Shown here in pieces: positions 1 through 26,517 of a stretch of 26,517 bases of DNA. Numbering within the stretch: position 1 is the first letter of the stretch; each line of letters starts with the position of its first letter. Under the pieces are notes generated by a model. That model was not told the origin of the DNA and ran no database searches. It saw only the letters and a list, made by a program, of their open reading frames with translations. Location: IMG/VR virus record IMGVR_UViG_2778261459_000001, positions 1 to 26,517 of that record; one strand, written 5' to 3'. A program made the translations under genes and the position numbers. Source of the DNA: a virus. Taxonomy: Duplodnaviria; Heunggongvirae; Uroviricota; Caudoviricetes.

Positions 1-11
1 TGGGATATCCG

Positions 12-383
12 GTGGCTAAGATATCGTGCGAGGAAATGACAATGGATTATTCACAGTTAAGTGATTTTGAAATTAACAGAATGGTAGGAGACATAATTTT
101 TAAAGGCCTTTGGGCAAGTAAACCGGAAACATCAGGGAATAACACCAACAAATGGTATTACGGAAATGCTGATACAACTTTTGAGCCATTAAATCATTTG
201 CCTGACTACTGCAATGATCCGAGCGCTTCATGGCCGATTATTGAGAAATACAGGATTTCTATCTTAGACCAGTTAACTGAATGGTGTGTGGATGCAAAAG
301 GCGTAAGCCCAATATTTGATACCAGACCTCTCCGCGCCGCCATGATTGTCTTTCTCCTGATGCAGGAGGCCAATAATGCTTAG
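12..383 (+). CDS. nin-region hypothetical protein (tentatively DUF2591/NinX-like); probable true start at ATG 42
   Basis: Long ORF in the same orientation as rusA/Q. GAGGAA at 30-35 sits 6 nt before ATG 42 ([13 protein letters not shown]...). The frame has no stop between window position 3 and 12, so the gene could begin upstream of the window. Family assignment is from memory only. Confidence 0.5.
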
Positions 384-570
384 CCCATCTCAATCCCTTC
401 AATACCTGAAAGAAAGCATAGAGCGGGCTTCAATGTGCACAGAGTGGATTCTATCTAGGTTTAGCGCATACAGAAGATTGCCGGTAAAGAGCATGCCAAG
501 CAAGTCGATGCTGCATATGCAAAAGAATGCGCGCTGGAAGGTATGGCGAGAACACAGGTTATGTGGCTAA
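376..570 (+). CDS. hypothetical small basic protein (64 aa); possibly a chimeric ORF created at a mosaic junction
   Basis: ATG 376 is preceded by AGGAGG (363-368) at 7 nt spacing and overlaps the stop of the upstream ORF (ATGCTTAG). No family recognised. Its 3' part overlaps, in another frame, the conserved ybcO-like tail. Confidence 0.3.
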
Positions 571-593
571 AAGAGGGGGTTATTAAGGCGTGA
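465..593 (+). pseudogene. ybcO: ybcO-like (DUF1364) 3' remnant lacking a start codon
   Basis: Frame 0 between in-frame stops at 456-458/462-464 and TGA 591-593 translates to ...[26 protein letters not shown], which I recall as the C-terminus of DLP12 YbcO. There is no ATG/GTG/TTG start for a full-length protein. Its stop overlaps the rusA GTG start, the conserved ybcO-rusA junction. Confidence 0.4.
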
Positions 594-952
594 ATACCTA
601 CAGCATCACATTACCCTGGCCTCCGAGCAATAATCGCTATTACCGCCATAATCGCGGGCGCACGCACGTCAGCGCAGAGGGGCAGGCATACCGCGATAAC
701 GTCGCCCGAATCATTAAAAACGCAATGCTGGATATCGGCCTGGCTATGCCTGTGAAAATCCGCATTGAGTGCCACATGCCGGATCGCCGTCGCCGTGACC
801 TGGATAATCTGCAAAAAGCCGCTTTTGACGCACTCACTAAAGCAGGTTTCTGGCTGGATGATGCTCAGGTCGTTGATTACCGCGTTGTGAAGATGCCTGT
901 TACCAAAGGTGGGAGGCTGGAACTGACCATCACCGAAATGGGGAATGAATGA
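590..952 (+). CDS. rusA: Holliday junction resolvase RusA (crossover junction endodeoxyribonuclease)
   Basis: 120-aa translation [24 protein letters not shown]...[10 protein letters not shown] matches my recollection of E. coli RusA essentially throughout. GTG start overlaps the upstream stop. Confidence 0.93.
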
Positions 953-1089
953 TGTTTGAGTTTAATATGGCAGAACTTCTTCGCCACCGCTGGGGGCGTC
1001 TGCGCTTATATCGTTTCCCCGGTTCTGTTTTGACCGATTACCGAATACTGAAGAATTACGCCAAAACCCTGACAGGAACAGGAGTATGA
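949..1089 (+). CDS. ylcG: small phage protein YlcG (46 aa)
   Basis: ATG 949 overlaps the rusA stop (ATGA). Translation [46 protein letters not shown] matches the DLP12 YlcG peptide from memory. Below the ORF-track size cut-off. Confidence 0.7.
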
Positions 1090-1174
1090 AGTCAGAGATA
1101 ACAATCAACTAATACTGTTTTGTTGATTTTTGCTTGTAATTGGCGTTCTGGTCTGATTTTTGTGGAGTAAGTTG

Positions 1175-1558
1175 ATGCGTGATATTCAGATGGTTCTTGA
1201 GCGTTGGGGTGCGTGGGCGGCTAATAATCATGAAGATGTGACCTGGTCGTCCATTGCCGCCGGTTTTAAGGGATTAATTCCTTCAAAAGTAAAATCTCGC
1301 CCGCAATGTTGTGACGATGACGCGATGATCATTTGCGGGTGCATGGCCCGTCTGAAAAAGAACAACAGCGATTTACACGATTTATTAGTAGATTATTATG
1401 TATGTGGTATGACATTCATGTCACTGGCAAGTAAGCATTGCTGCTCGGATGGTTATATCGGGAAAAGGTTACAGAAGGCTGAGGGCATAATTGAAGGGAT
1501 GTTAATGGCATTAGATATCCGGTTAGATATGGATATCGTTGCTAATAATTCTAATTGA
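1175..1558 (+). CDS. quuD: late-gene antiterminator Q (QuuD type)
   Basis: Translation from ATG 1175 ([24 protein letters not shown]...[11 protein letters not shown]...) matches DLP12 QuuD from memory. Position between rusA/ylcG and the lysis genes is canonical for Q. The track's 1160 start is a TTG extension. Confidence 0.9.
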
Positions 1559-1590
1559 TATGCAATTGTTTACTAAAAGTTATTAAAAAT

Positions 1591-1608
1591 GGGGCGTGGA
1601 AACGCCCC
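1591..1608 (-). terminator. hairpin GGGGCGT-GGAA-ACGCCCC with T-run on the minus strand (candidate nmpC terminator)
   Basis: 7-bp GC stem; on the minus strand it is followed by ATTTTTAATA. Lies downstream of the nmpC stop. Confidence 0.35.
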
Positions 1609-1695
1609 CAAAATAAAGGGTAATATATAACAGAAGGTTTATATAGTAAGAAGCAAGGTAGTGCTTCTAAAGGAAGTGGCTTGAGGGCTCCACTT

Positions 1696-1736
1696 ATATG
1701 TTGCGGAGGCAAAGCCTCCCGCAACATATCTTTTTC
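1696..1736 (+). terminator. strong rho-independent terminator (15-bp perfect stem, AAA loop, CTTTTTCG tail)
   Basis: ATATGTTGCGGAGGC-AAA-GCCTCCGCAACATAT followed by CTTTTT on the plus strand. About 140-180 nt downstream of the Q stop, so a tR'-like or early-right terminator; also abuts the nmpC stop. Confidence 0.55.
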
Positions 1737-1746
1737 GTAAGTCAGA

Positions 1747-2829
1747 TTAGAACTGATAAACCAGACCTACAGCGACGATGTCGTCGGTATCAATACCAGC
1801 TGTTTTGGTAAACTTACTATCGTCAATTAAGTTGATTTTGTAATCAACAAAAGTAGACATGTTTTTATTAAAGTAGTAAGTAGCACCGACATCGACATAC
1901 TTGACTAAGTCTCGGTCACCATGAACACCAAGGTCTTTACCTTTTGACTGAAGGTAAGCAACAGATGGGCGCAGACCGAAGTCAAACTGATATTGTGCTA
2001 CTGCTTCAAAGTTTTGTGCTTTGTTTGCAATATGGTTATTACCAAAAACGGTCATATTCTGAGTTTCAGAATATGTGGTAGCCAGATAGATATTGTTCGC
2101 ATCATATTTCAGGCCTGCAGCCCATACTTCCGCATTTTTGCCGGAGGCATTGAATTTGCTCTTACCATAGGCGACCTGACCGTCAGTGCGATCTGATTTA
2201 GCATAGGTTGCACCCACGCCGAATCCTTCATACTCATAAGTAGTGGAGAAACCGAAACCATCACCATTGGCTTCAGTTACGTCAGTGCGGTCATTTTTAC
2301 CCTGATACTGAGCAGCAAAGTTCAGGCCATCGACCAGACCAAAGAAGTCGTTGTTACGATAAGTTGCAACACCAGTAGTGCGACCAGTCATGAACACATC
2401 TGTTTGGGTCCAGGTATCACCACCGAATTCTGGCAGAACGTCAGTCCACGCACCGATGTCGTATGCTACACCGTAGTTACGGCCGTAATCGATGGAGCCG
2501 TAATCACCAAATTTCAGGCCTGCAAATGCAAGACGGGTTTTGTCTTTGGAAGAACCTTGAGATTCAGCACGGTTGCCTTTGAATTCATATTCCCACTGAC
2601 CGAAACCAGTCAGTTGATCGTTGATTTGGGTTTCACCTTTGAAGCCAAGACGGGCATAAGTAGTATCACCATCATCTGCATCATTAGAGGAGAAGTAGTG
2701 CTTGGCATTAACTTTCCCGTATAGATCCAGCTTGTTACTGTCTTTATTATAAATTTCAGCTGCCTGAGCAGACATCGCCATCAGTACTGATGCAGCTACA
2801 GCAGAAATTGCCACTGTTAATTTTTTCAT
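1747..2829 (-). CDS. nmpC: outer membrane porin, OmpC/OmpD family (NmpC / phage Lc-type), apparently intact
   Basis: Translation from ATG 2829: signal peptide [23 protein letters not shown], then mature [16 protein letters not shown]... ending ...VAVGLVYQF (C-terminal Phe typical of 16-strand porins). The track ORF 1747..2889 includes a 20-codon upstream extension. Confidence 0.9.
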
Positions 2830-3255
2830 TGTACGCCCTTTTTTTGAACTATTATTAAAAAATGATGTCACTGCGCGATAAATATTCATCTAATCAATGT
2901 GATTATTTCAAGATGTAAGTTTTAGTTTCTCATTTAATTTGTGAAGTAGATCTCTATTTTTATCTGAACCTTTTCTATCTAATCCTATTCATGGCTCTTG
3001 TCTGAACAAAAATAAATCTATTAGCTAATTTATATTAATGGCACTTATTTATAAGTGCTCTATAATTCTTTAGCTTAATTTGAACAAACTAAAAATAACA
3101 TCAGAAATTATTAACTGGTTATTTGTTGAAGTTTTCTTATGCATTTGTGGTGGTGTTTTGAACACTCGGTGGCATTCTCACAAATATCATTTAGTAGTTT
3201 ACGTACGTAAAAAATTGGTTATGCTGTTAAGAGTGGTTACTTCGTCACACAGCTT

Positions 3256-3289
3256 AAACCCGCCGTCGAGCGGGTTTTTCCATTTTTTG
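3256..3289 (+). terminator. hairpin AAACCCGC-CGTCGA-GCGGGTTT plus T-run, about 130 nt upstream of the holin gene (candidate tR'-like late terminator)
   Basis: GC-rich stem followed by TTTTCCATTTTTT on the plus strand, inside the AT-rich nmpC-essD intergenic region. Confidence 0.4.
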
Positions 3290-3417
3290 AGTCTCGATAT
3301 TAGCTGATAACTCAATACCTGAGTTATTCACTGACTCCAAATCTGTTACGTTTCTGCCTTTATTGCGATACGTAGTATCCCCTTAATTTACACCCGCTTT
3401 GTCTGCGAGGTGGGGTT

Positions 3418-3633
3418 ATGAAATCCATGGATAAGTTAACAACGGGTGTCGCCTATGGTACCTCAGCAGGTAGTGCCGGGTACTGGTTTTTACAGTTGCT
3501 CGATAAAGTCACGCCCTCACAGTGGGCGGCAATAGGTGTGCTGGGTAGCCTGGTATTTGGCCTGCTGACGTACCTGACAAACCTTTATTTCAAGATTAAA
3601 GAAGATAAGCGCAAGGCTGCGAGAGGTGAATAA
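3418..3633 (+). CDS. essD: class II holin / pinholin (phage 21 S-type)
   Basis: 71 aa, [31 protein letters not shown]...[32 protein letters not shown]: two hydrophobic segments and a charged C-terminus; resembles the S21 pinholin / DLP12 EssD from memory. SD GAGGTGGGG precedes the start. Confidence 0.9.
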
Positions 3634-4130
3634 TGCCTCCATCATTACGAAAAGCCGTTGCTGCTGCTATTGGTGGCGGAGCAATTGCTATAGCATCAGT
3701 GTTAATCACTGGCCCAAGTGGTAACGATGGTCTGGAAGGTGTCAGCTACATACCATACAAAGATATTGTTGGTGTATGGACTGTATGTCACGGGCATACA
3801 GGAAAAGACATCATGCTCGGTAAAACGTATACCAAAGCAGAATGCAAAGCACTCTTGAATAAAGACCTTGCCACTGTCGCCAGACAAATTAACCCGTACA
3901 TCACAGTCGATATACCGGAAACAACGCGCGGCGCTCTTTACTCGTTCGTCTACAACGTGGGTGCTGGCAATTTCAGAACATCGACGCTTCTTCGCAAAAT
4001 AAACCAGGGTGATATTAAAGGCGCATGTGATCAGCTACGGCGCTGGACATACGCTGGCGGTAATCAATGGAAAGGACTGATGACTCGCCGTGAGATTGAG
4101 CGTGAAGTCTGTTTGTGGGGGAAACAATGA
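3633..4130 (+). CDS. rrrD: SAR (signal-arrest-release) endolysin, lysozyme family
   Basis: 165 aa. N-terminal Gly/Ala-rich weakly hydrophobic segment ([20 protein letters not shown]) typical of SAR domains, followed by a lysozyme-like core. Start overlaps the holin stop. Confidence 0.9.
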
Positions 4131-4588
4131 GCAGAGTAACCGCGATTATCTCCGCTCTGGTTATCTGCATCATCGTCTGCCTGTCATTGGCTGTTAATCA
4201 TTACCGCGATAACGCCATTACCTACAAAGCCCAGCGCGACAAAAATGCCAGAGAACTGAAGCTGGCGAACTCGACAATTACTGACATGCAGATGCGTCAG
4301 CGTGATGTTGCTGCGCTCGATGCAAAATACACGAAGGAGTTAGCTGATGCGAAAGCTGAAAATGATGCTCTGCGTGATGATGTTGCCGCTGGTCGTCGTC
4401 GGTTGCACATCAAAGCAGTCTGTCAGTCAGTGCGTGAAGCCACCACCGCCTCCGGCGTGGATAATGCAGCCTCCCCCCGACTGGCAGACACCGCTGAACG
4501 GGATTATTTCACCCTCAGAGAGAGGCTGATCACTATGCAAAAACAACTGGAAGGAACCCAGAAGTATATTAATGAGCAGTGCAGATAG
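4127..4588 (+). CDS. rzpD: i-spanin Rz (inner membrane spanin subunit)
   Basis: ATG 4127 overlaps the endolysin stop (ATGA). N-terminal TM segment ([20 protein letters not shown]), then a charged coiled-coil-like periplasmic domain. Confidence 0.85.
4347..4529 (+). CDS. rzoD: o-spanin Rz1 lipoprotein, embedded in the +1 frame of Rz
   Basis: 60 aa, [24 protein letters not shown]...[15 protein letters not shown]...: lipobox VVGC and a proline-rich mature part, entirely inside the Rz gene in another frame. Confidence 0.85.
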
Positions 4589-4619
4589 CGCTGCCCATAT
4601 CGATGGGCAACTCATGCAA

Positions 4620-4913
4620 TTATTGTGAGCAATACACCCGCGCTTCCAGCGGAGTATAAATGCCTAAAGTAATAAAACCGAGCAATCCATTTACGAATGT
4701 TTGCTGGGTTTCTGTTTTAACCACATTTTCTGCGCCGCCACAAATTTTGGCTGCATCAACAGTTTTCTCCTGTCCAATTCCCGAAACGAAGAAATGATGG
4801 GTGATGGTTTCCTTTGGTGTTACTGCTGTCGGTTTGTTTCCAACAGTAAACGTCTGTTGAGCACATCCTGTAATAAGCATTGCCAGAGCGGCAGAAAACA
4901 ACATTTTTTTCAT
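4620..4913 (-). CDS. borD: Bor lipoprotein (serum-resistance lysogenic conversion protein)
   Basis: 97 aa from ATG 4913: MKKMLFSAALAMLITGCAQQTF... (lipobox LITGC). Opposite strand to the late operon, as in lambda. Track ORF 4620..4961 includes an unlikely upstream extension. Confidence 0.9.
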   Translation of the reverse strand: MKKMLFSAALAMLITGCAQQTFTVGNKPTAVTPKETITHHFFVSGIGQEKTVDAAKICGGAENVVKTETQQTFVNGLLGFITLGIYTPLEARVYCSQ

Positions 4914-5093
4914 CTTATTATCCTGCATTGTTAAAAACGGCAGAATCCTATGTGACAACAATTAAACGATAGTTAAATGGATTGATGAAAATTAAAACTA
5001 TATAGGTGTACGGTCAGACTATTGGAGGTAGTCAGGATTTGAATGTCAGTCTGTTGTCGGCATTCTGGCAATGCAATTTGGATAAAGCGGGGA

Positions 5094-5216
5094 TTAAAAA
5101 GATAGAGGCGAGCCGGTCAGGTAGAAATGAATCAGGCTCAAAGTGAAGCGGAAAAGGTCTGTGGTACAAGCTGATGCAGCCATAATTACAGCCTGATGAT
5201 TTGTGGAATGAAACAT
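5094..5216 (-). CDS. hypothetical 40-aa peptide with canonical Shine-Dalgarno (MFHSTNHQAVIMAASACTTDLFRFTLSLIHFYLTGSPLSF)
   Basis: Minus-strand ATG 5216..5214 is preceded by AGGAGG (plus-strand CCTCCT 5223-5228) at 6 nt spacing; stop at 5096..5094. Below the track cut-off. No homology recognised. Confidence 0.3.
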   Translation of the reverse strand: MFHSTNHQAVIMAASACTTDLFRFTLSLIHFYLTGSPLSF

Positions 5217-5438
5217 GTTGAACCTCCTTAATTGATGTTATTCGAGTGATGAAGGCATTCTGTCCTTCTATAGTGTCCAGTAAATCAAACAGGAAACTTG
5301 TCCAACGTGTTGGACAAGCCTCTCCATTAGTGAGTTGTATTGATCACAACTCTACAAAGAATTCATTACTGGGTAGATGAAAATAGTTTCACGATGAATG
5401 GAGGAGGCTATGTCGGTGGCTTCTTCATTGGAGTACAT

Positions 5439-5789
5439 ATGCCATCACGAATCCCAAAAGCCTGCCGTGTTCGTGGCTGCCGCCATACCACCACAGACCC
5501 GTCAGGCTATTGTGAAAGCCACAAAAGCGAAGGCTGGAAGCAATACAAGCCAGGACAATCCCGTCATCAGCGCGGTTATGGTTCGAAGTGGGATGTTATC
5601 CGCGTGCGTGTGTTGAAGCGTGACAAAGGCCTGTGTCAGTTATGTCTGCGTGCTGGTGTGGTGCGTGAGGCGAAAACCGTTGACCACATCATCCCTAAAG
5701 CGCATGGCGGCACTGATGCCGACTGTAATCTGCAGAGTCTGTGCTGGCCGTGTCATAAGGCGAAGACGGCCCGTGAACGACTTAAGTGA
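5439..5789 (+). CDS. HNH endonuclease (packaging-associated, HK97 gp74-like position)
   Basis: GGAG 7 nt upstream of ATG 5439. Translation contains CxxC...CxxC and H-N-H elements (CQLCLRAG...VDHIIPKAHGG...NLQSLCWPCH). Sits immediately upstream of the terminase small subunit. Confidence 0.85.
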   Translation: MPSRIPKACRVRGCRHTTTDPSGYCESHKSEGWKQYKPGQSRHQRGYGSKWDVIRVRVLKRDKGLCQLCLRAGVVREAKTVDHIIPKAHGGTDADCNLQSLCWPCHKAKTARERLK

Positions 5790-5815
5790 TAATAATTCTC
5801 AACTGTCTGAGGGGA

Positions 5816-5877
5816 GGGGCGGGTCAAATCTCTGTGACCTGACGTCTTCCGGACTGCCCGCCCCATCGTTTTTTTAT
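5816..5877 (+). terminator. GGGGCGGG...CCCGCCCC stem with a 33-nt loop followed by T7 run; terminator-like, or part of a cos region
   Basis: 8-bp GC stem (5816-5823 / 5857-5864), then ATCGTTTTTTTAT, between the HNH and terS genes. Confidence 0.3.
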
Positions 5878-5914
5878 ACCCGCGAAAAATGAAATTTAAC
5901 CAGGAGTGCCGCAT

Positions 5915-6400
5915 ATGGCTGGAACGGCGGGGCGTTCCGGGCGTCGCCCCAAGCCAACGGCGCGCAAGGCGCTGGCCGGAAACCCCGGCAAGCGAGCCCT
6001 GAACAAAGATGAACCTGTTTTTACGCCCATCAAAGGTGTTGAGCCACCGGAGTGGTTCGCTGAAGAAGATCTCCCTCTCGCCACGATCATGTGGCAACTG
6101 ACAACCAAAGAACTCTGCGGTCAGGGCCTGCTGTGCGTGACTGACCTGGCGGTACTTGAGCGGTGGTGTGTGGCCTATGAATTCTGGCGACGTGCCGTGA
6201 AAAATATTGCCAGACAGGGCAACACCATCACCGGTGCAATGGGCGGCATGGTCAAAAATCCGGAGCTGACCGCCAAAAAAGAACAGGAGTCCGAGATGAG
6301 CAGCACGGGGGCAATGCTCGGACTCGACCCCAGCAGCCGCCAGCGTCTGATTGGCCTGGCGGGGAAGAAGAAAGCCACTAACCCGTTTCTGACAATCTGA
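5915..6400 (+). CDS. terminase small subunit (P27-family-like)
   Basis: SD CAGGAG 8 nt before ATG 5915. N-terminal motif [29 protein letters not shown] is characteristic of this small-subunit family. Immediately upstream of the large subunit. Confidence 0.85.
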
Positions 6401-6413
6401 AAATCATCGAATC

Positions 6414-8147
6414 ATGAGCCGGAAATCTTACCCCAACGTAAATGCAGCCAATCAGTATGCCCGTGATGTCGTGCGCGGAAAGATTGTGGCCTGCCAGTTT
6501 GTGATTCAGGCCTGCCAGCGCCATCTTGATGACCTGATGGCGGAAAAAAGTAAGTCGTTTCGTTACCGCTTCGACAAGGACCTGGCTGAACGGGCCGCCA
6601 AATTTATTCAGCTGTTGCCGCATACCAAGGGTGAGTGGGCATTCAAACGGATGCCCATCACGCTGGAGCCGTGGCAGCTCTTTGTGATCTGCTGTGCGTT
6701 TGGCTGGGTCAATAAAGGTACCCGGCTGCGCCGCTTCCGGGAGGTGTATACCGAAATCCCCCGTAAGAACGGCAAATCGGCAATCTCTGCCGGTGTCGCC
6801 CTGTATTGTTTTGCCTGTGATAACGAGTTTGGCGCGGAAGTGTATTCCGGTGCCACGACAGAGAAACAGGCGTGGGAAGTCTTTCGCCCGGCGCGACTGA
6901 TGTGTAAACGCACACCCATGCTGACGGAAGCGTTCGGGATTGAGGTTAACGCCTCAAACATGAACCGTCCGGAGGATGGCGCGCGGTTTGAACCGCTGAT
7001 CGGTAACCCCGGTGATGGATCATCACCCCACTGTGCGGTGGTGGATGAATATCACGAGCACGCCACCGATGCGCTTTACACCACGATGCTTACCGGGATG
7101 GGGGCGCGACGTCAGCCACTGATGTGGGCCATTACTACTGCCGGGTACAACATTGAGGGGCCGTGCTACGACAAGCGGCGGGAAGTCATCGAGATGCTCA
7201 ACGGCTCGGTGCCTAACGATGAACTGTTCGGGATCATCTATACCGTTGATGAAGGTGACGACTGGACCGACCCGCAGGTGCTGGAAAAAGCCAATCCAAA
7301 TATTGGCGTGTCGGTTTATCGCGAATTTTTGTTAAGTCAGCAGCAGCGTGCGAAAAATAACGCCCGTCTGGCAAACGTCTTTAAAACAAAACACCTCAAT
7401 ATCTGGGTGTCGGCGCGTTCGGCGTATTTCAACCTGGTGAGCTGGCAGAGCTGCGAGGATAAATCACTGACCCTTGAGCAGTTCGAGGGGCAGCCGTGCA
7501 TTCTGGCCTTTGATCTGGCGCGTAAGCTGGATATGAACAGCATGGCGCGACTTTATACCCGCGAGATTGACGGTAAAACGCATTACTACAGTGTGGCCCC
7601 GCGCTTCTGGGTACCGTATGACACGGTGTACAGCGTCGAGAAAAATGAAGATAGACGGACAGCCGAACGCTTTCAGAAATGGGTGGAAATGGGCGTCCTG
7701 ACCGTTACCGATGGTGCAGAGGTGGATTATCGCTACATCCTCGAGGAGGCCAAAGCAGCGAACAAAATCAGCCCGGTCAGTGAGTCACCCATCGACCCCT
7801 TCGGGGCGACCGGGTTGTCACATGACCTTGCTGATGAAGACCTGAACCCCATCACTATCATTCAGAACTACACCAACATGTCCGACCCGATGAAAGAGCT
7901 GGAAGCGGCAATTGAATCGGGGCGCTTTCATCATGATGGCAATCCCATCATGACCTGGTGTATCGGCAACGTGGTCGGCAAAACCATTCCGGGTAACGAT
8001 GATGTGGTGAAGCCCGTCAAAGAGCAGGCGGAAAACAAAATCGATGGTGCAGTTGCGCTGATTATGGCGGTTGGCAGAGCCATGCTGTACGAGAAAGAAG
8101 ACACGTTGTCTGACCACATTGAGTCCTATGGGATCCGCTCGCTTTAA
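6414..8147 (+). CDS. terminase large subunit
   Basis: 577-aa ORF following terS; size, position and overall character match large terminase of HK97-like phages. Confidence 0.9.
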
Positions 8148-8158
8148 CTGAGGTAATT

Positions 8159-8341
8159 ATGATCATGCTGATTCTCGCGCCTCTGGTGGGCGTGCTGGGG
8201 GCGCTTTTGCTGGCGTATGGTGCCTGGCTGATTTATCCCCCGGCGGGGTTTGTTGTTGCCGGGGCGTTGTGTCTGTTCTGGTCGTGGCTGGTGGCGCGAT
8301 ATCTCGACCGTACACAGTCGTCTGTCGGCGGAGGTAAATAG
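8159..8341 (+). CDS. small membrane protein (60 aa, two predicted TM helices) between terminase and portal
   Basis: SD GAGGT before ATG 8159. Translation [49 protein letters not shown]... is almost entirely hydrophobic; stop overlaps the portal GTG start. Confidence 0.5.
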
Positions 8342-9582
8342 TGTTCTTTTCGGGATTATTTCAACGAAAAAGTGACGCACCGGTGACCACGCCAGCAGAG
8401 CTGGCGGATGCTATCGGGTTGTCCTACGACACCTATACCGGAAAGCAGATCAGCAGCCAGCGGGCCATGCGACTGACGGCGGTTTTTTCCTGTGTCAGGG
8501 TGCTGGCGGAGTCGGTCGGGATGTTGCCCTGCAACCTGTATCACCTGAACGGCAGCCTGAAGCAGAGAGCCACTGGCGAACGTCTGCATAAGCTGATCTC
8601 CACGCATCCCAATGGCTATATGACGCCGCAGGAGTTCTGGGAGCTGGTGGTCACCTGTCTGTGCCTGCGGGGAAACTTTTACGCCTACAAAGTGAAAGCA
8701 TTTGGCGAAGTGGCTGAACTGCTGCCCGTCGATCCCGGCTGTGTGGTACCGAAGCTTAACAGTAGCTGGGAGCCGGTCTATCAGGTCACATTCCCGGATG
8801 GCTCCACGGATGTACTGAGCCAGGAGGATATCTGGCATGTGCGCACGCTGACGCTGGACGGACTGGTGGGGCTGAATCCCATCGCCTATGCCCGCGAGGC
8901 AATATCGCTGGCGGCAGCGACCGAAGAGCACGGGGCCAGACTGTTCAGCAATGGCGCGGTGACGTCGGGTGTGTTGCGTACAGAGCAGACGCTGTCAGAT
9001 CAGGCTTATGAGCGCCTGAAGAAAGATTTTGAGGAGCGTCACACCGGGCTTGGCAATGCTCACCGCCCGATGATCCTTGAGATGGGGCTGGACTGGAAGT
9101 CGATGGCGCTGAACGCCGAGGACAGCCAGTTCCTGGAAACCCGCAAGTTTCAGCTTGAAGAAATCTGTCGTCTGTTCCGGGTGCCGTTGCACATGGTGCA
9201 GAACACCGATCGCGCCACCTTCAACAATATCGAAGAGCTGGGGCTGGGATTTATCAACTATTCACTGGTGCCGTATCTGACCCGCATCGAACAGCGGATC
9301 AACACCGGACTGGTACGAAAAAGTAAGCAGGGCGTTTATTACGCCAAATTTAACGCCGGGGCGTTACTGCGCGGGGATATGAAGTCCCGTTTTGAAGCCT
9401 ACGCCACCGGGATCAACTGGGGAATTTACTCTCCCAATGACTGCCGCGACCTGGAAGATATGAATCCGCGTCCCGGTGGTGATGTCTATCTCACACCGAT
9501 GAACATGACCACGAAACCCTCCGATGGCAGTAAAGCCGGTAAGCAGAAGGATAACGCCAATGCAGACGAAACAACGTCTTGA
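8341..9582 (+). CDS. portal protein (HK97 family)
   Basis: 413 aa following terL; GTG start with GGAGGT SD; canonical position and size. Confidence 0.9.
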   Translation: MFFSGLFQRKSDAPVTTPAELADAIGLSYDTYTGKQISSQRAMRLTAVFSCVRVLAESVGMLPCNLYHLNGSLKQRATGERLHKLISTHPNGYMTPQEFWELVVTCLCLRGNFYAYKVKAFGEVAELLPVDPGCVVPKLNSSWEPVYQVTFPDGSTDVLSQEDIWHVRTLTLDGLVGLNPIAYAREAISLAAATEEHGARLFSNGAVTSGVLRTEQTLSDQAYERLKKDFEERHTGLGNAHRPMILEMGLDWKSMALNAEDSQFLETRKFQLEEICRLFRVPLHMVQNTDRATFNNIEELGLGFINYSLVPYLTRIEQRINTGLVRKSKQGVYYAKFNAGALLRGDMKSRFEAYATGINWGIYSPNDCRDLEDMNPRPGGDVYLTPMNMTTKPSDGSKAGKQKDNANADETTS

Positions 9583-10210
9583 TGTACCGCTGAGTCTGAA
9601 ATCTGTCAGTGACTCCGGTGAGTTTGAAGGGTATGGCTCCGTCTTTGGTGTAAAGGACAGCCACGATGATGTGGTGATGTCCGGGGCATTTGCTGCTTCC
9701 CTGCGGGCGTGGAGTGACAGAAAAGCGTTACCTGCGCTGCTCTGGCAGCACCGCATGGATGAACCCATCGGTGTTTACACCGAAATGAAGGAAGACGATG
9801 TCGGGCTTTACGTCAGGGGGCGGTTGCTCATTGATGATGATCCCCTGGCAAAACGCGCACATGCACACATGAAGGCCGGTTCGTTAACCGGCCTTTCTAT
9901 TGGGTACGTCCTGAAGGACTGGGAATACGACCGGACGAAAGAAGCCTTTCTGCTGAAAGAAATCGACCTCTGGGAAGTCAGTCTGGTGACGTTTCCGTCT
10001 AACGACGAGGCGCGGATCAGCGACGTCAAGAACGCGCTGGCCCGCGGGGAAATCCCCGAACAGAAAAAAATCGAAAGAGTCCTGCGTGATGTCGGACTCT
10101 CCCGTACCCAGGCCAAAGCATTCATGGCCGGGGGCTATGGCGCACTGTCCCTGCGCGACGCTGAGGATGTGGGCTCTGCACTGAATGCACTGAAAAATCT
10201 GAACTTCTAA
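9560..10210 (+). CDS. prohead maturation protease (HK97 family, peptidase U35-like)
   Basis: AAGGA SD 8 nt before ATG 9560, overlapping the portal 3' end; between portal and capsid genes. The track's 9524 start is an alternative. Confidence 0.85.
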   Translation: MQTKQRLDVPLSLKSVSDSGEFEGYGSVFGVKDSHDDVVMSGAFAASLRAWSDRKALPALLWQHRMDEPIGVYTEMKEDDVGLYVRGRLLIDDDPLAKRAHAHMKAGSLTGLSIGYVLKDWEYDRTKEAFLLKEIDLWEVSLVTFPSNDEARISDVKNALARGEIPEQKKIERVLRDVGLSRTQAKAFMAGGYGALSLRDAEDVGSALNALKNLNF

Positions 10211-10224
10211 TCAGGAGAAATACG

Positions 10225-11430
10225 ATGGCGGTAGATATTAAAGATGTCGAACAGGTCGCGCAGGAGCTGCAGCAGAAGTTTGACGACTTCAAAGCAAAGA
10301 ACGACAAGCGCGTGGATGCGATTGAGCAGGAAAAAGGCAAGCTTGCCGGGCAGGTGGAAACCCTGAACGGGAAACTCAGCGAGCTGGAAAATCTCAAAAG
10401 CGATCTTGAAAAAGAGCTGCTTGAGCTGAAACGTCCGGCAGGTGGCGCGCAAAATAAACTGGCCACCGAGCATAAAGAAGCGTTTGTGGGCTTTTTGCGT
10501 AAAGGCCGTGAAGATGGTCTGCGCGATCTGGAGCGTAAGGCATTGCAGGTGGGCACCGATGAAGACGGTGGCTATGCCGTGCCGGAAGCGCTGGATCGCA
10601 ACATTCTCACCCTGCTGAAAGATGAAGTGGTGATGCGCCAGGAAGCCACGGTGATCACCGTTGGCGGTTCCGACTACAAAAAACTGGTGAATCTGGGCGG
10701 CACGGCTTCCGGATGGGTGGGGGAAACGGATACGCGATCCCAGACTGCCACCTCCAGACTGGAGCTGATTGAACCTCTCATGGGGGAAATCTACGGCAAC
10801 CCGCAGGCCACCCAGAAAATGCTGGATGATGCCTTCTTCAACGTGGAGGCCTGGATCAACAGCGAGCTGGCAACCGAATTTGCCGAACAGGAAGAAATTG
10901 CCTTTACCACCGGCGATGGTACCAAGAAGCCGAAAGGGTTCCTGGCGTATGAATCCACTGATGAAACCGATAAGGTCCGGGCGTTCGGCAAACTTCAGCA
11001 TATTGTATCCGGCGAAGCGACCGCGGTGACCGCAGACGCCATTATCAAACTGATTTACACGCTGCGAAAGGCACACCGCACTGGCGCGAAGTTCATGATG
11101 AACAACAACAGCCTGTTTGCCATCCGTCTGCTGAAAGACACCGAGGGTAACTATCTGTGGCGTCCGGGGCTGGAACTGGGGCAGCCGTCCTCTCTGGCGG
11201 GTTACGGTATCGCTGAAAACGAACAGATGCCGGATATCGCCGCTGATGCGAAAGCCATTGCATTTGGTAACTTCAAACGGGGTTACACCATCGTTGACCG
11301 TATCGGCACCCGCATTCTGCGTGATCCGTACACCAATAAACCGTTTGTCGGTTTTTATACCACCAAGCGCACCGGCGGGATGCTGGTCGATTCGCAGGCC
11401 ATCAAACTGCTGAAGATTGCAGCGGCGTAA
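10225..11430 (+). CDS. major capsid protein (HK97 fold) with N-terminal coiled-coil delta/scaffold domain
   Basis: 401 aa. N-terminal ~100 residues are highly charged and heptad-like (EQVAQELQQKFDDFKAKNDKRVDAIEQEKGKLAGQVETLNGKLSELENLKSDLEKELLELK); no separate scaffold gene is present, as in HK97. Confidence 0.92.
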   Translation: MAVDIKDVEQVAQELQQKFDDFKAKNDKRVDAIEQEKGKLAGQVETLNGKLSELENLKSDLEKELLELKRPAGGAQNKLATEHKEAFVGFLRKGREDGLRDLERKALQVGTDEDGGYAVPEALDRNILTLLKDEVVMRQEATVITVGGSDYKKLVNLGGTASGWVGETDTRSQTATSRLELIEPLMGEIYGNPQATQKMLDDAFFNVEAWINSELATEFAEQEEIAFTTGDGTKKPKGFLAYESTDETDKVRAFGKLQHIVSGEATAVTADAIIKLIYTLRKAHRTGAKFMMNNNSLFAIRLLKDTEGNYLWRPGLELGQPSSLAGYGIAENEQMPDIAADAKAIAFGNFKRGYTIVDRIGTRILRDPYTNKPFVGFYTTKRTGGMLVDSQAIKLLKIAAA

Positions 11431-11437
11431 TCATTCA

Positions 11438-11457
11438 GGGGCGCGGAACCGCGCCCC
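11438..11457 (+). terminator. GC hairpin GGGGCGCG-GAAC-CGCGCCCC immediately after the capsid gene (attenuator/terminator)
   Basis: Perfect 8-bp GC stem 8 nt after the capsid stop, followed by TGTTCTGA (weak U-tract). Confidence 0.45.
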
Positions 11458-11479
11458 CTGTTCTGACGGGTGAAGAATC

Positions 11480-11680
11480 ATGATCCTGAAACAAGATCTG
11501 AAATGGTCACCGGACGGTATGCGTGTTGAGGTCATTCGGGCCGGTGAGTATGACGACGGGGCGCTTCCTGCCCGGGTGCAGGAGATTGCACTTCAGGCCG
11601 GGTTAGCTGAGCGCGGAACCAATGCAAAAAGCAGTAAAGCGGCAAAAGAGAAAAAAGCCACGACCAGTAAAGAGAGCTGA
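11480..11680 (+). CDS. hypothetical protein (66 aa), Lys/Ala-rich C-terminus
   Basis: ORF in the late operon between capsid and connector genes; weak SD; no family recognised. Confidence 0.4.
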   Translation: MILKQDLKWSPDGMRVEVIRAGEYDDGALPARVQEIALQAGLAERGTNAKSSKAAKEKKATTSKES

Positions 11681-11682
11681 GT

Positions 11683-12006
11683 ATGCTTCTGACAATGGAA
11701 GAGATTAAAGCCCAACTCCGGCTGGATGAGGATTTCGATGCTGATGACCGCCATCTGCAACTGCTGGCCTGTGCGGCGCAAAAGCGGACGGAAACGTATC
11801 TGAACCGGAAGCTCTATGCACCGGATGAATCCATTCCGGACAGCGATCCGGACGGGCTGCACCTGCCGGATGATATTCGTCTGGGGATGCTGATGCTTAT
11901 CAGCCATTTTTACGAAAACCGCTCGTCGGTTACGGAAGTGGAGAAACTCGACATGCCGCAGAGTTTTGGCTGGCTTGTCGGCCCGTACAGGTACTTTCCG
12001 CAATGA
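11683..12006 (+). CDS. head-tail connector (gp6-like)
   Basis: 107 aa in the canonical post-capsid position; start MLLTMEEIKAQLRLD... resembles gp6-type connector/DNA-packaging proteins. Confidence 0.7.
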   Translation: MLLTMEEIKAQLRLDEDFDADDRHLQLLACAAQKRTETYLNRKLYAPDESIPDSDPDGLHLPDDIRLGMLMLISHFYENRSSVTEVEKLDMPQSFGWLVGPYRYFPQ

Positions 12007-12413
12007 AAATTCGTCAGGCGCAGACCAGCGCAACTTACATTCTGCCGGACCCCGGTGAACTGAATAAATGCGTCCTGATCCGCCTGCGGGTGGATATGCC
12101 CGCGGATAACTTTGGCGTGGAGCCTCAATACCCGGTTACGTTCCGGACATGGGCGAAGGTTATCCAGACCAGTGCCACCACCTGGCAGGAAACCGCGCAG
12201 ACCGGGGACGCCATCACCCATTACATCACCATTCGTTACCGCCGGGGGATCACCGCTGATTATGAGGTGGTCTGCGGTGACAGTGTGTACCGGGTGAAAC
12301 GTCAGCGCGATCTGAACGGGGCGCGGCGCTTTCTGCTGCTGGAGTGTACGGAGCTGGGCGAATGTAGGCAGAGTCACGGAGGCAACAATGACGACTTCCT
12401 TTTTGCACGTTGA
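12003..12413 (+). CDS. head closure / head-tail adaptor protein
   Basis: ATG overlaps the upstream stop (ATGA); size and position fit a head-tail joining protein. Confidence 0.65.
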   Translation: MKIRQAQTSATYILPDPGELNKCVLIRLRVDMPADNFGVEPQYPVTFRTWAKVIQTSATTWQETAQTGDAITHYITIRYRRGITADYEVVCGDSVYRVKRQRDLNGARRFLLLECTELGECRQSHGGNNDDFLFAR

Positions 12414-12894
12414 TTTTCAGCAGCCCGCGGAGATGCGCTTTAACCGCGCCCGTGTCCGGCGGGCGTTTGTCACGATTGGTCAGCGTCATATGCGTGATGC
12501 CCGTCGGCTGGTGATGCGCCGTGCGCGGTCGGCACCGGGTGAAAACCCCGGTTATCAGACCGGACGCCTGGCTCGTTCGATTGGTTACATGGTACCCAGA
12601 GCCAGTAAACATCGCCCTGGTTTTATGGCACGTATAGCCCCTAACCAGCGTAATGGAGAGGGAAACCGCCGTATCACCGGTGATTTTTATCCGGCTTTTT
12701 TGTTCTATGGCGTGAGGCGAGGGGCAAAGCGTCGTCGCAGCCATCATCGTGGCGCATCCGGTGGCAGCGGCTGGCGACTGGCTCCACGTAATAACTTCAT
12801 GGTGGAAACGCTTGAAAAGAACCGCAGCTGGACACGCTATTTTCTGGCGCGGGAATTGCGTAAATCACTGAAGCCGGAGCGACGACACAGATGA
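12388..12894 (+). CDS. HK97 gp10-like morphogenesis protein, Arg-rich
   Basis: GGAGG 7 nt before ATG 12388. Basic, Arg-rich 168-aa protein in the head-to-tail joining region. Confidence 0.65.
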   Translation: MTTSFLHVDFQQPAEMRFNRARVRRAFVTIGQRHMRDARRLVMRRARSAPGENPGYQTGRLARSIGYMVPRASKHRPGFMARIAPNQRNGEGNRRITGDFYPAFLFYGVRRGAKRRRSHHRGASGGSGWRLAPRNNFMVETLEKNRSWTRYFLARELRKSLKPERRHR

Positions 12895-13451
12895 AACTGA
12901 CGCCTGTTATTGCTGCACTGCGTGCCCGCTGTCCGTATTTTGAAAACCGGGTTGCAGGCGCGGCCCAGTTCAAAAATCTGCCGGAGGTCGGAAAGCTGAA
13001 ACTCCCGGCGGCATATGTTGTACCGGGTGATGATTCTCCGGGAGAAAACAAAAGCCAGACCGACTACTGGCAGGAGCTGAAAGAGGGTTTCTCCGTGGTT
13101 GTCATACTGAGTAACGGGCGTGATGAGCGCGGTCAGTTTGCCTCGTATGATGTGGTGGACGATGTCCGGCAGATGCTCTTTAAGGCTCTGCTGGGCTGGA
13201 ACCCGGAGGCGTGCGGTAACCCGATTACCTATGACGGCGGCACGCTGCTGGATCTGAATCGTCATGAGCTGATTTATCAGTTCGATTTTTCGGTCATCAG
13301 CGAGCTGACTGAAGACGATACCCGCCATCAGGATGACCTGAACAGTCTGGATGAACTGCAAACGCTGGCGATTGATGTTGATTATCTCGAGCCCGGTAAC
13401 GGGCCTGACGGCGATATCGAACATCACACCGAAATAACCCTTCCTTCCTGA
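12891..13451 (+). CDS. Mu gp37-like tail component (tail completion/terminator-like)
   Basis: 186 aa, start overlaps the upstream stop; lies just upstream of the DUF2635-like/sheath/tube block as in Mu-like tail modules. Confidence 0.6.
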   Translation: MKLTPVIAALRARCPYFENRVAGAAQFKNLPEVGKLKLPAAYVVPGDDSPGENKSQTDYWQELKEGFSVVVILSNGRDERGQFASYDVVDDVRQMLFKALLGWNPEACGNPITYDGGTLLDLNRHELIYQFDFSVISELTEDDTRHQDDLNSLDELQTLAIDVDYLEPGNGPDGDIEHHTEITLPS

Positions 13452-13459
13452 GGATCCTC

Positions 13460-13630
13460 ATGTTTGTGAAACCTGTTAAAGGGCGGTCAGTTCCTGACCC
13501 TGCCCGCGGCGACCTTTTGCCCGCCGAAGGGCGAAATGTTGACGAGAACAACTACTGGCTGCGCCGTGAAGCAGCGGGTGATATCCGGCGCGTGAATAAA
13601 AAGGTGAACACCGATGACGATAAGCTTTAA
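13460..13630 (+). CDS. small protein (56 aa), Mu gp38 / DUF2635-like, overlapping the sheath start
   Basis: ATG 13460 to TAA 13628-13630: MFVKPVKGRSVPDPARGDLLPAEGRNVDENNYWLRREAAGDIRRVNKKVNTDDDKL. Below the track cut-off. Mu-like phages carry a small gene in this position. Confidence 0.5.
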   Translation: MFVKPVKGRSVPDPARGDLLPAEGRNVDENNYWLRREAAGDIRRVNKKVNTDDDKL

Positions 13631-15110
13631 CACCATTCCGTCGAATACGCTGGTTCCGCTGTTTTATGCGGAAATGGATAACCAGGCGGCGAATACTGCA
13701 CAGGACAGCGGAGCATCGCTGCTGATTGGTCATGCCAATAACGGTGCAGAGATTGTTGCCAACAGTCTGGTACTGATGCCGTCGGCAGACTATGCACGCC
13801 AGATTTGTGGTGCGGGAAGTCAGCTGGCGCGTATGGTCGAGGCTTATCGCCAGACTGACCCGTTTGGCGAGCTGTATGTGATTGCCGTTCCTGAATCCAC
13901 AGGCGCGGCGGCAACGGTTACGCTGACGGTGACCGGGGAAGCAACCGAAAGCGGCACGGTGAATGTCTATGTGGGACGTACCCGCGTGCAGGCTCCGGTG
14001 ACCAACGGCGATAACGTCACGACGATTGCCAGCAGTATCCAGGATGCCATCAATGCCGTTCCGGCCCTGCCGTTTACAGCTTCATCTTCGGCTGGTGTTG
14101 TCACGCTGACCGCGCGTCATAAGGGGCTTTGCGGGAATGAAATTCCTGTCAGCCTCAATTACTACGGCTTCGGTGGGGGTGAAGTGCTGCCTGCGGGCGT
14201 ACAGATTGCCGTGGCGACGGGGACCGCCGGAACGGGCGCTCCGGTTCTCACCGGCGCGGTGGCTGCAATGGCGGATGAGCCGTTTGATTATATCGGTCTG
14301 CCGTTCAACGACACGGCCTCCGTTAACACGCTGGTGACCGAGATGAACGATACCAGCGGTCGCTGGAGCTATGCGCGTCAGCTGTATGGTCATGTGTATA
14401 CGGCAAAGACCGGTACGCTGTCAGAACTGGTGACCGCAGGTGACCAGTTTAACCAGCAGCACATTACCCTGGCGGGGTACGAAAAAGAGACCCAGACGCC
14501 TGCCGACGAGCTGGCGGCAAGCCGTACCGCCCGCGCAGCGGTGTTTATTCGCAACGATCCGGCACGTCCCACGCAGACCGGTGAGCTGGTGGGTATGCTG
14601 CCTGCGCCGAAGGGGAAACGGTTCACGATGACTGAACAACAGACCCTGTTGTCTCATGGCGTGGCAACGGCGTATGTCGAAAGCGGGGTACTGCGCATTC
14701 AGCGTGATGTCACCACGTACAGGAAAAACGCTTACGGGGTTGCGGATAACAGCTACCTCGACAGTGAGACGCTGCATACCAGCGCGTATGTACTGCGCAA
14801 ACTGAAATCCGTCATTACCAGTAAGTACGGGCGTCACAAGCTTGCCAGTGACGGTACCCGCTTTGGTCCCGGTCAGGCAATTGTCACCCCGGCGGTGATC
14901 AAAGGGGAACTGCTGGCAACCTACCGTCAGCTTGAGCGTGCGGGGATCGTGGAAAACTACGAACTGTTTAAGCAGTACCTGGTTGTGGAGCGTGATGCCA
15001 GCGATCCGAACCGTCTGAACACGCTGTTCCCGCCTGACTATGTTAACCAGTTGCGTGTCTTTGCCGTGGTTAACCAGTTCCGTCTTCAGTATTCAGAGGA
15101 GTCCGCATAA
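13614..15110 (+). CDS. contractile tail sheath protein (Mu gpL-like)
   Basis: 498 aa; size and position before the tube gene; start MTISFNTIPSNTLVPLFYAEMDN... is typical of Mu-like sheath proteins. Confidence 0.9.
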   Translation: MTISFNTIPSNTLVPLFYAEMDNQAANTAQDSGASLLIGHANNGAEIVANSLVLMPSADYARQICGAGSQLARMVEAYRQTDPFGELYVIAVPESTGAAATVTLTVTGEATESGTVNVYVGRTRVQAPVTNGDNVTTIASSIQDAINAVPALPFTASSSAGVVTLTARHKGLCGNEIPVSLNYYGFGGGEVLPAGVQIAVATGTAGTGAPVLTGAVAAMADEPFDYIGLPFNDTASVNTLVTEMNDTSGRWSYARQLYGHVYTAKTGTLSELVTAGDQFNQQHITLAGYEKETQTPADELAASRTARAAVFIRNDPARPTQTGELVGMLPAPKGKRFTMTEQQTLLSHGVATAYVESGVLRIQRDVTTYRKNAYGVADNSYLDSETLHTSAYVLRKLKSVITSKYGRHKLASDGTRFGPGQAIVTPAVIKGELLATYRQLERAGIVENYELFKQYLVVERDASDPNRLNTLFPPDYVNQLRVFAVVNQFRLQYSEESA

Positions 15111-15466
15111 TGGCCCGTATCGGGGGAACCTGTTATTTCAAAATTGACGGTCAGCAGCTATCGCTGACCGGCGGCATTGAGGTGCCCATGAACAGGACGG
15201 TCAATGATGACATCATCGGCCTGGACGGTTCAGTGGACCGCAAGGAAACTCACCGTGCGCCTTATGTCAAAGGGAGCTTCAAGGTGCCGAAGAATTTTCC
15301 GGTGAGCAAAATCACCTCGTCTGATGAGATGACCATCACTACCGAGCTGGCGAACGGTCAGGTCTATGTATTGTCGTCCGCCTGGCTGCACGGCGAAGCG
15401 AACCATAATGCCGAAGAAGGCACAGTCGATCTTGAGTTCCACGGTGAAGAAGGGGATTACCAGTAA
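15110..15466 (+). CDS. tail tube protein (Mu gpM-like)
   Basis: 118 aa, TAATG overlap with the sheath gene; canonical sheath-tube pair. Confidence 0.85.
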   Translation: MARIGGTCYFKIDGQQLSLTGGIEVPMNRTVNDDIIGLDGSVDRKETHRAPYVKGSFKVPKNFPVSKITSSDEMTITTELANGQVYVLSSAWLHGEANHNAEEGTVDLEFHGEEGDYQ

Positions 15467-15735
15467 TGAAAGAGCTTGAGTTAAAGAAACCGATTATTGC
15501 TCATGGCGAGACACTCTCCGTACTGGAGTTTGATGAACCCACCGGGAAGGATGTCCGCGAGCTGGGGTATCCCTACCAGATGAATCAGGATGAGTCCGTC
15601 AGACTTCTGGCGCATGTGGTGTCGAAATACATTGTGCGGCTGGCGAAAGTGCCGCAAAGCTCTGTCGACCAGATGTCTCCGGCAGACCTGAATGCAGCGG
15701 CGTGGCTTGTGGCCGGTTTTTTCCTCCAGGCCTGA
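15466..15735 (+). CDS. tail assembly chaperone (upstream frame of a frameshift pair)
   Basis: 89 aa, TAATG overlap with the tube gene, directly upstream of the tape measure gene. Confidence 0.7.
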   Translation: MKELELKKPIIAHGETLSVLEFDEPTGKDVRELGYPYQMNQDESVRLLAHVVSKYIVRLAKVPQSSVDQMSPADLNAAAWLVAGFFLQA

Positions 15736-15884
15736 CGGCTGAATACCTCACTGATCGCTTCTTTGACTGCGCCAGTTACTGGCGCATTAATCCCTTCGAA
15801 TTGCTGAATATGCCGATCAGTGAAATTCCCTTGCTGGTCAGTCAGGCAAACAGGATAGAGCAGGAGAAACGCACACATGGCTGA
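15717..15884 (+). other. putative programmed -1 frameshift: slippery heptamer T_TTT_TTC (15717-15723) and -1 frame extension to 15884
   Basis: In the chaperone frame the codons are GGT TTT TTC 12 codons before the stop. The -1 frame is open from the slip site to TGA 15882-15884, which overlaps the tape measure ATG (15877), giving a fusion ending ...RIEQEKRTHG. Confidence 0.5.
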
Positions 15885-17712
15885 ATTTGAGCTTAAGGCG
15901 TTGATCACCGGTGTCGACAGACTTTCTCCCGCGCTGTCGAAAATGCAAAAGAAAATCCGGGGATTTAAACGCCAGGCGGAAGAAGCGTCACAGGGTGGGC
16001 TGGCGCTTGGTGGCGGACTGGCAGCGGGTCTGACGCTTTCCCTGAAATCTTATGCCGATCAGGAAAACGCCGCCACCGGGCTGAAAGTCGCCATGATGGA
16101 TGCGAACGGCGAGGTTGGAAAGAGCTTTCAGGACATCAATAAACTGGCTATTGGCCTGGGTAACCAGCTACCCGGTACAACGGCTGATTTCCAGAACATG
16201 ATGCAGATGCTGGTGCGTCAGGGGATCCCGGCAGAAAACATTCTTGGTGGTGTGGGTAAAGCGACAGCTTATCTTGCGGTACAACTGAAAAAAACACCGG
16301 AAGCGGCTGCTGAGTTTGCTGCAAAGATGCAGGATGCTACCGGAACGGCGTCAGAAGACATGATGGGGCTGTTCGACACTATCCAGAAGGCGTTTTATCT
16401 GGGCGTTGACGATACCAACATGTTGTCCTTCTTCACTAAAACCAGTTCTGTTCTGAAGATGGTGAACAAGGACGGTCTTCAGGCTGCACAGAGCCTTGCC
16501 CCCATCAGCGTCATGATGGATCAGATGGGGATGAACGGGGAGTCGGCAGGTAATGCCCTGCGAAAAGTTATCCAGTCCGGATTAAGTGTTAAGAAAATCA
16601 GGGACGTCAATAAAGTCATGGCTCGCCAGAAACTCGGGGTACAGCTCGATTTTACTGACGGCAAAGGAAGTTTTGGCGGTCTTGATAACATGTTCAGGCA
16701 ACTGGCAAAGTTGCGAAAACTGACCGACGTTAAGCGAACAGGCGTACTTAAGGCAATATTTGGTGATGATGCTGAAACCCTTCAGGTGGTCAATGCTCTG
16801 ATCGATAAAGGAAAGGATGGTTACGATCAGATCCAGCAGAAGATGAATAAACAGGCCAGCCTGAATAAACGTGTTCAGGCACAGCTTGGTACGCTGTCCA
16901 ACCTGTGGGAGGCAATGACGGGGACCGCAACTAACGGTCTTGCAGCTATTGGCGGCGCATTTTCTGGTGACGCTAAAAATATCACGCAATGGCTGGGGGA
17001 GTTGGGGGAAAAATTCACGAAGTTTGCGGATGAAAATCCCCGGGTTATTCGCGGCGTCGTCGGGCTTGCTGCCGGTCTTGCGATTCTGAAACTGGGATTG
17101 ATGGGCGTGGGCAGTGCCATCAGTATTGTCAGCAGGATCATGTCGATGACGCCGATTGGCATGATTGCGACGGCGATAGCCCTGGCTGCGGGATTAATTA
17201 TCACTAACTGGGATGTTGTCGGACCTTATTTTAAGAAACTCTGGGAAACCATTGGTCCTTATTTTGAGGCTGGCTGGGAACTCCTTAAGAAAGTTTTTGC
17301 CTGGTCGCCGCTGGGGATGGTGATCAATAACTGGGGGCCGGTTGTTAAGTGGTTTCAGGATATGTGGGACAAGCTGAAGCCAATTATTGAGTGGTTTACC
17401 GACAGTTCCGGTGACACGGTCGATGCCATTAACTCTGCGCAGTGGGGCGCGGGTGCTTATGATGCTTATGGGACGGGAATACCGGCGCGGGGATACACAC
17501 CTTATCCGGTGGTGGATCCGGCTCAGTCAAACAACGCCTCCGGTGCCACAGGCCCGAATCCCTTCATGATTAACAAAGCTTCTGCGCCAAAAGTTGATGG
17601 TGAGATCAAGGTCTCTTTTGTGAATTCGCCTCCGGGTATGCGGGTTATGGAAACGCGATCCAGCGGTTTTGATGTCAGCCATGATGTTGGCTATACGCGC
17701 TTTGGCAGGTAA
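15877..17712 (+). CDS. tail tape measure protein
   Basis: 611 aa with Ala/Gly-rich and hydrophobic segments and a Trp-rich C-terminal region; follows the chaperone frameshift pair. Confidence 0.9.
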   Translation: MAEFELKALITGVDRLSPALSKMQKKIRGFKRQAEEASQGGLALGGGLAAGLTLSLKSYADQENAATGLKVAMMDANGEVGKSFQDINKLAIGLGNQLPGTTADFQNMMQMLVRQGIPAENILGGVGKATAYLAVQLKKTPEAAAEFAAKMQDATGTASEDMMGLFDTIQKAFYLGVDDTNMLSFFTKTSSVLKMVNKDGLQAAQSLAPISVMMDQMGMNGESAGNALRKVIQSGLSVKKIRDVNKVMARQKLGVQLDFTDGKGSFGGLDNMFRQLAKLRKLTDVKRTGVLKAIFGDDAETLQVVNALIDKGKDGYDQIQQKMNKQASLNKRVQAQLGTLSNLWEAMTGTATNGLAAIGGAFSGDAKNITQWLGELGEKFTKFADENPRVIRGVVGLAAGLAILKLGLMGVGSAISIVSRIMSMTPIGMIATAIALAAGLIITNWDVVGPYFKKLWETIGPYFEAGWELLKKVFAWSPLGMVINNWGPVVKWFQDMWDKLKPIIEWFTDSSGDTVDAINSAQWGAGAYDAYGTGIPARGYTPYPVVDPAQSNNASGATGPNPFMINKASAPKVDGEIKVSFVNSPPGMRVMETRSSGFDVSHDVGYTRFGR

Positions 17713-17733
17713 TGAAAAATTAATCTGTTAATG

Positions 17734-17759
17734 AGTCCCACTCCGGTGGGATTTTTTAT
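17734..17759 (+). terminator. hairpin AGTCCCAC-TCCG-GTGGGATT followed by TTTTTAT, just after the tape measure gene
   Basis: Stem-loop plus U-tract 22 nt after the tape measure stop; lies inside the track's upstream extension of the next ORF, supporting the later start at 17773. Confidence 0.45.
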
Positions 17760-17772
17760 GTACGGAGTTTAT

Positions 17773-19101
17773 ATGACGTGGAAAGACAGACTTCAGGACG
17801 CGTCATTTCGCGGTGTGCCGTTTAAGGTTGAAGAAGAAAGTACGGGAACCGGTCGTCGTGTGGAAACGCACGAATACCCGAACCGCGACAAACCCTATAC
17901 CGAAGACCTGGGGAAAATCACTTTCCGCCCGTCCATCACGGCTTATGTGGTGGGAGATGACTGCTTTGACCAGCGCGATCGGCTGATTGACGCGCTGAAT
18001 AAACCCGGTCCCGGCACGCTTGTCCATCCGACTTACGGTGAGCTGAAAGTCTGTGTTGACGGAGAGGTTCGGGTCAGCACATCGAAGAGTGAAGGGCGTA
18101 TTGTCCGCTTTGACCTGAAGTTTGTCGAAGCGGGAGAACTCTCTTACCCCACTTCAGGTGCGGCGACGGCGCAGACGCTGATGTCATCCTGTTCTGCACT
18201 GGATGACTGCATCAGTGACAGCTTCAGCGGTTTCAGTATCGATGGCGTGGCGGATTTCGTGCAGAACGACGTTATTGGTAATGCCAGCATAATGCTGGGG
18301 TATGTTTCTGATGCGATGAAAGTGGTGGATTCTGCCGTATCGGATGCCGCCAGGCTGTTGCAGGGGGATATCTCGGTACTTCTGCCGCCGCCATCGTCAG
18401 GCAAAAATTTCGTTGAGCAGGTGCAGAAAATGTGGCGTACCGGGAAACGCCTTTATGGTAACGCCAGCGACCTGGTCACCATGATCAAAACGCTTTCCGG
18501 TGTCAGCCTCGGCAGTGATCTGCAACCGCGCGGCGTCTGGAAAACGGACAGTAAAACCACCGCTACGGCGACGCAGCAGCGTAACGTGGTTGCCAGCACC
18601 CTTCGTACGACCGCAATCAGCGAAGCGGCGTATGCCGTCACCCGATTGCCTGCGCCAACAACTTCCGCGGTGATGCAGAATGCCGCAGTGGGGCAGGCAA
18701 CAACAGCTGCACAGAGCACCGGCTGGCCTTCCGTCACGCATCCGGCACTGAACAATGCACCGGCGGTGAAAAACACGGTTGACCTGCCGACGTGGGAAGA
18801 ACTGACTGACATTCGCGACACACTGAATACGGCAATTGATAAGGAGTTGTCCCGTACAACCAGTGATGCGCTGTTTCTGGCGCTGCGCCGGGTGAAAGCA
18901 GATCTGAATGCGGATATCAACACGCGCCTTGAACAGTCTGCACGGATCATTCAGCGCACACCGGATGAGGTTTTACCCGCGCTGGTGCTGGCGGCGACCT
19001 GGTTTGATAACGCGGCGCGTGACGCGGACATTATCCGGCGTAATGCCATTACGCATCCCGGCTTTGTGCCGGTGATCCCTCTGAAGGTGCCAGTGCAATG
19101 A
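17773..19101 (+). CDS. Mu gpN-like DNA circularization / tail protein
   Basis: GGAG 6 nt before ATG 17773 (MTWKDRLQDASFRGVPFKVEEE...); first gene after the tape measure gene as in Mu-like tails. Confidence 0.8.
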   Translation: MTWKDRLQDASFRGVPFKVEEESTGTGRRVETHEYPNRDKPYTEDLGKITFRPSITAYVVGDDCFDQRDRLIDALNKPGPGTLVHPTYGELKVCVDGEVRVSTSKSEGRIVRFDLKFVEAGELSYPTSGAATAQTLMSSCSALDDCISDSFSGFSIDGVADFVQNDVIGNASIMLGYVSDAMKVVDSAVSDAARLLQGDISVLLPPPSSGKNFVEQVQKMWRTGKRLYGNASDLVTMIKTLSGVSLGSDLQPRGVWKTDSKTTATATQQRNVVASTLRTTAISEAAYAVTRLPAPTTSAVMQNAAVGQATTAAQSTGWPSVTHPALNNAPAVKNTVDLPTWEELTDIRDTLNTAIDKELSRTTSDALFLALRRVKADLNADINTRLEQSARIIQRTPDEVLPALVLAATWFDNAARDADIIRRNAITHPGFVPVIPLKVPVQ

Positions 19102-20177
19102 ACGACAATGTCACGCTACGGGTAAATGGCCGGGAGTGGAATGGCTGGACATCGGTGCGCATCGGTGCCGGTATTGAACGGCTGGCGCGGGATTTCAGTG
19201 TGGAGATCACCCGCCAGTGGCCGGGTGATGAGGGTATCACCACGCTTCAGCCGCGCATTAAAAACGGTTCAAAAGTGGAGGTGCTGATTGGTGATGAGCT
19301 GGTGATCACCGGCTGGGTGGAGGCGACGCCCGTTCGTTACGATGCCCGTTCGGTCAGCACCGGTATTGCCGGACGCAGTCTGACCGCTGACCTGATTGAC
19401 TGTGCAGCCGAACCGACACAGTTTAACGGACGATCGCTGGTACAGATAGCGCAGGCGCTTGCTGCGCCTTTCGGCATTGAGGTGGTGAACAACGGTGCGC
19501 CGTCGGGTGTTATTCCTGACGTCCAGCCCGATCACGGCGAAACGGTGATTGAGGTGATCAACAAAATACTCGGTCAGCAGCAGGCACTGGCTTACGACGA
19601 CCCGCACGGCAGGCTGGTGATTGGCGGTATTGGCTCAACGCGGGCACATACCGCGCTGGTACTCGGGGAAAACATCCTTTCCTGTGATACGGAGAAGAGT
19701 ATCCGGGAGCGGTTTTCAGTTTACCAGGTGGCGGGGCAGCGTGCCGGAAACGACGATGATTTCGGTGAGGCCACCACCACCGCGCTGCGGGCCCGCACAG
19801 AGGACGCATTTATTGCCCGTTACCGTCCGATGTATATCAGGCAGACAGGGCAGGCCACGGGGGCAGGCTGTATTGCGCGTGCTGACTTTGAAGCCCGGCA
19901 ACGGGCGGCGCGGACGGATGAAACCACCTATGTGGTGCAGGGCTGGCGACAGGGTAACGGTACGCTGTGGCAGCCCAACCAGCGGGTGATTGTCTTTGAT
20001 CCGGTCTGTGGTTTCGACAATACCGAACTGCTTGTTTCGGAAGTCACGTTTACTCAGGACCAGAACGGCACCCTGACGGAAATCCGTGTCGGCCCGCCTG
20101 ATGCTTATCTGCCTGAACCCGAAGCCCCCGGCGCGCGGAAAAAGAAAAAAGCCAGAGTACAGGAGGACCCGTTCTGA
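19098..20177 (+). CDS. Mu gpP-like tail/baseplate hub protein
   Basis: 359 aa, ATGA overlap with the upstream gene; position and size match. Confidence 0.8.
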   Translation: MNDNVTLRVNGREWNGWTSVRIGAGIERLARDFSVEITRQWPGDEGITTLQPRIKNGSKVEVLIGDELVITGWVEATPVRYDARSVSTGIAGRSLTADLIDCAAEPTQFNGRSLVQIAQALAAPFGIEVVNNGAPSGVIPDVQPDHGETVIEVINKILGQQQALAYDDPHGRLVIGGIGSTRAHTALVLGENILSCDTEKSIRERFSVYQVAGQRAGNDDDFGEATTTALRARTEDAFIARYRPMYIRQTGQATGAGCIARADFEARQRAARTDETTYVVQGWRQGNGTLWQPNQRVIVFDPVCGFDNTELLVSEVTFTQDQNGTLTEIRVGPPDAYLPEPEAPGARKKKKARVQEDPF

Positions 20178-20725
20178 TGAGGACGATTGAAGCCATGCAG
20201 CGACAACTCCTCGGCCTGATTGGGCGGGCCGTGGTGAAAAGCATCAGTGCCGCCACGAAATGTCAGACCGTGGATGTGTTCCTGATTGCCGGTGAACCCA
20301 AAGCCGGGGTTGAACATCTTGAACCCTACGGTTTTACCGCAAGGGCAAACAGCGGTGCGGAAGCGGTGGTGTTGTTTCCGGATGGCGACCGTTCTCATGC
20401 GGTGGTTGTTACGGTGTCGGACCGTCGCTACCGCCTGAAAGGGCTGCAGACGGGTGAGGTGGCTGTCTATGACGATCAGGGGCAGTCCGTGACGCTGACC
20501 CGGGAGGGGATCGTGGTGGACGGTGCAGGTAAAACGATCACGTTTCGCAATGCACCTGAAGCACGTTTTGAAATGGACCTGGAAGTGACAGGACAGGTGA
20601 AAGACCTGTGCGACTCCGGCGGCACCACCATGTCAGCGATGCGGCTTGCCTATAACGGGCATAGTCACAGAGAGAACGGTCAGGGCAGTAACACCGACAA
20701 ACCGGATAAAGCGATGGAGGCATGA
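20177..20725 (+). CDS. baseplate assembly protein V (spike, Mu gp45-like)
   Basis: 182 aa, start overlaps the upstream stop; fits gpV-type proteins by position and size. Confidence 0.8.
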   Translation: MRTIEAMQRQLLGLIGRAVVKSISAATKCQTVDVFLIAGEPKAGVEHLEPYGFTARANSGAEAVVLFPDGDRSHAVVVTVSDRRYRLKGLQTGEVAVYDDQGQSVTLTREGIVVDGAGKTITFRNAPEARFEMDLEVTGQVKDLCDSGGTTMSAMRLAYNGHSHRENGQGSNTDKPDKAMEA

Positions 20726-21150
20726 TGGAACTGTGGCTGACGGTGAACGGTAAACGCACCTGCGCCAGCGCACCGCTGGATCCGCTGACCCGCGCCGTGG
20801 TGATTTCCCTGTTTACCTGGCGGCGGGCGGAGCCTGATGACAACGCCGACGTCCCGATGGGATGGTGGGGGGATACCTGGCCTGCGGTACAGAATGACCG
20901 TTACGGCTCCCGACTGTGGCTGCTTCAGCGCAGCAAACTGACCAATCAGCTGGTGCAGACGGTAAGGGGGTATATCCGCGAATGCCTGCAATGGATGATT
21001 GATGATGGCGTGGTGTCCCGTATTGATCTGGATATCCGCCGCACCGGGATTAATGAACTGGGTAACAGTATCACTCTCTGGCGTCGTGACGGACCGGTAA
21101 TGATTTCTTTTGATGATCTGTGGAGTGCGATAACGCATGGCGGACAGTGA
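20722..21150 (+). CDS. baseplate protein (Mu gp46 / gpW-gp25-like)
   Basis: 142 aa, ATGA overlap; between the V-like and J-like genes. Confidence 0.75.
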   Translation: MMELWLTVNGKRTCASAPLDPLTRAVVISLFTWRRAEPDDNADVPMGWWGDTWPAVQNDRYGSRLWLLQRSKLTNQLVQTVRGYIRECLQWMIDDGVVSRIDLDIRRTGINELGNSITLWRRDGPVMISFDDLWSAITHGGQ

Positions 21151-22195
21151 ATTTCAGCGCCCGACGCTGGCAGAAAATATCAGTATGCTCCGTAACGATT
21201 TATTCGCCAGGCTGGACGTCAGCGACACGCTCCGGCGCATGGATGAAGACGTGCGGGCAAAGGTGTATGCGGCGGCGCTGCATACGGTTTACGGTTACAT
21301 CGATTATCTGGCAATGAACATGCTGCCTGACCTGTGCGATGAGTCCTGGCTGGCGCGACATGCTGCGATGAAACGGTGTCCGCGCAAGGGGGCCACGGCT
21401 GCCAGCGGGTATATGCGCTGGGAAGGTGTCAGCGATGGCCTGAAGGTGACTGCCGGGAGCGTGATTCAGCGCGATGACCTGGTTCAGTACACGGCAACTG
21501 CTGATGCAACCAGCTCCGGTGGTGTCCTGCGCGTGCCGATCACTTGCTCAAGTGCAGGCGCGGTCGGTAACGCTGACGACGGTACGGCATTAATCCTGGT
21601 CACGCCGGTTAATGGTCTGCCCTCTTCCGGCGAGGCAGATACCCTGACAGGTGGATTTGATACTGAAGAGCTGGAAACGTGGCGCGCCCGCGTCATTGAG
21701 CGGTATTACTGGACGCCTCAGGGCGGGGCTGACGGGGACTATGTCGTCTGGGCTAAAGAAGTGCCCGGCATTACCCGCGCATGGACATACCGACACTGGA
21801 TGGGAACGGGGACTGTCGGTGTGATGATTGCCAGCAGTGACCTGATTAACCCCATTCCGGAAGAATCAACGGAAACGGCGGCAAGACAACATATCGAGCC
21901 ACTGGCCCCGGTGGCAGGCTCTGATTTGTATGTATTCAGGCCGGTGGCGCACAAAGTGGATTTTCATATCCGCGTGACGCCGGACACACCGGAAATACGG
22001 GCTGCCATCACCGCGGAGTTGCGTTCATTCCTGCTGCGTGATGGTTATCCGCAGGGAGAGCTTAAGGTATCGCGTATCAGTGAAGCGATTTCCGGTGCGA
22101 ACGGGGAATACAGCCATCAGTTGCTTGCACCGGCGGACAATATCTCCATTGCAAAAAATGAACTGGCGGTACTGGGGACGATTTCATGGACGTGA
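21137..22195 (+). CDS. baseplate J-like protein (Mu gp47-like)
   Basis: 352 aa; canonical position and size. Confidence 0.85.
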
Positions 22196-22770
22196 CAAAC
22201 GATGATTATATCCGTCTGTTGTCGGCACTGCTGCCCCCCGGTCCGGCATGGTCAGCCAGCGATCCGGCGATTGCCGGTGCGGCACCTTCATTAACCCGTG
22301 TTCATCAGCGTGCGGATGCCCTGATGCGGGAGCTGGATCCGCGCACCACCACCGAACTGATAAATCGCTGGGAGCGTCTGTGCGGCCTGCCGGATGAATG
22401 CATTCCGGCGGGAACGCAGACCCTTCGCCAGCGTCAGCAACGGCTGGATGCGAAGGTTAACCTGGCGGGCGGTATCAATGAGGATTTTTACCTTGCTCAG
22501 CTTGCTGCTCTGGGCAGACCAGACGCCACCATCACGCGATACGACAAAAGCACTTTCACCTGCTCATCGGCCTGTACTGACGCGGTGAATGCGCAGGAAT
22601 GGCGGTATTACTGGCAGGTCAACATGCCAGCCGCCACCAACACCACCTGGATGACATGTGGCGATCCCTGTGATTCCGCACTGCGTATCTGGGGCGACAC
22701 CGTTGTCGAGTGCGTGCTTAACAAACTCTGCCCTTCGCATACCTACGTAATTTTTAAATATCCGGAGTAA
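22186..22770 (+). CDS. Mu gp48-like tail protein (DUF2313-like)
   Basis: 194 aa between the baseplate J-like and tail fiber genes. Confidence 0.75.
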
Positions 22771-22773
22771 TCC

Positions 22774-23787
22774 ATGCATCGTATAGACACGAAAACCGCG
22801 CAGAAGGATAAGTTCGGCGCGGGTAAGAACGGTTTTACCCGTGGTAACCCCCAGACCGGCACACCTGCCACCGATCTGGATGATGACTACTTTGACATGT
22901 TGCAGGAGGAACTTTGCAGCGTGGTGGAGGCATCCGGTGCCAGCCTGGAGAAGGGGCGGCACGACCAGTTACTTACCGCGCTTCGTGCGCTGCTGTTAAG
23001 CCGCAAGAATCCGTTTGGCGATATCAAATCGGATGGCACGGTGAAAACGGCTCTCGAAAACCTTGGTTTATCAGACGTTTTACATAAGGGAAATTTTGGT
23101 GTCGGGAGTAGGCTGCAAGGTAGTGCAGCCGGGAATAGCCATGTCGGTGGATTCATGTATGAACCATATCAGGCGAACAATCTTTACCCGCTAAGTGTGG
23201 CTTTAATGCAGGCAGCAGGCCCGACATCGACAGAATGGGCGCAGCTGGCTGTTTCATATGGTGGGGCATTCAGAGCTTTCCTTGGGCGACAGACTTATAA
23301 TGGAAATCCTGAAATCAGTGAGTTGTACCATGACCAGCGTAAGCCGTCTGCGTCGGATGTTGGTGCCCAACCTCTGAATGCAACTCTCACCACTCTTAGT
23401 GGAAAAGATGCGGCAGGATTAAGGAGCGTCCTAGGGCTTGGAACAACAGCCACAAGAAACGTAGGTACGGGAGCGTCACAAATACCTGATATGAGTTCGT
23501 TTTTAAGCGGATCTACAGCATCAGCTTTTTGGTACAAACTTCCTGGTGGCATGGTGGTGATGGGGGGTAATGCATCTGGAATCGCCTCTGGAACTGCAGG
23601 TAATGCGGTCTTCTTCCCAGTGCCATTCCCAAATGTTTGCTCAAGCGTTGTCGTGACATTAGTCAGCAACGGGTTATATGCCGACACAGTCTCGTTTAAT
23701 ACATATATCCCTGGAACTGACCGTTTTAACGTTTATACGAATACAAGCGGCACGTACGCTATTTATTACCTGGCGTTTGGGAGTTGA
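22774..23787 (+). CDS. tail fiber protein with conserved N-terminal anchor and divergent, lower-GC C-terminal domain
   Basis: 337 aa. N-terminus [55 protein letters not shown]... is the conserved baseplate-attachment region of this fiber family. DNA composition becomes AT-richer from about 23040 onward. Confidence 0.8.
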
Positions 23788-23788
23788 T

Positions 23789-24205
23789 ATGAACAATTAC
23801 GTATGGTCAGCATTACATGTTTCATTTTTCCCTAAGGCGATGTTGCAAGATTATGAATCTGCCGGATGGAATCTTTCCGATGTGGTGGATGTTGTTGATG
23901 ACATTTTTCAAACATACAGATCAATGCCACCAGAAGGTAAAATTCTTGGGGTTGTTGATGGCATGCCTGCATGGATTGACAAGCCGCCAGTGCCAAATAG
24001 CGTGTTGCTTTCAGACGAACTTGCGCGGCTTGCATCAGAATATAAAAATGACAGAGTTCAATTGAATGACGCATACGTTGCGGCAATGGTAAGCGATGGT
24101 CCATTAGAGCAAACTAAGCAGCAGGCGGTGAGGGATCAAATTGTTCAAAGAAAATCTCAGTACACAGCAGATATAGCTGCAGCAAAATTAAAATATCCCA
24201 TTTAA
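23789..24205 (+). CDS. tail fiber assembly protein (Tfa/Caudo_TAP-like)
   Basis: From ATG 23789 (MNNYVWSALHVSFF...): motifs ...AGW..., PPEGK and DGMPAWIDKPP typical of tail fiber assembly chaperones; directly follows the fiber gene. Confidence 0.7.
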   Translation: MNNYVWSALHVSFFPKAMLQDYESAGWNLSDVVDVVDDIFQTYRSMPPEGKILGVVDGMPAWIDKPPVPNSVLLSDELARLASEYKNDRVQLNDAYVAAMVSDGPLEQTKQQAVRDQIVQRKSQYTADIAAAKLKYPI

Positions 24206-24215
24206 GGTGGACATC

Positions 24216-24380
24216 ATGGAAACACAATCAAACGAAGAACAAAAACAGAGCCAGCAACAGCAGGATTCTACCGTAAAATTCTGTCCGATATGTGGCTCAA
24301 CAATGCATCAGCAAGATTATCTGAATGGGAAATGGTGGTTTTGTGATGATGAAGAATGCGGGTTTTTTGAGCCCGTCTAA
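24216..24380 (+). CDS. small zinc-ribbon protein (54 aa, CPICG...x16...CDDEEC)
   Basis: AAGGTGG SD 5 nt before ATG 24216. METQSNEEQKQSQQQQDSTVKFCPICGSTMHQQDYLNGKWWFCDDEECGFFEPV has four Cys in two pairs. Below the track cut-off; followed by a terminator. Confidence 0.5.
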   Translation: METQSNEEQKQSQQQQDSTVKFCPICGSTMHQQDYLNGKWWFCDDEECGFFEPV

Positions 24381-24402
24381 AGTATTTGTTTGCAGGAATA
24401 AA

Positions 24403-24433
24403 AGCCCTCTCTGGAGGGCTCATATTTATTTTG
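24403..24433. terminator. bidirectional terminator (AGCCCTC-TCTG-GAGGGCT flanked by T-runs on both strands)
   Basis: Between the convergent zinc-ribbon gene (+) and acyltransferase gene (-); followed by CATATTTATTTTG on the plus strand and TTTATTCC on the minus strand. Confidence 0.5.
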
Positions 24434-25508
24434 CGTATTTCTTTCTAAACCCAAGAAATGGCTTTTCAATCAACTCAAAACATATCTTAGAAAAGATAAG
24501 AATTGCAGGTAGTAAAATCAAAAAATTAATGACAGCATTAACATTATCATTGTCGATAAACCTCGGAACTCCAAATGTTTTATGGAATGAGTAAAGAACC
24601 ACACCATGCAATATATATTCAGAAAAGCTTACCTCACCAAGTTTAGATAATCCATTATCTATAATGGCAGGTATTTTTATGCTTGACGATAAGTAAGTAA
24701 ATACAAAAATACCCCACATGCAAGCCTCCAGATATGATAAAGAACTTACATATGGTGTTGGAATGTACCATAAACCCTCAGATCTAAGTGTTAAAAGAGA
24801 AAAGAAGACAATTGCAGAACTGGCGATGATAAAGATCGGATTAGCGAATTTATCCTTATGGTTTATATATAGATATCCAAACACCATCCCAATTAATAGC
24901 TGATCAAATCGACCAAGCATTGTTAAGTAGTAATAATGATTGTTCAGATATGAATCCGACCCTAATTCCCCACCATAGATTGTAACGATCATGGTTCTCC
25001 AGGCAAGCCAAAAAAGAGACAGATACACAATATACTTCACACCATATCTGTTAAGAAAAAGAGCTAGGAAAGGAAATATTAAGTAAAATTGAAATTCTAC
25101 TGCTATAGTCCACGTTTGCCCGAAATGAGCCAGCAACGGTGATGTTTGCAAATTCGAGAAAAGGAACAAGGATAAAGCATCAGAAAATGTGGCAGTACCT
25201 CTAGATAGAGACATGGCGGTAATCCATGCTACAGAAAGGAGTGGGAAGATGCGAATAAATCTATTGAAGATAAAAGGCTTATAAGAAATATCCTTTTTTC
25301 CGCCATTCGATATGATGGTGAATAGAAATCCACTAAGCACCAAAAATAGCGTAACTCCAGTATCACCAGCAAGCATGAAATTTATAAATGGATTGTTCGA
25401 TTTCTTTCCTCCGAACGCCGTATAAGAATGAACAAAAACAACAAATGTTGCTGCAAAAAAACGAAGGTGGTCAATCCTTGACAGGTATTGTGAGTTTAGA
25501 CTTTTCAT
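24426..25508 (-). CDS. integral membrane acyltransferase, family 3 (Oac/OafA-like O-acetyltransferase)
   Basis: 360 aa, about 10 predicted TM segments. N-terminal signature RIDHLRFFAATFVVFVHS (Arg...His motif of the acyltransferase-3 family). Gene is strongly AT-rich relative to the flanking phage genes and is divergently oriented. Confidence 0.85.
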   Translation of the reverse strand: MKSLNSQYLSRIDHLRFFAATFVVFVHSYTAFGGKKSNNPFINFMLAGDTGVTLFLVLSGFLFTIISNGGKKDISYKPFIFNRFIRIFPLLSVAWITAMSLSRGTATFSDALSLFLFSNLQTSPLLAHFGQTWTIAVEFQFYLIFPFLALFLNRYGVKYIVYLSLFWLAWRTMIVTIYGGELGSDSYLNNHYYYLTMLGRFDQLLIGMVFGYLYINHKDKFANPIFIIASSAIVFFSLLTLRSEGLWYIPTPYVSSLSYLEACMWGIFVFTYLSSSIKIPAIIDNGLSKLGEVSFSEYILHGVVLYSFHKTFGVPRFIDNDNVNAVINFLILLPAILIFSKICFELIEKPFLGFRKKYAK

Positions 25509-25628
25509 CTTTATCCACTTGAAAATGAAAAAATATTAGCATGTAAGACGATGTCGCGCCACGGATCATTAGTCGTAAAAAGCACGAGTTTTTTGTTGCA
25601 TGCACTGATTGACGCCATCGATCAATAA

Positions 25629-25648
25629 TACTGTATGCACATACAGCT
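25629..25648 (+). promoter_or_regulatory. LexA (SOS) box TACTGTATGCACATACAGCT
   Basis: CTGT-N8-ACAG palindrome (CTGTATGCACATACAG) matching the E. coli SOS-box consensus TACTGT(AT)4ACAGTA, about 20 nt upstream of the UmuD'-like start; GGAGGTGG SD at 25655-25662. Confidence 0.6.
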
Positions 25649-25665
25649 TACATTGGAGGTGGTCC

Positions 25666-25953
25666 ATGGGGTTCCCGTCGCCAGCGGCAGACCACATTGA
25701 AGAGCACATATCACTCGATAAGCGCCTTATCGCACATCCTTCTTCCACGTATATGATGATATCCGGAACGACATACCTTCGAGCCGGAATCATGAAAGGA
25801 GCCATGCTCATCGTCGACTCATCGCTGACACCAAAAGATGGCTTCCTGCTTGTCTGTGCGGTTGATGGTGAGTTCAGGATCATGCGCTACAGGACACATC
25901 CTCAACCTTGCCTTGAAAACCCTGAAAATGGGAGGGGGGAGCCGTTACTGTAA
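25666..25953 (+). CDS. UmuD'-like (HumD-like) protein, S24 peptidase fold with substituted catalytic dyad; C-terminally short
   Basis: From ATG 25666: [38 protein letters not shown]...[22 protein letters not shown]... aligns to E. coli UmuD from Gly25 ([37 protein letters not shown]...LLIVDS...AAVDGEF). The UmuD GDSM Ser position is Thr (GTTY) and the Lys position (VKKL) is Met/Arg (IMRY). About 20 C-terminal residues are missing relative to UmuD'. Confidence 0.65.
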   Translation: [95 protein letters not shown]

Positions 25954-26027
25954 GTATCCCGCATAATCGTGCCATTCATATTTAGAGATCATCCGGCATA
26001 ATCAATCTGGCAACAAAGGAGATCGCT

Positions 26028-26169
26028 ACGCATAAAGCCCGTTTTACTGAGCATCAGATCATCGCTGTGATTAAGTCAGTTGAAGCCAGACGAACCGTTA
26101 AAGATGTCTGCCGGGAGGCCGGTAACTCTGAAGCCACCTACTACAACTGGAAGTCCAGATACGGCGGCA
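26028..26169 (+). mobile_element. IS3-family (IS407-group-like) transposase OrfA 5' fragment, start codon degenerate (ACG), truncated after the HTH
   Basis: AAGGAG SD, then ACG where ATG is expected. Translation (T)[46 protein letters not shown] matches the OrfA HTH motif of IS3-family elements from memory (MKKRFTEQQII...SFYTWRAKFGGME). Similarity ends abruptly at about 26170. Confidence 0.5.
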
Positions 26170-26256
26170 TGGAAGACATATCGGGTATTGCTGAACCGGG
26201 TTGATACATCAGTAGCACCGAATATTGAGTGGCCTGCAGAACCAGGCACAATGTAA
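26164..26256 (+). pseudogene. tail fiber assembly protein (tfa) 3' remnant
   Basis: Frame +1 translates to ...[30 protein letters not shown], the conserved C-terminal signature of Tfa proteins (lambda Tfa ends ...[29 protein letters not shown]). No corresponding N-terminal part upstream. Confidence 0.6.
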
Positions 26257-26517
26257 GCGAAAAATGAAAACCGTAGCACGTCGTATGCAAGATCGTGCGC
26301 GGCTGGCTGGTGAACTTCCGATAGTGCGAGTATTGAATTATTTCCAACTGTTATCGATTTTGCGTATTTTTTGCATGAGAGGATTTTTACCTCCTCCCAC
26401 CGATCCTCCATGGCTTTACGCCAGTGTCTCTGGTCTGCTATGTGCCAGGAGCAGCCATTGCTAAGTCCATCCTGTATTGTGCAGGTCAGCTCGTTTTTAA
26501 AGAGTCCGGCCATCATC

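Follow-up and report, generated by a model that had tools for sequence, protein, structure and literature searches.

The open reading frame (ORF) behind a LexA box near the right end of the window, by which we mean the whole 26,517-nt stretch of caudovirus DNA analysed here, is very probably what an insertion sequence (IS) has left of a humD gene, a truncated pseudogene remnant at the decayed end of a prophage. Apart from the truncation, which is explained by the IS, all of the unusual traits of the locus are known traits of the HumD family, and the locus is not a new system. The 95-codon fragment itself is most likely inactive. The discovery value of the locus is small, as it represents textbook prophage-end decay and RefSeq already labels the gene as a HumD-family or S24 gene. 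The initial annotation had proposed either a novel SOS-induced phage accessory or a relic truncated by the adjacent IS, and it is the relic that our results support.

The truncated humD ORF (25666-25953, plus strand) starts with ATG at 25666 and ends with a TAA stop codon at 25951-25953, encoding a product of 95 residues. A TTG at 25609 was rejected as the start; it is listed because the ORF list gives the first possible start, and it is the ATG that has a Shine-Dalgarno sequence, a GGAGG read at 25655-25659 (plus strand), 6 nt upstream. A purine-rich element, GGAGG or GAGG, is found at the equivalent site in Escherichia coli MB52, HK639 and P1. An ORF on the opposite strand (25569-25883, 104 residues) had no PHROG match and was treated as spurious.

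The identity of the product was examined with family models and with alignments to UmuD', P1 HumD and HK639. NCBIfam NF051876, ‘HumD family translesion DNA polymerase’, was matched with 136.4 bits against a cut-off of 120, the match covering only positions 1-92 of the 129 in the model. Pfam Peptidase_S24 and PHROG 811 (‘UmuD-like protein’) also matched the 95-residue product, and a full-length relative matched UmuD' (PDB 1UMU) with an E value of 1e-19 in a HMMER sequence comparison. As had been noticed from the sequence, the product begins at the residue that forms the N-terminus of UmuD'; its N-terminus, M-GFPSPAAD, lies on residues 25-32 of UmuD, with Gly2 on Gly25, both when the full-length relative was aligned to 1UMU with HMMER and when MAFFT was used. 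The equivalent Gly is invariant in the HumD family (88 of 88 members), and the window ORF carries no cleavable N-terminal arm. The model for the autoproteolytic subunit of pol V (NF007621) gave 79.1 bits, under its cut-off of 110. Taking this together with the missing arm, the missing catalytic dyad and the missing umuC, we ruled out a UmuD-type autoproteolytic pol V subunit or an active S24 peptidase. LexA or a phage CI-type repressor was likewise ruled out, because the window protein corresponds to the S24 part only, without the N-terminal DNA-binding domain, and the LexA model scored 37 bits against a cut-off of 111. The absence of a following umuC-like gene, also claimed initially, was confirmed: umuC was found neither downstream of the ORF nor anywhere in the prophage, and an IS remnant, a tail-fibre-assembly remnant, a hypothetical gene and flxA come next.

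A short product of this kind is out of line with the family. The humD relatives at all 80 IMG/VR viral-contig loci encode 129 residues, and 88 of the 120 protein-cluster representatives listed have 126-130. All 80 viral-contig relatives stand alone without umuC, and among the 35 loci with at least 1.3 kb of downstream sequence, none had a same-strand ORF of at least 300 residues downstream of humD. The best-known member is P1 HumD, described in the relevant part of PMC7092418, citing McLenigan et al. 1999, as a UmuD' homologue that is pre-activated and lacks a umuC partner. The note on humD in the P1 record reads ‘functionally complements E. coli UmuD'’. Substitution for UmuD' in SOS mutagenesis, together with the host UmuC and RecA, is recorded in these passages of PMC7092418 and in the P1 record for P1 HumD only; by analogy, intact relatives would act in the same manner. 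A pre-processed start, LexA control and the lack of umuC are thus the defining traits of the P1 HumD family as published in the corresponding sections of PMC7092418 and PMC9603915. With these traits already on record, and with the catalytic substitutions found throughout a clade as described below, the claim of a novel SOS-induced accessory could not be upheld.

Comparison with individual systems placed the window copy within this family. It shares with P1 HumD the start at the equivalent of UmuD Gly25, the LexA box just upstream, the stand-alone arrangement without umuC and the location on a phage or prophage. On the other hand, P1 HumD has 129 residues with Ser and Lys at the dyad positions (ADSH...RIKRY), whereas the window copy has 95 codons, Thr36 and Met73, and lacks model positions 93-129; its identity to P1-type HumD proteins is only 50-60%, and the divergently oriented gene is lxr in P1 and an acyltransferase gene in the window. 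The closest relatives are HK639-type HumD proteins, namely the HK639 protein labelled ‘UmuD’, WP_053276251.1 of E. coli and proteins of Enterobacter prophages. Identity reaches 89% with the Enterobacter proteins, and the DNA is 83% identical to the E. coli copy. Thr and Met at the dyad positions, a box at -35 and a position at the prophage end beside tail-fibre and integrase genes are common to all of them, but the HK639-type proteins have 129 residues with a conserved FGVITYSINDARSGEFDDCPVM end, while the IS truncates the window copy after codon 94. With E. coli UmuD and UmuD' (PDB 1UMU, 1AY9, 1I4V and 8GMT), the shared feature is the S24 fold, with homology over UmuD residues 25-117. UmuD differs in being a 139-residue precursor that cleaves itself at Cys24-Gly25 by means of Ser60 and Lys97 and is co-transcribed with umuC; at the window locus, the N-terminal arm, the dyad and umuC are all absent.

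The truncation could be located to the base. In a DNA alignment with the humD genes of HK639 and MB52, the window is collinear up to 25948 (...GAGCCGTTAC) and the alignment is then broken. The humD-derived part, 25666-25948, comprises codons 1-94 and the first base of codon 95, and the last sense codon CTG (C|TG) is completed, and the TAA stop supplied, by the end of the IS. Thus 94 humD codons survive and 35 are lost. The initial estimate that some 20 residues of the UmuD fold are missing agrees with a deficit of about 22 residues relative to UmuD; relative to HumD, 35 of 129 are missing. From 25949 onwards (TGTAAGTATCCCGCATAATCG...), the sequence matches nt 1-225 of an intact IS3-family element (L011, 2001-3235; about 1235 bp) with 96% identity. 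The IS remnant (25949-26173, plus strand) keeps only these leftmost 225 nt, that is, the left terminal repeat TGTAAGTATCCC... and the 5' part of orfA (26022-26174), the partial product of which was matched by NCBIfam transpos_IS3 and is labelled ‘transposase, incomplete’ in RefSeq. Intact copies have the ends TGTAAGT...ACTTACA and encode an orfAB transposase with a programmed frameshift. The claim that the gene is a relic truncated by the adjacent IS is therefore borne out, the homology to humD ending at 25948 and the IS terminal repeat beginning at 25949.

The IS itself is also incomplete. It is broken after nt 225 and abuts a remnant of a tail-fibre-assembly gene (26167-26256, plus strand; RefSeq annotation mapped from L001, 6768-6857), indicating that a second event removed the remainder of the IS along with the 3' end of humD. 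When the missing 3' part of humD was searched for, the window and the related loci L001, L003, L008, L009 and L010 gave only short matches at chance level. Annotation pipelines disagree on whether the ORF is a gene or a pseudogene. RefSeq labels it ‘S24 family peptidase’ and treats it as an ordinary CDS in most genomes, and PGAP called one copy ‘HumD family translesion DNA polymerase, incomplete; missing C-terminus’. The disagreement is settled by the precisely mapped IS junction, which identifies the ORF as a truncated gene. The initial annotation had supposed that a full-length umuDC operon in relatives would expose the copy as truncated; relatives do carry the full-length gene, but as a stand-alone humD and not as a umuDC operon. 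We also noted, among public assemblies, a variant of the same locus (P0001, corresponding to 25666-25953) in which the TAA is read as Tyr and the product, now 111 residues, runs into the IS terminal repeat (...EPLLYVSRIIVPFIFRDHPA).

What has been lost is the last beta-strand (VFGVITYSI), which aligns to VFGVVIHVV of UmuD', and the most conserved tail of the family, NDARSGEFDDCPVM. The C-terminal signature FGVIT..INDARSGEFDDCPVM, conserved in HumD proteins of about 129 residues, is accordingly missing from the window ORF. Conservation is complete, or at least 90%, at residues F108, G109, V110, I111, T112, I115, N116, D117, R119, G121, E122, F123, D124, D125, P127 and V128. Within the part that remains, the window copy departs from the family at five columns with a conservation of 90% or more, two of these changes being S60F (100%) and R14H (99%). 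Structure prediction had been proposed at the outset as a means to judge the truncated protein. The AlphaFold model of the closest full-length relative, itself moderate, had a mean pLDDT of 71.9 and a pTM of 0.62, residues 107-115 formed the last strand, and its best structural matches in the PDB were UmuD and UmuD'. At equal alignment depth, the 95-residue product gave a pLDDT of 53.3 and a pTM of 0.41, with residues 1-52 below 50. The decrease is suggestive of a poorer fold in the predicted models, confidence not being the same as stability.

The same truncated allele occurs in several E. coli genomes. The humD-IS junction was identical base for base in the four that were checked, and the truncated allele differed by at most one amino acid across four genomes from pigs, chickens and humans. 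The module of acyltransferase gene and humD was present in about 13 E. coli genomes among the matches listed, all of which carry the IS remnant. In E. coli FORC_082 (L010, 3550-6776) the junction is the same, and more of the IS is left, up to nt 1196, with a deletion inside it. Next come a DUF6056 gene and a gene for a yfdH/gtrB-like glycosyltransferase, an O-antigen glucosylation cluster of the gtr type. This arrangement points to different later rearrangements after one ancestral insertion, and the layout in FORC_082 may be closer to the ancestral one. On a wider scale, humD-like DNA was found in 827 of 5426 complete E. coli genomes, and many of the matches were bare 3' remnants at prophage ends, indicating that decay of humD is common. 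In many Stx-converting phages and O157:H7 chromosomes, all that is present of humD is a 3' fragment located at the prophage end (residues ~45-128, or nt 320-388). Incomplete copies of humD are thus widespread and fall into several independent kinds.

We considered the possibility that the 95-residue fragment has been retained because it acquired a new function, for example as an SOS-induced dominant-negative protein or decoy acting on UmuC, RecA* or the beta clamp, which would damp or redirect translesion synthesis in the host with no active pol V being formed. Counting against a pseudogene, the reading frame of the remnant is clean and ends with an in-frame stop at the junction, and it is preceded by a good ribosome-binding site and a high-scoring LexA box. 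The near-identity of the allele in genomes from pigs, chickens and humans, the recurrence of the module in the listed genomes, and the retention of the N-terminal arm and most of the beta-core can be read in the same way. However, a single identical IS junction in copies that are 96-100% identical indicates one recent event rather than convergent retention. The most conserved segment and a core strand are gone, predicted foldedness is lower, invariant positions are substituted, and the read-through of the stop into the IS in the P0001 variant suggests that the C-terminus is unconstrained. The neighbours are decaying as well, as seen in the IS remnant, the tail-fibre-assembly remnant and an internal stop in the acyltransferase gene of FORC_082. 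Relative to full-length relatives, dN/dS was 0.04-0.14, but the ratio is silent on later selection, as the truncated alleles hardly differ from one another and most of the divergence predates the truncation. Retention through a new function is therefore unlikely, and it is improbable that the fragment is, in particular, an SOS-inducible decoy on UmuC, RecA* or the beta clamp that modulates host mutagenesis.

It is still less probable that the gene is a fully functional HumD for which the missing C-terminal residues are dispensable. The score does exceed the family cut-off, and the lost tail has no counterpart in UmuD, which ends shortly past the last strand. Nevertheless, the strand that aligns to UmuD' was removed together with the tail and is invariant, or nearly so, across the family, the full-length relatives all keep their 129 residues, and the break in homology coincides exactly with the end of the IS.

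Concerning the regulation of the gene, a near-consensus LexA box had been reported in front of it, and the box is indeed present. The sequence TACTGTATGCACATACAGCT (25629-25648, no strand assigned) was taken as a LexA (SOS) box on the basis of its motif, its matrix score, its conserved offset and its counterpart in P1. Its core, CTGT-N8-ACAG, lies at 25631-25646, and the box ends 17 nt upstream of the ORF. The core occurs only once in the whole window; this is not significant alone, since 0.28 occurrences of the bare 16-nt pattern per window would arise by chance and 24 of 100 shuffled sequences contained at least one. Agreement with the 20-nt LexA consensus (15 of 20 positions) was also reached in 18 of 200 shuffles and is weak by itself, and we therefore used the matrix score and conservation in place of the count of matches. 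With a weight matrix made from 18 literature operators of E. coli LexA, a set not taken from a curated file, the box scored 22.6 bits; the operators themselves range from 13.3 to 27.6, and the second-best site in the window scored 8.9.

The position of the box is conserved. A LexA-like box was found upstream of humD in nearly all of the 80 viral-contig loci examined, the commonest placement among these IMG/VR loci being a start 35 nt before the humD ATG. The box of the window has this same offset of -35. HK639, N15 and E. coli MB52 have it at the equivalent place despite differing flanks, and in the GenBank record of P1 a LexA binding site, the counterpart of the box in the window, is annotated 19 nt upstream of humD. 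The humD gene is described as a LexA-regulated SOS gene in the relevant section of PMC9603915. Two further layouts were seen among the IMG/VR loci, one with a tandem LexA-like pair at -61 and about -37 (CTGGATGGATATACAG...CTGTGTTTTTATCCGG) and another in which a small gene precedes humD and the box lies in front of both, about 275-303 nt upstream. Layouts that differ from that of the window were observed in loci L044-L091, in the control region upstream of humD at 2501; the one with the distant box is a two-gene operon in which humD is translationally coupled to the small ORF, an arrangement also seen in HK140, which has dinI next to it as well. We consider positional conservation to be stronger evidence for the box than the matrix score, and the site at 25629-25648 would be bound by LexA.

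No promoter or terminator was detected between 25350 and 26300 in scans with consensus sequences (sigma-70 for promoters). A -10-like AATAAT at 25624-25629 abuts the box, with no convincing -35 partner. An Rfam scan of 25300-26517 gave nothing above threshold (for example, IS009 with 31 bits against 117). That the palindrome arose by chance and the ORF is not under SOS control, an explanation with which the shuffling frequencies and the empty promoter scan would agree, is very unlikely in view of a score typical of real operators, an equal position in dozens of divergent relatives with different flanks, and the LexA site and LexA regulation recorded for humD in the P1 record and in that section of PMC9603915.

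We then turned to the catalytic dyad, which the initial annotation had described as replaced by Thr and Met/Arg. This was correct, as Thr36 lies on Ser60 of UmuD and Met73, followed by Arg74, on Lys97; neither the HMMER nor the MAFFT alignment restored Ser and Lys to these positions. A first tally of the dyad over 88 representatives was biased to the clade of the query and was repeated with 69 distinct full-length proteins from viral contigs. As a result, Ser and Lys were found in 33, Thr and Lys in 22, Thr and Met in 13, and Ala and Lys in one. Among these distinct proteins, the dyad is thus kept in about half, half-lost (Thr and Lys) in a third and fully lost (Thr and Met) in a fifth. P1 HumD has Ser and Lys, while gp26 of N15 and the HK140 protein have Thr and Lys. 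Thr and Met occur in full-length form in HK639, in WP_053276251.1 of E. coli and in many proteins from Enterobacter prophages. Between the humD genes of HK639 and MB52, dN/dS was 0.13. Judging from these comparisons, the Thr/Met state is the normal one of a full-length clade under purifying selection, and not decay peculiar to the window copy; because the clade is under such selection, the substitutions represent a maintained state of working genes. Pre-cleaved UmuD' reportedly tolerates the loss of Ser60. The Thr/Met state is consistent with a protein synthesised in the ‘cleaved’ form, for which no cleavage remains to be done, and dyad loss under purifying selection provides a natural demonstration that the protease chemistry is dispensable in a pre-processed protein. 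The only mildly new point here is that a clade of full-length HumD proteins has lost the Ser-Lys dyad. On a broader but improbable reading, the HK639-type Thr/Met clade would show that HumD proteins have turned into purely non-catalytic adaptors, and their role in the prophage may differ from pol V activation.

The history of the locus can be pictured as follows. An intact humD of 129 codons would be repressed by LexA and expressed only once RecA* inactivates LexA. Without an N-terminal arm, the protein would need no self-cleavage and, by analogy with P1 HumD, would join the host UmuC and RecA for translesion synthesis. As no self-cleavage is needed, the Ser-Lys dyad would be dispensable, and one clade exchanged it for Thr and Met. 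In the lineage of the window, an IS3-family element presumably inserted after codon 94, and a later deletion would have taken most of the IS along with the last 35 humD codons. The outcome would be a 95-codon ORF under an SOS box, with a stop codon derived from the IS and a LexA box that simply persists.

The surroundings of the ORF were examined with respect to the element that carries it. The window is 99.9% identical to E. coli S1-INA-02-A over the 1118 bases compared and corresponds to the late half of a prophage that is integrated at thrW, next to proA. In this prophage, lambda-like regulation (CI-type S24 repressor, O/P and Q) is combined with an HK97-type head and a Mu/P2-type contractile tail. 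A P1-like DNA context was rejected, since a megablast search of 25400-26517 against phages returned the IS and lambda-like fragments and no P1 match. The host element is a myovirus prophage with lambdoid regulation at thrW, and not a P1-type plasmid prophage. The humD remnant lies at the far right end, past the tail-fibre genes and the divergent acyltransferase gene, which is the usual ‘moron’ position for humD; in 22 of the 80 viral contigs, humD is immediately followed by the contig end, and it adjoins int/attP in HK639 and HK140. The acyltransferase-3 family gene (24426-25508, minus strand; Pfam PF01757, 106 bits; PHROG 3333, O-acetyltransferase) is the upstream divergent neighbour of the humD control region and lies outside the humD unit. 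The gene, which resembles O-antigen acetylases, is likely a lysogenic-conversion moron.

Several other features of the prophage were observed. The region 26167-26468 is a mosaic of decayed prophage pieces in front of flxA and the pao operon, and about 26271-26468 is 84% identical to phage lambda 24162-24362. At 22774-23787 (plus strand), a single ORF of 337 residues combines a StfP-like N-terminal part with a gp53-like C-terminal domain (Pfam PF21882); RefSeq splits this region into an ‘stfP pseudogene’ and a gp53-like CDS, and it looks like a chimeric but intact tail-fibre gene. A DUF3800 gene at about 2560-3363, on the opposite (minus) strand between the Q antiterminator and holin genes, occupies the slot of stx in Stx phages and is a probable moron. 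Finally, between the tail-fibre assembly gene and the acyltransferase gene, there is an ORF of 57 residues (24207-24380, plus strand) with no PHROG match, which occurs in related prophages as WP_021548946.1 and contains two CxxC-like pairs (CPICG...CDDEEC), suggesting a zinc ribbon.

Follow-up and report, generated by a model that had tools for sequence, protein, structure and literature searches.

Where do the novel joints of lambdoid phage genomes come from? Illegitimate recombination is a recognised source of such joints in these mosaic genomes, with RecET-type recombinases joining DNA at homologies of 5–13 bp (PMC2327257), and illegitimate recombination in E. coli resembles MMEJ (PMC11372144). 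The joints known from lambda Spi- and transducing-phage assays (RecET/Red, 5–13 bp) bring together unrelated sequences within a short identity. On the genome map, the lambda b region and the SfV/e14-type right arm (tail fibre, cargo, attP, int) provide the closest described counterparts of the locus reported here. Short C-terminal pieces of the tail fibre assembly gene tfa are likewise familiar from the ends of E. coli cryptic prophages, the one between yagU and ykgJ being Rfam IS009; E. coli K-12 has tfa pseudogenes, and AR435 also holds a partial tfa. The IS3-family element IS1400, finally, is listed within the pks island (PMC11707995), where a degenerate copy lies by clbA in E. coli Nissle 1917 and UTI89.

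The locus lies at the right end of the window, by which we mean the whole stretch of 26,517 nucleotides that was analysed. The terminal 570 bases of the window are prophage debris without function, the kind of scar that genome shuffling commonly leaves in phages. They belong to a string of relics in the non-essential, b-region-like arm of a lambdoid prophage whose tail is Mu/SfV-like. The features are:

25666–25953, plus strand: truncated HumD/UmuD'-like (S24 family) gene, 94 of ~129 codons kept
25949–26175, plus strand: left 227 bp of an IS1400-like IS3-family element, from alignment to two IS copies
from 25949: left inverted repeat, TGTAAGTATCCCG..., read as TGTAAGTATCCCGCATAATCG... in the alignment
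26016–26021, plus strand: Shine-Dalgarno sequence AAGGAG, 6 nt upstream of the start position
26028–26174, plus strand: orfA', 49 of 88 codons, start ATG changed to ACG (26028–26030)
26163–26175, plus strand: putative recombination joint, 13-bp microhomology GGCGGCATGGAAG, shared base for base by intact IS copies and intact tfa alleles
26164–26256, plus strand: lambda-type tfa 3' relic, last 30 codons and stop, in the +1 frame relative to orfA'
26259–26464, no strand assigned: conserved ~200-bp non-coding element, from similarity to prophage copies
26433–26517, plus strand: internal part of a Qin-type ydfV without its first ~84 nt, 97.6% identical to K-12 ydfV
26441–26452, plus strand: putative second joint, 12-bp microhomology TGTGCCAGGAGC, from element copies aligned with K-12 Qin ydfV

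Each described system matches part of this chain. Like the IS1400 copy by clbA, the window has the left inverted repeat, the leader and the 5' part of orfA, but it keeps the stump only, without right repeat (IRR) and orfB and with a mutated start. It shares with the cryptic prophages a short C-terminal tfa piece near a prophage end; there, however, the upstream partner is not an IS fragment reached through a 13-bp joint, and here the prophage looks complete. As in the phage assays, unrelated sequences are joined in a short identity, within the non-essential arm of a genome that encodes Exo and Bet, whereas the joint in the window is natural and fixed, and both its parents and the enzyme responsible are inferred. 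Compared with the lambda b region and the SfV/e14-type arm, the position on the genome map is the same, yet the cargo consists of an acyltransferase gene, humD', the IS stump and ydfV'-flxA instead of ea genes or pin.

Over 25954–26517, the region under study, the window is 100% identical to E. coli S1-INA-02-A (L001), in which PGAP already marks both the IS and the tfa piece as pseudogenes: ‘transposase, missing C-terminus’ (window 26022–26174) and ‘tail fiber assembly protein, missing N-terminus’ (window 26167–26256). This pair of pseudogenes in a near-identical genome, together with the Pfam matches described below, means that the junction is no chance resemblance. The original prediction, which had recognised here the relic of a junction where an IS3-family OrfA fragment meets, in another frame, the 3' end of tfa, is thus borne out in its core. 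The S1-INA-02-A prophage that carries the joint looks complete from int at thrW to the tail fibres and encodes Exo, Bet and Gam. Its attR, a 56-bp thrW repeat, lies ~1.2 kb past the window end and ~1.5 kb from the joint; in this closest genome the site falls in the non-essential arm, near attR. Positions 1–5446 of the window are largely unrelated to the S1-INA-02-A prophage and the rest is 97.6–98.9% identical to it; the window hence comes from another strain with a mosaic relative of that prophage.

The leftmost relic is a cargo gene. Its 95-aa ORF scores 136.4 bits against the NCBIfam HumD model NF051876 (cut-off 120) while covering only profile positions 1–92 of 129, and 25666–25953 is accordingly assigned a HumD-family origin by profile, without being an intact member of that family; intact homologues have 129 aa in E. 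coli MB52 and 132 aa in phage HK639. The DNA alignment to the humD genes of both MB52 and HK639 ends at ...GTTAC (25948), and the IS starts at 25949. The TAA stop (25951–53) lies within the IS repeat, and even the final G of the last sense codon (CTG) is IS-derived. Because HumD homology breaks exactly at the left end of the IS and the stop codon is IS sequence, insertion of the IS after codon 94 truncated humD by ~35 codons and supplied its stop. That the IS might account for the truncation of the UmuD'-like gene had been anticipated, correctly.

The IS itself is recognised by comparison with two independent copies. Positions 25949–26175 show 96.9% identity to the opening 227 bp of a full copy on plasmid pOkiPb01676_1 and 92.9% to the copy beside clbA in E. 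coli Nissle. Both alignments begin exactly at 25949, although the left flanks of the two copies are unrelated to the window before that position, which identifies 25949 as the left inverted repeat; they end at 26175 (pOkiPb01676_1) and 26173 (Nissle). The 88-aa OrfA of the Nissle copy carries the UniRef name ‘IS1400 transposase A’, the full fused transposases of the cluster have 370 aa, and homologues of 25940–26175 occur in 759 E. coli replicons. In the window, orfA' matches Pfam HTH_Tnp_1 (PF01527; E=1.3e-15, 57.8 bits, residues 3–49 on profile positions 4–52 of 75), and its frame gives a weak match to an IS3 transposase model of NCBIfam. Its start reads ACG, as against ATG in both independent copies. 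An OrfA-like frame with a good Shine-Dalgarno sequence and ACG in place of ATG had been described beforehand and is confirmed in each respect. That the fragment is real also holds; its similarity was said to stop at ...YGG and in fact runs on through ...YGGME to 26175.

What remains of the element, then? The IRR, defined from the two IS copies, reads …CGGGTCTATTTACA in L005 and L006 (also given as …GGGTCTATTTACA) and is absent from the window and from the 12 kb to its right in S1-INA-02-A; within the same limits we found no IS sequence past nt 227, orfB included. A complete IS3-family element would have inverted repeats (5'-TG...CA-3') at both ends, an intact 88-aa orfA with its start, orfB, the DDE transposase gene reached by a programmed -1 frameshift, and a short target-site duplication around it; of the two ends, the window has lost the right one. 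A complete IS with both repeats and intact OrfA and OrfB, which would have overturned the idea of a relic, was searched for, and only nt 1–227 are present. With no IRR, no orfB and a mutated start codon, the stump cannot transpose.

The sequence to its right is the end of a tfa gene. The last 30 codons, closed by TAA at 26254–26256, match Pfam Caudo_TAP (PF02413) with E=1.9e-11 at profile positions 104–130 of 131, and are 86.7% identical to residues 165–194 of an intact 194-aa Tfa by tblastn, so that the Tfa C-terminus read beforehand in the +1 frame is well supported by alignment. Upstream tfa sequence, as part of a full-length ~190-aa Caudo_TAP ORF, was not found in the window. A prophage copy (L016) encodes the complete 194-aa Tfa, ending ...EEPDTM, and continues downstream with the sequence that also comes after the relic in the window. 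A megablast search with the 100 bp of tfa only returned just two genomes, its word size being too long; an exact 17-mer scan of IMG/VR was used instead and hit 42 contigs, in 41 of which the match lies in an intact tfa gene and in none of which an IS lies upstream.

How did these two pieces come to be joined? The OrfA and tfa similarities overlap by 13 nt (26163–26175), with unrelated sequence on either side. The IS copies read ACGGCGGCATGGAAGCTTCT across the joint, laid out as ...CAGATAC-GGCGGCATGGAAG-CTTCTGAT, and the intact tfa alleles of L016 and L025 read CTGGCGGCATGGAAGACATATCGGG, laid out as ...TCGTTACT-GGCGGCATGGAAG-ACATATCGGG. The 13 bp are thus identical in both parental types, as represented by proxies (other IS copies and other tfa alleles), and the flanks are unrelated; a random joint would show ≥13 bp of identity with a probability of ~1.6e-7. 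The tfa of AR435, reading GGCCGCATGGAAA, shares only 8 contiguous bp, and since the nearest full-length tfa alleles are merely ~87–88% identical to the relic, the overlap between the true parents could have been 8–13 bp. The breakpoint lies at IS nt 215–227, inside orfA and not at an IS terminus. An endpoint internal to the IS and within a 13-bp IS/tfa identity speaks for short-homology illegitimate recombination in which the IS took part only passively.

The original prediction had taken the junction as a signature of IS-mediated deletion, by which an older fibre/tfa cassette would have been removed, and the reasons for thinking so are easily seen: the junction contains part of an IS, and that IS disrupted the neighbouring humD. 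Adjacent deletions made by IS3-family transposases have IRL or IRR as their exact endpoint and spare the IS itself. The window shows neither: its breakpoint lies 227 bp into the element, which lacks IRR and orfB, and the 13-bp identity with tfa is neither needed nor produced by transposition. Action of the transposase is therefore highly unlikely here, while destruction of an older fibre/tfa cassette at the site is possible. Under short-homology recombination, everything to the right of IS nt 227 would have been lost or replaced through a crossover in GGCGGCATGGAAG. As for the enzymology, a single-strand-annealing recombinase of the phage, which encodes Exo, Bet and Gam, is plausible, as is replication slippage; transposition would not have been involved.

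The distribution of the joint speaks to its age. Among 5,426 complete E. coli genomes, 13 carry the humD' segment and 12 the IS'/'tfa joint, the latter in three chromosomal contexts: the complete-looking prophage of S1-INA-02-A at thrW, beside the pao genes; a rearranged DLP12-like remnant in NT1F10 (L002), which belongs to a clone from pigs and cattle, with attP and int coming after the relic as they would in a phage; and a prophage beside zinT in GPEC1031. The 34-nt joint sequence had no matches in the GTDB species representatives. In NT1F10 and ~10 relatives isolated from pigs and cattle, rusA abuts the 5' end of stfP (L002 2495–3123), the whole Q-lysis-head-tail region being deleted and the fibre-acyltransferase-humD'-IS'-'tfa block adjoining attP and int.

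All three contexts are identical across the joint to 26198, sharing 36 bp from the start of the joint (26163–26198); past that point they have three different tfa C-termini (one of them EWPVAPIG) and different downstream DNA. Given these three tails, one could argue for a recurrent hotspot, with the same 13 bp used independently in three lineages on three tfa alleles. The shared stretch makes this a very improbable course of events. Its haplotype, ...GACATATCGGGTATTGCTGAACCG to 26198, is found in 0 of 41 intact tfa alleles (from the 42 IMG/VR matches), and the combination GTATTGCTGAACCG within it is absent from all intact alleles recovered. The IS and humD sequences are also shared, including the ACG start and an I-to-N change: the stump is nearly identical in all copies, and the lineages differ only at a few sites in the humD region. 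The lineages start to differ only 24–34 bp past the joint on its right side, a pattern that later homologous exchange would be expected to produce. One haplotype through 26198 in all three contexts, unseen in intact alleles, indicates that the joint arose once and was then inherited, with homologous exchange inside the short relic swapping the tfa tails. At least three chromosomal contexts thus received the same joint, and exchanges in the relic gave each lineage its own tfa tail and downstream DNA. The region had also been read as the decaying edge of a prophage. This does not hold: a joint inherited in three contexts, one of them a complete-looking prophage, is an old scar in the equivalent of the phage b region and not a site of local decay.

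Could the scar have acquired a function? Conservation of the fragment in 12 genomes, the good Shine-Dalgarno sequence that is kept and a weak Rfam IS009 match at 26148–26213 might be taken to indicate a truncated HTH peptide from OrfA, a chimeric orfA'-tfa' small protein or an RNA under selection. We find this extremely unlikely. The start is ACG, HTH_Tnp_1 is cut at profile position 52 of 75 and the two frames differ; with the orfA start mutated from ATG to ACG and the fusion out of frame, no product is expected. Conservation reflects recent common descent, with the IS stump and the joint alike in all copies. Rfam scans of the region gave sub-threshold matches only, and an IS009 sRNA at the joint was rejected, its score (31 bits against a gathering score of 117) being explained by the Rfam model itself being a tfa relic.

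The IS009 family deserves a comment of its own. Outside the window, between yagU and ykgJ, L001 20144–20343 matches IS009 (RF02111, ‘candidate sRNA’) with 194 bits against the gathering score of 117, and the IS009 consensus encodes the Tfa C-terminus (...IAPLQDAVDL...AAWKKYRVLL...). Judged by its consensus, the family appears to be a relic of a prophage tfa gene and not a dedicated RNA gene.

The thirteenth genome with humD', FORC_082 (L010 5430–6208), represents a sister lineage without the joint. It shares the IS insertion in humD and the ACG start; its IS keeps both ends, has lost 424 bp internally and otherwise differs from the fragment in the window by 1 nt only. To the right of this IS lie gtrC (gtrC-like), yfdH, yfdG and intS, and no tfa. 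The DNA flanking its IRR (AACCCAG) is not the humD 3' end, which implies an earlier rearrangement at the right end of the IS; FORC_082 is hence an imperfect picture of the ancestor. Of what can be said in favour of a transposase-mediated deletion, this flank belongs here as well, in that an earlier rearrangement at an IS end may have happened in the lineage.

The current tail-fibre cassette of the prophage (22774–24205) is a mosaic. PGAP, in near-identical genomes, splits its 337-aa fibre ORF into a pseudogene, ‘stfP, missing C-terminus’, and a gp53-like protein, and the 175-aa chaperone encoded 3' of this ORF (23678–24205) has no Caudo_TAP match. It is thus unrelated to the tfa relic, which comes from a different cassette. 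Between the fibre genes and humD', the minus strand encodes a 360-aa acyltransferase (24426–25508; Acyl_transf_3, Pfam E=2.6e-30), in the position that O-antigen-modifying cargo occupies in serotype-converting phages; the FORC_082 copy of this gene carries an internal stop.

What, then, was the source of the tfa end? We favour an exchange of right arms between two phage genomes, in which the 'tfa-conserved element-attP(thrW) arm of lambda-like phages would have taken the place of a gtr-intS/argW-type arm like that of FORC_082. The right arm of the window (tfa 3' end, element, attP arm) is common to the thrW prophages L004 and L007, and it is for this reason that the arm swap is preferred over an internal deletion. 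The alternative uses the same microhomology: an ancestor in which humD::IS was followed on the right by another stf-tfa cassette, of lambda type, would have lost the intervening DNA by intramolecular deletion. Several observations agree with this. The native downstream element still follows the tfa relic, as in lambda-like prophages; tail-fibre regions often hold duplicated or alternative cassettes (L007, L008); and the current chaperone lacking Caudo_TAP places the relic in a different cassette. No ancestor of this kind occurs among the 5,426 genomes, however, the only sister lineage has gtr-intS and no tfa to the right of its IS, and the match of the right arm to other thrW-integrating prophages fits an arm swap. 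The two routes are indistinguishable on the data; we regard the intramolecular deletion as unlikely, although a real contender, and favour the arm swap. A direct precursor, with the complete IS in humD and its parental right flank, was not found among the 5,426 complete genomes either.

Taken as a whole, we consider the following history likely. An IS1400-like element inserted into the humD cargo gene after codon 94; recombination at a microhomology would then have joined the IS to tfa, preferably by way of an arm swap; and the joint spread from a single origin.

The final 260 bp of the window, previously left unassigned, can now be resolved into a conserved non-coding element and a fragment of Qin-type ydfV. 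Elsewhere, the ~200-bp element comes immediately after the stop codon of tfa (lambda-like prophages L004 and L016) or of pinE (e14-like prophages L007 and L008). The window copy is 93.7% identical to that of L007, 89% to L004 and 88% to L008, and 84.6% to the lambda b region (NC_001416) at 24169–24365, between ea47 and ea31. A core of ~90 bp (window 26277–26366) is 84–91% conserved across the tfa and pin stops, the lambda b region and a chromosomal copy in the ykgJ-ecpE spacer (L001 20757–20846). Variable sites of the element are distributed 13:12:9 over the codon positions and hence show no bias; a coding role of the core was rejected on this ground and because small ORFs are not conserved between copies, and the lambda imm21 ‘hypothetical protein’ was rejected as coding likewise. 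The ~220-nt element has no global fold on either strand (z-scores -0.8 and -0.9), and its only Rfam match is a weak one to CssrB (17 bits against a gathering score of 76). The only structure to stand out is a GC-rich 5' hairpin at ~26270–26302, weaker in the window than in AR435/L016-type copies (-13.9 versus -19.7 kcal/mol). In the latter, the hairpin is followed by UUUUUCUUUUU on the minus strand, an arrangement that looks like a leftward terminator. Scanning for consensus promoters and terminators returned nothing above shuffled expectation within the region under study.

Some 270 bp downstream of the first joint, the element is fused at the second, 12-bp identity to the 5'-truncated Qin-type ydfV. 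In S1-INA-02-A, ydfV runs past the window end into flxA, and the ydfV-flxA block of K-12 Qin matches L001 12480–13496 at 99.2% identity; what PGAP calls a ‘hypothetical protein’ across this second joint is truncated YdfV. Extension to the right, which the original prediction had proposed as a way to locate the remainder of the IS, an invertase or an attachment site, was possible in S1-INA-02-A: the attachment site was found, as the 56-bp thrW repeat of attR, and the IS remainder and an invertase were not. Neither the window nor the sequence to its right holds a pin gene or invertase, and no AAACC..GGTTT-type crossover site was seen by eye.

A more far-reaching reading would see in the tfa relic and the element not mere debris but a portable boundary, or homology ‘handle’, that closes the late operon: the hairpin may terminate transcription leftward, and the short conserved tfa tail may offer a patch for crossovers. 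Two observations are relevant here, namely that the joins to three different right arms all fall within 60 bp of the relic and that copies of the ~90-bp core persist from the lambda b region to the E. coli ykgJ-ecpE spacer. We hold this reading to be quite improbable. If true, unrelated tail modules could exchange cargo and integration arms through such a handle.

The locus is a new instance of well-known phenomena, and its pieces are already annotated as pseudogenes in reference genomes. It corrects the idea that an IS fragment at a junction speaks for transposase-mediated deletion, which it need not. It also calls for caution with annotations, as relics or truncated genes lie behind the ‘S24 peptidase’, the ydfV ‘hypothetical protein’ and the Rfam ‘IS009 sRNA’. 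The joint is usable as a lineage marker for this prophage family and, with an IS insertion, two joints of 12–13 bp within 300 bp and homologous exchange in a 90-bp relic, offers a natural example of how lambdoid phages reshuffle their arms.
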